Below, one piece after another: positions 1 through 64,000 of a stretch of 64,000 bases of DNA (its first letter is position 1; every line of letters starts with the position of its first letter). Source of the DNA: an uncultured Robiginitalea sp. GTDB taxonomy: Bacteria; Bacteroidota; Bacteroidia; Flavobacteriales; Flavobacteriaceae. The notes under the pieces were generated by a model. It saw only the letters and a list, made by a program, of their open reading frames with translations, was not told the DNA's origin and made no database searches. Where the stretch lies: NCBI GenBank assembly GCA_964461555.1, contig CAYWZF010000005.1, positions 930 to 64,929 on the forward strand, written 5' to 3'. The position numbers and the translations under genes are program-made.

Positions 1-171
1 GCGTTCCGAATCGACCTTTCGGAACTCCCCGCTCCCATCCCCGGGGTCGAAAAGCACTTCGGTCAACAGCCAGGTCCCTTCCAGCATGGTGAGGTTGAGG
101 CGGTCGTCCTGGTCTTTCTGGCAGGCGGGGAGGGCAAAGGCTGCCAGGAGCAGCAAGAGCAGCTTTTTCAT
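1..171 (-). CDS. Lipoprotein of unknown function (5' part only, runs off the window)
   Basis: Manual translation from ATG 171: MKKLLLLLLAAFALPAC-QKDQDDRLNLTMLEGTWLLTEVLFDPGDGSGEF; signal peptide with lipobox Cys; not in the ORF track. Confidence 0.7.
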   Translation of the reverse strand, partial: MKKLLLLLLAAFALPACQKDQDDRLNLTMLEGTWLLTEVLFDPGDGSGEFRKVDSER

Positions 172-268
172 GGGCATAAGATACGGGAATCCTGGCAGGG
201 TTTCCCGCACTGGGGGGCAGAAATCGCCATATTCCCCAGAACAACCGGGATTAATTACCTTTACAGGC

Positions 269-874
269 ATGAATGAGGTACTTGCGAGATACCTGCCCGA
301 ACGGGCCGTGGCGCCCTGCCTCGAGCTGATACAGGCCAACGGGGTCCATCTGAAGATCGTTCGCCAGCGGGTCACGCGCCACGGGGATTACCGCACCCTC
401 CCCGGGGGCGGGCATCAGATCACCGTCAATGCCATGTCGAACCGCTACCGCTTTCTGATCACCCTGGTGCACGAGATTGCCCACCTGGTGGCCTTCGAGC
501 AGTACGGACGCCGTATCAAGCCCCACGGGGGGGAATGGAAACATACCTTTCAGCGGCTGATGCTGCCCTTCCTGAGGCCCGAGATCTTTCCCGATCGCCT
601 GCTTCCCGTACTGGCCCGTCATTTCAGGAATCCAAAGGCGAGCAGCAGTACCGATACGGCCCTGTCGCTGGCCCTGAAATTCTACGATCTGGAGCGCCCC
701 GACACCTGCCACGTGTACGAGATTCCCGAAGGGAGCCTGTTCCGCCTGTACAACGGCCGTATCTTCCGCAAGGGGACCTGCCAAATTAAACGCTACCAGT
801 GCGTTGAAGTTGCTACCGGAAAATTGTATCTTTTCCAGCCTCATGCCGAAGTAGAATTACTCTCTGAAAACTGA
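269..874 (+). CDS. SprT-like zinc metalloprotease domain protein
   Basis: HEIAH (HExxH) and PHGGEWK motifs; start moved to ATG 269, after a TACCTTTA -7-like box. Confidence 0.85.
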   Translation: MNEVLARYLPERAVAPCLELIQANGVHLKIVRQRVTRHGDYRTLPGGGHQITVNAMSNRYRFLITLVHEIAHLVAFEQYGRRIKPHGGEWKHTFQRLMLPFLRPEIFPDRLLPVLARHFRNPKASSSTDTALSLALKFYDLERPDTCHVYEIPEGSLFRLYNGRIFRKGTCQIKRYQCVEVATGKLYLFQPHAEVELLSEN

Positions 875-878
875 TCGT

Positions 879-1964
879 ATGAATTCCCATTACTACGCCG
901 TTCTGATGGCGGGCGGGGTGGGTTCCCGGTTCTGGCCGGTGAGCACCCGGTCGTACCCCAAGCAGTTCCACGACCTGCTGGGCAGCGGCCAGTCCCTTTT
1001 GCAGCGCACCTTCACCCGTCTGTCGCGGTTCATACCCGCCGAAAACATCCTTATCCTCACCAACGCCGACTACCGCGACCTGGTGCTGGGGCAATTGCCA
1101 CAAATCGGGCCTGCGCAGGTGGTGACCGAACCGGCCATGCGCAACACGGCGCCCTGCATTTTGTACGCAGCCCTTAAGATCCGCAAAATGGACCCGCATG
1201 CCTGCATGGTGGTCGCCCCCAGCGACCACTGGATCGAAGACGAGGACGCCTTTGAGCGCGATGTGGTGCGCTGTTTTGAGGCCGCCTCTGCCTCGTCGGC
1301 CCTTTGTACCCTCGGCATACAGCCCACTTTCCCGAATACGGGCTTCGGATATATTGAATTTGACCGGGGGGCCGACGATGCCACAGGCCTGAAAAAGGTG
1401 CGCCAGTTCCGGGAAAAGCCCGATTATGAAACGGCCAGGGCATTCCTGGCCCAGGGGAATTTCCTCTGGAATGCCGGGATCTTTGCCTGGAGTGCATCCA
1501 GCATCGTGGATGCCTTCCGGCGCTACCAACCCGAACAGTACGCCCTGTTTGCCGGCGGGCTGGAGGTGTACAATACCCCGGGGGAAGCCGCCTTTATCGA
1601 GGCGAATTACGCCCTGGCCGCCAACATATCGATCGACTACGCCATTATGGAACGCTCTGACCAGGTCTATGTGCTGCCGGCCTCTTTTGACTGGAATGAC
1701 CTCGGCACCTGGGGCTCCCTGTACGACAAGATGGACAAAGACCCTGCGGGCAACGCCATTGCCCGGGGCGCTGTGCTGACCGAGAATTGCAGCGGCAATA
1801 TGATCAGGCTGCCCGAAGGGAAGATCGGGGTACTGGAAGGCCTTGAAGGCTACATTGTGGTCGATACCGAAAAGGTGTTGCTGATCGTGCCCAAAACCCG
1901 GGAACAGGAGATCAAGCAATGGGTGGCCCGGGTCAGGGAATCATTTGGAACGCAACTCACGTAA
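879..1964 (+). CDS. manC: Mannose-1-phosphate guanylyltransferase
   Basis: MAGGVGSRFWPVS..PKQF, EPAMRNTAP, FREKP, SIDYAIME, WNDLGTW motifs. Confidence 0.93.
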   Translation: MNSHYYAVLMAGGVGSRFWPVSTRSYPKQFHDLLGSGQSLLQRTFTRLSRFIPAENILILTNADYRDLVLGQLPQIGPAQVVTEPAMRNTAPCILYAALKIRKMDPHACMVVAPSDHWIEDEDAFERDVVRCFEAASASSALCTLGIQPTFPNTGFGYIEFDRGADDATGLKKVRQFREKPDYETARAFLAQGNFLWNAGIFAWSASSIVDAFRRYQPEQYALFAGGLEVYNTPGEAAFIEANYALAANISIDYAIMERSDQVYVLPASFDWNDLGTWGSLYDKMDKDPAGNAIARGAVLTENCSGNMIRLPEGKIGVLEGLEGYIVVDTEKVLLIVPKTREQEIKQWVARVRESFGTQLT

Positions 1965-1967
1965 CTC

Positions 1968-3434
1968 ATGGAAGGAATAGAGAAGCCTCAACAGTCGAAT
2001 CCGACCCCGGGGGATGCTCCCGACACGGGGGAGGATGTAAAACGCGAATTCAAGGGCCTGCTGGGCAGTGTGAGAAGTTTCCTCTCCGAGACCCTCAATA
2101 TCAGGGCAAACACAGACCAGGAAGCGGCCCGGGAAGCTATTGTTGCCGACATTTCCTTCAGGGGGCATACCGCCTGGATTCTGGTCTGTTCCATCTTTAT
2201 AGCCTCCATCGGCCTCAATGCCAACTCCCCGGCTGTGGTAATCGGGGCCATGCTGATCTCCCCCCTGATGGGCCCCATCCTGGGGGTCGGGATGTCTATT
2301 GCCATCAACGATATCGACACCCTCAGGCGCTCCCTGAAAAATTTTGCCATCATGGTGGGGCTCAGCGTGCTGACCGCCTACCTGTTTTTCAGATTCTTCC
2401 CGTTGCAGGTCGAATCCAACGAATTGCTTGCCCGCACCGCCCCGGATATCCGCGATGTCCTCATCGCCTTTTTCGGGGGGACCGCCCTGGTGATCGCCCG
2501 GGCCAAAAAAGGGACAGTCGCCAGCGTGATCTTCGGGGTGGCCATTGCCACGGCCCTGATGCCGCCTCTCTGCACGGTGGGTTTCGGCCTGGCCATTGGC
2601 AAGTTTGGCTATGCGGGGGGGGCCATGTATCTCTTTACCATCAACACTATTTTCATCGCCCTGGCCACCTTCGTGGTCATCAAGATCCTGCATTTTCCCA
2701 TGGTTCGGTATGCCGATTCGGGCAGGAGGCGGCTCATTGCCCGGATCGCTTCCCTGCTGGCCATCCTGGTAATGGTTCCGGCGGTCTATACCTTTTACGA
2801 GGTTTTTCAGGAATCCCTGTTCCGTCGGCAGGTGCAGGAGCTGACTGCAAATACCATAGCGATCTACCAGTTTGAAGGGAACAGCCGGTTCATGCCCAAG
2901 CTCTCCAGCATCCATTATGACCCGGACGGCCGCTCGCAAATCGAATGGATCTGCATGGGCGACGACCCGGTGCCGGAAAATGTGATCCAGACCTGGAAGG
3001 CACAGAAGAACCAATTCTCCAAATTGCAGGATGCCGACCTCCATGTGGTAAGCGGGACCACCGACAGCGAGGAAAAATATCGCTATGTGAGCGAGTTGTA
3101 CGAGGCCAAAAAGGCCGAGCTGCTGAACAAGGACGAGCGCATCCGCATGCTGGAGGAGGAGCTCACCAGCATGAGCAGCCTGGCCGCTACCCAGATTCCT
3201 TTCAGTGATATATCGGCTGAGGCCCGGGCCAACTACCCGAATCTCATAGGGCTCGATTACGCCTTTACCCTGCAGACCGATTTCCAGAAAACCGACAGCG
3301 TGCCGATTATCGAAGCCAGGTGGAACGAAAACATTTCGGCCGATGAGCGCGAAGCTGAGCTCAAGCGATTCTCAGACTGGATCAAAGTGCGTTTGAAGAA
3401 CCCGAAAATCCAGGTACGGGAGGCTCCGGAGTAA
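1968..3434 (+). CDS. DUF389 family integral membrane protein
   Basis: IASIGLNANSPAVVIGAMLISPLMGPI and GVAIATALMPPL motifs; soluble C-terminal part with coiled coil. Confidence 0.85.
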   Translation: MEGIEKPQQSNPTPGDAPDTGEDVKREFKGLLGSVRSFLSETLNIRANTDQEAAREAIVADISFRGHTAWILVCSIFIASIGLNANSPAVVIGAMLISPLMGPILGVGMSIAINDIDTLRRSLKNFAIMVGLSVLTAYLFFRFFPLQVESNELLARTAPDIRDVLIAFFGGTALVIARAKKGTVASVIFGVAIATALMPPLCTVGFGLAIGKFGYAGGAMYLFTINTIFIALATFVVIKILHFPMVRYADSGRRRLIARIASLLAILVMVPAVYTFYEVFQESLFRRQVQELTANTIAIYQFEGNSRFMPKLSSIHYDPDGRSQIEWICMGDDPVPENVIQTWKAQKNQFSKLQDADLHVVSGTTDSEEKYRYVSELYEAKKAELLNKDERIRMLEEELTSMSSLAATQIPFSDISAEARANYPNLIGLDYAFTLQTDFQKTDSVPIIEARWNENISADEREAELKRFSDWIKVRLKNPKIQVREAPE

Positions 3435-4202
3435 TCAGTTCCGCTCTTCTTGGTACATCTGACGCACCTTCTTGAAGAGCTCAGACGAGTAGACAAAGTC
3501 GGTGACGGCCTCGTTGTCGGTCCGGAAGATGTCGCGGTTGGTGCCTTCCCAGGCTTTGTGCCCGTTCTTCAAAAAAATGATCTTTTCCCCGATTTCCATC
3601 ACCGAGTTCATGTCGTGGGTGTTGATTACGGTGGTGATGTCGTACTCGCGGGTAATCTCCTGGATGAGGTTGTCTATGATGATGGCCGTCTTGGGGTCGA
3701 GGCCTGAGTTGGGCTCGTCGCAGAAGAGGTATTTCGGATTCATCACGATGGCCCGTGCGATGCCCACCCGTTTTTGCATCCCGCCCGAGATTTCGGAGGG
3801 GAATTTTTTGTGCGCATCGACCAGGTTCACCCGTTTCAGCACAAAATCGACCCGGTCCTGCATCTCAGAACGGGCCTGATTTGTGAACATCTCAAGGGGG
3901 AACATCACATTGCCCTCCACGGTCATGGAATCGAACAGGGCGCTGCCCTGGAATAACATCCCCATTTCCTGCCGCAGGTCGCGCTGGGCCGAGGGGCTCA
4001 GGTCGGAATAGACCTGCCCGTTGTAGCTGATGGTGCCGCTGTCAGGGGTGATGAGGCCCAGCAGGCATTTCATGAAGACGGTCTTTCCCGACCCGCTTTG
4101 CCCGATGATCAGGTTGGTCTTTCCCTTGTCGAAGGTGGTGCTGATGCCTTTCAGCACTTCGGTGTCTCCGAATGATTTGTGCAGGTCTTTTACTTCGATC
4201 AT
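3435..4202 (-). CDS. mlaF: ABC transporter ATP-binding protein, MlaF/Mkl type
   Basis: Walker A GQSGSGKT, signature ISGGMQKR, DEPNSGLDP; coupled to MlaE permease. Confidence 0.88.
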   Translation of the reverse strand: MIEVKDLHKSFGDTEVLKGISTTFDKGKTNLIIGQSGSGKTVFMKCLLGLITPDSGTISYNGQVYSDLSPSAQRDLRQEMGMLFQGSALFDSMTVEGNVMFPLEMFTNQARSEMQDRVDFVLKRVNLVDAHKKFPSEISGGMQKRVGIARAIVMNPKYLFCDEPNSGLDPKTAIIIDNLIQEITREYDITTVINTHDMNSVMEIGEKIIFLKNGHKAWEGTNRDIFRTDNEAVTDFVYSSELFKKVRQMYQEERN

Positions 4203-4939
4203 CAGCCGAGCATTAGTTGGGTGAGGATATAGTTCAGGATGATGATCACCACGCTGGTCCAGACAAAGGAAACCGTGGCAGCCTTTCCGACCTCCAGCGC
4301 GCCCCCTTTCATGTAATAGCCGTGGTAGGAGGGCACTGTGGCGATCACAAAGGCGAACACCACCGATTTGATGAAGGAGTACGTGACGTGGAAGGGGTCA
4401 AAATCGAGTTGCAGGCCTTCCACGAAATCGGCGCTGGAGCTGAAGCCCCCGAACACCCCGGCGATCCATCCGCCCAGAATCCCGATATACATGGCGATAG
4501 CCACGGCAAAAGGGTAGAAGAACATGGCGATGATTTTCGGGAACACGAGGTAATTCAGGGAATTGACGCCCATTACTTCGAGGGCGTCGATCTGCTCGGT
4601 CACCCGCATGGTGCCGATGCTCGAGGTGATGTACGACCCCACCTTCCCGGCCATGATGATGGAGGTAAAGGTAGGGGCGAATTCGAGGATGACCGACTGC
4701 CGCGTCGCAAAGCCGATCAGGTTGCGGGGAATGAGCGGGTTGCTGATGTTGAGGGCGGTCTGTATGGCTACTACCCCCCCGATAAAGAAGGAGATAAAGA
4801 TGATGATCCCCAGGGAGCCATAAATAAGCTCATCGATTTCTTTCAGGATCAGGGACCTCATGATGCGCCATTTGGTAGGCTTTTTAAAGGTTTCCACGAC
4901 CATGATCGCGTAACTTCCGATGGATGCCAGGTAGTTCAT
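4202..4939 (-). CDS. mlaE: ABC transporter permease, MlaE family
   Basis: IGTMRVTEQIDALEVMG and GGALEVGKAAT motifs; start moved to ATG 4939 (MNYLASIG). Confidence 0.88.
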   Translation of the reverse strand: MNYLASIGSYAIMVVETFKKPTKWRIMRSLILKEIDELIYGSLGIIIFISFFIGGVVAIQTALNISNPLIPRNLIGFATRQSVILEFAPTFTSIIMAGKVGSYITSSIGTMRVTEQIDALEVMGVNSLNYLVFPKIIAMFFYPFAVAIAMYIGILGGWIAGVFGGFSSSADFVEGLQLDFDPFHVTYSFIKSVVFAFVIATVPSYHGYYMKGGALEVGKAATVSFVWTSVVIIILNYILTQLMLG

Positions 4940-5052
4940 AGGGGCCGGAGCGGCTTTGATGCGGTAAAAATAAGAATATTCATATTGATTTAATGCGGGG
5001 GACCGGGGCGAATAAGGGGTATTCTGTATTTTAGCGGGTAAAATCCGGCAAG

Positions 5053-6735
5053 ATGAATGCACCCCTTCGGCGTTTCCCCATTATGATCACGACCCTGTTC
5101 CTCAGCATTGCTGCCCTCCATGCCCAGGCCGGGTCGCGCAGCGGACAGGGCCCTGCCGAACGCCCCCTTTTCGGGGACCCGCCCAAACTGGTGGTGGGCA
5201 TCGTGGTCGACCAGATGCGCTACGATTACCTGTCGCGGTTCTGGGGCAAGTTCGCAGACGACGGCTTCAAGCGGCTGGTCGGGGATGGCTTTACCTGCCG
5301 CAACCACCATTTTGACTATGCCCCTACCAGCACTGGCCCGGGCCATGCCTCAATCTATACGGGTACCACCCCGGCCGTACACGGCATACTGGGCAACGAC
5401 TGGTTTGACGTATCGAGCGGGGAATCGGTGTACTGCACGGGCGACGATTCGGTGCTGCCGGTGGGCACTGCCGCCGAAGCCGGGAAGAATTCGCCCCATC
5501 GCCTGCTGGTTTCGACCATCACCGACCAGCTCAGGCTGCATTACCAGATGCGCTCAAAGGTGGTCGCGGTGGCCATCAAAGACCGGGGGGCCGTACTTCC
5601 CGGCGGGCACACCGCCAATGCGGCCTACTGGTTTGAGGGAGGCAGCACCGGCCACTGGATCAGCAGTTCCTACTATATGGACCAACTCCCCGAATGGGTG
5701 CAGCGCTTCAACAATTCAGGCGCTGCCGCCGCCTACCGCAAAGACTGGGAGCCGCTAAGGGACCTTGACACCTATGTGGAAAGCGGCCCTGACAACGTGC
5801 CCTATGAAGGTTTGATCGATGGGGAGCAAGCCCCTGTTTTCCCGCATAAGCTTCCGGAATTGTGGGATGCCAACGGCAGCTTTGGCCTGCTCCGCATAAC
5901 GCCCTTTGGCAACAGCCTCACGACAGATTTTGCCCTGGAAGCCCTGGAAGCAGAGGCCCTGGGGGCAGATGCCATCCCCGATTTTCTGGCTATCAGCTAT
6001 TCGAGCACTGACTATGTCGGGCATTTTTACGGGGTCGATTCCAAAGAGGTCGAAGATACTTACCTTCGCCTCGACCAGGACCTGGCACGCCTGCTGAAGC
6101 AACTCGACAAAAAGGTGGGCAGCGGCAATTATACCATCTTCCTGACCGCCGACCACGGGGCCCTGCCGGTAGCCGGATACCTGGCCGACCAGAAGCTGCC
6201 GGCCGGAAACCTGGAAATGCAGGACATAGGCAAGCGTTTCAACGATTTTATCCGGTTTACCTACGGGAATTCCAAAATTGTGCGCAATAGTTCGAACAGC
6301 CAGATCTTCCTCGACCACGACCTGATCCGGAACCTCGACCTCGACCTGGCTGAGGTGCAGCGCACTCTGGCCGCCGAACTCATGAGCTACGATGGGGTTG
6401 AGGCCGTCTACACCGCCACGCAGATGATGGAGGCCGATTACACCGATGGGGTGCCGGCCGTCCTGCGAAGGGGCTTCAACCCGAAACGGTCTGGCGACCT
6501 GCTTTTGGTGTATCCCCGGTCTTTTGTCAATTATTCTTCCACGGGCTCCACCCACGGCTCGCCCTACCCGTACGACACGCACGTTCCGTTGCTCTTTTAC
6601 GGGAAGGGGATCAGGCATGGCAACCTGCTGCGCCGCACCACCATCCCGGATATTGCCCCCACCCTGGCCGCCCTTTTGGGGATTGCCCTGCCCGACGGCA
6701 CGACCGGGGAGCCGATCCCGGAGGTCTTAGAATAA
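5053..6735 (+). CDS. pafA: PafA-type alkaline phosphatase
   Basis: VVDQMRYDY, PTSTGPGHAS (Thr nucleophile), IKDR, TDYVGH, TADHG, THGSPY motifs; signal peptide (start may be 5083). Confidence 0.88.
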   Translation: MNAPLRRFPIMITTLFLSIAALHAQAGSRSGQGPAERPLFGDPPKLVVGIVVDQMRYDYLSRFWGKFADDGFKRLVGDGFTCRNHHFDYAPTSTGPGHASIYTGTTPAVHGILGNDWFDVSSGESVYCTGDDSVLPVGTAAEAGKNSPHRLLVSTITDQLRLHYQMRSKVVAVAIKDRGAVLPGGHTANAAYWFEGGSTGHWISSSYYMDQLPEWVQRFNNSGAAAAYRKDWEPLRDLDTYVESGPDNVPYEGLIDGEQAPVFPHKLPELWDANGSFGLLRITPFGNSLTTDFALEALEAEALGADAIPDFLAISYSSTDYVGHFYGVDSKEVEDTYLRLDQDLARLLKQLDKKVGSGNYTIFLTADHGALPVAGYLADQKLPAGNLEMQDIGKRFNDFIRFTYGNSKIVRNSSNSQIFLDHDLIRNLDLDLAEVQRTLAAELMSYDGVEAVYTATQMMEADYTDGVPAVLRRGFNPKRSGDLLLVYPRSFVNYSSTGSTHGSPYPYDTHVPLLFYGKGIRHGNLLRRTTIPDIAPTLAALLGIALPDGTTGEPIPEVLE

Positions 6736-7620
6736 GTATTTGGTGATTTGCCGCCAGCGCCAGCGCCGTGCAAATCGCCCCTCCGCTCGCGAGAGCAGGC
6801 GGGGCTGACGCTGCCTTCTGGCCTGCAGGCATCCGCGCAGGTGCCACCAGGGAAGGAGGGGGTTTTTCCGCTTCCAGGCCATTTTGAGGGAGGCCAGCAC
6901 CCCCAGCCACCACCCGTAGCGCAGGGTGTACAGGGTTTCTCCCTGCCGCAGGGCGTTTTCTTTGGAGTAAGCGCTTCCGGTAGGCCGCAGGTGCTTTACC
7001 TGCAGCGATTCGAGGGTCTGCACCCCAAAGCCGTGGTAGCGCGCCTGCAATACGTCTGCCGTGTCCCAGCCCACCGCGGGCCGAAGCCCGCCGATCGCGG
7101 AAAAGCAGGCCGCGGTATAAAGTTTCAGGGGCCCCCTGACGTGGTCGCGGTTGGCAATGGGCTCGTACGCCCAGTCCCCCTGCCGCTGCACATAGAGCAG
7201 CCCGGAGCACATCCCGAGGTTCGGATCTGTTTCAAGGGCCTGAAGCACAAGCGCGAAATAATCCGGGGGCAGAATCAGGTCGGCGTCGAATTTCCCGATC
7301 AGGTCAAAAGGCCGGGAAAGTTCTGCCAACCCGTGCCCGAAGGCCCTGATGACCTTGGCCCCGGGCCGGTGGCCCGGGTCTGACTCCCTGCGCACCCACC
7401 TGATCCAGGAATGGGAATCGGCGTAGCGCGCGGCGATTTCGGGGGTGGCGTCGGTGCTGTGGTCGTCGACGATCACCAGCTCGTCGGGGGGGCGGGTTTG
7501 GTGCACAAAGGAATCGAGGCAGGCTTCGAGGTGCTCCGCCTCGTTATGGGCGGGCATGACCACCGCCAGCCATTTCGGGCCGGGGGTTTCGGGCCTGCTA
7601 TGGCGGCGCTCCCCGCTCAT
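6727..7620 (-). CDS. Glycosyltransferase family 2
   Basis: VVMPAHNEA, VDDHSTDAT, KFDAD, GWDT motifs; start 7620 overlaps the upstream stop (ATGA). Confidence 0.88.
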   Translation of the reverse strand: MSGERRHSRPETPGPKWLAVVMPAHNEAEHLEACLDSFVHQTRPPDELVIVDDHSTDATPEIAARYADSHSWIRWVRRESDPGHRPGAKVIRAFGHGLAELSRPFDLIGKFDADLILPPDYFALVLQALETDPNLGMCSGLLYVQRQGDWAYEPIANRDHVRGPLKLYTAACFSAIGGLRPAVGWDTADVLQARYHGFGVQTLESLQVKHLRPTGSAYSKENALRQGETLYTLRYGWWLGVLASLKMAWKRKNPLLPWWHLRGCLQARRQRQPRLLSRAEGRFARRWRWRQITKYLF

Positions 7621-8138
7621 CGGATGCGCTCGGCGTACACCAGGTAATAGCGGGGGGTAAACCGCCTTAAGAGCGGCCTGAACCCGAACTTCCTGACCGG
7701 GTGGGCCCACTGCAGGCGGTCGACAATGCGCCAGCCGGCCTTCTCGAGCAGCCAGTCGAACTGCCAGGCCTCGAACTCGTGGAAATGGCGGTCGCGCGGA
7801 TCGGTCTTCGAGCGGTAGGCCGATGCGAACCACAGCCTCAGGGGCACGCTGGCCAGCAGCTTGTCTGAGGGAATGGCCTGCAATACCCCGAGGGGGGAAA
7901 CCAGGTGCTCCAGGATCTCAAAAGCCGTTACCACTGCCGCATCAGACCGGCGTACTGCCTCGAGCTCCAGGTCGAGGTCTTCTCCTGCCGTATTGGCGAC
8001 CTGGTACCCTTGCCGCTTCATGATCTCCGAAAAGGGGTTCTCGACGCCCAGGTCCAGGATGGGTTCTTCCGGCGAAACATGTTTCTGCAGGAATTCCAGG
8101 GTCAGGCGGTACCTTTTTTCCGGATAGTATTTATACAT
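7617..8138 (-). CDS. Small class I SAM-dependent methyltransferase-like protein
   Basis: ILDLG, AFEILEHL, HFHEF motifs. Confidence 0.72.
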   Translation of the reverse strand: MYKYYPEKRYRLTLEFLQKHVSPEEPILDLGVENPFSEIMKRQGYQVANTAGEDLDLELEAVRRSDAAVVTAFEILEHLVSPLGVLQAIPSDKLLASVPLRLWFASAYRSKTDPRDRHFHEFEAWQFDWLLEKAGWRIVDRLQWAHPVRKFGFRPLLRRFTPRYYLVYAERIR

Positions 8139-8144
8139 GGGCGG

Positions 8145-11000
8145 CTATTCGGTGGTTTCGGCATAGGCCTCCAGGGGCGTACAGGTGCAGATCAGGTGCC
8201 TGTCGCCATAGGCATCGTCTACCCGCCTCACGCTCGGCCAGAATTTGTTTTCGGACACCCAGGGCAGGGGATAGGCTGCCTCGGTGCGCGAATACGGGTG
8301 CTCCCAGGTGTCTGCGGTAACCATGGCCAGGGTGTGGGGCGCATTCTTCAGCAGGGGGCTGCCCGCCTCCCCGGCAGCGTCGATCTCTTTCCGGATCGAC
8401 AACAGGGCCGCGCAAAAGCGGTCGAGCTCTTCCAGGCTTTCGCTTTCGGTGGGTTCGATCATCAGGGTACCCGCCACCGGGAAGGAAACGGTGGGGGCGT
8501 GGAAGCCGTAATCCATCAGCCGCTTGGCGATGTCGGTCACTTCGATGCCCTGTTTCTTGAAGGGCCGGCAATCGACGATCATCTCATGGGCGGCACGGCC
8601 CATTTCGCCTGTATACAAAATCGGGAAGGCCCCTTTGAGGCGTTCCTTCATGTAGTTGGCATTCAGGATGGCGATGCGGGTGGCCTGCGTCAGCCCTTCT
8701 GCCCCCAGCATCCGGATGTAGGCGTAGGAGATCAGGCAGACCAGGGCGCTGCCCCAGGGGGCTGCAGAAACAGCCGGGATGCCGTTTGCCCCCCCGGTTT
8801 CGACCACCGGGTTTTTGGGCAGGAATCCGGCCAGCTGAGGGGCCACGCAAACTGGCCCGACCCCTGGGCCGCCCCCGCCGTGGGGGATGGCAAAGGTCTT
8901 GTGCAGGTTCAGGTGGCAAACGTCGGCCCCGATGGTGGCCGGGTTGGTCAGCCCCACCTGGGCGTTCATGTTGGCCCCGTCCATGTAAACCTGGCCCCCG
9001 TGCTCGTGGATCAGGCGGGTGACCTGCCTGATGGACGATTCAAATACCCCGTGGGTGGATGGGTAGGTGACCATCAGGGCCGCCAGGGAATCGCTGTGGG
9101 CCAGCACCTTCTCTTCCAGGTCGGCCAGGTCGATATTGCCCTTCTCGTCTGTTTTGGTCACCACCACCTGCATGCCCGCCATGACGGCCGAAGCCGGGTT
9201 GGTGCCGTGGGCCGAGGCCGGGATCAGGCAGATGTTCCGGTGCCCCTCGCCCCGCGATTCGTGGTAGGCCCGTATGAGCATCAGGCCGGCGTATTCGCCC
9301 TGGGCCCCCGAATTCGGCTGGAGGGAGGTGGCGGCAAAGCCTGTGATCTCGCAGAGGTATTCCTCCAGTTTTTTCAGCATTTGCTGGTAGCCCCGGGCTT
9401 GCCCAACGGGCACAAAGGGGTGCATGTTGGCCCATTCCGGCATGCTAAGCGGCAGCATTTCGGTAGCGGCGTTCAGCTTCATGGTACACGAGCCGAGGGA
9501 GATCATGGATTGGTTCAGGGCCAGGTCTTTGCGCTCCAGCTTTTTCAGGTAGCGCATCATTTCGGTCTCGGAATGGTACCGGTTGAAGACTTCCTGCTCC
9601 ATGAAGCTGCTGCTGCGCCGGAGCGCAGCCGGGATGCGGGGGGCGGCATTCAGGTTCAGCGCACCGGCTTTCCCGCTTTTATCCTGGGCCCGGGCAAACA
9701 GGTTCAGGATCTCTTCCAGGTCGGTGGGGCTGGTGGTCTCGTTCAGCGAGATGCAGGTCGTGCCCGGCCCCGGGTAGCCAAAGTTGATCCCGGCAGCCTC
9801 GGCAAGGGGCCTGATCCGGTCTGCCGGGAACTCCAGGCAGAGCGTGTCGAAAAAGGCCTCGTGCCTGAGCGTGACCCCCAGGGCCTGCAGGCCTTCGGCC
9901 AGGGAGGCCGCATGGGCGTGCACGCGTGCGGCAATCGACCGCAGGCCTTTCGGCCCGTGGTATACGGCGTAGGCCCCGGCCATGACGGCCAGCAGTACCT
10001 GGGCGGTACAGATGTTGGAGGTTGCCTTGTCGCGTTTGATGTGCTGCTCGCGGGTCTGCAGGGCCATGCGGTAGGCCGGTTTTCCGTCCATGTCTTTGCT
10101 CAGGCCGATGATCCGGCCCGGGATGCTGCGCTTGTATTCTTCCCGTGTGGCGAAAAAGGCTGCATGCGGCCCCCCGTATCCCATCGGGATCCCGAAGCGC
10201 TGGCTGCTGCCCACCACCACATCGGCGCCCCATTCGCCCGGAGGCGTCAACAGGCAGAGGCTCAGCAGGTCGGCGGCTACCGCCACCTTGATTTCAAGGG
10301 CGTGGGCCTGCTGCACGAAGCCCTCCAGGGAGGCAACCGCCCCATCTGCCGCGGGGTACTGCAACAGCGCCCCGTAGAAGGTCTGGTCGAGGGCCGCTTC
10401 GGCCACCGGGCCCACCACCAGTTCGATCCCCAGGGGTTTCGAACGGGTTTGCAGCACCGCAAGGGTCTGCGGCAACACCTGGTCGGAGACGAAGAAACGC
10501 AGGCAATCAGCTTTTTTCTGCTCCCGGGTGCGCAGGTCGACCAGCATGGTCATGGCCTCGGCTGCCGCCGTGCCCTCGTCGAGCAGGGAGGCATTGGCCA
10601 GTTCCATGCCAGTGAGGTCGCACACCATGGTCTGGAAGTTCACCAGGGCTTCGAGCCGGCCCTGGGCGATCTCGGCCTGGTAAGGCGTGTAGGCCGTATA
10701 CCAACCCGGGTTTTCCAAAATGTTCCGCTTGATCACAGAAGGGGTGATGGTCGGGTGGTACCCCAGGCCGATATAATTCCTGAAAACCTGGTTCTCCCGT
10801 GCCAGGCCGTGGATGTGCTGCAAAAACTCGTACTCGCTCATTGGGGGGTCGAGCTGCATCTCCTTTTTCAGGCGGATGTCGTCGGGCAGGGTTTCATAAA
10901 TGAGTTGGTCCAGGTTTTTCACCCCGATTACTTCCAACATGGCAGGCAAATCCCCGGGCCGGATGCCCAGGTGCCGCGATGCAAAAGACTCTGTATTCAT
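8145..11000 (-). CDS. gcvP: Glycine dehydrogenase (aminomethyl-transferring), glycine cleavage P protein
   Basis: [38 protein letters not shown] (PLP Lys), PHGGGGPG; start moved to ATG 11000. Confidence 0.97.
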
Positions 11001-11029
11001 AGCAGGCGCTTTCAACTTTTTTAAGTCTC

Positions 11030-11037
11030 CAAAATTA
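11030..11037 (-). promoter_or_regulatory. Bacteroidota -7 promoter element (TAATTTTG) for gcvP
   Basis: Matches TAnnTTTG about 30 nt upstream of the ATG. Confidence 0.55.
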
Positions 11038-11124
11038 GGGATAAAATCCCGCACTCCCACGTTTTCGCAATGCCCCGGCACCAGAAAGTTTTTAACCAAA
11101 AAAAACCTTTATGAACAGTTTGGC

Positions 11125-11132
11125 TACCTTTG
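11125..11132 (+). promoter_or_regulatory. Bacteroidota -7 promoter element (TACCTTTG)
   Basis: Exact TAnnTTTG 4 nt before ATG 11137. Confidence 0.55.
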
Positions 11133-11136
11133 TTTT

Positions 11137-11958
11137 ATGCGCGTATGGCCCGCACTTTTCGCCTTCTACATTCAGGCGAGCTTCCACGTTTCCCTCTCGC
11201 TGATCTCCCTGCTGGTTTTCACCTGGCAACTGTTTGGGATTCCGATCGCACCCGCCTATTGCGGGGCCCTGTTTTTCGGGAGCGTGGCCGGGTACAATGC
11301 CATCAAGCACGGGGCCGAACCGTGGAAGCACCGCAAAAGCCGGGGAAGCGCAAACCGGGCCATTTTCAGGGTGAGCCTGGGCAGTGCCCTGCTGGCCCTG
11401 GCCCTGCTGATGCGGCTCGACCTGCGCACCTGGTTGCTGCTTGGCCTTTCTTGCCTGATCGCAGCCCTGTACGCCCTTCCCGTCTTGCCCGGCTTTCGCA
11501 ACCTGCGCAGTTTCGGGCTGCTCAAGATCGGCCTGGTGGCCCTGGTCTGGACCCTGGTCAGCCTGTGGATCCCGCTTTGGGGGAAGGGCGTTTTCACGGA
11601 GCGTGACCTGCTGGTGGAAGGGTTTCAGCGGCTGCTCTGGGTAAGCCTGCTCATGCTGCCCTTTGAGGTGCGCGACATGCACCTCGACCCGCCTGCCCTG
11701 CGCACCCTGCCCAGGCGGCTGGGCCTGGGCCAAACCCGCCTGCTGGGCTGGGCCGGAGCGGCGCTCTTTGCGGCAACCACCCTGTTGAAAGCCAACCCGG
11801 CCGGGGGGGAACTCCTTATCAAAGGGGCGGCCGCCCTGCTCACGGGCCTTGGGATCCAATTCTGCCGCGAAGGGCAGTCGCCCTACTACGCCTCGTTCTG
11901 GGTCGAGGCGATCCCCCTGGCGGTGGTGGCGCTCTATGCGGCCTGGGGGTGGGTTTAA
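11137..11958 (+). CDS. Polytopic membrane protein, UbiA prenyltransferase-like
   Basis: About 8 hydrophobic segments; PFEVRDMHLD..LRTLP resembles the second UbiA Asp motif; start moved to ATG 11137. Confidence 0.6.
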   Translation: MRVWPALFAFYIQASFHVSLSLISLLVFTWQLFGIPIAPAYCGALFFGSVAGYNAIKHGAEPWKHRKSRGSANRAIFRVSLGSALLALALLMRLDLRTWLLLGLSCLIAALYALPVLPGFRNLRSFGLLKIGLVALVWTLVSLWIPLWGKGVFTERDLLVEGFQRLLWVSLLMLPFEVRDMHLDPPALRTLPRRLGLGQTRLLGWAGAALFAATTLLKANPAGGELLIKGAAALLTGLGIQFCREGQSPYYASFWVEAIPLAVVALYAAWGWV

Positions 11959-12188
11959 GGGGTCTGGGTGTCTTGCAGGCGGCGTTTCAGCGCTTCCTTT
12001 TCGGGTTCTGAAAGTCGTTGGAGGGCTGCCCGGTTGCACAGGTCTGTCAGCTTCCGGTTTTTGTGCGAAAAATGGGCGCAGCTCCTGCAAAAAAGCAGGT
12101 GCAGCCAAAGCTGGAAACGCTCGCGGGTACTGGCTTCCCGGTACTGGCTTTTGGTGCAGATGGTCGTGGCCTGCTCACATGAGATCAT
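11955..12188 (-). CDS. Small zinc-binding (ZAS/zf-HC2) anti-sigma factor
   Basis: N-terminal Cys plus HLLFCRSC (HxxxCxxC); directly downstream of an ECF sigma. Confidence 0.75.
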   Translation of the reverse strand: MISCEQATTICTKSQYREASTRERFQLWLHLLFCRSCAHFSHKNRKLTDLCNRAALQRLSEPEKEALKRRLQDTQTP

Positions 12189-12194
12189 GGCGCT

Positions 12195-12752
12195 TCAATT
12201 AAACCAAACCTGGTTGAGGCATTCCATCAGGGCAGTTCGGGCCCGGTGGATCATTACCCACAGATTGGACGAGTTAATGCCCAGTTCCTTACACACGTCT
12301 TCGGTTTCCATGCCCTGTATCGTTTTCAGGGTGAAGACGCGGGCCTGGCGCTCGGGCAGGGTCGACAGGCATCGCTGGATGGCCAGGCCCAGCTCCTCAT
12401 TTTCGAGGGCGTCGTTCTCAAGGGTGCTGTCGGGGTCGGCGGCCATCCTTTCAAGCCATTCCCCCTCCTGCTCGGAGTTTGGCGGAAAGCCCATGCGTAC
12501 CTCGGCCTTCCCTTTGCGCGAATTGGCCCTGCGGTACTGGTCGATCACCTTCCGCTTCAGAATGGCGACCAGCCAGGTCCGCTCGGCCGCGTTCCCTTTG
12601 AAATGCGGGGCAGACTGCAGCCCGGCGATAAAGGTTTCCTGCACCAGGTCTTTGGCCAGCTCGGCGTCGCTCACGCGGGCCAGGGCGTAGTTGTAGAGGT
12701 AGTCGGCATAGCGGTCTACCCAGTGCTCCGGTTCAAGGGTGTTTGTGTTCAT
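12195..12752 (-). CDS. ECF RNA polymerase sigma-70 factor
   Basis: AKDLVQETF, TWLVAILKRKVID (region 2); LPERQARVF..HRAR (region 4). Confidence 0.92.
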   Translation of the reverse strand: MNTNTLEPEHWVDRYADYLYNYALARVSDAELAKDLVQETFIAGLQSAPHFKGNAAERTWLVAILKRKVIDQYRRANSRKGKAEVRMGFPPNSEQEGEWLERMAADPDSTLENDALENEELGLAIQRCLSTLPERQARVFTLKTIQGMETEDVCKELGINSSNLWVMIHRARTALMECLNQVWFN

Positions 12753-12822
12753 CGGCCTGAATCCGGCCTAAATGTAACGGAATTTTGCAGATTATTGATA
12801 TCTTTAGAGACACTTCCGAACC

Positions 12823-13185
12823 ATGAAAAGATACCTGATAGCACTGATTTCAGCCTTGTTGCTGATGGCCTGCGGCAAGGCCCAGGACATGCCCATTACC
12901 GATCTGCCTGAAGATGCCCTGAAAGAGGGGGCTATGCTGGTCGATGTGCGAACCCCGGAAGAATTCGGGGACGGACACCTCGAAGGGGCCCTCAACATCG
13001 ACTGGTATGAACCCGATTTCGCCTCCCGGTGGGAAGGGGTTGACAAAAACAAGACTATTTACGTATACTGCAAGGTGGGCGGGCGCAGTGCCCAGGCGGC
13101 CCAATTGCTCGATTCCCTTGGCTTCAGGCATGTAGTAAACCTTACTGGCGGGTACGACGCCTACCTTGCCGCCCAAAAGCAATAA
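12823..13185 (+). CDS. Rhodanese-domain lipoprotein
   Basis: Lipobox LMAC; DVRTPEEF..GHLEGA, active loop YCKVGGRS, NLTGGY. Confidence 0.88.
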   Translation: MKRYLIALISALLLMACGKAQDMPITDLPEDALKEGAMLVDVRTPEEFGDGHLEGALNIDWYEPDFASRWEGVDKNKTIYVYCKVGGRSAQAAQLLDSLGFRHVVNLTGGYDAYLAAQKQ

Positions 13186-13189
13186 ACCC

Positions 13190-15220
13190 CTACTGCGTGG
13201 CCTCCAGCAGGCCTGCCCGCTTCAGCAGGGCGTCGATCTCCGGCTTGCGGCCCCGGAAGCGCACATAAAGCTCCATGGGGTCTTCGGTGCCGCCCCGCGA
13301 GAGGATGTGCTCCCTGAAGCGATCGGCAATCTCCCGGTTGAAAATGCCGTTTTCGCGGAAGAAGGCAAAGGCGTCGGCATCGAGCACTTCGGCCCATTTA
13401 TAGCTGTAATACCCTGAAGAATACCCGCCCTGGAAGATGTGTGAGAAGGAGGTGCTCATGCAGGTTTCGGGCGTGTCGGGGAAAAGGCGGGTCGAAGCGA
13501 AAGCCTCTTTTTCATGCGCCTTTACATCGTTCACCCCCCTCGGGTCGCCCCCGTGCCAGGCCATGTCGAGCAGGCCAAAGCTCAGCTGCCGCACCGTGGC
13601 CATGCCTTCCATGAAGTTGGCGCTTTCCTTGATCCGGTCGACCAGGGCCTGCGGGATGAGCTCCCCGGTCTGGTAATGCCGGGCAAAGAGGGCCAGGGCC
13701 TCGGGCTCGTAGCACCAGTTCTCGAGGATCTGGCTGGGCAGCTCCACGAAATCCCAGTAGACCGAAGTCCCCGAAAGGCCGGGGAAGGTGGTGTCGGCCA
13801 GCATCCCGTGCAGGGCATGCCCGAATTCGTGGAACAGGGTGGTTACTTCCCCAAAGGTGAGGAGCGACGGCGCCGTCTCTGTGGGCCGCGTAAAATTGCA
13901 GACAATGGAGACGTGGGGCCGCTCGTTGCGCCCGTCTTTGCGGAACTGGGGCTTGAAGGAGGTCATCCAGGCCCCGCCCCGTTTTCCGGGCCTCGGGTGG
14001 AAATCGGCATAGAAGATGGCCTGGAGCGCACCCTGCTCGTCTACGACCCGGTAGGCCTCCACCTCTTCGTGATAGGTATCCAAGGAGGGGTCGGGCTCAA
14101 AATGCAGGCCGAACAGCCTGCCGGCGATTTCGAATACCCCGCCCAGCACTTTGCCGAGTTCAAAGTAGGGCTTGAGCAATTCGTCGTCGAGTTCAAATTT
14201 CTCCTGCTTGAGTTTTTCGGAATAGTAGGCGCTGTCCCACGATTCAAGCTGCTGCAGCCCGTTCCGCTTTTGGGCGTAGGCCAGCAGTTCGGCCAGTTCA
14301 CGCCGGGCGGCCGGCATGGCTTTTTCCAAAAGCTCTGAAAGGAATTGCTTCACGGTTTCGGGCGATTCGGCCATGCGCTCTTCCAGCACGAAATGGGCGT
14401 GGCTTTCGTACCCCAGCAACCGGGCCCTTTCGTACCGCAGCGAGGTAATGTCGAGGATGATCTGTCGGTTGTCGAGCTCATTGCCGTGAAAGCCCTTGCT
14501 GCCAAAGGCCAGGGAAAGCTCGCGCCGAAGCGGGCGGCTGTCGGCGTATTTCATAAAAGCGAGGTAGGAGGGGTACTCCAGGGTAATGACCCAGCCTTCC
14601 CTTTCTTCCGAACGCGCCCTGAGGCGGGCCGCTTCCCGGGCCGATTCGGGAAGCCCGGCCAGCTCTTCCTCACGGGTCAGGTGCATCTGGTAGGTGTTGG
14701 TTTCTTCCAGCACGTGCTCGCCAAAAGTGAGCTTGAGCTGGGAGAGGCGGGCATCGATCTCGCGCAGGCGGTTTTTGGAGGTGTCGTCGAGCAGGGCCCC
14801 GTTGCGGCGGAAATGCCTGAATTTCTTCTCGGCCAGGGTCATTTCCTCCGGGTTGAGGCCCAGCGCTTCCCGCTGGTCATAGACCTGCCGGATGCGCTCG
14901 AAAAGGGCCGCGTTCAGGGTGATGTCGTTGGCAAATTCGGCCAGCAGGGGCGAGATCTCCTGGGCCAGTCCCTGTATCTCCTTATTGGTCTCGGCAGCAT
15001 TCAGGTTAAAGAAGACGCTGCTGATCCGGTCTAGCTGATACCCTGCAAAATCGAGGGCCGCCACGGTGTTTTCAAAGGTGGCCGGGCCGGTTTGCCCCGC
15101 GATGGCCTCGATCTCGGCCCGGGCTGCCTGGAGGGCCTCCAAAAAAGCTGGCCTGAAGTGTTCGGTGCGGATTTTGGAAAAAGGGGCGAGGTCGAAAGGT
15201 TCCAGCAAAGGATTCTTCAT
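13190..15220 (-). CDS. dcp: M3 family metallopeptidase (peptidyl-dipeptidase Dcp / oligopeptidase A)
   Basis: HEFGHALH, DFVELPSQ, GKRGGAWM, GYSSGYYSYKWAEVL. Confidence 0.9.
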   Translation of the reverse strand: MKNPLLEPFDLAPFSKIRTEHFRPAFLEALQAARAEIEAIAGQTGPATFENTVAALDFAGYQLDRISSVFFNLNAAETNKEIQGLAQEISPLLAEFANDITLNAALFERIRQVYDQREALGLNPEEMTLAEKKFRHFRRNGALLDDTSKNRLREIDARLSQLKLTFGEHVLEETNTYQMHLTREEELAGLPESAREAARLRARSEEREGWVITLEYPSYLAFMKYADSRPLRRELSLAFGSKGFHGNELDNRQIILDITSLRYERARLLGYESHAHFVLEERMAESPETVKQFLSELLEKAMPAARRELAELLAYAQKRNGLQQLESWDSAYYSEKLKQEKFELDDELLKPYFELGKVLGGVFEIAGRLFGLHFEPDPSLDTYHEEVEAYRVVDEQGALQAIFYADFHPRPGKRGGAWMTSFKPQFRKDGRNERPHVSIVCNFTRPTETAPSLLTFGEVTTLFHEFGHALHGMLADTTFPGLSGTSVYWDFVELPSQILENWCYEPEALALFARHYQTGELIPQALVDRIKESANFMEGMATVRQLSFGLLDMAWHGGDPRGVNDVKAHEKEAFASTRLFPDTPETCMSTSFSHIFQGGYSSGYYSYKWAEVLDADAFAFFRENGIFNREIADRFREHILSRGGTEDPMELYVRFRGRKPEIDALLKRAGLLEATQ

Positions 15221-15254
15221 GGCATACAAGCAATTAAGACTGACTACCTGATGT

Positions 15255-15752
15255 TCAGGAACGGTACTTTTTGCGCACTTCGGCGGCGCCCTGCTCTACC
15301 TTCTCGCGAAGGCCTTCCTTGAAGAGGCGGATGCGCTCGAGCAGCTCCGCATCGGAACTGCCTAAAATCTGGGCGGCCAGGATGCCGGCATTCTTGGCCC
15401 CGTTCAGGGCTACCGTGGCCACGGGAACCCCCCCGGGCATTTGCAGGATCGACAAGACCGAGTCCCACCCGTCGATGGAGTTGCTGCTTTTGACCGGCAC
15501 CCCGATAACGGGCAGGGGCGAATAGGAGGCAACCATGCCCGGCAGGTGCGCGGCCCCCCCGGCCCCGGCTATGATGGCACCTATCCCCTCCCGGTGCGCC
15601 CTGGAGGCGAAATCGGCCATTTTTTCGGGGGTACGGTGGGCCGAAACGATATCGACCACGGTGGGCACGCCAAACGATTGCAGAATGTCTATGGCTTCCT
15701 GCATGACGGGCAGGTCGCTGGTGCTGCCCATGATGACCGCAACTTTTTTCAT
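15255..15752 (-). CDS. purE: N5-carboxyaminoimidazole ribonucleotide mutase
   Basis: MGSTSD, SAHRTP, AGAGGAAHLPGM, QMPGGVPVAT. Confidence 0.97.
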   Translation of the reverse strand: MKKVAVIMGSTSDLPVMQEAIDILQSFGVPTVVDIVSAHRTPEKMADFASRAHREGIGAIIAGAGGAAHLPGMVASYSPLPVIGVPVKSSNSIDGWDSVLSILQMPGGVPVATVALNGAKNAGILAAQILGSSDAELLERIRLFKEGLREKVEQGAAEVRKKYRS

Positions 15753-16927
15753 GATTTTTGGCTGTTAGATCTGACCTGTATGGTTTCCTTCACCCGGGCC
15801 GCAGTCTCGCGGGCCCGCTCGAGGGAGGCGTCTGCAATGGTGACGTGTCCCATTTTCCGGAACGGGCGGGTTTCACGCTTGCCATAGATATGGGGCACAA
15901 CCCCGGGGAGCTGCAAAATCTGTTCGATCCCCTCATATACCACGGGGCCGGTATATCCGGGGGCGCCAACCAGGTTGACCATTACCGTGGCCACCTTGTT
16001 GCCGGTCTGCCCCAGGGGCAGGCCCAATACCGCCCTCAGGTGCTGTTCAAACTGGTTCGTATAGCTGCCCTCGATGCTGAAGTGCCCGCTGTTGTGGGGC
16101 CTTGGGGCGATTTCATTCACCAGGATTTCGTCGTTTTTGGTCCGGAAGAGCTCCACAGCCAGCAGGCCCACATGCTGCAGGTTTTCGGAGACCTTCAGGG
16201 CAACTTCCTGCGCTTTCCGGGCCACGGCCTCCGGGATCCGGGCCGGGCACAGCACGTATTCGACCTGGTTGGCCTCGGGGTGGAACTCCATTTCCACCAC
16301 CGGGTAGGTGCGCACTTCGCCCTGGGGGTTGCGCGCCACGATCACCGCCAGTTCGTTCACGAAGGGGATCAGGGTCTCGGCAATGCACTCCACGTTGGGC
16401 AGTCCTTCCAGGTCTGCAAGGCTCCGCACGATCTTGACCCCCTGCCCGTCGTACCCGAAACGGGCGCTTTTCCAGACAAAGGGCAGGGACAGCCCGCCAT
16501 TGGAGAGGCTGTCGGCGATCTCGCTCGTATAGGCAAAGCGCGTAAAGGGGGCGGTCGGGATATTGTGGTCGGTGTAAAAGAGCTTCTGGCTGGCCTTGTT
16601 CTGGATCACCCGCAGGGCCCCGGGCTGGGGATACACGCGAACCCCGGATGCCTCGAGGTCTTCGAGGGCAGCGGCATTGACGTTTTCGATTTCGATGGTC
16701 AGCACGTCTACCCCGCGGCCGAAGGCCATCACCGTGTCGTAATCCATCAGGTCGCCCTGCACGAATTCGTTGCAGGCCAGGCGGGCGGGGGCTTCTGCCG
16801 AGGCGTCAAGCACCTTGGTGCGCACGTCCCATTTCCGGGTTTCGTACAACAGCATTTTGCCCAGTTGGCCGCCTCCGAGGATGCCCAGGGTAAAATCGGA
16901 TGAAAAGTAGTTCTCGGTGCCCGGCAT
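15749..16927 (-). CDS. purK: N5-carboxyaminoimidazole ribonucleotide synthase
   Basis: GILGGGQLGKM, GYDGQG, NEIAPRPHNSGH, RKMGH; start moved to ATG 16927. Confidence 0.95.
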   Translation of the reverse strand: MPGTENYFSSDFTLGILGGGQLGKMLLYETRKWDVRTKVLDASAEAPARLACNEFVQGDLMDYDTVMAFGRGVDVLTIEIENVNAAALEDLEASGVRVYPQPGALRVIQNKASQKLFYTDHNIPTAPFTRFAYTSEIADSLSNGGLSLPFVWKSARFGYDGQGVKIVRSLADLEGLPNVECIAETLIPFVNELAVIVARNPQGEVRTYPVVEMEFHPEANQVEYVLCPARIPEAVARKAQEVALKVSENLQHVGLLAVELFRTKNDEILVNEIAPRPHNSGHFSIEGSYTNQFEQHLRAVLGLPLGQTGNKVATVMVNLVGAPGYTGPVVYEGIEQILQLPGVVPHIYGKRETRPFRKMGHVTIADASLERARETAARVKETIQVRSNSQKS

Positions 16928-16959
16928 GGTCTGAAAGACGGGATTCGGTTTGCGTGCCA

Positions 16960-16967
16960 CAAAAATA
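16960..16967 (-). promoter_or_regulatory. -7 promoter element (TATTTTTG) for purK-purE-dcp
   Basis: TAnnTTTG match 33 nt upstream of purK; a divergent TATCTTCG at 17022-17029 precedes hpt-adk. Confidence 0.5.
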
Positions 16968-17042
16968 CGGTTAATCTCCGAAAGCGCGGAAAGGCCTGCC
17001 AAAAAGAAAAACCAAAAATAGTATCTTCGCGTCGCAATCGGT

Positions 17043-18158
17043 ATGAAAAAGTCCATTACCCTCTTTGACAAGCAATTCGAGCTGTACATCCCCGAGGAGG
17101 AAATCCTCAGGGCGGTCCGGAAAGTGGCCGATGCGGTCGCACGCGATTACAAGGACGAGGTCCCGATCTTCATCGGGGTCCTCAATGGTGCCTTCATGTT
17201 CGCGGCCGATTTCCTGAAGAGCTACCCGCACCCCTGCGAGGTGAGCTTTGTGAAGCTGAGCTCGTACCGCGGCCTCACCTCCACCGGAATCGTCGAAACC
17301 CTGCTCGACCTGCCCGACCAGGTGGCGGGGCGGCACGTGATCGTGCTCGAAGACATCGTCGATACCGGCCGCACCCTGCAGGAGCTCTACCATCTGTTGG
17401 CAGGCCGCAATGTGAAGGATTTCAAGATAGCGACCCTGTTCTACAAATCGGAGATCTACAACGGGGAATACCCCATCGATTATTTCGGCCTGGAGATCCC
17501 CGACCGGTTTATTGTGGGCTATGGGCTCGACTACCTCGAACAGGGGCGCAACCTGCGCGACATATACCAATTAAAGAAACCAGCCATGATCAATTTGGTG
17601 CTATTCGGAAAACCCGGGGCCGGCAAAGGCACCCAGGCGGCCTTCCTGAAAGATCGCTACAACCTGCTGCATATCTCTACCGGCGATGTTTTCCGCTACA
17701 ACATGAAGAACGGGACCGAGCTGGGCAAGCTGGCCCAATCGTACATCGACCGGGGCGAACTGGTGCCCGATGAGGTGACCATCAAGATGCTGCAAGACGA
17801 GGTGGCCAAACATCCCGGGGCTTCGGGCTTCATCTTTGACGGCTTTCCGCGGACCACGGCCCAGGCCGAGGCCCTCGACGCCTTTCTGGAAGGGCGCGAC
17901 ATGAAGATCGACGCCACCATTGCCCTGGAGGCCGACGACGAGATACTCGTGGCCCGCCTGCTCGATCGCGGGAAGGTCAGCGGCCGCAGCGATGACCAGG
18001 ACGAGGAAAAGATCCGCAACCGCTTTGATGAATACAACCAGAAGACCGCCCCTCTCAGGGCTTTTTATGAAGGCCAGGGGAAATTCCACAGCGTGAACGG
18101 CATCGGCGACATCCCCGAGATCACCGCCCGGCTTTCTGCCATTATCGATTCCCTCTGA
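17043..18158 (+). CDS. adk: Hypoxanthine phosphoribosyltransferase - adenylate kinase fusion protein
   Basis: aa 1-180 HPRT (GVLNGAFMF, VLEDIVDTGRT, FIVGYGLD); aa 182-371 Adk (GKPGAGKGT, STGDVFR, DGFPRT, GRSDD); no stop between them. Confidence 0.92.
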   Translation: MKKSITLFDKQFELYIPEEEILRAVRKVADAVARDYKDEVPIFIGVLNGAFMFAADFLKSYPHPCEVSFVKLSSYRGLTSTGIVETLLDLPDQVAGRHVIVLEDIVDTGRTLQELYHLLAGRNVKDFKIATLFYKSEIYNGEYPIDYFGLEIPDRFIVGYGLDYLEQGRNLRDIYQLKKPAMINLVLFGKPGAGKGTQAAFLKDRYNLLHISTGDVFRYNMKNGTELGKLAQSYIDRGELVPDEVTIKMLQDEVAKHPGASGFIFDGFPRTTAQAEALDAFLEGRDMKIDATIALEADDEILVARLLDRGKVSGRSDDQDEEKIRNRFDEYNQKTAPLRAFYEGQGKFHSVNGIGDIPEITARLSAIIDSL

Positions 18159-18199
18159 ACCCACTGGGCGCGGGTGGCCCGGTCCATTGATGCAATCTC

Positions 18200-19201
18200 A
18201 TGACGGAAGGTAATTTTGTCGACTATGTGAAGGTGCACCTCCGTTCCGGCAACGGGGGGCAGGGCTCGGCCCACCTCCGCCGCGAGAAGTTTGTGGCCAA
18301 GGGAGGCCCTGACGGGGGAGATGGCGGAAGGGGCGGCCACGTGATCGTGCGGGGGAACAAAAACCTCTGGACGCTGCTGGGGTTCAAATTCAAGCGCCAT
18401 TTCCAGGCCGGGCACGGGGAGCATGGCGGCCGACAGCGCAGCACGGGGGCCGACGGGGAAGACGCGGTGATGGAGGTGCCGTTGGGCACCGTGGTCAAAG
18501 ACTCCGATTCGGGCCAGACCCTCTTTGAGATCACCGAAGACGGGCAGGAAGAAATCGCCGCCCGGGGCGGGATGGGAGGCCTGGGCAACTGGCACTTCCG
18601 ATCGGCCACGAACCAGACCCCCCGCTATGCCCAGCCGGGTACCCCAGGGGAAGAGCGCAATGTGACCCTCGAACTCAAGGTGCTGGCAGATGTGGGCCTG
18701 GTCGGGTTTCCGAATGCGGGCAAATCGACCCTGCTATCGGTGCTTACCTCGGCCAAACCCAAGATCGCCGACTACGAATTTACCACCCTGAAACCCAACC
18801 TGGGCATCGTGCAGGGCCGCGACTTCCAGAGCTTCGTGATTGCCGATATCCCCGGCATCATTGAAGGGGCTTCGGAAGGGAAGGGCCTCGGGCACTATTT
18901 CCTCAGGCACATCGAGCGCAACGCGACCCTGCTCTTCCTGGTCGCGGCCGACTGCCCCGACATTTCAAGGGAATACGAAATATTGCTTTCCGAGCTGCGC
19001 AAGTACAACCCCGAACTGCTCGACAAGCGCCGGCTCCTCGCCATTTCAAAGGCCGACCTGCTCGATGGCGAACTCATGGCCGAGATGGAAAAGGGCCTGC
19101 GCGAAGAACTGCCGGGCGTTCCGTTCACCTTCATCTCTTCAGTATCGGGCTACGGCATTGCCGCCCTGAAAGATCAGCTCTGGAAGCTGTTGAACGAATA
19201 A
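18200..19201 (+). CDS. obgE: GTPase ObgE/CgtA
   Basis: Gly-rich Obg fold [31 protein letters not shown]. Confidence 0.97.
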
Positions 19202-19259
19202 ATCCTCCTTCCTTGCCGGGGGCGGCCCGAATTCCGTATTTTTAAGATAAACCGAGGCG

Positions 19260-19781
19260 ATGAAAAAGATCCTGTTCCTCCTTTGCGCCCTGATGGGCCT
19301 GGGCTGCAGTTCCATTCAGGTGCACCACGACTATGAACGGGGGGTAGACTGGTCTGCCTACCGGACCTATAATTTCTTCCCGGACCTCCAGACAGGCCTC
19401 AGCGAGCTCGATGCGCGCCGCCTCACCGATGCGCTTGATGAGGTGCTGCGCGAAAAGGGATACCAGCAAGCCGAAGAAGCCGACCTTTTGCTGAATATTT
19501 ACAGTGAGGTGTACGAAGACGGCCCACCCAGTACGGTGGGTATCGGCATGGGTGGCGGCGGTGGAAATGTAGGCGGGGGCGTTTCGGTGGGCATCCCCGT
19601 CTCGGGGAGCAACCTGGCCCGTGCCATTACTTTCGACCTGATTGACACGGCCAGCAAAAGCCTGCTCTGGCAAGCCGTGAGCACCGACCGCTTCCACGAA
19701 GGGGCCAGCCCAGAGCAGCGCGAAGAACGCTTCCGGCAGATCGCCCGGCGCGCCTTTGCGAAATTCCCGCCCGGGCGTTGA
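19260..19781 (+). CDS. DUF4136 family lipoprotein
   Basis: Lipobox LGC, DYERGVDWSAYRTY, Gly-rich loop, LIDTASKSLLWQA, FAKFPP end. Confidence 0.78.
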   Translation: MKKILFLLCALMGLGCSSIQVHHDYERGVDWSAYRTYNFFPDLQTGLSELDARRLTDALDEVLREKGYQQAEEADLLLNIYSEVYEDGPPSTVGIGMGGGGGNVGGGVSVGIPVSGSNLARAITFDLIDTASKSLLWQAVSTDRFHEGASPEQREERFRQIARRAFAKFPPGR

Positions 19782-19802
19782 ACAGGCGGCAGACCCCCTT
19801 TC

Positions 19803-20588
19803 CTAAAATGATTTCAGCAAGCCCCCGTCGAGCGGTATGGCCGCCCCGGTGAGATAGGCCGCCTGGTCCGAGGCCAGAAAGGCCGCCAGGTAGCCGTATT
19901 CCCCGGGCCGCCCAAGGCGGCGCAGGGGCACCTGGGCCTTCAGCCGGTCGGTTACTTCCGAGGGGGGCACCCCCATTTGTTCGGCTTTTTTGGCATTCAG
20001 GCCGGCCAGGCGCTCGGTTTCGAAATAGCCGGTAAGCACCGAATTCACCGTGATGCCGAAGGGCCCCACGTCGCCTGCCAGGGTCTTGGCCCAGCTGACC
20101 AGGGCCGAGCGCATGCTGTTCGAAAGAGCAAGGTAGCCCAGGGGCTCCCGCACCGAGACCGAAGCCACGTTTATGATGCGCCCCCATCCCTGCCCCTGCA
20201 TGTGCGGGAGGGCTGTGAGGGTGGTGTGCACCACGGTCTGGAAAAGCAGGTCGAAGGCCTTCTGGTAATCGTCAAGGCCCATTTCGAGGCTGGTGCCGGC
20301 CGGGGGCCCCTGGGTATTGTTGACCAGGATGTCTACAGGGTTTTCCTTCAGAAATGCTTCTATCCGGGGCAAATACGATTCCAGGTTGTTGTAGTCTGCC
20401 GCCAGGTAGCCATGCGCCTCCCCGGTTTCCCGGCGAAGCTCTTCAGCGAGGCTGGCCAGGCGCCCTTCCGAACGGGCGACCAGGGTTACCCGGGCGCCGC
20501 TCCGGGCCAGCTGGCGGGCAATCGCCTCGCCAATGCCCCGGCTGCTGCCGCCCACCAGGGCGTGTTTTCCTTTCAGGGATATTTGCAT
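19803..20588 (-). CDS. Short-chain dehydrogenase/reductase
   Basis: GGSSRGIG, ILVNN, PLRRLGRP, YLTGAAIPLDGG; SNSMR in place of YxxxK. Confidence 0.88.
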   Translation of the reverse strand: MQISLKGKHALVGGSSRGIGEAIARQLARSGARVTLVARSEGRLASLAEELRRETGEAHGYLAADYNNLESYLPRIEAFLKENPVDILVNNTQGPPAGTSLEMGLDDYQKAFDLLFQTVVHTTLTALPHMQGQGWGRIINVASVSVREPLGYLALSNSMRSALVSWAKTLAGDVGPFGITVNSVLTGYFETERLAGLNAKKAEQMGVPPSEVTDRLKAQVPLRRLGRPGEYGYLAAFLASDQAAYLTGAAIPLDGGLLKSF

Positions 20589-20698
20589 CGATTTCGGTTA
20601 TGGGTCGGGCCAGGCCGGGGTTCCGGGATTAAAAGTACGGGTTTCCCCCCAAATGCGCCAGCCCCCGAAGGCCTGCTGGGTGAACCCGTTGCAATATG

Positions 20699-20706
20699 TA
20701 TCTTTG
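20699..20706 (+). promoter_or_regulatory. -7 promoter element (TATCTTTG) for the Mur ligase gene
   Basis: TAnnTTTG match 20 nt before ATG 20727. Confidence 0.5.
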
Positions 20707-20726
20707 GGCCAGTTGATGCGACCACC

Positions 20727-22091
20727 ATGCGAATCCATTTCATTGCCATCGGGGGCAGTGCCATGCACAACCTGGCCCTCGCCCTCTCCGACAAAGGCTA
20801 CCAGATCAGCGGGAGCGACGATGTGATCTTTGAACCTTCCCGAACCCGCCTGCAGGCGGCCGGCCTGTTGCCCGAGGCCATGGGCTGGTTCCCCGAAAAG
20901 ATCGGCCCGGGCCTCGATGCGGTGATTCTGGGCATGCACGCCAGGGCCGACAACCCCGAATTGCTCCGGGCCCGCGAGCTGGGCCTGACCGTGTATTCCT
21001 ATCCCGAATTCCTGTATGAGCAATCGCGCCACAAAACCCGCGTGGTCATAGGCGGCAGCCACGGCAAGACCACCATTACCTCCATGATCCTGCACGTGCT
21101 GCGCTACTGGGGCATAGAAACCGATTTCATGGTTGGGGCCCAGCTGGAGGGGTTTGACCGCATGGTCCACCTGACCGACACCAACGAATTCATCGTGCTG
21201 GAAGGGGATGAATACCTTTCCTCTGCCCTCGACCGCAGGCCCAAGTTCCACCTGTACCAGCCCAATATCGCCCTGCTCAGCGGCATCGCCTGGGACCACA
21301 TCAACGTGTTCCCCACCTTTGAGTCGTACCGGGAGCAATTCCGGATCTTCCTGGAGACCCTCGTTCCGGGCGGCAGCATCACTTATAACGCGGAAGACCC
21401 GGAGGTGGCCGCCCTGGTAGAAGCCCTGGAGGCCCCGGTCCGCAAATTCCCCTACAGCACCCCCCCATACCGGGTGGCCGGCGGGCAAACCCTGCTGGAG
21501 ACCCCTGAAGGGCCCATGCCGCTTGAGGTTTTCGGCAGGCACAACCTGAGCAACCTGGCAGGCGCCAAATGGATCTGCCAGCAGATGGGGGTAGACGAGG
21601 CTGACTTTTACGAGGCGATCGCTTCGTTCAGGGGGGCTTCCAAAAGGCTGGAGCTGCTCGGCAGCGGGGCCGGCGCCGCTATCTACAAAGACTTTGCGCA
21701 TTCCCCCAGCAAGGTCGCAGCCACCACCCGGGCGGTACGGGAACAGTACCCGGGCCGGCGCCTGGTGGCCTGCCTGGAGCTGCATACCTACAGCAGCCTC
21801 AACGCCGATTTTTTGGAGGGGTACAGGGGCAGCCTCGACGCCGCTGACACGGCCCTGGTGTTCTACATCCCGGAATCGCTCCAGATCAAGGGGCTGCAGC
21901 CCCTGGCGCCCGACGACATCAGGGCGGCCTTTGGCCGGGAAGGCCTGGAAGTCTTCACCCAAACGGCGGCCCTGCAGGAGTACCTGCGGCAATGCCCCCT
22001 TGACGACACCGTCCTTTTGCTGATGAGCAGCGGGAATTACGGGGGTCTCGACCTCGATGCCCTGGTAGCCCGCCTGCCCGCCCGGGCCTGA
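20727..22091 (+). CDS. Mur ligase, Mpl/MurC-like (murein peptide ligase)
   Basis: IHFIAIGGSAM, GSHGKTT, EGDEY, DFAHSP; start moved to ATG 20727. Confidence 0.88.
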   Translation: MRIHFIAIGGSAMHNLALALSDKGYQISGSDDVIFEPSRTRLQAAGLLPEAMGWFPEKIGPGLDAVILGMHARADNPELLRARELGLTVYSYPEFLYEQSRHKTRVVIGGSHGKTTITSMILHVLRYWGIETDFMVGAQLEGFDRMVHLTDTNEFIVLEGDEYLSSALDRRPKFHLYQPNIALLSGIAWDHINVFPTFESYREQFRIFLETLVPGGSITYNAEDPEVAALVEALEAPVRKFPYSTPPYRVAGGQTLLETPEGPMPLEVFGRHNLSNLAGAKWICQQMGVDEADFYEAIASFRGASKRLELLGSGAGAAIYKDFAHSPSKVAATTRAVREQYPGRRLVACLELHTYSSLNADFLEGYRGSLDAADTALVFYIPESLQIKGLQPLAPDDIRAAFGREGLEVFTQTAALQEYLRQCPLDDTVLLLMSSGNYGGLDLDALVARLPARA

Positions 22092-22535
22092 TCATTTTCC
22101 GAATTGCCGAAGGTGGTGGTCGAGGTGTTTGTACTGCAACTGCCCCCACTGCTGCGGGGTGAATGACCCGAACAGGGGGTGCTGGTTCCACTGCTCGCGC
22201 GATTTGAGTTCGTGGAAGTCACGTACCAGCCCCTTAAGCACCGGCAGCTCCACATCGAAATCGCGGGGTTCCACCGCCTTGGCAAGCGGGCTGGTGGGCA
22301 GGTTTTTGCGCCAGGGGCGGTCGTTGTAAAGACTTTTCTTGAACAGCCAGCGCAACAGCGGATTCAATTTGGTTTCGCCTTCCTTGTTGGCAATGGCCAC
22401 TTTGAGCGGAATCTGGCAGTGCCATACCATCTGGCCGACGGTCATTTTTCCCCAGAGGGGGGTACTGTCAGCCTCGAGGGCATTGAGCCGGTCGAGGATT
22501 TCCTGGTAAGCCTGGGCTTCGAAGAGGGATTTCAT
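22092..22535 (-). CDS. DUF1569 / DinB-like protein
   Basis: WGKMTVGQMVWHC, HPLFG, KHLDHHLRQFG; start moved to ATG 22535. Confidence 0.82.
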   Translation of the reverse strand: MKSLFEAQAYQEILDRLNALEADSTPLWGKMTVGQMVWHCQIPLKVAIANKEGETKLNPLLRWLFKKSLYNDRPWRKNLPTSPLAKAVEPRDFDVELPVLKGLVRDFHELKSREQWNQHPLFGSFTPQQWGQLQYKHLDHHLRQFGK

Positions 22536-22613
22536 GGTGCGTTTTGCAATAAAAGTACGGAATTGGGCCAGCCTGATCGGAAAATTCACCCAAAAATCGT
22601 TAACTGAACCCCT

Positions 22614-23309
22614 ATGAGTTCAGACTTCGAACACCAGGTAATCAGGGAGTGGGCACGGGCAGAGCGCCCGCGCGAACGGTTGATGGAGCAGGGGGGCCGT
22701 ACGCTCTCAGATGCCGAGCTGCTGGCCGTGGTGCTGGGCTCCGGCACCCGCTCCGAAACCGCCGTCGACCTGGCCCGTCGCCTGTTGCGCGAAAGCGGGG
22801 ACGGGTTCTGGGGCCTGGCCCGGTTCTCGGCCGACCGCCTGCAGCAATTCCGCGGGGTGGGCCCGGCCCGGGCTGCCGCGGTTACGGCTGCCCTCGAAAT
22901 CGCCCGCCGGTTTTCGGAACCCCCCGTGCGCACGGCACCCATAAAGGAAAGCCGCGACGCCTACAGCATCCTGAAACCCCTGCTGGCCCACCTGGGCCAC
23001 GAGGAATTCTGGGTGTTGTGCCTGAACAACGCCAACCGGGTGCTGACCTGCTTTCAGCTGAGCAAGGGGGGCATTACCGGCACCCTGGTAGATGTGCGCC
23101 TCATTTTGCGCAGGGCCCTGGAAACGGGGGCGGTCGGGCTTATTTTGGCACATAACCACCCCTCGGGGAACCTGCGGCCGAGCAAGGCTGACCGGGAGAT
23201 AACCCGGAAGGTCAGCAAGGCATCAGCCACGATGGACATACGGGTTTTGGACCATTTGATCGTAAGTGGCGCGGAATATTTTAGCTTTGCAGATGAACAA
23301 ATGCTCTGA
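22614..23309 (+). CDS. radC: RadC family JAB-domain protein
   Basis: RPRERL..LSDAELLA, GVGPARA, EEFW, HNHPSG, LDHLIV. Confidence 0.93.
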   Translation: MSSDFEHQVIREWARAERPRERLMEQGGRTLSDAELLAVVLGSGTRSETAVDLARRLLRESGDGFWGLARFSADRLQQFRGVGPARAAAVTAALEIARRFSEPPVRTAPIKESRDAYSILKPLLAHLGHEEFWVLCLNNANRVLTCFQLSKGGITGTLVDVRLILRRALETGAVGLILAHNHPSGNLRPSKADREITRKVSKASATMDIRVLDHLIVSGAEYFSFADEQML

Positions 23310-23312
23310 ACC

Positions 23313-24614
23313 TTGGCCGTCCTGCTCATTTACACCCACAAGATCAGCCCGCGTTTCACCTATATCATGCGCCACCTCTTTACGCGCATGCTGGGCATCG
23401 AGGTCCGCTTCAGCAGCAAGGTCGAAGACTTCATCGGGCACAAGGGTCCCAAGATCACCTATACCCGCCAGCCCCTGCAGAACGAGTTCTTCATCCGCAG
23501 CCATGAGCTGCTTTTCCGGCAGGGGGTAGAAGAGGTCGAGATACAGCTGGGCGACTGGGACGGCCTCCCGTGTTTTTTCCGGACCGGGGAGCGCAGCAAC
23601 CTCCCGTACGATATCTTCGCGGCTTCCTTCTACCTGATCAGCCGGTATGAAGAATACCTGCCCCACATGAAGGACGCCCACGGCCGCTTTCCCCCGGCCG
23701 AAAGCCTGGCCCACCAGCACGGCTTTCTGCACCTGCCCCTGGTAGACCTCTGGGCGTACCGGCTGCTGGCCGTGCTGCAGGAGCGTTTCCCCGAGCTCCG
23801 GGCCAAACCCGAGGCCTATACCTTCAGGCCGGTGATCGACGTGACTACCTCCCACGCCTATGCACACCGCGGGTTCTTCCGGAGCGCCGCCGGTTTCTTC
23901 TACGACCTTTCCCGTTTCCAGTTCAGGCGGATCTGGGAGCGTATCCGGGTCTGGATCAACCCATCCCGCGATCCGTACGACAATTTTGAAACCCTGATCG
24001 CCCTGCACCGGAAGTACCCGGTTGAGGCCGTGTTCTTTTTCCAGTTTGCGGAATATTCCACCTACGACAAGAATGTTTCCCCCCACAACAACAAATTCCG
24101 CTTCCTGATCAAGTCGGTGGCCGACTATTCCCCGGTTGCCCTGGGTGTTTCCTATACGGCCGCCGGGAATCCCGAGGTCATGAGGCAGGAGAAGAAAAAC
24201 CTCGCAGAGGTGCTCCACAGGCCGGTTCAAATGGCCCGCATGCGCTACAACCGGGTAGATATCCCCCAGACCTACCGCGACCTGGTCGAAGCTGAGTTCA
24301 CCGATGACTACACCCTCGGGTACACCCACCGGATCGGCTTCAGGGCCAGCACCTGCACGCCCTTCTTTTTCTACGACCTTACCCATGAAACCCAACAGCC
24401 GATACGGGTGGTGCCCTTTGCCTTCCACGACTACGCCCTGCTGACCTTTCCCTCGCGCGAGGCCATCTGGGAAACCCTCGACGGGCTTTACAGGGCCGTC
24501 AGGAAGGTTAACGGCACCTTCTGCTGCATCTTTTCGAACGAATTGCTGGGAGGATACGAAACCGACAGCTGGCTGGCCCTATACGAAGAAGTACTCGCGA
24601 AATACCATGCTTAA
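23313..24614 (+). CDS. Polysaccharide deacetylase-like protein (DUF7033-like N-terminus)
   Basis: DIFAASFYLISRYEEY, IDV, DYTLGY..GFRASTC; TTG start inferred. Confidence 0.7.
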   Translation: MAVLLIYTHKISPRFTYIMRHLFTRMLGIEVRFSSKVEDFIGHKGPKITYTRQPLQNEFFIRSHELLFRQGVEEVEIQLGDWDGLPCFFRTGERSNLPYDIFAASFYLISRYEEYLPHMKDAHGRFPPAESLAHQHGFLHLPLVDLWAYRLLAVLQERFPELRAKPEAYTFRPVIDVTTSHAYAHRGFFRSAAGFFYDLSRFQFRRIWERIRVWINPSRDPYDNFETLIALHRKYPVEAVFFFQFAEYSTYDKNVSPHNNKFRFLIKSVADYSPVALGVSYTAAGNPEVMRQEKKNLAEVLHRPVQMARMRYNRVDIPQTYRDLVEAEFTDDYTLGYTHRIGFRASTCTPFFFYDLTHETQQPIRVVPFAFHDYALLTFPSREAIWETLDGLYRAVRKVNGTFCCIFSNELLGGYETDSWLALYEEVLAKYHA

Positions 24615-25296
24615 GCATCCGATCACCGACATTTTCTTCGACCTCGACCATACCCTCTGGGATTTCGAGCGCAATTCGGCCCTGACCTACCGCACCATCT
24701 TCGACGATCATGGCATTGACGTGCGCATGGAGGAATTCCTGGAGGTCTACGTGCCCCAGAACCTGCATTACTGGAAGCTTTACCGCGAAGGGCAGATCAC
24801 CAAGGAATCGCTTCGGTACCGGCGGCTACGCACTGTTTTCGATCACCTGGGCTATGCGGTCGGCGATTCAGACATTCACCGCCTGTCAGAGGCTTACATC
24901 GAGCGCCTTTCGACCCATACCCACCTGATGCCCTACGCCCTGGAGATATTGGAGTACCTCAGGGGGGGCTACCGGCTGCACATCATCACCAACGGCTTCG
25001 AGGAAGTGCAGTTCCGGAAGCTGCGCAACAGCCGCATCGATCATTTCTTCACCGAGGTGATCCACTCCGAACGGGCCGGGGCCCAGAAACCCCATCCGAG
25101 GATTTTCCAAATGGCCCTGGAGGTGGCCGGGGTCTCCGCAGAGCGTTCCCTGATGATCGGCGACAGCCTCGAGGCAGATATCCTCGGCGCCCAGGCCTCC
25201 GGGCTGCAGGCCCTGCATTTTAACGTCCACAACGACCCTCCCCATGATTATTGCCCGATAATCAGCCATCTGAGTGAAATAAAAAGGCATTTGTAG
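24607..25296 (+). CDS. yjjG: YjjG family HAD nucleotidase
   Basis: FDLDHTLWDF, ITNGF, KPHPRIF, IGDSLEADILGA. Confidence 0.88.
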   Translation: MLKHPITDIFFDLDHTLWDFERNSALTYRTIFDDHGIDVRMEEFLEVYVPQNLHYWKLYREGQITKESLRYRRLRTVFDHLGYAVGDSDIHRLSEAYIERLSTHTHLMPYALEILEYLRGGYRLHIITNGFEEVQFRKLRNSRIDHFFTEVIHSERAGAQKPHPRIFQMALEVAGVSAERSLMIGDSLEADILGAQASGLQALHFNVHNDPPHDYCPIISHLSEIKRHL

Positions 25297-25368
25297 AGTT
25301 ATTAGAAGGGAACGCGCTATGAATCGCCGGGCCGCGGTTTGACCGGGGCAGGCTGAGAAAAAATTGCC

Positions 25369-25917
25369 ATGAAAAAGCCCTTCCGTATCCTGGCCGCCCT
25401 GTTAAGCCTGCAGGCAGCTATTTCTTGCGTGGAATCCCAGAATTTTGACCAGTACGAAAACCTGTCGGTTACCCCCGACCTGGAGGCCAGCCTGCTGTAC
25501 ATGGAAGCTACCGAAGCGATGATCAACGAGGCGCCCGGGGTTGATTTCATTGAGGAAACCTTCGCTTTCGAGGCATTCTCGGAGCAATTCGTGGCCGATA
25601 ACCTGCTTGACGGGGTGCTTACCTATGAGGTCGAAAACACGACCAGCAAGCCCCTCCAGCTCCGCATTGAGTTTCTCGATGCCTCCTCAGGCGTCCTCGA
25701 TTCCGAGACATTCCTGGTAGAGGCCGCCCCCACGGCCGTGTTGCGCCGGGAAATCAATTATGGCACCCTCGGGGGGCGCAATATCGACATCCTCCGCAAT
25801 ACTACCCAGTTGCGCATCAGCGCCACCAATCTGGGCGACACCAGCAGCGTTTCTTCCCTGCCCGACCCGAAGATCATTTTGCGTTCCGGTGCCCAATTCA
25901 GGTTCAGGCTGAAATGA
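25369..25917 (+). CDS. Hypothetical lipoprotein
   Basis: Signal peptide ending ISC; acidic N-terminal mature region; stop overlaps next ATG. Confidence 0.72.
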   Translation: MKKPFRILAALLSLQAAISCVESQNFDQYENLSVTPDLEASLLYMEATEAMINEAPGVDFIEETFAFEAFSEQFVADNLLDGVLTYEVENTTSKPLQLRIEFLDASSGVLDSETFLVEAAPTAVLRREINYGTLGGRNIDILRNTTQLRISATNLGDTSSVSSLPDPKIILRSGAQFRFRLK

Positions 25918-27377
25918 GGCAGCTGCTCTTTTGGTGCCTCCTTGCCGCGACTGTTGTGACGCCCCTTCGGGCTCAGAACAGGCAACTCCTGTACGATTTT
26001 ATGGAGATCCCCCAGGCACTGCTGCTCAATCCCGGGGCCAGGGCCGAATTTCAATGGTATGCCGGCGTGCCCCTGCTGTCGGGAATTTCGGTTCAGGGAC
26101 GGGCGAGCGGCATATCGGTAAACGACCTCTTTGCCGATGACGGCCTCGATATCAACGACAAGGTTCGCGACCGGGCCATAAACGGATTAAGCCCGCGGGA
26201 CGAATTCGGCACCACGATACAGGCCGAACTCCTCAGCGGCGGGTTCAGGGGGCGCGAACACCCCGAGAATTTCTACTCCTTCGGCATCTACAGCCTGGCA
26301 GATGCCATCACATACTGGCCGGGCGACCTGGCCGAACTGGCCTGGGAGGGCAATGCCGGGCAGCTGGGCAGGCGCTACCGCCTGGCCCACCTGAAGACCC
26401 GGGGCGATGTGCTCAACGTGTTCCATTTCGGCATCAACAAACAGCTCGACAACCGCTGGACGGTCGGTGCCCGGGCCAAGGTTTACAGCGGCATGGTGAG
26501 CTTCAAAAGCAGCACCAACTCGGGGTATTTCCTCACCGAACCCGGCAGCAATAACCTGCTGCGCAGCATCCTCGATGCCGACATGCAATTGCGCTCTTCG
26601 GGCTTTGAGGCCATACGGCGCATCCTCGATGACGACCCGGCCGACCCGGCGGCCGAAATAAGGCGCGAAATGGTGAGCCGCGGCTTTTTCGGGGGCGACC
26701 TGGGCCTGGGCTTCGATGTGGGCTTTACCCATAACCTCAGCAACCGCCTGCTCCTTACCGCCAGCCTGCTCGATGTCGGCTTTCTGCTGCACAGCTCAGA
26801 TGTGCGGAATTTTACCCTGCAGGGGAGGGGCGCCATGGAAGGGGTTGAGCTCATCTTCCCCGAGGCGCTTTCGAACCCCGACGGGGAATACTGGCAGCAG
26901 CTTGTTGACCAGCTGGAAGAGCTGGTTCCCTTCGAAGAGAACCAGCGCACCTACCTGAGTTTCCGCCCCACGCAGTTGTACGCCTCCCTGCGCTACAATT
27001 TCGGGCAACGCAACCCGGGAGGGGCCACCTCCTCCTGCGACTGTAATTACCGCGACGGCAAATCGGGCCTGACCCCCTTGCCCGACTACCGCAGCAGCCT
27101 GGGGGGGCAATTGCACATGATCAACCGCCCGAGGGGCCCGCAGGCCGCCCTCACGGTTTTCTACCAAAGGCGATTCTGGAATGCCCTGGCGCTGAAGGCC
27201 ACCTATACGGCAGACAAGTTTACCCTGGCTAACCTGGGCCTGGGGATGAGCCTGCAGGCCGGGCCTGTGGAATTTTACCTGTTGGCCGACAACCTGCTGG
27301 GCTACCGCAACCTGGCCGCCAGCCATATCCAATCTTTCCAGTTCGGATTAAATATCCTATCTTGGGGGCGCAACTGA
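25914..27377 (+). CDS. DUF5723 family putative outer-membrane beta-barrel
   Basis: Signal peptide, PQALLLNPG, GLGFDVG, ASLLDVGF, C-terminal FQFGLNILSW strand. Confidence 0.72.
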   Translation: MRQLLFWCLLAATVVTPLRAQNRQLLYDFMEIPQALLLNPGARAEFQWYAGVPLLSGISVQGRASGISVNDLFADDGLDINDKVRDRAINGLSPRDEFGTTIQAELLSGGFRGREHPENFYSFGIYSLADAITYWPGDLAELAWEGNAGQLGRRYRLAHLKTRGDVLNVFHFGINKQLDNRWTVGARAKVYSGMVSFKSSTNSGYFLTEPGSNNLLRSILDADMQLRSSGFEAIRRILDDDPADPAAEIRREMVSRGFFGGDLGLGFDVGFTHNLSNRLLLTASLLDVGFLLHSSDVRNFTLQGRGAMEGVELIFPEALSNPDGEYWQQLVDQLEELVPFEENQRTYLSFRPTQLYASLRYNFGQRNPGGATSSCDCNYRDGKSGLTPLPDYRSSLGGQLHMINRPRGPQAALTVFYQRRFWNALALKATYTADKFTLANLGLGMSLQAGPVEFYLLADNLLGYRNLAASHIQSFQFGLNILSWGRN

Positions 27378-27392
27378 TTTCAAGGTGTTTCC

Positions 27393-28262
27393 ATGATCCG
27401 ATCCGCAGGTTTCCTCCTGGCTTTGTTCCTGTCGGGCGCGCCCGTTTGGGGGCAGCTCGATGCTTATAAATACGTGGTGGTTCCCACGCATTTCGAGAAT
27501 TTCAAGAAGGCCAACCAGCATCAGACCAGCACTGCCATCAAATACATGTTCACCGAGCAGGGGTATCCGGCTGTCTACGATACCGAACAGCCCACCGAAC
27601 TGAAAGTCCAGCCCTGCCTGGGCGTTTATACCCGCCTGCACGATGAGTCGGGCATGTTTAACACGAAGGTTCGGCTTGAACTGGTAGATTGCGAAGGAAA
27701 AACGGTTTTTGAGACGGCCGAAGGGACCAGCAAGGAAAAGGATTACGTGCAGGCCTATCGGCAAGCGCTTCGCGAGGCCTTCCGTTCCTTTTCAGGCAGG
27801 TCGTATTCCTATACCCCCCCTGCCGCTGAGCCGGCCCGGACCGCCCAACCCCTGGCGCTCCCCCCTGCACAGCCTGCCGCCGAACAAGCCGTGCCGGTGG
27901 CGGCGCAGGCAGCGGCCGCCGTGGCTGCCGCCAACCCGCCCGCCCCTGAAGCCGGAACCGAGCCGGCCACCGTGGTGGTTGCAGCTGTTCCGGAAGCAGC
28001 TCCCATCGCCCAGCCCGACCCAACCGGCGACGAAGGCGCGCCCGAGATCTGGTATGCCCAGCCCATTGCCAACGGCTATCAGCTGGTCGACAGTACGCCC
28101 AGCATCCGCATGAAGCTTATGAACACCTCCCGCAATGACACCTATATCGCCCTGGTAGACGGGCAGGCCCGGGGCAGTGTGTTTCTCTCAGACGGGGTTT
28201 GGGTGCATGAATTCTACGAAGGGGGCACCCTGCACCGTGAGGTGCTCCGCATCAAATTCTAA
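27393..28262 (+). CDS. Secreted hypothetical protein with Pro/Ala-rich linker
   Basis: Signal peptide, YKYVVVP..GTSKEKDY domain, ~80 aa PA-rich linker, YAQPIANGYQLVD domain. Confidence 0.75.
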   Translation: MIRSAGFLLALFLSGAPVWGQLDAYKYVVVPTHFENFKKANQHQTSTAIKYMFTEQGYPAVYDTEQPTELKVQPCLGVYTRLHDESGMFNTKVRLELVDCEGKTVFETAEGTSKEKDYVQAYRQALREAFRSFSGRSYSYTPPAAEPARTAQPLALPPAQPAAEQAVPVAAQAAAAVAAANPPAPEAGTEPATVVVAAVPEAAPIAQPDPTGDEGAPEIWYAQPIANGYQLVDSTPSIRMKLMNTSRNDTYIALVDGQARGSVFLSDGVWVHEFYEGGTLHREVLRIKF

Positions 28263-29536
28263 AAATCGTATTTCCCTTTCCAGCGGGCTTTCAGAAAGTC
28301 GGCAATGGCGTCTTCGCGCCCATTTTTCCCGGCGGTGTAAAAGGATTGGCCTGAAATCGCTTCGGGCAGGTACTCCATCGCCACAAAATTCCCGGGGTGG
28401 TCGTGGGCGTATGCGTAGTCTTCGCCGTACCCCAGGTCTTTCATCAGCCGGGTGGGGGCGTTGCGCAGGGCCAGGGGAACGGGCAGGTCGCCGCTGTTGC
28501 GCACCTCCTGCTGGGCTTTCTTGATGGCCTCGTAGCTGCTGTTGCTCTTGGCCGAAGTTGCCAGGTACAGGGCGCACTGGCTCAAAATGATCCGCGCCTC
28601 CGGGTAGCCGATCACCTGCACCGCCTGGAAGGTAGCGCTGGCCATGACCAGGGCGGTTGGGTTGGCCAGGCCAATGTCTTCAGAGGCCGCGATCAGCATG
28701 CGCCGGGCGATGAATTTGACGTCTTCGCCCCCCTCGATCATGCGGGCCAGCCAGTACACGGCCGCATTGGGGTCGCTGCCCCGGATCGATTTGATGAAGG
28801 CCGAAATGATATCGTAGTGCTGTTCCCCGGCTTTGTCATACCGTGCGGGGGATTGCTGCACTAGTTCGGTGACCCGGGCATTGGTGATCGTAACGGGCCC
28901 TTCTTCGCCGGCCGACACCACCAGCTCAAAAATATTCAGCAGTTTGCGGCCGTCCCCGCCCGAGAGCCGCAGCAGGGCATCGGTCTCGGCCAGGTCAATC
29001 TCGCGGTTGCGCAGCCAGGGGTCGTTTTCCATCGCCCGGTCGAGCAGCCTGAGCAGGTCCTCTTTGCCGAAGGAGTTGAGGGTGTACACCTGGCAGCGCG
29101 ACAACAGGGCCGGAATTACTTCAAAACTCGGGTTTTCGGTGGTGGCCCCTATCAGGGTCACCCAGCCTTTTTCCACGGCCGCCAGCAGGGAGTCTTGCTG
29201 CGATTTGCTGAAGCGGTGGATCTCGTCTATGAAAAGGATGGGGTTTTTGGGGGTGAAAAGCCCCCCGCTCAGCTTGGCTTTGTCGATCACTTCCCGCACG
29301 TCTTTCACCCCGCTGTTGATGGCGGAGAGGGTATAGAAGGGGCGCCCGCTTTCTTCTGCAATGATCTGTGCCAGGGTCGTTTTGCCCGTGCCGGGAGGCC
29401 CCCAGAAGATGAGGGACGGGATGGTTCCGGATCGGATTTGCCGGGTCAGGGCACCTTCCGGGCCCACCAGGTGGCCCTGGCTGATGTAATCGGCGAGCTT
29501 GCGGGGGCGTACGCGTTCGGCCAGCGGTTCGTTCAT
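28259..29536 (-). CDS. rarA: Replication-associated recombination protein A (AAA+ ATPase)
   Basis: PLAERVRP, GPPGTGKTT, FIDEIHRF, ATTENPSF, SAFIKSIRGSD, SEDIGLA. Confidence 0.95.
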   Translation of the reverse strand: MNEPLAERVRPRKLADYISQGHLVGPEGALTRQIRSGTIPSLIFWGPPGTGKTTLAQIIAEESGRPFYTLSAINSGVKDVREVIDKAKLSGGLFTPKNPILFIDEIHRFSKSQQDSLLAAVEKGWVTLIGATTENPSFEVIPALLSRCQVYTLNSFGKEDLLRLLDRAMENDPWLRNREIDLAETDALLRLSGGDGRKLLNIFELVVSAGEEGPVTITNARVTELVQQSPARYDKAGEQHYDIISAFIKSIRGSDPNAAVYWLARMIEGGEDVKFIARRMLIAASEDIGLANPTALVMASATFQAVQVIGYPEARIILSQCALYLATSAKSNSSYEAIKKAQQEVRNSGDLPVPLALRNAPTRLMKDLGYGEDYAYAHDHPGNFVAMEYLPEAISGQSFYTAGKNGREDAIADFLKARWKGKYDF

Positions 29537-29644
29537 AGACTAAAAATACTACAATTCTGCGTTCCGGGGCGGGGTGGGGGAGGGAATTCCGCGGTGGGAA
29601 GGGCCGGGCTCCGGCACTTGCAGCATCGCGGTTGCTGGGCTGGT

Positions 29645-30325
29645 TTATCTGGCAGGGGGCGGGGTATCCTTCCTGGCAGCAATGTACTTTTCGACCACCA
29701 CGGCCGTAATGATCACCAGGTAGAACTGCCCGGCCAGGCCGATCAGCATGGCGGCTTTCCGGGCCACGGGCGTCAGGGGCACGATATCGCCGTAGCCGAT
29801 GGTCATCAGGGTGATGTAGGCATAGTAGAGGAGGGTTTCCGAAAGGGCCCCCGAGGTTCGGTTTGCGGGCAGGCCCGAGAAAGACCCCGGCTGGGCGGCC
29901 TCAATGCCCAGCACCAGGAAAAAGGCGACCAGGCCCAGGGAGACATACCCGCTGATGAGCCCGAAAATGACATTGTGGTTCACTTCCTTTGCCCGCCAGA
30001 CCTGCAAAATGATCTCCACGGTAACCAGGGTATAAAAGCCCGAAAAGAACACGAGGCGCACCAGCTGCAGGCCTCCGCCCGGGTCTTCCCTGTACAGGAG
30101 GCGCGCCAGGTACAGCAGCAGTCCGAAGGCGAATAGCGCAGCATACGACCAAAATGCTTTCCGCCGTGTGGAGATCAGCACGAAACCCGCCGCCAGGTTC
30201 AGGTTGAGGGTGAGGGGAGAGACCCATCGGTCGAAAGCCGGTTCCGGGATGAGCAGGGAGCCGAAAAGGACCATGCAGGCCGTCAGCAGGTACACCTCAA
30301 ACCGGTATTTCCGAAGGTGCTTCAT
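29645..30325 (-). CDS. Potassium channel protein (Ion_trans_2 pore)
   Basis: YYAYITLMTIGYGDIVP selectivity filter; several TM helices; ATG 30325 overlaps the RND stop (TGATG). Confidence 0.85.
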   Translation of the reverse strand: MKHLRKYRFEVYLLTACMVLFGSLLIPEPAFDRWVSPLTLNLNLAAGFVLISTRRKAFWSYAALFAFGLLLYLARLLYREDPGGGLQLVRLVFFSGFYTLVTVEIILQVWRAKEVNHNVIFGLISGYVSLGLVAFFLVLGIEAAQPGSFSGLPANRTSGALSETLLYYAYITLMTIGYGDIVPLTPVARKAAMLIGLAGQFYLVIITAVVVEKYIAARKDTPPPAR

Positions 30326-33300
30326 CAGGTCTCTTCCAGGAACTTGGGGTCGAACCGGTATTCCCGGTAGCCTACCCGATATACTACGCTGTAAAAGGTC
30401 GGGATGAAAATCAGGGTGATGATGGTGCCGAAGAGCAGGCCCACCATGATGGCGACAGCCATGCCCGACCACATCTCGCCCCCGCTGATGTAGAGGGGGA
30501 TCAGCCCCAGCACCGTGGTGAAGGTAGCCAGCAAAATGGGCCTGAAGCGCTGCAGGCAGGCGGTGATCACCGCATCCTGCTCGCTGCGGCCCAGGTCGCG
30601 CTGTTCGATTTCCATGCGGTCGATCAGCACAATGGCGTTGTTGATCACGATCCCCGCCAGGGAGATCACCCCCAAAAAGGGCATAAAGCCGAAGGCTTCC
30701 CGGAAGGCCAGCAGGCCCATGACCACCCCGATGATGGCCAGGGGGATGGTCAGGCACACCATGGCCATCTTGCGGAAGGAGTTGAACTGTATGATCAGCA
30801 GCAGCACGATGATAAAGCCCGAGAGCGGCAGGTACTTGACCACGGCCCCCATGTTTTCGGCCGTATTCTCGGCATCGCCCCCGAAGGTATACCGGTAATC
30901 AGCCCCCCAGTCGGCCTGCTGCTCTTCGAGCCAGGGGCGTATCTCGGCGGTTATGGCCGAGGCGTTGCCGTCGGCGCGCAACTCGCTCGAGACGATCACA
31001 GTGCGGATCAGGTCGAGCCGCTTGATCTTGCTGTACTGCCACTCGGGCACAATGCGGGCCACCTGCAGCAGGGGCACGCTCCGGCCGGTCGACTGGGAGT
31101 AGATGTTCATGGTCTCCAGCGCCTCCAGGCTTTGCTGCTGGTTGCGGTCTTCGCGCATCACGATGGGGATCGACTTGTCCTCTTCCCGGTACTCCCCTGT
31201 GACAAAACCGTCGAGGGCGGTCTGCACCGAGGTGGCAATGTCCTGGTTGCTGATGCCGGCCAGCTGCGCCCGGTTCGGGTCGATATCGACCACGAATTTC
31301 TTGCTTTTGGGCCCCCAGTCGTCTTTCACGTTTTTGGTGGCGGCGATCTGGGAGAGGCGCCCCTTGACCGTGGCGGCGATCTCGGCCAGGCGGTCGGGGT
31401 CGGGGCCCGAGACCTTGATCTCAATGGGCGTGCCACCCCCTCCGGAGCCAAGGGCGCTCACCTTGACGTCCGCATTCGGGAATTCCCGGAAGCAAAAGGC
31501 GTCGAGCCGTTCGATCATGGCGTTGTTCATGCTGAAGTCAGAGGTGTTGACCAGCATGTGCGCATAGCTCGAATTGGCCTCATCCGGGCTGTAGCCCAGG
31601 TCATACGATTCCGGCCCTTCCCCGATATACGACGACCAGTCGATCACCCCCCGGGTGCTTCCCGGGCTGTCCTGCAGGGAGTCGCGGATAAATCCTTCTA
31701 TGGTTCCCACCACTTCTGAGGTGCTTTCGAGGCGGGTGCCCTGGGGCAGGTTGATGTCTACCGTGATCATGTTGCGGTCGCTGTCGGCGAAAAATACGAA
31801 CGGGATTTTGGTAAACCCGTACAGGGAGAGCAAAAACAGGACAAGGATGCCTGCAAGCACCTGGGCCCGATGGGTAAGGGCCCAGACGATCAGCACCTGG
31901 TACCGGACCTTCAGGGCATAGATAACCCGGTCGATGAAGCTTTCCTTTTTCTCCCCGCTATTGGCCTTCAGGAAAAGGTAGCAGAACAGGGTGATGACGG
32001 TCAGGGCCAAAATCCAGGACGAGAGCAGGGCCAGGGAGATGACCACGAAGATCGGCCCGACGATATCGCCCATGGTCGACTGGGCCAGGAAAAAGGACAG
32101 GAAGGCCGCCGAGGTGGTGAGGGTCGAGATCAGCAGGGGCGTAAACAGTTCGGAACAGGCATCGATGGCTGCCTGCTTTTTCGGAACACCCTGTTCCATT
32201 TTGACCATGATGGTTTCGGCCACCACAATGGCGTTGTCGACCATCATCCCCAGGGCCATGATCAGGGCGGCCAGGGTTACCTGGTTGAGCCCCATGCCGA
32301 GCATGCCCATCAGCATGAGGGTCATGATCACCACAATGGGGATCAGGCTGGCGATGATGCTCCCCGAGCGCAGGCCCAGAAACACCAGCATCACCAGCAG
32401 CACGATGCCGACCGACTGCAGCAGGTTTACCACAAAATCGTCGATCTTGACGTCTATGTAGGTGTCTAGCGAAGCCAGCCGCTGCAGCTCGAGGCCCACC
32501 GGAAGCCGCTGCTGCCACTCGGCAACCACCCGGTTGATGTCTTCCCCCAGGGCGATCACGTTGGAGCCTTCCTTCAGGCTCACGTGCAGGGAAATGGCGT
32601 CTTTCCCGTTTACCCGCACCCGCTGTTTGGGCGGGTCGATATAGCCCTTTTTGACCTCGGTAATATCGCCGATAGCCAACAGCTGGCCCTGGCTGCCGCC
32701 AATGGCGATGAGGGTGTTTTCGATATCCTCCACGGAATTGAAATTCCCGGAGGGCTCCAGAATGATGCGCTCGTCCTTCAGGTTTACCTGCCCCCCGGAA
32801 CTCAGGATGTTGGTGGCGGCAATGCTGTTTTTCAGCATGCTGGCCGTGATCCCGTACTGGTTCAGCACGGCATTGTCGAATTCGATGAAGATCCGCTCTT
32901 CCTGGGCCCCGCCCAGCTCCACCTTGGCCGCATCGGGGAGCTTGATCAGGGCATCGCGGATGTCGTCTGCGTAGTCTTTCATCTCCGTATAGGAATACCC
33001 GTCAGAGGTGAGCCCCACCACGATGCCGTAGACCTCGCCGATCCCGTCGTCTTTCAGGTCGGGTACCACCCCCTGGGGCAGGCCCTGTATGCTGGCGAGC
33101 TTGCGGCGCAGGCGGTCCCACACGGCCTGCATCTTTTCGGGCGGCACCTCGTCCTTGAGCTCTACCTTGACCACAGAAAGCTCGGTGCGGGAGGTGCTCG
33201 ACACTTCCTTGAGCTCGGGCAGTTCCTGCGCCACCTTCTCGACCTTGTCGGTGACCAGCAGCTCAACCCGTTCGGGGCTGGCCCCCGGGAAAAACGACAC

Positions 33301-33441
33301 CACGGAGGCCACCCGAACGGTATAGGGGGGCATGCTGTCGCGCGGCAGCGACTGGTAGAGCGTGATGCCGAGCAGCATGATGGTCGCCAGCACCGTGAAG
33401 GTGATGCGGTTCTTCTGGATGGAAAAGGCAGTGAGGTTCAA
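30325..33441 (-). CDS. RND efflux transporter permease subunit
   Basis: 1038 aa; FPGASPERVE, VDNAIVV, RFRPILLAT; TTG start. Confidence 0.93.
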   Translation of the reverse strand: MNLTAFSIQKNRITFTVLATIMLLGITLYQSLPRDSMPPYTVRVASVVSFFPGASPERVELLVTDKVEKVAQELPELKEVSSTSRTELSVVKVELKDEVPPEKMQAVWDRLRRKLASIQGLPQGVVPDLKDDGIGEVYGIVVGLTSDGYSYTEMKDYADDIRDALIKLPDAAKVELGGAQEERIFIEFDNAVLNQYGITASMLKNSIAATNILSSGGQVNLKDERIILEPSGNFNSVEDIENTLIAIGGSQGQLLAIGDITEVKKGYIDPPKQRVRVNGKDAISLHVSLKEGSNVIALGEDINRVVAEWQQRLPVGLELQRLASLDTYIDVKIDDFVVNLLQSVGIVLLVMLVFLGLRSGSIIASLIPIVVIMTLMLMGMLGMGLNQVTLAALIMALGMMVDNAIVVAETIMVKMEQGVPKKQAAIDACSELFTPLLISTLTTSAAFLSFFLAQSTMGDIVGPIFVVISLALLSSWILALTVITLFCYLFLKANSGEKKESFIDRVIYALKVRYQVLIVWALTHRAQVLAGILVLFLLSLYGFTKIPFVFFADSDRNMITVDINLPQGTRLESTSEVVGTIEGFIRDSLQDSPGSTRGVIDWSSYIGEGPESYDLGYSPDEANSSYAHMLVNTSDFSMNNAMIERLDAFCFREFPNADVKVSALGSGGGGTPIEIKVSGPDPDRLAEIAATVKGRLSQIAATKNVKDDWGPKSKKFVVDIDPNRAQLAGISNQDIATSVQTALDGFVTGEYREEDKSIPIVMREDRNQQQSLEALETMNIYSQSTGRSVPLLQVARIVPEWQYSKIKRLDLIRTVIVSSELRADGNASAITAEIRPWLEEQQADWGADYRYTFGGDAENTAENMGAVVKYLPLSGFIIVLLLIIQFNSFRKMAMVCLTIPLAIIGVVMGLLAFREAFGFMPFLGVISLAGIVINNAIVLIDRMEIEQRDLGRSEQDAVITACLQRFRPILLATFTTVLGLIPLYISGGEMWSGMAVAIMVGLLFGTIITLIFIPTFYSVVYRVGYREYRFDPKFLEET

Positions 33442-33475
33442 AATCTCTGGGTTCTGGGTTGGTGGGTTCAGTTTC

Positions 33476-34573
33476 CTAATCGAAGAGCGATACCTCTTGT
33501 CCGTCCAGGAGGGTTTGCAGGCCTGCCGTGGCCACCTTCTGGCCGCGCTCCAGCCCGCTCAGCACTGCAAAGCCCCGGCTGTCGAGGGCCCCCACTTCTA
33601 CAGGCGTGCGCCGCACCACAGGGGTTTCGGGGGTCTCATCGATAACGAATACAAAACGGCCCTGGCTGTCTTCGCCCACAGCCTCGGGGGGTACGGTCAA
33701 AACCATTTCGCTCTGGGGGTCAGAGCCCATGCTAAGGGTCACGTTGGCGGCCATTCCGCTTTTGATCAGCGATTCGGGGTCTTCTACCTGTATGCGCGCC
33801 GGGTACGTGGCCGTGTTGTTGTCGACGGCAGGGGAAAGCTCCGTGATTTTTCCCTTGAATTCCCGTTCGGCTTGGGCAGGCAGCCTGACCGTTACGGGCA
33901 TGCCCGGCGCGATCTCATTGATGATGCTTTCCGGAAAACCCAGGGCGATCTGCATCTCGGTGCCGGCATTCATCACGGCAATGGGCTGGCCGGCGCTGAT
34001 GGTCTCATCCACTTCTGCGCTGATAGAGGTGACCACCCCGTCTTCCGGGGCGTACAGGTAGCCGAAGCGGATCTGCTCCTGCTGTATGGCCACGCTCCGC
34101 TTGGCCGATTCAAAACCCTGCTCGGCTGTCTTATAGGAATTCTTGGCCGATTCAAAATCGGTCAGGGAGGCGCTTCCCTTGGCGTATAAAACGCGTATCC
34201 GGTCAAGGGCCAGTTTGGCGGTGTTCATTTGCGACTCGGCGCTGCTCTGCGAGGCCAGGGCGCTTTCGTAGTTCAGGCGGGCAGTCACATTGTCGAGGCG
34301 GGCGAGCATTTCCCCCTTTTTTACCCGCTGCCCGAGCTTGATGTTCAGTTCGGTGAGGATGCCGCCCGAGCGGAAGCTCAGGTTGATGATCTTCTCGGTA
34401 CGGGCCGTGCCGCTGAAGGTCCTGACATCCGATCCCTGGCGGTAATCCACTGTGGTGTACTTCACTGGGCGAAGGGGTGGGGCCGGGGCCTGTCCGCCCC
34501 CGCCGCAGGAAGCCAGCAACAGCAGGGCGGTCAGGGCAGTTGCGAAAAACAGGTGGGTCACTCTCATGCTCAT
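33476..34573 (-). CDS. RND periplasmic adaptor (membrane fusion) lipoprotein
   Basis: Lipobox LASC, LSFRSGG, GQRVKKGEMLARLD, LYAPEDGVV, SGMAANV. Confidence 0.92.
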   Translation of the reverse strand: MSMRVTHLFFATALTALLLLASCGGGGQAPAPPLRPVKYTTVDYRQGSDVRTFSGTARTEKIINLSFRSGGILTELNIKLGQRVKKGEMLARLDNVTARLNYESALASQSSAESQMNTAKLALDRIRVLYAKGSASLTDFESAKNSYKTAEQGFESAKRSVAIQQEQIRFGYLYAPEDGVVTSISAEVDETISAGQPIAVMNAGTEMQIALGFPESIINEIAPGMPVTVRLPAQAEREFKGKITELSPAVDNNTATYPARIQVEDPESLIKSGMAANVTLSMGSDPQSEMVLTVPPEAVGEDSQGRFVFVIDETPETPVVRRTPVEVGALDSRGFAVLSGLERGQKVATAGLQTLLDGQEVSLFD

Positions 34574-34577
34574 GGGC

Positions 34578-36926
34578 TTAATCTTGTGGGTTATTTTCCA
34601 TGTACTGCTGGAAGCGGTTGCGGAAATCCAGGTTCTCGGCCTCGGTATGCAGCAAAAAGTTATACCCGATGAACCGCTCGAGCTGGATGGCGGTTATCAG
34701 GAAATTGTACGTGGCTCCCGCATTGGCCAGCTGGGCCTGCAGGTAGTTGTTCTGGGCATCGATCAGCTGGATGATGTTCACGGCCCCTTCGCGGTACGAG
34801 GTTTGCACCAGGTCAAGGGACTCCCGGGCGGCGGCCTCGGCCACCTGCGACAGCTTGATGTTGGCAATCTGGTTCATCAGGTTCAGCACCCCCTGGTTCA
34901 CGTTGCGCGAAATGGCCAGCTCGAGGTTCTGGCGGTCGATCTCGATCTGCTCCATCTGGATGCGGGCGCTCTGCCGGTTGAGCTCTGTTTTGTACTGGTT
35001 GAACAGGGGCAGGCGGATGTTCACCCCCATGCTGTAGAAACCGGCCGGATCCAATTCGGTGCTGCCCTGCCCCCACTGGTTGAAGTTTTGGTCGTAGGCG
35101 GCCTGGATGCCCACGGTGGGCAGAATGCGCCCCAGCGCATTTCGTTTGTAGTTCTTTTCGACCGCCTGAAAGGCGTACGACAGGGCTTCGAGCTCGGGGG
35201 AGTTGAGCCGGGCCTCTTCGATGAGGAAGGCGGCAAAGGGCTCCCGGTACTGGGGGTGCTCGAGGATTTCGGCCAGCTGCCTGTAATCGTAGGCGGCAAA
35301 GACCCCTTCCCCCATCACGGCTTCGGCCACCTCAATGTCTTTCTCAATGGGGTTGTTCAAAAACTGGTTGATGTCGATGTACGACTGTTCCAGGGCATTG
35401 ATCGATTCGACCAGGGTAAGGGTATTCTGTGCCATCTGGCTCCGAAACCGCAAAACGTCGGTCTTGCCGGCCTGCCCGGCCTCGAAGTTCTGTTCAGCGA
35501 TCTTCAGGTTTTCGCGCGTGAGCATCAGGTTCTGGTTCTGGATCTTCACGTTCATTTTGTTGAGCAGGGCGTTGAAGTACAGGCCGGAACCTTCGAGGAT
35601 GGCATCGAGCTGGGAGGCGTCCAGGTTCGATTGCTCAGCCAGCTGCAAATTGCGCTGCACGGCGATATTAAGGTTGGCGTCGGGGGAGAAGACCGTTTGC
35701 TGCAGGGCCAGGTTGCCGTCGGTCCGGTACTCGGGCCTTAAAGGGGCAAAAGCCGCGTCGCCCTCCACCATTTGCGCCGAGGCTGAGGCGCTCACATTGG
35801 GCAGGTAGTCGCTTTTGGCCTGGCGCACGTCTTGCTGGCTCAGCTGTACGTCCTTTTCACGCGATTGCAGCCCCAGGTTTCGCTCCAGGCCTCCCTGTAT
35901 GATGTCAAGGAGGGTGTAGCTGTCAGAGGGGGTTGGCTTGTCGAGCGACCCCAGAAACCGCGTCTTGCCGATCAGGCTGAAACCCAGGGGCAGGCCGATT
36001 TTCTGGGCGGTTTCATAGTTAACGGTTAGCTCTCTTCCGAAATCGACCCATACGGGCAGCTCGCCCAGGGAAGCCCCGTTCACCCAGGAATCTACCGTAA
36101 GGGCCATGCGCCTCAGGAATTGCTCCACAATCTTGTCGTTGCGGTTGGTTGCCAGCAACCCAAGAGCCACGTCTTCTACGGTGGTGTTGGTGAACGTGGG
36201 GATGCGCCGTCCGATCAGGGCATCGGCAAGTGCTTTGATCTCGTGGTCAGGGAGCAATTGCCCCCCTGCCAGGTACAGGGCGTCGAGCCCCTCCAGATTA
36301 TCCAGGATATCCTCAGTGCCGGTAAAGGGGATCAGGCGGTAGTTCTGCCCCTGCATGATCCGCTCAAAGGCCTCTTTGACGGGGAGGGTTTCGGCAACCC
36401 TGGCCTCTATGGCAATCCCGACATTGCTGAACTGTGTAAGTTCGCGCAGGGTTGACAGGTCTTCCGCATACGACTGTATGTCGATCAGGTAGGTGAAATT
36501 GGCAATACCGCTCTGGGGGCGGTCGGGGTCGAACGGGGCAACCTCTATGTTGGTGGTCCCGAACAGGATGGTGGGAAGCGGATACGCCTGCCGCTCGCGA
36601 AGCATGCGGCTGCTCACATATCCGAAGGCCATGATGAGGTCGGCCTGGCTATTGGCGAGCTGCTCGTAGTTCGCCCGGGCCTTTCCCAGGTCATAATCGT
36701 TGAACAAACGCAGGTTCTCAGGGAATTCCAGGGTGGCGTCTTCCCCTACCACGGCTTTGATTTCTTCCTGCAGCCTGCCCAGAATGGCGCCGGATTCCTC
36801 GTTGTATGTGTCGGCGAGAATGCCGATCTGGTAGTTGGGTTTTTCCTGGGCACAGAGCGGGGTGGCCAGTATGATTACCCCCAGGAAAAGCGACTTTAAA
36901 CGGGTCATAGACGAATACAGGGTCAT
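34578..36926 (-). CDS. TolC family outer-membrane efflux protein with N-terminal ABC-type substrate-binding domain
   Basis: 782 aa; aa ~30-325 resemble ABC_sub_bind (ELPV..LTVNYETAQKIGL); aa ~335-770 two OEP repeats (AKSDYLPNVS, YREGAVNIIQLIDAQ). Confidence 0.85.
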   Translation of the reverse strand: MTLYSSMTRLKSLFLGVIILATPLCAQEKPNYQIGILADTYNEESGAILGRLQEEIKAVVGEDATLEFPENLRLFNDYDLGKARANYEQLANSQADLIMAFGYVSSRMLRERQAYPLPTILFGTTNIEVAPFDPDRPQSGIANFTYLIDIQSYAEDLSTLRELTQFSNVGIAIEARVAETLPVKEAFERIMQGQNYRLIPFTGTEDILDNLEGLDALYLAGGQLLPDHEIKALADALIGRRIPTFTNTTVEDVALGLLATNRNDKIVEQFLRRMALTVDSWVNGASLGELPVWVDFGRELTVNYETAQKIGLPLGFSLIGKTRFLGSLDKPTPSDSYTLLDIIQGGLERNLGLQSREKDVQLSQQDVRQAKSDYLPNVSASASAQMVEGDAAFAPLRPEYRTDGNLALQQTVFSPDANLNIAVQRNLQLAEQSNLDASQLDAILEGSGLYFNALLNKMNVKIQNQNLMLTRENLKIAEQNFEAGQAGKTDVLRFRSQMAQNTLTLVESINALEQSYIDINQFLNNPIEKDIEVAEAVMGEGVFAAYDYRQLAEILEHPQYREPFAAFLIEEARLNSPELEALSYAFQAVEKNYKRNALGRILPTVGIQAAYDQNFNQWGQGSTELDPAGFYSMGVNIRLPLFNQYKTELNRQSARIQMEQIEIDRQNLELAISRNVNQGVLNLMNQIANIKLSQVAEAAARESLDLVQTSYREGAVNIIQLIDAQNNYLQAQLANAGATYNFLITAIQLERFIGYNFLLHTEAENLDFRNRFQQYMENNPQD

Positions 36927-37140
36927 ATTGCCTCAGGTGGTATCGTACGGGGGGCTAAATGCCCGGCCTCACGCCAAAGAGGCGGGGAATGGTTGCTGCA
37001 ATATAAAAAAATATCCCCGATAAATCGGCTGGTTTCGCGGGGTTCGCAAGGTTGGGGAGCCGGGTGCAACGGGTGTGCTTTCGGGGGGGTGTGGGAAGCG
37101 ATCTGCTGGCTGGTTCCGGTTTAAGTGTTACCTTGCATCT

Positions 37141-37884
37141 ATGGCACAGGAACCCGGTTTCAACTTTTCCAGGGAAGTATTGTTGGTTCCCCTCGGGTGC
37201 ATGCTCGGCATCTGGACCGTCTACATGATGGAGCTCCGCCTGGGCATCAACCTCAATGCCTGGGGCATCTACCCCCGTACCCTCCGGGGCCTGGTCGGGG
37301 TGGCAACCAGCCCCTTTATCCACGGCTCCCTGGGCCACCTCTACAACAATACCCTGCCCCTGGTGATCCTTACGGCCGCCCTTTTCTATTTTTACCGACC
37401 CATTGCCTGGAAGACTTTGATTGTGGGCACCCTGCTAACCGGGCTCGTTACCTGGGCCATCGGCCGCCCCTCGTACCACATCGGCGCCAGCGGGGTTATC
37501 TACCTGCTGGCCAGCTTCATATTTTTCAAAGGGGTCTTTTCCAGGCATTACCGCCTGGTGGCCCTGTCACTGCTGGTGGTATTCCTCTACGGGGGCATGA
37601 TCTGGTATATCTTTCCGATACAGGACGAAATTTCGTGGGAGGGCCATCTGGGCGGGGCGCTGAGCGGCCTGCTGCTGGCCTTTGCGCTCAGGGCAGATGT
37701 GCCCGCGCCCAAAAAGTACGCCTGGGAAAAGGAGGATTACCGCGAAGAGGCAGACCCGTTCATGCGGCATTTCGACGCCGACGGCAATTTCATCGAAGAC
37801 CCCGGTACCCCGGCAGAACCCCCGCCCCAAATCCGGTATCACTACCGCGAGCGCGGCGCCGGCCCCGATGCCAAGGAAACTTAG
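37141..37884 (+). CDS. Rhomboid intramembrane serine protease
   Basis: HGSLGHLYNN, HIGASG (Ser), SWEGHLGG (His); start moved to ATG 37141. Confidence 0.9.
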   Translation: MAQEPGFNFSREVLLVPLGCMLGIWTVYMMELRLGINLNAWGIYPRTLRGLVGVATSPFIHGSLGHLYNNTLPLVILTAALFYFYRPIAWKTLIVGTLLTGLVTWAIGRPSYHIGASGVIYLLASFIFFKGVFSRHYRLVALSLLVVFLYGGMIWYIFPIQDEISWEGHLGGALSGLLLAFALRADVPAPKKYAWEKEDYREEADPFMRHFDADGNFIEDPGTPAEPPPQIRYHYRERGAGPDAKET

Positions 37885-38621
37885 GCGATTCGCTGGCGAA
37901 CGGCCTCATACAGGAATACCCCGCAGGCCACTGAGACGTTGAGCGACCCGATGGTGCCCAGCAACGGGAGGCGGGCCTTGTGGTCTGCCGCCTTTAAGAC
38001 CGAAGGGGAAATACCCCGGTCTTCAGATCCCATCACGATGGCCGTGGGCAGCCTGAAATCAACCTCGTATACCGAATGCTCTGTTTTTTCAGTGGCTGCA
38101 ACCGTTTGCACCCCGGCGCCCTGCAGGTAATAAAGGGCATCGAGCATGTGGTCTGCCTGGGCGATGGGCACCCTGAAGGCCGCCCCGGCAGAAGTTTTAA
38201 CGGCGTCGTTGTTCAGGGGAGCGGCCCCTTTCTTCGGCACCACCACGGCATGCACCCCACAGCATTCGGCCGTGCGCAGTATGGCGCCAAAATTCCTTAC
38301 ATCGGTGATGTGGTCAAGCAGCAGAAAAAGCGGGTTTTCGGTGCTTTGCAGCACTTCTTCGGCCAGGGCCTCAAAATCGCGGTAGCCCACCGGGCTGATC
38401 TTCGCCACGGCTCCCTGGTGGTTCTGGGAAGTCAGCTTCTGCAATTTCTCTGCCGGCACGTACGATAAGCTGATCCCCTTTTTGCGGAGGGAGGTTTCCA
38501 GCTGGTGGAAAAGCGCCCCTTTCAGCCCGCGCTGCAGGTAAACCTTATGGATGGGGGTATCGGCCTCAATGGCTTCCAGGATGGCCCGCAGGCCGTAGAT
38601 CGTGCTTTCGTTTTGGGTCAA
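37881..38621 (-). CDS. rlmB: 23S rRNA (Gm2251) 2'-O-methyltransferase
   Basis: NHQGAVA, DVRNFGAILRTA, MGSEDRG, SLNVSVA (SPOUT); start uncertain, TTG 38621 chosen. Confidence 0.9.
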   Translation of the reverse strand: MTQNESTIYGLRAILEAIEADTPIHKVYLQRGLKGALFHQLETSLRKKGISLSYVPAEKLQKLTSQNHQGAVAKISPVGYRDFEALAEEVLQSTENPLFLLLDHITDVRNFGAILRTAECCGVHAVVVPKKGAAPLNNDAVKTSAGAAFRVPIAQADHMLDALYYLQGAGVQTVAATEKTEHSVYEVDFRLPTAIVMGSEDRGISPSVLKAADHKARLPLLGTIGSLNVSVACGVFLYEAVRQRIA

Positions 38622-38692
38622 GGCTTCTGTTTGGTTGACAGTCGTGTAAAGGTCGGGAAATTCGCGATGATCGCGTGCATTGGGGGCATGCC

Positions 38693-40024
38693 TTACGGCT
38701 GAAGGCCGAGCGCCTGTATGGCGGGCCCGTCCTTGTCGTAGTGGTAGCCCCTCCAGAAGAACCCGTTGGTCTGGAATTTCCAGACTACCTCCCCGGCTTC
38801 GGTGACTTCCCAGAATCCGAAGTCCCCCTCGGTGATCAGCCGGTTGCCGTTGGGAAGGAGGTCTACCCCTGAAACCCTTCCCGAGAAAAGGGTCGGGTCG
38901 GTAAAACTCCACACTACCTCGGGTTCGTTGTCGGCATTGGCCAGAAGGCCGGGCTGATTGGGTAATTTGAGTTCGTAGGCGGTAGATTGTTCGATGCTCA
39001 GCCCGTTGGCGAACACCAGCATATTCCCTTTTTTGTCGCCTGACAGGAGATTGGGGTGGTGGTTCCGGTCAAAGAGCCGCGTGCCCTGGGGGTTGTCATA
39101 GGCTTCGGGGTTGCCGAAACGGTAGACCAGGTCGCCCCCCCGCCCGAAGTTGCCCCCGGTGCTGCCCCGGGCTTCTTCTGTCGTGGTGCTGTGGTCGATC
39201 ACCCACATCTCGCTGTAGAAATTGGCGCTTATGTAGATCAGGTCGTTTTCGGCATCGTAGGCGATGCCATTGGCGTGGCTGATGTCTCCGGGGATTTCAC
39301 CTCCCTGGAAGTAATTGAAATCGATGCGCTCGGGGTGTTCGGCGATTACCCCGTAATTTGCCCGGGCCGGGTCGAAATCCTGGATGAGGTGGTCCCACAT
39401 GTGCCACTCCCACACGATCTGGTCGGTGGTCGGGTCGATTTCATAGATCGCGTCGTAGATGACCGGGGTTCCGCCCGAGTACCCGGCCGCCGTCGCTTCT
39501 TCTTCGGGCCTTTTCTGCCAGCTCATGAAAATGATATTTCCGTTGGGCAGCATTTCCAGGTCGTGGTGCGCTATCTGGTTTTCATCAGATTGCACATAGC
39601 TCCATTCAATGGCCCCGTCTTTGTCGAGGATGGCGAGCTTGCCACCGAAACCGCCTATCTGGATCTGGGGGTCTTCGGCTTCGAGCATGGCCAGGATCTT
39701 CCCGTTTTCCATCAGGTGGGCGTCGTTGCCCAGCCTTTTCCCCTCCATATTCCATTCAAAGACCACTGAGGTCTTTTTGTCCATGAGGTATACCCGGTTG
39801 GCGGCCGCATCGTTGACCAGGGTGTAGCCGTCATAGAATTTGGCCGGTTTATATACCGTCAGGCCTTCCACGAGGGGAATCTCTTCTTCTCCCTGCCCGT
39901 CCGGATCGGGACTTTCGGTGCCCGGGGGCACGCCGGTATTGTTCCCGTCATCAGAGGAGCAGGCAGACAGGAAAAGCAGCAGGGCGCAGGTGAGCCCCGG
40001 AAGGAGGATGAAGGATCGTTTCAT
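38693..40024 (-). CDS. Aryl-sulfate sulfotransferase-like beta-propeller lipoprotein
   Basis: Lipobox LSAC; HHDLEMLPNGNI, SHANGI, VWEWHMWDH, LPNGNRLITEG. Confidence 0.78.
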   Translation of the reverse strand: MKRSFILLPGLTCALLLFLSACSSDDGNNTGVPPGTESPDPDGQGEEEIPLVEGLTVYKPAKFYDGYTLVNDAAANRVYLMDKKTSVVFEWNMEGKRLGNDAHLMENGKILAMLEAEDPQIQIGGFGGKLAILDKDGAIEWSYVQSDENQIAHHDLEMLPNGNIIFMSWQKRPEEEATAAGYSGGTPVIYDAIYEIDPTTDQIVWEWHMWDHLIQDFDPARANYGVIAEHPERIDFNYFQGGEIPGDISHANGIAYDAENDLIYISANFYSEMWVIDHSTTTEEARGSTGGNFGRGGDLVYRFGNPEAYDNPQGTRLFDRNHHPNLLSGDKKGNMLVFANGLSIEQSTAYELKLPNQPGLLANADNEPEVVWSFTDPTLFSGRVSGVDLLPNGNRLITEGDFGFWEVTEAGEVVWKFQTNGFFWRGYHYDKDGPAIQALGLQP

Positions 40025-40127
40025 AGCTTTCAGGGTAGGGCCCAGTTCCTTCCTGGCAGGTCACCCATTCCCGGTCAGGCGCGGGCGAGCAGGCAGAAGG
40101 GGACTGAATAAAGTCGGCAGGCGAAAG

Positions 40128-40877
40128 TCAGGGTTTGGAATCGACAGATACAAGGTTATTCATGTACTCAAAGAGCCTGATCAGGTCCTGAGAGTCTTTC
40201 AGATCGATCTTTTCTTCTTTGAGGTAGTCTTTTACCTGCTCGCGTATGTCGGCATCGACGACCTTGAGGAAGTCGCCCCGGTTTTTCCCGAGCGACTGGG
40301 CGGTTTCTTCCCCGTTGCGCTTCAGGTAGTATTCCACAAAGTGCGAGTACTTGTTGGGGGTGGGCCGCGTGAGGGAAGTGACGGGGTGGGTACCCGGGGT
40401 GTATTTCACATTATTCTTGAAATACAGGTTGTATTTGGAGCCTGTGCTCAGTTCATACAGGTAGCCATTGCGAAGGTTCTCTTCCTTGTTTTGATACACA
40501 TGTAGCGACAATTCGGTTTGATCCTTCGCATCGATCAGCTTCAATTGGCGCAGCGCCACCAGGGAGCTGACATCGTTGTCGTACGGGGAGGCCGTATCCT
40601 TGATCTCGATCTCGTCGTTGTAGGCGTTGTGGCGGTAGAAAAAGTCGCCCACGAACTCGGTGTTGTAATAGATTTTGCAGGGTTTGAATTCCTCGTTGAT
40701 ATAGACGCTTCCCGCAGTAGGGAGGTCCGATACGATATCTTTTTTCTTCCGCATTTCTGCAAACAGGTTACCCATTTGCCCCTGTCCGTTGAATCGTTCC
40801 AAATTGACGTTGCTGGCCTGGGCTATTGCCTGTAAGGAAAGGAAGAGGGCTGAAAGGATGAGAGCAGTCTTTTTCAT
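40128..40877 (-). CDS. Secreted hypothetical protein
   Basis: Signal peptide MKKTALILSALFLSLQAIA; GSVYINEEF, RHNAYNDEIE; start moved to ATG 40877; TATATTTG at 40892-40899. Confidence 0.72.
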   Translation of the reverse strand: MKKTALILSALFLSLQAIAQASNVNLERFNGQGQMGNLFAEMRKKKDIVSDLPTAGSVYINEEFKPCKIYYNTEFVGDFFYRHNAYNDEIEIKDTASPYDNDVSSLVALRQLKLIDAKDQTELSLHVYQNKEENLRNGYLYELSTGSKYNLYFKNNVKYTPGTHPVTSLTRPTPNKYSHFVEYYLKRNGEETAQSLGKNRGDFLKVVDADIREQVKDYLKEEKIDLKDSQDLIRLFEYMNNLVSVDSKP

Positions 40878-40994
40878 AGGTTTTATTTTCTCAAATATAT
40901 AAACTCTTGGCGGGAATCTGCAGAAATCAAGGGTTTTAAGGTCATAATCTGTGTTAAAATATCCCGCTGACCGGGCATCCAGAGGTAGGCCCAA

Positions 40995-41027
40995 ACAAAA
41001 ACACCCTGCCGCAGGGCAGGGTGTTTT
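40995..41027 (-). terminator. Intrinsic terminator after the susC-susD-lipoprotein unit
   Basis: 13-bp perfect stem AAAACACCCTGCC-gcag-GGCAGGGTGTTTT, T-tract on the minus strand. Confidence 0.85.
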
Positions 41028-41050
41028 CTATTTCAGGTGTTTAAAGCGCC

Positions 41051-41983
41051 TTAGTTTACGGGCTCGTTACACAGGTTGAGCGGAATTGTTCCGGCCGGGA
41101 AGCGAGGTCCGCCCTGGGCTACCACGTTACCGCTGGGAGAGGTGATCTTGAAGAGAATCTCGCCCCAGAAGTCGCCCGGGAAGTTCCATACGGCAGAGGT
41201 GGTTCCGGCAGGGATCGTCACAATGGCGGTACCTGCACTCAGCTCATCCACACAATCGTAGTTGTTGGCTTCGTAGGGAGTACACAGACCCACTTCAAAG
41301 ACGGTGCCGTCGTTCAGGGTAACAGTGATGCCAGGCCCACCGTTACCGGTAGTAGTCTGCCATCCGTCGCCGTAGGTATCTTCCATTTCCACGATCCAGT
41401 CGCCCGGGGTGGGAGCGAATTCGCATACCACCAGAGAGCTGAAGGAATAGGGCGAAGAGTAGAACCCACCAAGGGCTGCCACGTTTCCGTTGGCACTGCC
41501 CGGCCCGAAGGAACGGCCGTCAGTCAGGGTTACAGTCATGCCGAGCGTGAAGCGGTCGCCCCCGTTGATCTGGTCAGCGGTGAGGCCGAGTGCGCTCAGG
41601 GCCTCAGCAAGGGTATAGCTGAACGTGGCCACAGGCAACCCGAAACTGCTGGTTCCGAAATCGGCAGGGGTCAGGGTGGTGCCAATGGCTACCGGTCCGG
41701 CGCTTTCATTGGCCCCATCCTCGCTGTCGTTATCCGTAAAAGCGATGGTAAAGTTTACGGTGCTCAGGGTCTCGGGTTTCTGACCGTCGAATTCGAAGGT
41801 CACTGAAGCGCTTGACGAAGTGTCAGCCTTGTTCAGCGAGGCACCTGAGCTTGATGTAATTCTCAGGAATGCCCCGGTCTCAACCCCGTCGAACACTTTA
41901 TCTATGGTCTTGTCATCGCTGCTGCAACCTGTAAGGCCGAAGATAACGAGGACGGATAGATATTTATAGATTACTTTTTTCAT
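41051..41983 (-). CDS. SusCD-associated surface lipoprotein
   Basis: Lipobox LTGC followed by SSDDK; Ser/Thr/Gly-rich beta domains; C-terminal DTYGDGW domain with four Cys. Confidence 0.75.
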   Translation of the reverse strand: MKKVIYKYLSVLVIFGLTGCSSDDKTIDKVFDGVETGAFLRITSSSGASLNKADTSSSASVTFEFDGQKPETLSTVNFTIAFTDNDSEDGANESAGPVAIGTTLTPADFGTSSFGLPVATFSYTLAEALSALGLTADQINGGDRFTLGMTVTLTDGRSFGPGSANGNVAALGGFYSSPYSFSSLVVCEFAPTPGDWIVEMEDTYGDGWQTTTGNGGPGITVTLNDGTVFEVGLCTPYEANNYDCVDELSAGTAIVTIPAGTTSAVWNFPGDFWGEILFKITSPSGNVVAQGGPRFPAGTIPLNLCNEPVN

Positions 41984-41995
41984 TGCGTGCATTTT

Positions 41996-43642
41996 TTAAT
42001 TTGATTTGACGGGAGTTGAATCGGTATCCCAGAAAACCTTGGAGGTAACTCCCGACTTTTGGGGTACGGACGAGTTGTTGTTCACAAAGTTTGCCGGATA
42101 GAAGAACGAATTGATGAACTCCCCGGGGTTTGGCTCGATGTTCGGCTGCAGGTTGCTCGGGAATTTGGTCCTCCGGTAGAAGTTGTACCCTTCAAGTCCG
42201 TTGCCGTACAGTGCCGTGAAGAACTCGCGTCCGAGTACGTTCCAGCCGCCTTCAGGGTCGTCGTCAAACGCAGCGTCGATAAGGGCCGCATGGGCTTCTA
42301 TATCGGCGGTGGTCGGAGCAAAGGACAGGTCGGCGCCCGCGTCGATGGGCCCGAAGGACACCACCTTATTCACTGATATATTCACGCCTTCAAGCATAGC
42401 GTCTTTGGCACCGGCTACATCTCCGGCAGCCAGGCGCCTTTCAGCCAGCATGAACCAGGATGAAGAGGCCAGCATGATCGGGGTTACCCCGGCTCCGCCT
42501 CCACCGCCTCCGATCAGCTGCCCGTCAAAGGTGCTGTCGTCAAACTTCCCGCCGAAGGGATAAACCCCTACGGTAGTGCGAAGGAAGCCGTCGGGGGGAG
42601 TACCCTCGTTGTTCCCGTGATCGCGGCCCCAGTAGCCGTTTGGCAGGCCACAGAAGGGGAAGCCATCGTAGTGGGTCGGGGGCTCCTGCAGGGAGCACTG
42701 CAGGGTCTCCAGGGCGGGATCAGACCCGTCCTGACCCGGAGTGACCTCATTCTGGCGGTAGTAGTAATACCGGATACGCGGGTCGTTATTCACGCTCATG
42801 TAATTCATCAGGTCAATCGACATATAGTCGGCAGCACCTCCTGAAGGGGCGTAGTTACGGCCGTACCGCGGGTGGCGGGTGTCGGGCTGAACCACGTTGG
42901 TTCCCCAGGCGAACTGGAAGTCATCGGCAGTGGCGTTGATGAAGTTACCTGAATTCACGATCGCGTCGAAAGCGGCCAGGGAAGACCCGTTGGTAGAAAC
43001 CCGGGTATTCATGAAAAGGCGCATCTTCAGGGTGTTGCAGGCCCTGATCCAGGCGTCGGCATCCCCGTCGTAGAAGAAATCGTTCTGCGGCAGGGCGGCG
43101 CTTGTCCTGTTGAAGTTGCTGATGGCCTCGTCGAGTAAACCAATGGCTACCTCATAGATGCCAGCACCGGAATCAACATTAGGGTTGAAGTTGTCAGCCC
43201 CCTGATTGGCCTCGGAAAAAGGCACATCTCCGAAGAAATCCACCAGGGAGGTGATCATGAAGGCTTTCATGAACTGCCCCATCCCGACGTGATACCACAG
43301 GTTGGATTCCTCGGCAACCGGGGTCATGGCGTTGATGTCGGTAAACATTTCGGTATAGGCTGTTTCCCAAATACCGTCGAAAGAGTTCGGCTGGTAGTTG
43401 TTCACATAGCTACGGCCGAACATGTATTCGATACGGACCAGCTGAGCGGCTGTTTCGCCCATGCTTTCCACGTTGCGTGCGAAATCTTCTTGGATGCCGT
43501 TCAGCAGGAAGTCCGGGCTCGCCTGATCAGGAGACAGGGCATTCGGATTCTTTGTCAGATCCAGGTTTGTGGTTTCGCAGGACTGGAGCATAAACAATCC
43601 CAGGGCTCCCACGACACAAAGTTTGTTAAACAATATTTTCAT
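41996..43642 (-). CDS. susD: SusD/RagB family nutrient-binding lipoprotein
   Basis: Lipobox LQSC, NPN, DFFGDVPFSEA, DPR, YNFYRRT, KVFWD. Confidence 0.9.
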   Translation of the reverse strand: MKILFNKLCVVGALGLFMLQSCETTNLDLTKNPNALSPDQASPDFLLNGIQEDFARNVESMGETAAQLVRIEYMFGRSYVNNYQPNSFDGIWETAYTEMFTDINAMTPVAEESNLWYHVGMGQFMKAFMITSLVDFFGDVPFSEANQGADNFNPNVDSGAGIYEVAIGLLDEAISNFNRTSAALPQNDFFYDGDADAWIRACNTLKMRLFMNTRVSTNGSSLAAFDAIVNSGNFINATADDFQFAWGTNVVQPDTRHPRYGRNYAPSGGAADYMSIDLMNYMSVNNDPRIRYYYYRQNEVTPGQDGSDPALETLQCSLQEPPTHYDGFPFCGLPNGYWGRDHGNNEGTPPDGFLRTTVGVYPFGGKFDDSTFDGQLIGGGGGGAGVTPIMLASSSWFMLAERRLAAGDVAGAKDAMLEGVNISVNKVVSFGPIDAGADLSFAPTTADIEAHAALIDAAFDDDPEGGWNVLGREFFTALYGNGLEGYNFYRRTKFPSNLQPNIEPNPGEFINSFFYPANFVNNNSSVPQKSGVTSKVFWDTDSTPVKSN

Positions 43643-43669
43643 GATATATCGTCTTTGTTTTAATTAGAA

Positions 43670-46600
43670 TTAAAAGGATGCTTTTACACTGAACCCATAT
43701 CTCTTCGAGCTGGGACCGTTCAGGTAGTCGAAGCCTTGTCCGAGACCTACACCAAGGCCGGCCACGTTCGGGTCGAAATTGGCGCTTTTCGGCATATTGA
43801 AGGCCTCAAACCACATGTTAAAGCCGGTGACGGTAAAGCTCAGGGAGCCGAAAGGCGTTTTCTCCAGGGCTTTGCTCGGTACAGAGTAGCCCAGGGAGAC
43901 CTCTTGCAGCCTCAGGTGCGTGGCGTCGTAAACCTGCAGTTCAGCGGGGCCGAATACCACGTTGTTGAAGTAGTAGTCGGAGTTGTTGATCTGAACAGTG
44001 TTCGGGTTGCCATCGGGGCCGTTACCCGGCAGGATGAACGAACGCTCGCGGTCAGCGGTGTCTTCGATGAGACCCCGGCCGAGCAGCGTGGCCACGGTAC
44101 TGGTCCAGATGTCGCCGCCCTGCTGGTAGTTGAGCAGGAAGCTCAGGCTGAAATTCTTGTACGAGAAGGTGTTGTTGACGTTAGCCGTCCAGTCGGGGTT
44201 CGGGTTCCCGATGATCGGCAGGCGGCCGTTTTCGTCAACTTCTTCGGCGATGTAGTTACCAGCGGCATCTACGCGGAACTCCCCGTTCTCGTCCCGGGCA
44301 ATCCGGCTACCCACCAGGGTTCCGAGTTGTTCCCCTACGATGGCGGCGTTCCCCTGGTTGGAGAAACCGGCGAAGACGATGAGGTCAGTGTCCTGTCCAA
44401 GGTCTTTCACGATGGAGTTGTTGGAGTTGAAGTTACCATTGATGCTCCATTTGAAATCACCTTCTGAGAACGGATAGATTCCGAGGTCTACCTCGATCCC
44501 TTTACCTTCAATCTTACCGACGTTGGTAGCGATTACGGTACCACCGGTAGCGGGGTCGAGCGGACGGTCTACGATCAGGTCGTTGGTGATCCGCTTGTAG
44601 AGGGAAACATCAAGAGAAACAAAGTTGTTGAACAGGCGTGATTCCAGACCCACTTCAAACTCGGAGTAACGCTCCGGCAGGATGTTCGGGTTGGCCACAC
44701 GGTTCGATACGGTGTTGGTAACCACGGTTTGCCCGTCGCCGTTGATGAAGTCCTGGGTGTCGAGGAACAAGTCAACAGAGATTGGGTATGCCGGAGCAAA
44801 ACCTGCTGATTCCCCGTAACCGCCGCGCAGTTTCAGGAAGTTGATGCGCAGGGCATCGTTCCAGGTGCCTCCCAGGCTGGTGGGCACGAACGAGAAGCTG
44901 GCCCCTTTGTAGAACAGGGAGCGGTTGGCCCGGGCCTGGTTAGATACCCAGTCGTTCCGTCCGTTCAGGGTCAGGTACAGGAAATCCTTGTAACCGAAGT
45001 CGACCTGGCCGAAGAGACCGGCGATGTTCTTTTTCTCGGTATACTGGATTTCATTTTGCAGGTCGAAGTTGAAGTGGCGCAGTACGCCAAACACGTTCTG
45101 ACCGGTAGAAGACACACCCTGCTGGTCAAAGATGGTGCTCCGGGTAGTACCTCCGGCGTTGAAATTCATATCCAGGTCTTCGGTAAGGTCAAAGCTACCG
45201 TTGAGGATGATGCTGTGGTCCCAGATGGTGTTGTTGTTGTCCCAGGTGTCGAGACGACCGCTTTGAGTGGGGGTGTCACCACTGGTACCCCCCCTGTTCT
45301 GGAAGTTGGTGTTGCGCTCGTTGTACACGTCGTAACCCAGACGATACAGCAGGTTCAGGTTTTCATTGATGTCGTACTGGAAAGACATGTTCCCGAAAGC
45401 CCGGTTGGTCAGCTGCTTGTTGCCAGAGTTGGCCACCGTCCAGCGGGGGTTCTGAATGTCGTTCCCCTGACGGTAGTACACGCTGCCTCCGGTGATCGGG
45501 TTTTCCCAGGGAAGGCCCGCAAGGTCCACAGAGATAGGCGTAAAGAACAAGTGTCCGTAAACCGACGAACCGGTTCCGAAAGAACCGTTACCGGTAGAAG
45601 CCGCCACAGGAGGCGATTTGAAATCGGTACGGGAGTAATTCATGGTACCCGACACGGTGAACTTGTTGCTCAGCTGGGCGCGTCCCCCTACAGAGAGGTT
45701 GTTCCGCAGCAGGCGGTTTCCAGGGGTAAACCCGTTGTCTTCGAGGTGGCCCCCGCTCACGTTGTACGAAATCTTGCCGTCGTCAGAAGAGCCGTTGGCG
45801 TTGATAGAAAGGTTGGTAACCGTTCCGGTGCGGAAAAAGTTCTCAACACTGTTATACGGCTTGAACTCGTAACGGGCGTTGGCCAGTTCCGGGAATGCAG
45901 CCGGAATTCCGGTAGCCGCAGAGGCAGTGGAATACGGGTGGCGGATGGTGCCGGTGGCCGGATCGAGCTGGTAAATGGACGGGAAGTTGGCAGGGTTGGT
46001 GTAGCTGGCCTGTCCGCTGCGGGAGAAAGAGGGCCCCCAGTTTGAGAAGAACCAACCGAAACGCTGGTCAAATCCACCTCCATAGGAATTCTGGTAATCG
46101 GGCAGGGAAGCGATCTCGTTGAAGAAGAACGAGGAAGTAACCGTGATCTCAGACTTCTTGGGCCCACCTGCTCCGGCGGCGCCGGCCTTGGTGGTGATCA
46201 GGATCACCCCGTTCTTTCCCTGCTCCCCGTAAAGGGTGGCAGCTGAAAGTCCTTTCAGTACGCTCACGCTGGCGATGGAGTTCGGGTCGAGGTCGAGGAA
46301 GCGGGATGAACCGTTGTTCCCGTCCACGAAGCTGTTGTCGTTAAGCCCATTCCGGGATTGCCCGGTGGTGTTACTGCTGAAGGGCACGCCGTCAACGATG
46401 AAGAGCGGCTGGTTGTCCTGGCTGAACGACTGATAGCCCCGGATGATGATGTTGGTTCCCGAACCGGAGATACCGCTCTGCTGGGTGATGTTCACCCCAG
46501 AGGCCTTACCTCTCAGTACCCGGCCGATATCACCTTCGGTCTTCTCCTCAAGATCTTCGGAGCCTACCGTGGTTACCGCGTATCCAAGGGCTTTTTTCTC

Positions 46601-46942
46601 CCTTTTGATACCCTGGGCGGTTACAACCACCTCTTCGAGGGCCTGGGTGTCTTCCGTCATCTGAACATTGATCGAGTTGGCTGCACCCACGGTCCTCGTC
46701 TCGGCACGCATCCCCAGGTAGGTGTACGTCAGCACATCGCCAACGCCGGCCTGGATGGAATAGTTTCCGTCGAAGTCCGTTTGGGTACCGGAAGTGGTGC
46801 CCTGAACAAGGATGTTAACCCCAGGCAGCGGCAATCCGTCGGCATCGGTAACCGTACCTGAAATCGTTTTGTCTTGCGCAAAGGATATCTGCGCAACCAA
46901 CGCCAAAAACAGCGTTAGGATTCCATTTAATTTTGTTCTCAT
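43670..46942 (-). CDS. susC: SusC/RagA TonB-dependent transporter
   Basis: LPGVNI..TDFDGNY, LEEVVVTA, PLFIVDGVP, VLKGLSAATLYG..GVILITTK, C-terminal YGFSVKASF. Confidence 0.95.
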   Translation of the reverse strand: MRTKLNGILTLFLALVAQISFAQDKTISGTVTDADGLPLPGVNILVQGTTSGTQTDFDGNYSIQAGVGDVLTYTYLGMRAETRTVGAANSINVQMTEDTQALEEVVVTAQGIKREKKALGYAVTTVGSEDLEEKTEGDIGRVLRGKASGVNITQQSGISGSGTNIIIRGYQSFSQDNQPLFIVDGVPFSSNTTGQSRNGLNDNSFVDGNNGSSRFLDLDPNSIASVSVLKGLSAATLYGEQGKNGVILITTKAGAAGAGGPKKSEITVTSSFFFNEIASLPDYQNSYGGGFDQRFGWFFSNWGPSFSRSGQASYTNPANFPSIYQLDPATGTIRHPYSTASAATGIPAAFPELANARYEFKPYNSVENFFRTGTVTNLSINANGSSDDGKISYNVSGGHLEDNGFTPGNRLLRNNLSVGGRAQLSNKFTVSGTMNYSRTDFKSPPVAASTGNGSFGTGSSVYGHLFFTPISVDLAGLPWENPITGGSVYYRQGNDIQNPRWTVANSGNKQLTNRAFGNMSFQYDINENLNLLYRLGYDVYNERNTNFQNRGGTSGDTPTQSGRLDTWDNNNTIWDHSIILNGSFDLTEDLDMNFNAGGTTRSTIFDQQGVSSTGQNVFGVLRHFNFDLQNEIQYTEKKNIAGLFGQVDFGYKDFLYLTLNGRNDWVSNQARANRSLFYKGASFSFVPTSLGGTWNDALRINFLKLRGGYGESAGFAPAYPISVDLFLDTQDFINGDGQTVVTNTVSNRVANPNILPERYSEFEVGLESRLFNNFVSLDVSLYKRITNDLIVDRPLDPATGGTVIATNVGKIEGKGIEVDLGIYPFSEGDFKWSINGNFNSNNSIVKDLGQDTDLIVFAGFSNQGNAAIVGEQLGTLVGSRIARDENGEFRVDAAGNYIAEEVDENGRLPIIGNPNPDWTANVNNTFSYKNFSLSFLLNYQQGGDIWTSTVATLLGRGLIEDTADRERSFILPGNGPDGNPNTVQINNSDYYFNNVVFGPAELQVYDATHLRLQEVSLGYSVPSKALEKTPFGSLSFTVTGFNMWFEAFNMPKSANFDPNVAGLGVGLGQGFDYLNGPSSKRYGFSVKASF

Positions 46943-47421
46943 TTTTAAATTATTTGAATTAGCTAACTGCGAAAATCTTAATTCTGTGTTAATAATCCAA
47001 ACTTATTTTAATAAAACTTAAAGAGCCTCCCTGTTAATTTCATCTCCTGATTTTCTGGCAGGTCTGTTTGACAGATGTGTATTTTCGGCCCCTGCGGGTT
47101 GCGAAAAATACAAGAGGGCCCTGCCGTGCCTGTCTTTCAGGGCCCGGGGTTCTGGTCCCGGGGCAGGCCGAGTTGCCGAATTTCAGGGCCTTCTTTCCTT
47201 TCAGATGCTCAGGTGGCCCAAAGGATGCGTCGGGTGCAATTCCTTATGAATCCCGGGTTCATAAATGCGTAATATATAATAAGGTATAGGGTACTGTGTT
47301 TTTGAGCTGCATAGCAGGCCGGTCGGCGGGGATTTGACTCCCTGTTCAGGTTCTGTGGCAGATGCGGAAAGGGCCCATTCGGCCCTGTTTGAAAATTCCC
47401 CTGAAATTTAATCCGAGGGGA

Positions 47422-47452
47422 TTTGAATTAAAGGGAATTATCACTACATTTG
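47422..47452 (+). promoter_or_regulatory. Canonical Bacteroidota promoter of the rpsL operon
   Basis: -33 TTTG (47422-47425), 19-nt spacer, -7 TACATTTG (47445-47452). Confidence 0.8.
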
Positions 47453-47492
47453 CCAGCCCTTAAACAAGGGTTGCTTTTATTTATAAGTATTT

Positions 47493-47867
47493 ATGCCAAC
47501 AATTTCACAATTAGTACGAAAAGGAAGGGCCACAATTACCAAGAAGAGTAAATCGGCTGCTTTGGATTCGTGTCCTCAGAGAAGAGGGGTTTGTACGCGT
47601 GTGTATACCACCACGCCCAAGAAGCCAAACTCCGCTATGCGGAAGGTGGCCCGGGTGCGCCTTACCAACGGTAAGGAGGTAAACGCCTACATCCCCGGAG
47701 AAGGCCACAACCTCCAGGAGCACTCGATAGTATTGGTTAGAGGCGGACGGGTGAAAGATTTGCCGGGTGTGAGGTATCACATCGTGCGCGGCGCGCTTGA
47801 TACTGCCGGAGTAGCGGGCAGAACGCAGCGCCGTTCAAAGTACGGTGCAAAACGCCCCAAAAAGTAA
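47493..47867 (+). CDS. rpsL: 30S ribosomal protein S12
   Basis: [28 protein letters not shown]. Confidence 0.99.
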
Positions 47868-47890
47868 GTTTCACCACTTAAGCAGTAGCA

Positions 47891-48367
47891 ATGAGAAAAA
47901 GACAGGCTAAAAAAAGGCCGCTGTTGCCAGACCCCAGGTATAATGACCAGCTGGTAACGCGCTTTGTGAATATGATGATGTGGGATGGCAAGAAATCGAT
48001 TGCCTTCCAGATTTTTTACGATGCGATGGACATCGTGGAGCAGAAAAAGGCCGACCAGGAAAAATCGGCCCTCGAGCTTTGGAAAGATGCCCTTTCCAAC
48101 GTCATGCCCCACGTGGAGGTTCGCAGCCGCCGGGTCGGAGGGGCTACCTTCCAGATCCCGATGCAGATCCGCCCCGATCGCAAGATATCCACTGCCATGA
48201 AGTGGTTGATCAACTTTGCCAGAAAGCGGAACGAAAAGTCCATGGCCCAGAAACTGGCCGCCGAGATCATCGCTGCCGCCAAGGAAGAAGGAGCTGCCGT
48301 GAAGAAGCGCGTGGATACCCACAAAATGGCTGAGGCAAACAAGGCATTTTCTCACTTCAGATTCTAA
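47891..48367 (+). CDS. rpsG: 30S ribosomal protein S7
   Basis: [24 protein letters not shown]. Confidence 0.99.
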
Positions 48368-48373
48368 CAGAAC

Positions 48374-50500
48374 ATGGCGAGAGATTTAAAATATACAAGG
48401 AATATCGGGATTGCCGCGCACATCGATGCCGGCAAGACCACTACTACGGAACGGATCCTCTTCTACACCGGGGTAAGCCACAAGATCGGCGAAGTGCACG
48501 ACGGGGCTGCCACCATGGACTGGATGGAGCAGGAGCAGGAGCGTGGCATCACCATTACTTCGGCGGCCACCACCTGTACCTGGAACTTCCCGCTCAGGAA
48601 CGGACAGCCGACGGAAGAGACCAAACCGTATCACTTCAATATCATCGACACCCCCGGCCACGTGGATTTTACCGTGGAGGTAAACCGCTCCCTTCGGGTC
48701 CTTGACGGGCTGGTGTTCCTTTTCAGCGCCGTGGACGGGGTAGAGCCCCAGTCTGAGACCAACTGGCGCCTTGCCGACAACTACAAGGTGCCGCGCATGG
48801 GCTTTGTCAACAAAATGGACCGGCAGGGCTCGAACTTCCTGGCGGTGTGCCAGCAGGTGCGCGACATGCTGAAATCCAACGCCGTGCCGATCGTGCTCCC
48901 CATCGGTGACGAGGCCGACTTCAAAGGGGTGGTAGACCTGGTGAAGAACCGGGCCATCATCTGGCACGAAGAAAACATGGGTTCCACTTTTGACGTGGTC
49001 GACATCCCCGCCGAGATGGAAGCCGAAGTGAAGCAATACCGCGCCGAGCTGATCGAGGCGGTTGCCGAATACGACGACACCCTGATGGAGAAATTCTTCG
49101 AAGACGAAGATTCCATCACCGAACAGGAAATCCACGCCGCCCTGCGTGCGGCCGTGATGGACATGAGCATCATCCCGATGGTATGCGGCTCTTCGTTCAA
49201 GAACAAAGGGGTACAATTTTTGCTCGACTGCGTATGCCGCTACCTGCCTTCGCCCCTTGACAAAGAGGCTATTCACGGCACCCACCCTGATACCGGAGCC
49301 GACATTGCGCGCAAGCCCGACGTTAACGAGCCTTTCGCGGCCCTGGCCTTCAAGATTGCCACCGACCCCTTCGTAGGGCGCCTGGCCTTCTTCCGCTGCT
49401 ACTCCGGGAAGCTCGATGCCGGTTCGTATGTGCTGAACACGCGCTCTGGCAACAAGGAACGCATCTCCCGCATCTACCAGATGCACTCCAACAAGCAGAA
49501 TGCCATCGAGAGCATCTCTGCCGGAGACATCGGGGCTGCGGTCGGATTCAAGGATATCAAGACCGGCGACACCCTGTGTGCCGAGAAACACCCCATCGTG
49601 CTGGAGAGCATGGTGTTCCCCGACCCTGTGATCGGTATTGCCGTGGAGCCCAAGACCAAAGCCGACGTGGATAAGATGGGTATGGCCCTGGCCAAGCTGG
49701 CTGAGGAAGACCCGACCTTCCAGGTCAAGACCGACGAGGCCAGCGGGCAAACCATCATCTCAGGGATGGGCGAGCTGCACCTCGATATCATCGTAGACCG
49801 CATGCGTCGCGAATTCAAGGTGGAGGTAAACCAGGGCCAGCCCCAGGTAGAGTACAAAGAAGCCATCACCGGCCGTTGCGACCACCGCGAGGTGTACAAG
49901 AAGCAAACCGGTGGACGCGGTAAATTCGCCGATATCATCTTCACCATGGAGCCTGCCGAAGAAGGCAAGCCCGGCCTGGAGTTCATCAACGAGGTTAAAG
50001 GCGGTAACATTCCCAAGGAATACATCCCCTCGGTGGAGAAAGGCTTCCGCGAAGCCATGAAGAACGGGCCTTTGGCTGGTTTCGAGGTCGACAGCCTGCG
50101 GGTGCGGCTTAAAGACGGGTCGTTCCACCCGGTCGATTCCGATTCGCTCTCGTTCGAACTGGCTGCCAGGATCGGCTACAAAGCCGCTGCCAAGGCTTCC
50201 AAGCCTGTGCTTATGGAGCCCATCATGAAACTGGAGGTGCTCACCCCTGAAGAAAACATGGGGGATATCGTAGGCGACCTGAACCGCCGCCGCGGGCAGG
50301 TGAACAACATGTCAGACCGCGCCGGTTCCAAAGTAATCAAGGCGGACGTGCCGCTTTCTGAAATGTTCGGATACGTAACCGCCCTGCGGACCCTGTCTTC
50401 AGGACGCGCCACCTCGACCATGGAGTTCTCGCACTACGCCGAGACCCCGGCCAACATTGCAGAAGAAGTGATCAAGGCAACCAAAGGTGTAACCGCTTAA
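48374..50500 (+). CDS. fusA: Elongation factor G
   Basis: [36 protein letters not shown]. Confidence 0.99.
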
Positions 50501-50509
50501 TATCGAAAG

Positions 50510-50815
50510 ATGAGTCAGAAAATCAGAATCAAATTGAAATCATACGATCACAATCTGGTAGACAAATCTGCCGATAAGATCGTCAAGACGGTCAAAACGA
50601 CCGGGGCGGTGGTAACCGGGCCCATTCCGTTGCCGACGCACAAGAAGATATTCACCGTGTTGCGTTCGCCCCACGTGAATAAGAAATCGAGGGAGCAATT
50701 CCAGCTGAGCTCGTACAAGCGCCTGCTGGATATTTACAGCTCTTCGTCAAAGACCATCGACGCCCTGATGAAGCTCGAGCTTCCCAGCGGAGTGGAGGTT
50801 GAGATTAAAGTCTGA
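50510..50815 (+). CDS. rpsJ: 30S ribosomal protein S10
   Basis: [24 protein letters not shown]. Confidence 0.99.
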
Positions 50816-50874
50816 CAGGCTGAGAGGCGGGGGCCAGGTGCCCTTCGCAACATGTCCGGCGCTGCGTGCAAAGG

Positions 50875-50930
50875 AAAAACGGCAACAAAAATAAATTCGG
50901 GGTCGAATCTATTTTTGACCCTGTTTTTTT
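50875..50930 (+). promoter_or_regulatory. Terminator-like hairpin with an alternative pairing in the rpsJ-rplC spacer
   Basis: CGGGGTCGAA/TTTGACCCTG stem followed by T7; overlapping alternative stem 50886-50917. Confidence 0.55.
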
Positions 50931-51052
50931 GTCAGGAAAAAAGTTTGTTGAAATAGTGTGAAAGGGAGGTTCCGAAGCCGGTTTTAGCCGGGCAACCGGA
51001 AGGGAAATCCAAGTTTCGGGATCTCACAGTTTAATTTTAATCTTTAATACAT

Positions 51053-51670
51053 ATGTCTGGGTTAATCGGAAGAAAAGTCGGCATGACCAGCATCTTTGAC
51101 GAAAACGGGAAGAACATTCCCTGTACCGTTATCGAAGCAGGTCCCTGTGTCGTCACCCAAGTCAGAACCGAAGAGGTAGACGGGTACAACGCCCTTCAGC
51201 TCGGTTTCGATGACAAGGCAGAGAAGCGCGCCAACAAGGCCGAACAGGGCCATTTCAAAAAGGCGGGTACTGCTCCCAAGAAGAAAGTCGTCGAATTCCG
51301 TGATTTTGCAGGGGAACACAAACTGGGGGATACCATTGGGGTAGACCTCTTTACAGAGGGGGAGTTCGTCGATGTGATCGGAACTTCCAAAGGAAAAGGA
51401 CACCAGGGCGTGGTGAAGCGCCATGGCTTTGGCGGCGTGGGGCAGTCTACCCACGGGCAGCACAACCGTTTGCGGGCACCGGGTTCCATCGGCGCCTCCT
51501 CGTATCCGTCACGGGTGTTCAAGGGCCTGAGAATGTCGGGTCAGATGGGCAATGAGCGGGTAACCGTCCAGAACCTGCGGGTGCTTAAAGTGGTGCCGGA
51601 AAAGAACCTCCTGGTGCTCAAGGGAGCCGTTCCGGGTCACAAGAATGCTTACATAACCATTTTGAAGTGA
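51053..51670 (+). CDS. rplC: 50S ribosomal protein L3
   Basis: [27 protein letters not shown]. Confidence 0.99.
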
Positions 51671-52299
51671 TGAAGGTAGCAGTATTAGATATCAAGGGTA
51701 AAGAAACCGGTCGGAAAGCCGAGCTCTCTGACGATGTTTTCAAGATAGAGCCGAACCAGCACGCCATCTACCTGGATGTGAAGCAATACCTGGCCCACCA
51801 GCGGCAGGGTACCCACAAATCCAAGGAGCGGGGTGAAGTGGCCGGCAGTACGCGCAAGATCAAGAAGCAGAAGGGGACCGGTACCGCCCGTGCCGGCAGC
51901 ATCAAGTCGCCTGTCTTCCGCGGCGGAGGTCGCATTTTCGGCCCGCGCCCCAAGGATTACACCCAGAAGCTGAACAAAAACGTGAAGCGCCTGGCCCGCA
52001 GGTCGGCCCTGAGCCTGAAGTCTCAGGCGAACGCCATTGTGGTGATCGAAGACTTTACGTTCGAGCAACCGAAGACCAGGGATTTCAAGGCAGTGCTGAA
52101 AGCCCTTGGGCTGGAGGACAAAAAGTCTCTGATAGTGTTGGGTGATTCAAATAATAACGTATATTTGTCGTCGCGCAATTTGCCGGGGTCTGAAGTTGTA
52201 ACTAACTCAGAATTAAGCACTTACAAGATAATGAATGCCAACAGCGTCGTGCTGATGGAGGGTGCTTTAGCCGGAATTGAAGAGAACTTAAACAAGTAA
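51670..52299 (+). CDS. rplD: 50S ribosomal protein L4
   Basis: [24 protein letters not shown]. Confidence 0.98.
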
Positions 52300-52305
52300 G
52301 AAATC

Positions 52306-52596
52306 ATGAGTGTGTTGATTAAGCCGATCATTACCGAGAAAATGACCTCCGATAGTGAGTTGTACAACCGCTATGGTTTCATCGTGGCCCCTGCTGCCAA
52401 TAAACTGCAGATCAAGGAAGCTGTTGAAGCTACCTACGGAGTGTCTGTAACCAGCGTGCGCACCATGAACTACGGCCCGTCCCGCAAGACCCGCTACACC
52501 AAGACCGGTGTACAGCAGGGCAAGAAGGGCGCTTTCAAAAAGGCCATCGTGGATGTGAAGGACGGCGATGTGATTGATTTTTACAGTAATATCTAA
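52306..52596 (+). CDS. rplW: 50S ribosomal protein L23
   Basis: [23 protein letters not shown]. Confidence 0.97.
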
Positions 52597-52601
52597 GAGG
52601 C

Positions 52602-53426
52602 ATGTCAGTCAGAAAGTTAAAGCCTATTACTCCCGGACAGCGTTTTAAAGTAGTAAACGGATTCGACGCGGTTACTACTGATAAGCCGGAGAAGAGCCTG
52701 CTCACTCCGATAAAAAAGACGGGAGGAAGAAACAGTCGAGGAAAAATGACCATGCGCTACAAAGGCGGCGGTCATAAAAGACGGTATCGTATCATCGATT
52801 TCAAGCGCGACAAGCACAATGTGGCCGCTGAAGTGAAATCGATACAGTACGACCCGAACCGTTCTGCGTTCATCGCCCTGGTGGAGTACACCGATGGTGA
52901 CAAGCGCTACATGGTGGCCCCGAACGGGCTCCAGGTTGGCCAGCAGGTCTTCGCCGGAACCGGGTCTGCCCCGGAGATCGGCAATGCCCTGCCCCTTTCT
53001 GAGATCCCGCTGGGTACCATTATTTCCTGCATCGAGATGCGTCCCGGGCAGGGTGCCGTCATGGCGCGTAGCGCCGGTACGTTTGCCCAGCTGATGGCGC
53101 GCGACGGGAAGTATGCCACCATCAAGCTGCCTTCGGGCGAAACCCGGATGGTGCTGGTGAACTGCCTGGCTACCATCGGAGCTGTTTCGAACTCCGACCA
53201 CCAGCTCATCGTGTCTGGGAAGGCCGGCCGCAGCCGTTGGCTGGGCCGTCGCCCGCGCACCCGTCCTGTGGCCATGAACCCTGTCGATCACCCGATGGGT
53301 GGTGGGGAAGGACGTGCTTCCGGAGGACATCCGAGGTCGCGGAAAGGCATGCCTGCCAAAGGCTACCGCACCCGTTCGAAGACCAAGGACAGCAACCGTT
53401 ATATTGTAGAACGCAGAAAGAAATAA
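52602..53426 (+). CDS. rplB: 50S ribosomal protein L2
   Basis: [33 protein letters not shown]. Confidence 0.99.
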
Positions 53427-53440
53427 AACAGTAAGCAAGA

Positions 53441-53719
53441 ATGGCACGTTCCCTAAAAAAAGGACCTTACGTTCACTATAGTCTGGAGAAGAAAGTTCAG
53501 CAGAACCTTGATTCCGGAAAGAAGACCGTCATCAAGACCTGGTCGCGCGCCTCGATGATCACCCCCGATTTCGTGGGCCAGACCATCGCAGTGCACAATG
53601 GTCGCCAGTTTGTACCGGTTTACGTGACCGAGAACATGGTAGGCCACAAGCTGGGTGAATTTTCGCCCACCCGTTCTTTCCGGGGGCATGCCGGAGCTAA
53701 AAACAAAGGTAAAAAGTAA
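53441..53719 (+). CDS. rpsS: 30S ribosomal protein S19
   Basis: [17 protein letters not shown]. Confidence 0.99.
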
Positions 53720-53724
53720 GCGCT

Positions 53725-54132
53725 ATGGGAGTTCGGAAAAAACAGATGGCTGAGAGGATCAAGGAGGAAAAGAAGCAACTGGCTTTCGCCAGGTTGAATG
53801 ACTGCCCCACCTCTCCCCGCAAAATGAGACTGGTTGCCGACCTGGTACGCGGACAGGAAGTCGAAAAGGCCCTGGCCATCCTCCGGTTCAGCACCAAGGA
53901 GGCCTCGCGCAGGCTCGAGAAACTCCTGCTTTCGGCTATCGCCAACTGGCAGGCCAAGAACGAGGACGCCGACATCGAAGACGCCGACCTGATTGTCCAG
54001 GAAATCCGTGTAGACGGCGGCCGATCCCTGAAACGGCTTAGGCCGGCACCCCAGGGGCGCGCCCACAGAATCAGAAAACGTTCCAACCACGTAACCCTGG
54101 TGTTGGGAGCAAAAAATAACGCAGCAAGCTAG
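53725..54132 (+). CDS. rplV: 50S ribosomal protein L22
   Basis: [28 protein letters not shown]. Confidence 0.98.
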
Positions 54133-54140
54133 TAAAGAGT

Positions 54141-54860
54141 ATGGGACAAAAAACGAATCCAATAGGAAATCGTCTGGGGATCATCCGGGGCTGGGAGTCA
54201 AACTGGTACGGAGGGGACGATTACGGAGATAAGCTGGCGGAAGACGACAAGATCCGCAAGTACATCCACGCCCGTCTGGCCAAGGCCAGTGTTTCCCGGG
54301 TCATCATAGAGCGCACCCTGAAGCTCATCACCGTTACCATCACTACCGCCCGCCCGGGTATCATCATCGGGAAAGGCGGACAGGAGGTAGACAAGCTGAA
54401 GGAAGAGCTGAAGAAGATCACCGACAAGGAGGTGCAGATAAACATCTTCGAGATCAAGCGGCCCGAGCTCGACGCCAACCTGGTTGCTGCCAGCATCGCC
54501 CGTCAGATCGAAAGCCGGATTTCGTACCGCCGCGCCATTAAAATGGCCATCGCCGCTGCGATCCGGATGAATGCCGAAGGGATCAAGGTCATGATCTCAG
54601 GCCGTCTGAACGGGGCCGAGATGGCGCGTTCAGAGACCTACAAGGAAGGGCGCATTCCGCTGTCTACCTTCCGGGCCGATATCGATTACGCCCTGCACGA
54701 GGCGCATACCACTTACGGCCGCCTGGGCGTGAAGGTCTGGATCATGAAGGGTGAAGTATACGGCAAGCGCGAGCTTTCTCCCCTGATCGGCATGTCTAAG
54801 GGCACCAGCAATGGCAAACCAGGCAAGCCGGAAGGCAAAAAGCGTCGCAGCAGAAAGTAA
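54141..54860 (+). CDS. rpsC: 30S ribosomal protein S3
   Basis: [27 protein letters not shown]. Confidence 0.99.
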
Positions 54861-54880
54861 TTTAAAGAAGCGAAAGGAAC

Positions 54881-55303
54881 ATGTTACAGCCAAAAAGAAC
54901 CAAGTTTCGGAAAGCCCAGAAGGGCCGAATGAAAGGCATTTCTCAAAGAGGGCACCAGCTGTCTAACGGGATGTTCGGCATCAAGTCTATGGACTCTGCC
55001 TTCATCACCTCCCGCCAGATCGAGGCAGCCCGTATCGCTGCGACCCGTTACATGAAACGCCAGGGCCAGCTCTGGATCAAGATCTTCCCGGACAAGCCCA
55101 TTACCAAGAAGCCCCTCGAGGTGCGGATGGGTAAAGGGAAAGGGGCTCCCGAATACTGGGTGGCCATCGTGAAGCCGGGCCGGATCATGTTCGAAATAGC
55201 CGGGGTGCCGATGGATATCGCCGAGGAGGCCCTGAGACTGGCAGCCCAGAAACTGCCCGTGAAGACAAAATTTGTAGTGGCCCGGGATTACAATCCCTCA
55301 TAA
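54881..55303 (+). CDS. rplP: 50S ribosomal protein L16
   Basis: [24 protein letters not shown]. Confidence 0.99.
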
Positions 55304-55315
55304 TAACACACGATC

Positions 55316-55507
55316 ATGAAACAATCGGAGATAAAGGAATTGTCTGTCGAAGAGCTGAAAGAGAAGCTGGCCGGACTGAAGAAACAGTACGACGATCTCA
55401 AGATGGCCCATGCGGTGACCCCTCTGGAAAACCCGCTTCAGCTGAGAAAGGCTCGGAAGACTGTGGCCAGGCTGGCGACCGAATTAACAAAAAGGGAAAA
55501 CCAATAA
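55316..55507 (+). CDS. rpmC: 50S ribosomal protein L29
   Basis: [16 protein letters not shown]; position in operon. Confidence 0.96.
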
Positions 55508-55520
55508 TTGGTGTTGCTTT

Positions 55521-55778
55521 ATGGAAAATAGAAATTTAAGAAAAGAGCGTATTGGCGTTGTGACCAGCAACAAGATGGAGAAATCCATCGTGGTTTCCGA
55601 GGTCAAGCGGGTAAAGCACCCCATGTACGGAAAGTTCGTACTGCGGACCAAGAAATATGTTGCGCACGACGAAAAGAACGATTGCAACATCGGCGATACA
55701 GTACGTATCATGGAGACCCGGCCCTTGAGCAAGACCAAGTGTTGGAGATTGGTAGAAATCCTTGAAAGAGCCAAATAA
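55521..55778 (+). CDS. rpsQ: 30S ribosomal protein S17
   Basis: [23 protein letters not shown]. Confidence 0.98.
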
Positions 55779-55780
55779 TT

Positions 55781-56149
55781 ATGGTACAGCAAGAATCCAG
55801 ACTCAAAGTAGCGGACAATACCGGAGCCAAGGAGGTTCTGACCATCCGCGTGCTCGGGGGCACCAAAAGAAGGTATGCTTCCCTGGGAGATAAGATCGTG
55901 GTGAGTGTGAAAGAAGCCACTCCGAACGGGACCATCAAGAAAGGGGCCGTATCCACCGCTGTGGTGGTTCGCACCACAAAGGAGGTACGCCGCCCTGACG
56001 GATCCTACATCCGCTTTGACGACAATGCCTGCGTGCTGCTCAACCCGGCCGGCGAAATGCGCGGTACCCGCGTGTTCGGCCCGGTGGCCCGGGAACTGCG
56101 TGAAAAGCAATTCATGAAAATCGTTTCCTTGGCCCCCGAGGTACTTTAA
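55781..56149 (+). CDS. rplN: 50S ribosomal protein L14
   Basis: [22 protein letters not shown]. Confidence 0.99.
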
Positions 56150-56162
56150 ACCATAGAGAAAG

Positions 56163-56474
56163 ATGAAATTCAGGATTAAACAAGGAGACCAGGTTCGGGT
56201 AATCACCGGAGACCACAAGGGAAGCGAGGGCAAGGTCGTACGCGTGCTGCGCGACAAGAACAAGGCCATCGTGGAAGGGGTCAACACCGTTTCAAAACAC
56301 GAGAAGCCCAGCGCCCGGAACCCTCAGGGCGGGATCGTGGAGAAGGAAGCTCCCATCCACCTTTCCAACCTGGCGCTGATCGACCCGAAATCGGGCGATG
56401 CCACCCGGGTAGGTTACGAGATCCGCGACGGCAAGAAAGTGCGGGTTGCAAAAAAATCGAATGAAGTAATTTAG
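56163..56474 (+). CDS. rplX: 50S ribosomal protein L24
   Basis: [25 protein letters not shown]. Confidence 0.98.
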
Positions 56475-56476
56475 TT

Positions 56477-57028
56477 ATGGCCTACGTACCAAGATTAAAG
56501 CAAGAGTACAAAGAGCGCGTGATCAAGGCGCTTACCGATGAATTCGGGTACAAGAACATCATGGAGGTTCCCAAGCTGAAGAAGATCGTGATCAGCCGTG
56601 GGGTAGGAGCCGCCGTGGCCGACAAGAAGCTGATCGACCATGCGGTTGACGAGCTCACCATGATCTCCGGCCAGAAGGCTGTGGCCACCATCTCCAAAAA
56701 GGACGTGGCCAACTTCAAACTGCGCCGGGGCATGCCCATCGGCGCCAAGGTAACCCTGCGCGGCGAGCGGATGTATGAATTCCTCGACCGGCTGGTGACC
56801 ACCGCCCTTCCCCGGGTGCGCGACTTCCATGGCATCAGGGCCACCGGGTTTGACGGACGCGGGAACTACAACCTGGGTATCACCGAGCAGATCATCTTCC
56901 CGGAGATCAACATCGACCGGATCAACCGGATCAACGGGATGGATATCACCTTTGTGACTTCGGCCGAGACCGACAAGGAAGCGAAATCACTGTTAAGCGA
57001 ATTGGGATTACCCTTTAAAAAGAATTAG
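56477..57028 (+). CDS. rplE: 50S ribosomal protein L5
   Basis: SGQKA, KVTLRG, LPRVRDF, FDGRGNY. Confidence 0.99.
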
Positions 57029-57029
57029 T

Positions 57030-57299
57030 ATGGCTAAAGAATCAATGAAGGCCCGCGAGCGTAAAAGGGCCAAACTGGTAGCGAAATACGCCGAGAAGCG
57101 CAAGGCCCTGAAAGAGGCCGGCGACTACGAAGCGCTGCAGAAGTTGCCCCGCAACGCCTCACCGGTTCGCAAGCACAACCGCTGCAAGCTCACCGGCCGG
57201 CCCAAGGGCTACATGCGGACCTTCGGGATTTCGCGCGTGTTGTTCCGCGAAATGGCCAACCAGGGTCTGATCCCCGGCGTGAAGAAAGCGAGTTGGTAA
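57030..57299 (+). CDS. rpsN: 30S ribosomal protein S14 (89 aa, zinc-ribbon-less type)
   Basis: [21 protein letters not shown]. Confidence 0.98.
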
Positions 57300-57321
57300 C
57301 CCCCTAATACAGGAAAAGAAG

Positions 57322-57723
57322 ATGTTTACAGATCCTATTGCAGACTATTTGACCCGAATCCGCAACGCCAGCAGTGCCGGGCACCGGGTTGTTGAGATTC
57401 CTGCTTCCAAGGTGAAAAAGGAGATTACCAAGATCCTTTTCGACCAGGGGTACATATTGAGCTACAAGTTCGAAGACGAAGGGCAGGCCCAGGGGAATAT
57501 CAAGATTGCCCTGAAATACGACAAGATGACCAAAGAGCCGGTAATCCGCAAGATCGAGCGGATTTCACGCCCCGGTCTTCGCAAATACACAGGAGCAGAC
57601 GAGCTGCCCCGGGTGCTGAACGGCCTGGGCATCGCCATCGTCTCCACCTCGCACGGGGTGATGACGAGCAAGCAGGCCCGTCAGGAAAACGTAGGCGGCG
57701 AAGTGCTGTGCTACGTGTATTAA
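57322..57723 (+). CDS. rpsH: 30S ribosomal protein S8
   Basis: [33 protein letters not shown]. Confidence 0.99.
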
Positions 57724-57746
57724 AAGAATGATAAAACAGCAGAAGC

Positions 57747-58289
57747 ATGTCTAGAATTGGTAAGAATCCGATTTCAATCCCCGCGGGTGCCAGTGTGGAA
57801 GTAGCCGACGGAGTGGTAACCGTACAGGGGAAACTGGGGACGCTCACCCAGGAGTTCTCCGATGTCGAGATCGAGGTGGCCGACGGCCAGGTTCAGGTGA
57901 ACCGGCCTTCAGACTCTAAGGAGCACAAGGCCAAGCACGGGCTCTACCGCGCCCTGATCGCCAACATGATCAAGGGGGTTACGGAAGGATGGACCAAGGA
58001 ATTGGAACTGGTTGGGGTCGGATACCGCGCCAGCAACCAGGGCCAGAAACTCGACCTCGCCCTGGGATATTCCCACAATATCGTTTTGGACCTGGCTCCC
58101 GAGGTAAAGTTGGAAACCACTTCGGAAAAGGGCAAGAACCCGACCATCAAGCTCACGTCTCACGACAAGCAGCTGGTCGGACAGATAGCCGCCAAGATTC
58201 GTTCCTTCCGCAAGCCGGAGCCTTACAAGGGCAAGGGAATCAAGTTCAAAGGCGAGCTGTTGAGAAGAAAAGCAGGTAAATCAGCGTAA
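57747..58289 (+). CDS. rplF: 50S ribosomal protein L6
   Basis: [21 protein letters not shown]. Confidence 0.99.
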
Positions 58290-58300
58290 TCTATAGCATT

Positions 58301-58657
58301 ATGGCACTAACGAAGTCTGAGAGAAGAAATCGAATCAGAAGACGCATCCGCAAGGTATCCTTCGGGACCCCTGAGCGCCCGCGCCTGTCTGTCTTCCGCA
58401 GCAATAAAGAGATCTATGCCCAGGTGATCGACGACGTGAGCGGTAAGACCCTGGTGTCTGCCTCTTCACGCGACAAGGAACTGAGCGCGGTGAAGGGCAC
58501 CAAATCCGAGATCGCCGCGGCGGTCGGGAAGGCCCTTGCCGAAAAGGCGGTTCAGTCAGGGATCGAGGCCGTGGCTTTCGACCGGGGCGGATACCTGTAT
58601 CACGGGAGGATTAAGTCACTGGCCGACGGCGCCAGGGAAGGCGGATTAAAATTTTAA
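58301..58657 (+). CDS. rplR: 50S ribosomal protein L18
   Basis: [23 protein letters not shown]. Confidence 0.98.
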
Positions 58658-58665
58658 ACTGAGTT

Positions 58666-59190
58666 ATGTACGGGAAATATAAGAATGTGGAAACTGTAAA
58701 GCCGGGCGGGCTGGAACTGAAAGACCGCCTGGTGGGAGTTCAACGGGTTACCAAGGTAACCAAAGGGGGGCGCGCCTTCGGCTTCTCTGCCATCGTGGTG
58801 GTGGGAGATGAGAACGGGGTGGTGGGCCACGGCCTGGGTAAATCCAAGGAAGTTGCCACGGCCATTGCCAAAGCCATCGAGGACGCCAAGAAAAACCTCA
58901 TCCGCATCCCCCTGAACAAGGGTACCCTTCCACATGAGCAGAAAGGGAAATACGGCGGCGCCCGGGTATACATCCAGCCGGCATCGCACGGTACCGGGGT
59001 AATTGCCGGTGGGGCCGTTCGCGCTGTGCTTGAGGCCGTCGGAATTCACGACGTGCTCTCCAAGTCACAGGGGTCTTCCAACCCGCACAACGTGGTGAAG
59101 GCTACCTTCGACGCCCTGCTGCAGCTGCGCGACGCGAATACCGTGGCCCAGCAGCGAGGCATCTCCCTGGAAAAAGTTTTCAACGGATAA
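58666..59190 (+). CDS. rpsE: 30S ribosomal protein S5
   Basis: [30 protein letters not shown]. Confidence 0.99.
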
Positions 59191-59202
59191 GGAAGCAGAA
59201 CG

Positions 59203-59382
59203 ATGGCAAAGATCAAGATACAGCAAGTGCGAAGCAGCATCAAGCGCCCCCAGAACCAGAAGCGTACTCTGGAGGCCCTCGGCCTGCGCGGGATCGGACA
59301 GGTGGTGGAACACGAATCCACCCCCAGCATCCTGGGAATGATTGACAAAGTAAAACACCTGGTTTCGACCCAGGAAGCCTAA
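59203..59382 (+). CDS. rpmD: 50S ribosomal protein L30
   Basis: Manual translation MAKIKIQQVRSSIKRPQNQKRTLEALGLR..GMIDKVKHLV (59 aa, below the ORF track cutoff). Confidence 0.96.
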   Translation: MAKIKIQQVRSSIKRPQNQKRTLEALGLRGIGQVVEHESTPSILGMIDKVKHLVSTQEA

Positions 59383-59394
59383 AACAGAGGGAGT

Positions 59395-59847
59395 ATGGAT
59401 TTAGGGAATTTAAAACCTGCGAAAGGTTCCGTACATAAAGCCGGCAAGACCGTAGGACGCGGACAGGGATCCGGAAAAGGCGGAACGGCCACCAAGGGAC
59501 ACAAAGGGGCCAAGGCCCGCTCCGGATATGCCAAGAAGATCGGCTTTGAAGGAGGCCAGATGCCCCTGCAGCGCCGTGTGCCCAAGTTCGGGTTCAAGAA
59601 CATCAACCGCGTGGAGTACCGGGGCATCAACCTCGATACCCTCCAGCAACTGGTCGAGAACGGGGCCTTCCAGAAAGAGGTAACCGTCGACAACCTGGTG
59701 GAGCTGCGCCTGGCGCACAAAAACGACCTGGTAAAAATTATGGGAAGGGGCGAACTGAAGGCCCCGCTGAAAATCACAGCTCATAAATTTACGGCCAGTG
59801 CCAAAGCCGCTATCGAGGCTGCTGGTGGTGAGGCCATAAGTTTATAA
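59395..59847 (+). CDS. rplO: 50S ribosomal protein L15
   Basis: GRGQGSG, GFEGGQMPLQRRVPKFGF. Confidence 0.99.
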   Translation: MDLGNLKPAKGSVHKAGKTVGRGQGSGKGGTATKGHKGAKARSGYAKKIGFEGGQMPLQRRVPKFGFKNINRVEYRGINLDTLQQLVENGAFQKEVTVDNLVELRLAHKNDLVKIMGRGELKAPLKITAHKFTASAKAAIEAAGGEAISL

Positions 59848-59858
59848 GCAGACCGGAT

Positions 59859-61199
59859 ATGAAGAAGTTTATCGAGATCATATCGAATATCTGGAAGATC
59901 GAGGAGCTCAGGACCCGTATCCTGCTGACCCTCGGCCTGCTGTTGGTATACCGGTTCGGCGCCCAGGTGGTGCTGCCCGGCATCGATACCTCCCAGCTGG
60001 CTGAGCTGGTCAACCGGACCGACACGGGTATTTTGGGGATCCTGAACGCTTTTACCGGGGGGGCATTCGCCAACGCCTCGGTTTTCGCGCTGGGGATCAT
60101 GCCCTACATCTCAGCTTCCATCGTGGTCCAGTTGATGGGCATTGCCATACCCTATCTGCAAAAGCTCGACAAAGAAGGCGAGAGCGGCCGGAAGACCAAG
60201 AACCAGATCACCCGCTGGCTGACCATCGGGATCTGTATCATCCAGGCTCCGACCTACCTCTACAGCCTCGGGGCCCTGGGGGTTCCCGACAGCGCCTTTC
60301 TTCTGGGCAAGGGGCTCAACTTTATCGTGCCTTCGGTAGTAATCCTGGTAACGGGCTGCGTCTTTGCCATGTGGCTGGGCGAGAAGATTACCGACAAAGG
60401 GATCGGCAACGGGATTTCGCTCCTCATCATGATCGGGATTCTGGCCAATCTGCCCCAATCCTTTGTTCAGGAAGCCGTATCGCGCCTGAACGGGAACGGC
60501 GGCCCCATGCTCATTCTGGTGGAATTGATCCTCTGGTTTGTGGTGATCCTGGCCAGCGTGCTGCTGGTGATGGCCACCCGCCGCATCCCTGTGCAATACG
60601 CCCGGAGAACGGCTTCAGGAGGCTATGAGAAAAACGTAATGGGCTCCCGTCAGTACATCCCCCTGAAGCTCAATGCTTCCGGGGTAATGCCCATCATCTT
60701 CGCCCAGGCCATCATGTTTGCGCCGGGCCTGATTGGCAGCTATTTCAACAGCTCAGCCGTCGGGCAGTGGATGGAGGTGCAGTTCCAGGATATTTTCGGC
60801 CTGGCCTACAACATCCTCTTTGCCCTGCTGATCATCATCTTTACGTATTTCTATACGGCGATCACGGTGCCTACCAACAAAATGGCCGATGACCTGAAAC
60901 GGAGCGGAGGGTTCATTCCCGGGATACGCCCCGGCAAAGACACGGCCGATTTCCTGGACCGGATCATGTCGCTGATCACCCTGCCCGGATCTTTGTTCCT
61001 GGCGGTGCTGGCCGTTTTCCCGGCCGTGGTGATCAAGCTGCTCGATATGCAGTCTAACTGGGCCCTGTTCTACGGGGGCACCTCCCTGCTCATCATGGTA
61101 GGGGTTGCCATCGATACGGTGCAGCAGGTGAATTCATACCTGCTCAACCGCCACTATGACGGGCTGATGAAAACGGGTAAAAACAGAAAAGTAGCTTAA
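59859..61199 (+). CDS. secY: Preprotein translocase subunit SecY
   Basis: [35 protein letters not shown]. Confidence 0.99.
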
Positions 61200-61200
61200 T

Positions 61201-61416
61201 ATGGCCAAGCAAGCTGCGATCACCCAGGACGGGACCATCATCGAAGCCCTCTCCAACGCGATGTTTCGCGTGGAATTGGAGAACGGCCATGTGGTAACGG
61301 CCCATATCTCCGGAAAAATGCGCATGCACTATATCAAGTTGCTGCCCGGAGACAAGGTTAAGCTTGAGATGAGCCCGTACGACCTGAGCAAGGCGAGAAT
61401 CACATACAGATACTAA
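61201..61416 (+). CDS. infA: Translation initiation factor IF-1
   Basis: [20 protein letters not shown]. Confidence 0.99.
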
Positions 61417-61431
61417 GAGAAAACGCACGAG

Positions 61432-61548
61432 ATGAAAGTAAGAGCATCCATAAAGAAACGCAGCGCCGAATGCAAGATCGTTAGACGCAAAGGCCGCCTG
61501 TACGTAATCAACAAAAAGAATCCTAGATTTAAACAAAGACAAGGGTAA
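61432..61548 (+). CDS. rpmJ: 50S ribosomal protein L36 (zinc-ribbon-degenerate type)
   Basis: Manual translation [38 protein letters not shown]. Confidence 0.96.
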
Positions 61549-61550
61549 TT

Positions 61551-61925
61551 ATGGCTAGAATCGCAGGGGTAGATATCCCCAACCAGAAGAGAGGTGTCAT
61601 TGCCCTTACCTATATTTTCGGTATCGGTAAGAGCAGGGCTCAGGAGATCCTCGACAAAGCCCAGGTAAACGCAGATACCAAGGTTTCGCAGTGGACCGAC
61701 GACGAGATCGGCCGTATCCGTGAAGCCGTGTCTTCGTATACCATCGAAGGGGAGCTTCGTTCCGAGACCCAGCTGAATATCAAGCGCCTGATGGACATCG
61801 GATGCTACCGGGGAATCCGCCACCGGGCCGGCCTGCCGCTCCGTGGGCAGCGGACCAAGAACAACTCCCGTACCCGGAAAGGAAAACGTAAAACCGTAGC
61901 CAACAAGAAGAAGGCGACCAAGTAA
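61551..61925 (+). CDS. rpsM: 30S ribosomal protein S13
   Basis: [21 protein letters not shown]. Confidence 0.99.
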
Positions 61926-61998
61926 TAATTCGTAAGGAAGGGGCGCAGCATGCCGAAAGGCCCGAAGCGCACCCCCTTCGACTTCCAGAAATCAGAAT

Positions 61999-62409
61999 AT
62001 GGCAAAGACAGGTTCAAAAGGGTCTAAAGCGACCAAAACGGTCAAAAAGCGGAAGGTGGCCATCGAGTCTACCGGGGAAGCCCATATCAGCGCTTCCTTC
62101 AACAACATCATCATTTCCCTGACCAACAAGAAGGGGGATGTGATCTCCTGGGCTTCGGCCGGGAAGATGGGGTTCCGCGGTTCCAAGAAAAACACCCCCT
62201 ACGCCGCCCAGGTTGCGGCTGAGGAATGCGCCAAGACGGCCCACGAGGCCGGCCTGCGCAAGGTAAAGGTGTATGTGAAGGGGCCCGGAAACGGACGCGA
62301 ATCCGCTATCCGCTCCATCCACAACTCAGGTATCGAGGTTACCGAGATCATCGATGTGACCCCGCTGCCGCACAACGGCTGCCGTCCTCCCAAGAGGCGC
62401 AGAGTTTAA
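61999..62409 (+). CDS. rpsK: 30S ribosomal protein S11
   Basis: [24 protein letters not shown]. Confidence 0.99.
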
Positions 62410-62436
62410 CCCTACACGCGAATTTTATTTTTCACC

Positions 62437-62490
62437 GAAGGTGCAGTTACGGTTATCGAAGGATATGCCTTAATTCATAACCTCACCTTC
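62437..62490 (+). promoter_or_regulatory. Structured RNA leader upstream of rpsD (S4 ribosomal-leader candidate)
   Basis: Nested stems GAAGGTG/CACCTTC and GGTTAT/ATAACC, ending 14 nt before the rpsD ATG. Confidence 0.6.
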
Positions 62491-62504
62491 ACAACACACT
62501 GAAA

Positions 62505-63110
62505 ATGGCTAGATATACAGGACCTAAAACCAAAATCGCCCGCAAATTCGGCGAGCCCATCTTCGGAGACGACAAGGCCTTCGAAAAAAAGAACTACCCT
62601 CCGGGGCAGCACGGCACCAACCGCCGCCGTGGCAAGAAATCAGAATACGCCGTGCAGCTGCAGGAAAAGCAGAAGGCCAAATACACCTACGGGATTCTCG
62701 AGCGCCAGTTCCGCAACCTTTTTGCCCAGGCTAACCGCAGCAAAGGGGTAACCGGGGAGGTATTGCTCCAGCTTTGCGAATCGCGCCTCGACAACGTCGT
62801 GTTCCGCATGGGGATCTCCCCTTCACGCCGGGGTGCCCGCCAGCTGGTTTCGCACCGCCACATCACCGTAAACGGCGAAGTGGTGAACATTCCTTCTTAC
62901 AGCCTGAAGGCAGGAGATGTGGTTGGGGTCCGCGAGAAATCCAAGTCGCTCCAGAGCATCGATGATTCCCTGTCTGCCCACAGCAATGTCTATGAGTGGA
63001 TCAGCTGGAACTCAGAGAAGAAGGAAGGCACCTTTGTGGCTGTGCCCGAACGGCTTCAGATTCCTGAGAACATCAAGGAACAACTGATCGTCGAGTTATA
63101 CTCTAAATAA
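62505..63110 (+). CDS. rpsD: 30S ribosomal protein S4
   Basis: [31 protein letters not shown]. Confidence 0.99.
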
Positions 63111-63129
63111 AAACAACACAGATCCTATT

Positions 63130-64000
63130 ATGGCATTACTAAATTTTCAGAAGCCCGACAAAGTAATCATGGTAGACTCCACCGACTTCGAGGGGAAGTT
63201 CGAATTCCGCCCCCTTGAGCCCGGTTATGGCCTTACCGTCGGGAATGCGCTGAGAAGAGTGCTGCTGGCCTCCCTCGAAGGGTATGCCATCACCTCGGTG
63301 CGTATCGATAAAGTAGAACACGAGTTCTCGGTCATAGAGGGTGTTGTGGAAGATGTGACGGAGATTATCCTCAACCTGAAGCAGGTTCGTTTCAAACGCC
63401 AGATCGACGATGTGAACGAAGAGACCGTCTCCATCTCGGTAAGCGGCAAGAACCAGCTGACTGCCGGCGATTTCCAGAAGTTCATCTCCGGTTTCCAGGT
63501 GCTGAACCCCGAGCTGGTGATCTGCAACATGGATCCGAAGGTGAGCATCAACATGGAAATCATCATCGAGAAGGGACGCGGATACGTGCCTGCCGAGGAG
63601 AACAAGAAATCCAATGCCCCCCTGGGCAGCATTGCCGTGGATTCCATCTTTACCCCGGTGCGCAATGTGAAGTACGCTATCGAAAACTACCGGGTAGAGC
63701 AGAAGACCGACTATGAGAAACTGGTCTTCGAGATTGCCACCGACGGTTCGATCCACCCGAAGGAAGCCCTTACCGAGGCTGCCAAGGTGCTGATCCACCA
63801 CTTCATGCTGTTTTCTGACGAGCGCATCACCCTTGAGGCCGATGAGATCGCCCAGACAGAAACCTACGATGAGGAGTCGCTGCACATGCGCCAGCTGCTG
63901 AAAACCAAGCTGGTTGACATGGACCTTTCGGTGCGGGCCCTGAATTGCCTGAAGGCCGCAGAGGTCGATACGCTGGGAGACCTGGTTTCCTTCAACAAGA
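63130..64000 (+). CDS. rpoA: DNA-directed RNA polymerase subunit alpha (3' end beyond the window)
   Basis: Manual translation from ATG 63130: [41 protein letters not shown]; no stop before the window end. Confidence 0.98.

Follow-up and report, generated by a model that had tools for sequence, protein, structure and literature searches.

What is a domain resembling a periplasmic binding protein doing on an outer-membrane efflux channel? The question is raised by one gene in a 64,000-nucleotide stretch of DNA from an uncultured Robiginitalea sp., the whole of which we refer to as the window. An initial annotation had read the gene as a TolC protein fused to a substrate-binding domain, and as a candidate ligand-sensing channel; the fusion withstood our analysis, the ligand-sensing role fared less well.

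The fusion gene and its operon

The gene is a single uninterrupted reading frame of 782 codons on the minus strand (36926 to 34578), the plus strand containing stops across 34578-36926, and its product (P0001) is arranged as the initial annotation described. Residues 1-26 are hydrophobic and signal-like, by eye, with no lipobox Cys at +1 (Met7 is a possible alternative start), the ca. 300 residues of alpha/beta sequence end in the reported ELPV...LTVNYETAQKIGL motif (aa 289-312), and the TolC part, placed from about 35920, is recognised as two OEP repeats beginning at aa 343 (PF02321, 149.9 bits against a cut-off of 22, E 9e-44). The features of the locus are as follows:

34578..36926, minus strand: fusion gene P0001, 782 aa, signal peptide, PF04392-fold domain and TolC (ORF, Pfam; AlphaFold mean pLDDT 93.2, pTM 0.85)
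36849..36926, minus strand: predicted cleavable signal peptide, aa 1-26, non-lipoprotein type (by eye; model helix 8-21)
35943..36842, minus strand: predicted class I periplasmic-binding-protein domain, aa 29-328, amino-acid-binding signature lost (profiles, fold, alignment columns)
35919..35942, minus strand: short linker, aa 329-336 (model; N303-N350 spacing)
34644..35918, minus strand: two-repeat TolC/outer-membrane-factor domain, aa 337-761, four predicted barrel strands (PF02321 twice; Foldseek; AlphaFold)
35202..35309, minus strand: equatorial helical segment, aa 540-575, family-conserved, candidate docking site of the N-domain (model; conservation; coupling G311-Q559, suggestive only)
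34593..34643, minus strand: conserved C-terminal helix, aa 762-778, coupled to the equatorial helix by E571-R771 (model; conservation; coevolution)
33476..34573, minus strand: RND periplasmic adaptor (membrane fusion protein), 365 aa (TIGR01730 E 1e-73, above cut-off)
30325..33441, minus strand: RND permease, 1038 aa, MexK/TriC-like (nearest solved structures MexK 9XWG, E 1e-168, and 6VEJ, E 4e-148)
29645..30322, minus strand: small Ion_trans_2 (K+-channel-like) membrane protein, 225 aa, accessory (Pfam; near 9/99 related loci)

The gene had been placed at the head of a TolC-MFP-RND-K+ channel operon, and the adaptor, RND and Ion_trans_2 genes do follow it on the same strand, at gaps of 4, 34 and 2 bp. 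The operon holds export components only, with neither an ABC permease nor an ATPase, and is flanked by a divergent rhomboid (protease) gene upstream and MgsA/RarA downstream, neither of which is a regulator. Scanning for promoters and terminators did no better than chance (5 vs 2.5 and 9 vs 7.5, respectively), and two metatranscriptome runs contained scattered 151-base pieces only, which do not demonstrate transcription. Among solved structures, MexK-type permeases are by sequence the closest to the RND protein, AcrB and MexB (E about 1e-54 to 1e-60) lying far behind both MexK and 6VEJ, which we take to be TriC. MexK is a narrow-spectrum triclosan pump according to the available text of PMC13450314.

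A frameshift or stop splitting the gene, a danger pointed out in the initial annotation, was not found: contigs from two runs of other studies (X2, X3) bridge the domain junction without gaps, and 114 of 120 homologues among the matches listed are 740-820 aa long, so the fusion is not a misassembly. A real gene joining a signal peptide, a domain of binding-protein fold and a complete TolC is thereby confirmed. Its nearest named homologues among the matches listed are Flavobacteriaceae proteins, Robiginitalea included.

In the TolC half, the AlphaFold model has barrel strands at 377-386, 400-413, 604-618 and 630-638 plus long periplasmic helices, i.e., the predicted protomer has the four membrane strands and long helices expected of the class, and places two helices (548-556 and 558-575) in the equatorial segment. 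A Foldseek search with the full-length model returned TolC entries on top (7NG9, E 2.5e-18, TM 0.82). The N-terminal helix of TolC belongs to the periplasmic equatorial belt (available text of PMC8277102), and as the N-domain directly precedes this terminus it is very likely periplasmic.

The kinship of the N-domain is less easily seen from a single sequence. P0001 alone has no PF04392 match (the Pfam gathering cut-off is not reached) and its N-domain has no PDB match in a single-sequence search. Family profiles match only 3LKV, 3LFT and 6HNI (best 3LKV, E 3e-14), PF04392 is found at E ≤ 0.01 in 6 of 37 homologous fragments, and the AlphaFold model of the N-domain alone (pLDDT 95.1) has both lobes and the hinge intact. 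A fold search with this model placed the same three entries first (Foldseek), with Z-scores of 22.6, 21.9 and 21.8; the alignment to 3LKV (Z 22.6) covers 279 residues at an rmsd of 3.8. Together, the profiles, the fragments and the modelled fold assign the domain to a PF04392-like class I two-lobe fold, in line with the initial annotation. The three entries are phenylalanine-, tryptophan- and tyrosine-binding importer proteins (PMC6816091, available text). In the ESM Atlas PF04392 clusters appear at 0.88, a lead only.

Distribution, origin and partners of the family

How widely the architecture occurs had been raised at the outset, and the answer is that the fused TolC is a conserved family, patchily distributed across at least ten phyla. 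The fusion is present in 36 of 201 genomes of the window's own family (one per genus; one fusion cut by a contig end), in 3 of 24 genomes of its genus and in 20 of 401 genomes in a survey of its phylum, where one more genome had it as two fragments and one more match was an ABC protein of no relation. In the phylum of a Desulfobacterales locus it was found in 10 of 151 genomes (three cut by contig ends), and in that of a Gammaproteobacteria locus in 2 of 401. One profile match, G276 (L024), was not counted as a fusion, since it is an ABC permease that carries two PF04392 domains. Searching with the N-domain gave 998 clusters at 50% identity (E ≤ 0.001), ordinary PF04392 proteins included; among the best 149 new clusters, 87 were 745-900 aa and the remainder look like fragments. 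A peptide pattern retrieved 263 loci; the 80 retained belong to Nitrospirota, Nitrospinota, Desulfobacterota-type deltaproteobacteria, Gemmatimonadota, Acidobacteriota, Latescibacterota, Deferribacteres, Gammaproteobacteria and Bacteroidota, among others, and plasmid records added Campylobacterota and Fusobacteriota. Full-length fusion orthologues number in the hundreds, and the family is present in cultured marine and freshwater bacteria that are harmless. Such a patchy spread points to an accessory module.

The two halves appear to have been inherited together. No domain-less member occurs in the 201 family genomes, where the next tier consists of ordinary TolC proteins (E 1e-46 to 1e-50), and no close stand-alone form of the domain emerged from 7993 scored candidates, the 20 short matches comprising 18 close, fragment-like sequences and two weak, ordinary PF04392 proteins. 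The 28 fused domains that were placed in a quick, unrooted tree group together as a single clade (SH-aLRT 99). In Cetobacterium the N-domain is shortened and eroded (E 6e-7 or no match), the TolC half still belonging to the family (E 1e-92). The best-scoring stand-alone relatives (370-430 aa, E about 1e-23 to 1e-33) are encoded beside hybrid histidine kinases (L162, L163), a Cache-SpoIIE phosphatase (L164) and long MFS proteins (L160, L161, L164); none lies beside an ABC permease, the importer signature is absent, and in the unrooted quick tree they branch between the fused clade and other PF04392 proteins. We infer that the domain was probably recruited from a non-importer branch of PF04392, as these relatives lack the importer signature and are intermediate in the tree.

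The partners of the fused channel vary. Across 99 loci an adaptor gene lies directly downstream in 68, the order is adaptor-RND-fusion in five, and an RND or adaptor gene is adjacent on the other strand in six; 14 loci are cut short and six have neither gene adjacent. An adaptor and/or RND gene thus adjoins the fusion in 79 of 85 informative loci, and an ABC exporter in one more, L168, which is one of these six and pairs an HlyD adaptor with an RbbA-type ABC exporter (the others are two broken frames and three orphans). A Sulfuricurvum plasmid likewise carries TetR, fusion, HlyD, RbbA and an ABC permease. Partner engines therefore include MexK-like RND pumps, other RND types and RbbA-type ABC exporters. 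A supposed TolC-adaptor fusion in L088 was rejected as merely a long upstream open frame.

The initial annotation had noted that no regulator gene is adjacent, and taken this to fit control at the protein level. The observation holds for the flanks of this operon and for most loci, where scanning of upstream candidates found no regulator directly upstream (52 of 102 candidates were scanned in one pass, and further ones in earlier passes). Its interpretation is weakened by regulators directly upstream in 7 of 99 loci, namely TetR in L022 and L023, MarR in L016, L017, L056 and L091 and a sigma-54 activator in L018, in addition to the Sulfuricurvum plasmid. Other signalling genes are sparse: a K+-channel-like gene lies near 9 of 99 loci, too few for a core subunit, and a class III cyclase near four. 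None of the signalling families is shared by more than 12 of 100 loci, the cluster reaching 12 pooling unrelated kinases, and no Ser/Thr kinase appears among the neighbours scanned or in the Pfam column of 120 long matches.

The cleft and the placement of the domain

The initial proposal that the domain captures substrate or gates the channel on binding a ligand was examined at the cleft. The residues common to TrpX, SP1069, CD0873 and VC_1101 are T108, A127, T129, D152 and N233 (PMC9382623, available text). By sequence alignment rather than structure, these map to positions 103, 123, 125, 149 and 222-224 of P0001, which has Y103, T125, D149 and G222-Q223-L224. Across the fused family the polar importer residues are rare (T103 in 8/133 members, T125 in 3/133, D149 in 7/133 and N222-224 in 8/133), and none of the 133 keeps three of the four, whereas all 15 importer-type controls keep at least three; these controls were picked by signature, 14 of the 15 being afterwards confirmed beside an ABC permease and ATPase. 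In each of the four fused groups the mean identity of 14 cleft columns falls short of the domain average (P 0.60-0.92), while in importers the same columns exceed it (0.76 vs 0.53, P 0.003). Judged from the aligned residues, the aromatic amino-acid site is lost in the fused family, and the proposal of substrate capture or ligand gating finds no support in the cleft.

Some conservation remains. The conserved residues of the N-domain are Asp39, Glu55, Tyr146, Arg272 and Arg273; Tyr146 is fusion-specific and Arg272 is common to other PF04392 subgroups. Asp39 stands at the edge of the cleft, where the first strand of a class I domain ends and looks onto it; the residue is kept in 128 of 133 members, is likewise fusion-specific and is not the importer residue, and it could be a ligand or metal contact. 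Cleft residues in the fused family are shifted toward hydrophobic, and these polar-to-hydrophobic changes could equally reflect a hydrophobic or lineage-specific ligand in place of the lost one.

The position of the domain on the channel was approached through the linker, the model and coevolution. The N303-N350 spacing is 45-47 residues in 127 of 133 members. Mean-field coevolution analysis (DCA; 398 sequences, effective number 240-270, five runs) gave its highest ranks to plausible strand pairs and to E571-R771. The best interdomain coupling, G311-Q559, ranked 2-8 in four of five runs, the same four in which L328-K475 ranked 4-32. Towards the periplasmic tip, T159-A486 ranked 5-51 in four of five runs, near the noise edge, and V177-A486 ranked 25 and 51 in two of five. 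G311-Q559, L328-K475 and T159-A486 are all absent in the distant half of the family, and packing of the N-domain on the equatorial helices, with the linker along H3, is therefore only suggested by these data. Modelling the N-domain (27-326) and TolC part (333-782) as separate chains gave a complex score of 0.00, which is uninformative either way. Plain mutual information was swamped by invariant columns, and its T322-F494 pair was lost under DCA.

Possible roles and relation to known systems

We give roughly even odds (about 0.5) to a reading in which the fused domain is a rigid structural collar around the periplasmic barrel of the efflux channel. By analogy with TolC biology, P0001 would be exported and trimerise, its three extra domains would stand in the periplasm, and the adaptor of the MexK/TriC-like pump would open the channel so that small hydrophobic compounds are expelled. 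Each N-domain may pack by its own C-terminal helix on equatorial helices aa 557-575, with the linker running along helix H3 toward the periplasmic end, as the couplings hint; the collar domains would then brace the trimer and frame the docking site of the adaptor hairpins, and would aid assembly or stability by contacting protein rather than by binding small molecules. Several results argue for this: the binding residues are gone and the cleft columns are not preferentially conserved, the constant linker spacing and the whole-chain pTM suggest a fixed geometry, the G311-Q559 and L328-K475 couplings agree with the placement, and domain and channel are inherited together (one clade, no domain-less member, no close stand-alone form). 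That one kind of fused channel works with unrelated RND and ABC engines would suit a job intrinsic to the channel, and we count the Cetobacterium proteins, whose TolC half outlasts the domain, and the precedent of YbjP on E. coli TolC on this side also. Against a collar stand the near-invariance of Asp39 and the sensor proteins beside the stand-alone relatives; moreover, ordinary TolCs need no collar, so stability alone does not explain 300 kept residues, and the docking site depends on pTM and on coevolution among some 240-270 effective sequences.

It is possible, though doubtful, that the domain is a ligand-sensing gate after all, its clamshell binding some small molecule or ion of the periplasm, aromatic amino acids apart, and shifting the H3/H4 coiled coil as it closes, to prime opening or adaptor acceptance. 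The intact lobes and hinge (pLDDT 95), the nearly invariant Asp39, the weak couplings to the periplasmic tip and the scarcity of dedicated upstream regulators would all suit such a gate, but cleft conservation is no higher than in the rest of the domain, even within tight subgroups, the tip couplings barely stand out from noise and are not seen in the distant half, some loci do have repressors, and Cetobacterium has let the domain erode.

We consider it unlikely that the domain is a signalling adaptor in the manner of YfiR, contacting an inner-membrane sensor or channel across the periplasm to report pump assembly or envelope state. YfiR itself resembles 3LFT and 3LKV (Z 11) and works by protein contact (PMC4655355, available text), and the closest stand-alone relatives, which branch next to the fused clade, sit beside kinases, a phosphatase or MFS proteins and never by an ABC permease. 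The K+-channel-like and cyclase genes point the same way, yet no one signalling gene is found at most loci, Ser/Thr kinases are missing from the neighbours scanned and from the 120 long matches, and the supporting tree is an unrooted one from a quick search.

Distinctly improbable, to our mind, is a tethered shuttle that catches hydrophobic periplasmic cargo and passes it to the adaptor or pump, much as CusF hands its cargo to CusCBA. The binding-protein fold, the hydrophobic drift of the cleft and a partner pump class that exports hydrophobic compounds could be accommodated by it; however, the pump lies about one adaptor length away from a domain borne on the channel, the short, fixed-length linker would not let the domain reach it, and the partners are unrelated RND and ABC engines. 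MexK, furthermore, takes up triclosan through a transmembrane tunnel with cytosolic access (PMC13450314, available text). An uptake device serving an ABC importer, or an artefact of misassembly or chance read-through, is very improbable, for although the solved relatives of the domain are importer components (PMC6816091, available text), the genome (96% complete) contains nothing else that matches PF04392 and nothing that matches the importer permease tested, the operon is export-only, and independent contigs and hundreds of orthologues speak against an artefact.

A bolder proposal is offered tentatively, as possible and well short of probable: that these proteins are a widespread class of TolC with its own receptor, a Venus-flytrap domain from signalling-type PF04392 proteins set against the periplasmic gate helices, through which a ligand, ion or partner protein controls opening or pump assembly from the outer-membrane side. 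If true, it would be a bacterial counterpart of a clamshell-gated ion channel.

We found no description of a TolC-binding-domain fusion in the searchable literature, which comprised main texts, so that supplementary tables or subscription journals may mention one; nor did the available text of a major review (PMC8277102) and a TolC family survey (PMC8809574) contain such an architecture. The fusion is a real and widespread TolC variant, apparently unstudied, and database labels of plain 'TolC family protein' or 'ABC transporter substrate binding protein' hide the family from view. Automatic annotation does see both domains, JGI naming some members 'outer membrane protein TolC/ABC-type uncharacterized transport system substrate-binding protein'. 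TolC channels are regarded as passive ducts opened by the adaptor alone, and the family offers a ready test of control over assembly or gating by the outer-membrane component: if the domain is a collar, a binding protein has clearly been put to new use as a scaffold; if it senses, efflux has a new control point.

Compared with known systems, P0001 resembles E. coli TolC and other non-lipidated outer-membrane factors (1EK9, 7NG9, 5BUN) in its two OEP repeats, four strands, long helices and the adaptor and pump alongside, with a TM-score of ~0.8 over the target at an identity of only 17-19%. It differs from ordinary TolC in the ~300 extra residues of the binding-protein domain ahead of the channel and in the conserved helical equatorial segment and C-terminal helix of its family, and it scores below the TIGR01844 cut-off. 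As in MexJK-OprM/OpmH and TriABC-OpmH of Pseudomonas aeruginosa, the RND permease is nearest to MexK (9XWG) and 6VEJ, but here the channel gene lies inside the operon and carries an extra domain. VC_1101 (3LKV), SP1069/TrpX (3LFT) and CD0873 (6HNI) have the class I two-lobe fold that is predicted for the entire N-domain (Z 21.8-22.6), and share motifs with it at its C-terminal end. Unlike them, the domain has lost the T/T/D/N signature, is fused to an outer-membrane channel, has no ABC permease or ATPase partner and, in P0001, falls under the Pfam cut-off. The YfiR protein of YfiBNR (PF13689) is likewise a periplasmic domain related to 3LFT/3LKV and acts via contacts with an outer-membrane protein, but it is free, about half the size and controls a diguanylate cyclase (PMC4655355, available text), whereas no conserved cognate sensor was seen at the P0001 loci. 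For an accessory domain attached laterally to TolC, the closest precedent is YbjP (9TG4, 9V52), reported in 2026 as the first lateral partner of TolC, which binds the side of the E. coli protein and for which no allosteric or signalling role was found in the available text (PMC13082787). Like YbjP, the fused domain would be a globular accessory sitting on TolC from the periplasm. YbjP, by contrast, is a free-standing lipoprotein with a different fold, seated between the equatorial domain and the membrane and confined to some Enterobacterales (PMC13082787, available text), whereas the domain of P0001 is covalently attached, has the predicted fold of a binding protein and occurs across many phyla.

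Genes recurring beside the fusion operon

Comparison of the neighbourhoods of 99 fusion loci (each designated L plus a number) placed an Ion_trans_2 gene near the fusion operon in nine, spread over several phyla (L012, L029, L032, L055, L074, L092, L095, L102 and L108), and in these it was often the operon's immediate neighbour. The window's own genome carries a single Ion_trans_2 copy, so that, by a rough estimate, well under one locus in 99 would be expected by chance. A class III adenylate/guanylate cyclase gene (membrane protein, 356–359 aa) flanks the operon at four Bacteroidota loci from different families. These genes, with two further minus-strand features of the window named by reading of the sequence alone, are as follows.

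Window 29645-30322: Ion_trans_2 membrane protein, about 220 aa
Window 38693-40024, minus strand: putative arylsulfotransferase-like lipoprotein
Window 41051-46942, minus strand: putative SusC/SusD-like pair, then a lipoprotein
L012:12569-13648, L016:9595-10665, L021:14563-15642, L062:5870-6940: cyclase genes

Upstream of the fusion, and divergent from it, many Nitrospirales loci carry lipid-transport genes, either PqiA/MlaD/ABC_trans_aux (PqiABC-like) or MlaE (L031, L033-L035, L058, L064, L066, L071, L072 and L080); as these genomes are related, the recurrence may be plain synteny.

Shortened and split fusion genes

Cetobacterium somerae encodes two fusion paralogues of 723–726 aa (L173:7611-9791 and L174:5161-7332), in which the N-terminal PF04392-fold domain is ~55 residues shorter and is matched barely or not at all by the profile built from the fused-channel family. 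Together the paralogues form a natural erosion series of this domain. A frameshift or stop splits the fusion gene in three metagenome-assembled loci (L044, L065 and L074), reflecting either decay or assembly error.

Other partners and other PF04392 arrangements

Two genomes among the 151 sampled from the phylum of one Desulfobacterales locus share a conserved cluster (L160:5635-14979; L161:5043-14484) of two stand-alone PF04392 proteins with DUF697, one ABC protein, one SPFH protein and an 800-aa MFS fusion, a phosphopantetheinyl transferase lying nearby. Two tandem PF04392 domains are fused to an ABC permease, in one Bacteroidota-phylum genome (L024:5727-8039) and several genomes of the Desulfobacterales-centred draw (L133, L135, L136 and L139).

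In one gammaproteobacterial-phylum genome (L168:6888-14375) and on the Sulfuricurvum kujiense plasmid (L172:7379-15185), the partners of the fused channel itself are an ABC protein of the RbbA type, an ABC-2 permease and an HlyD adaptor.
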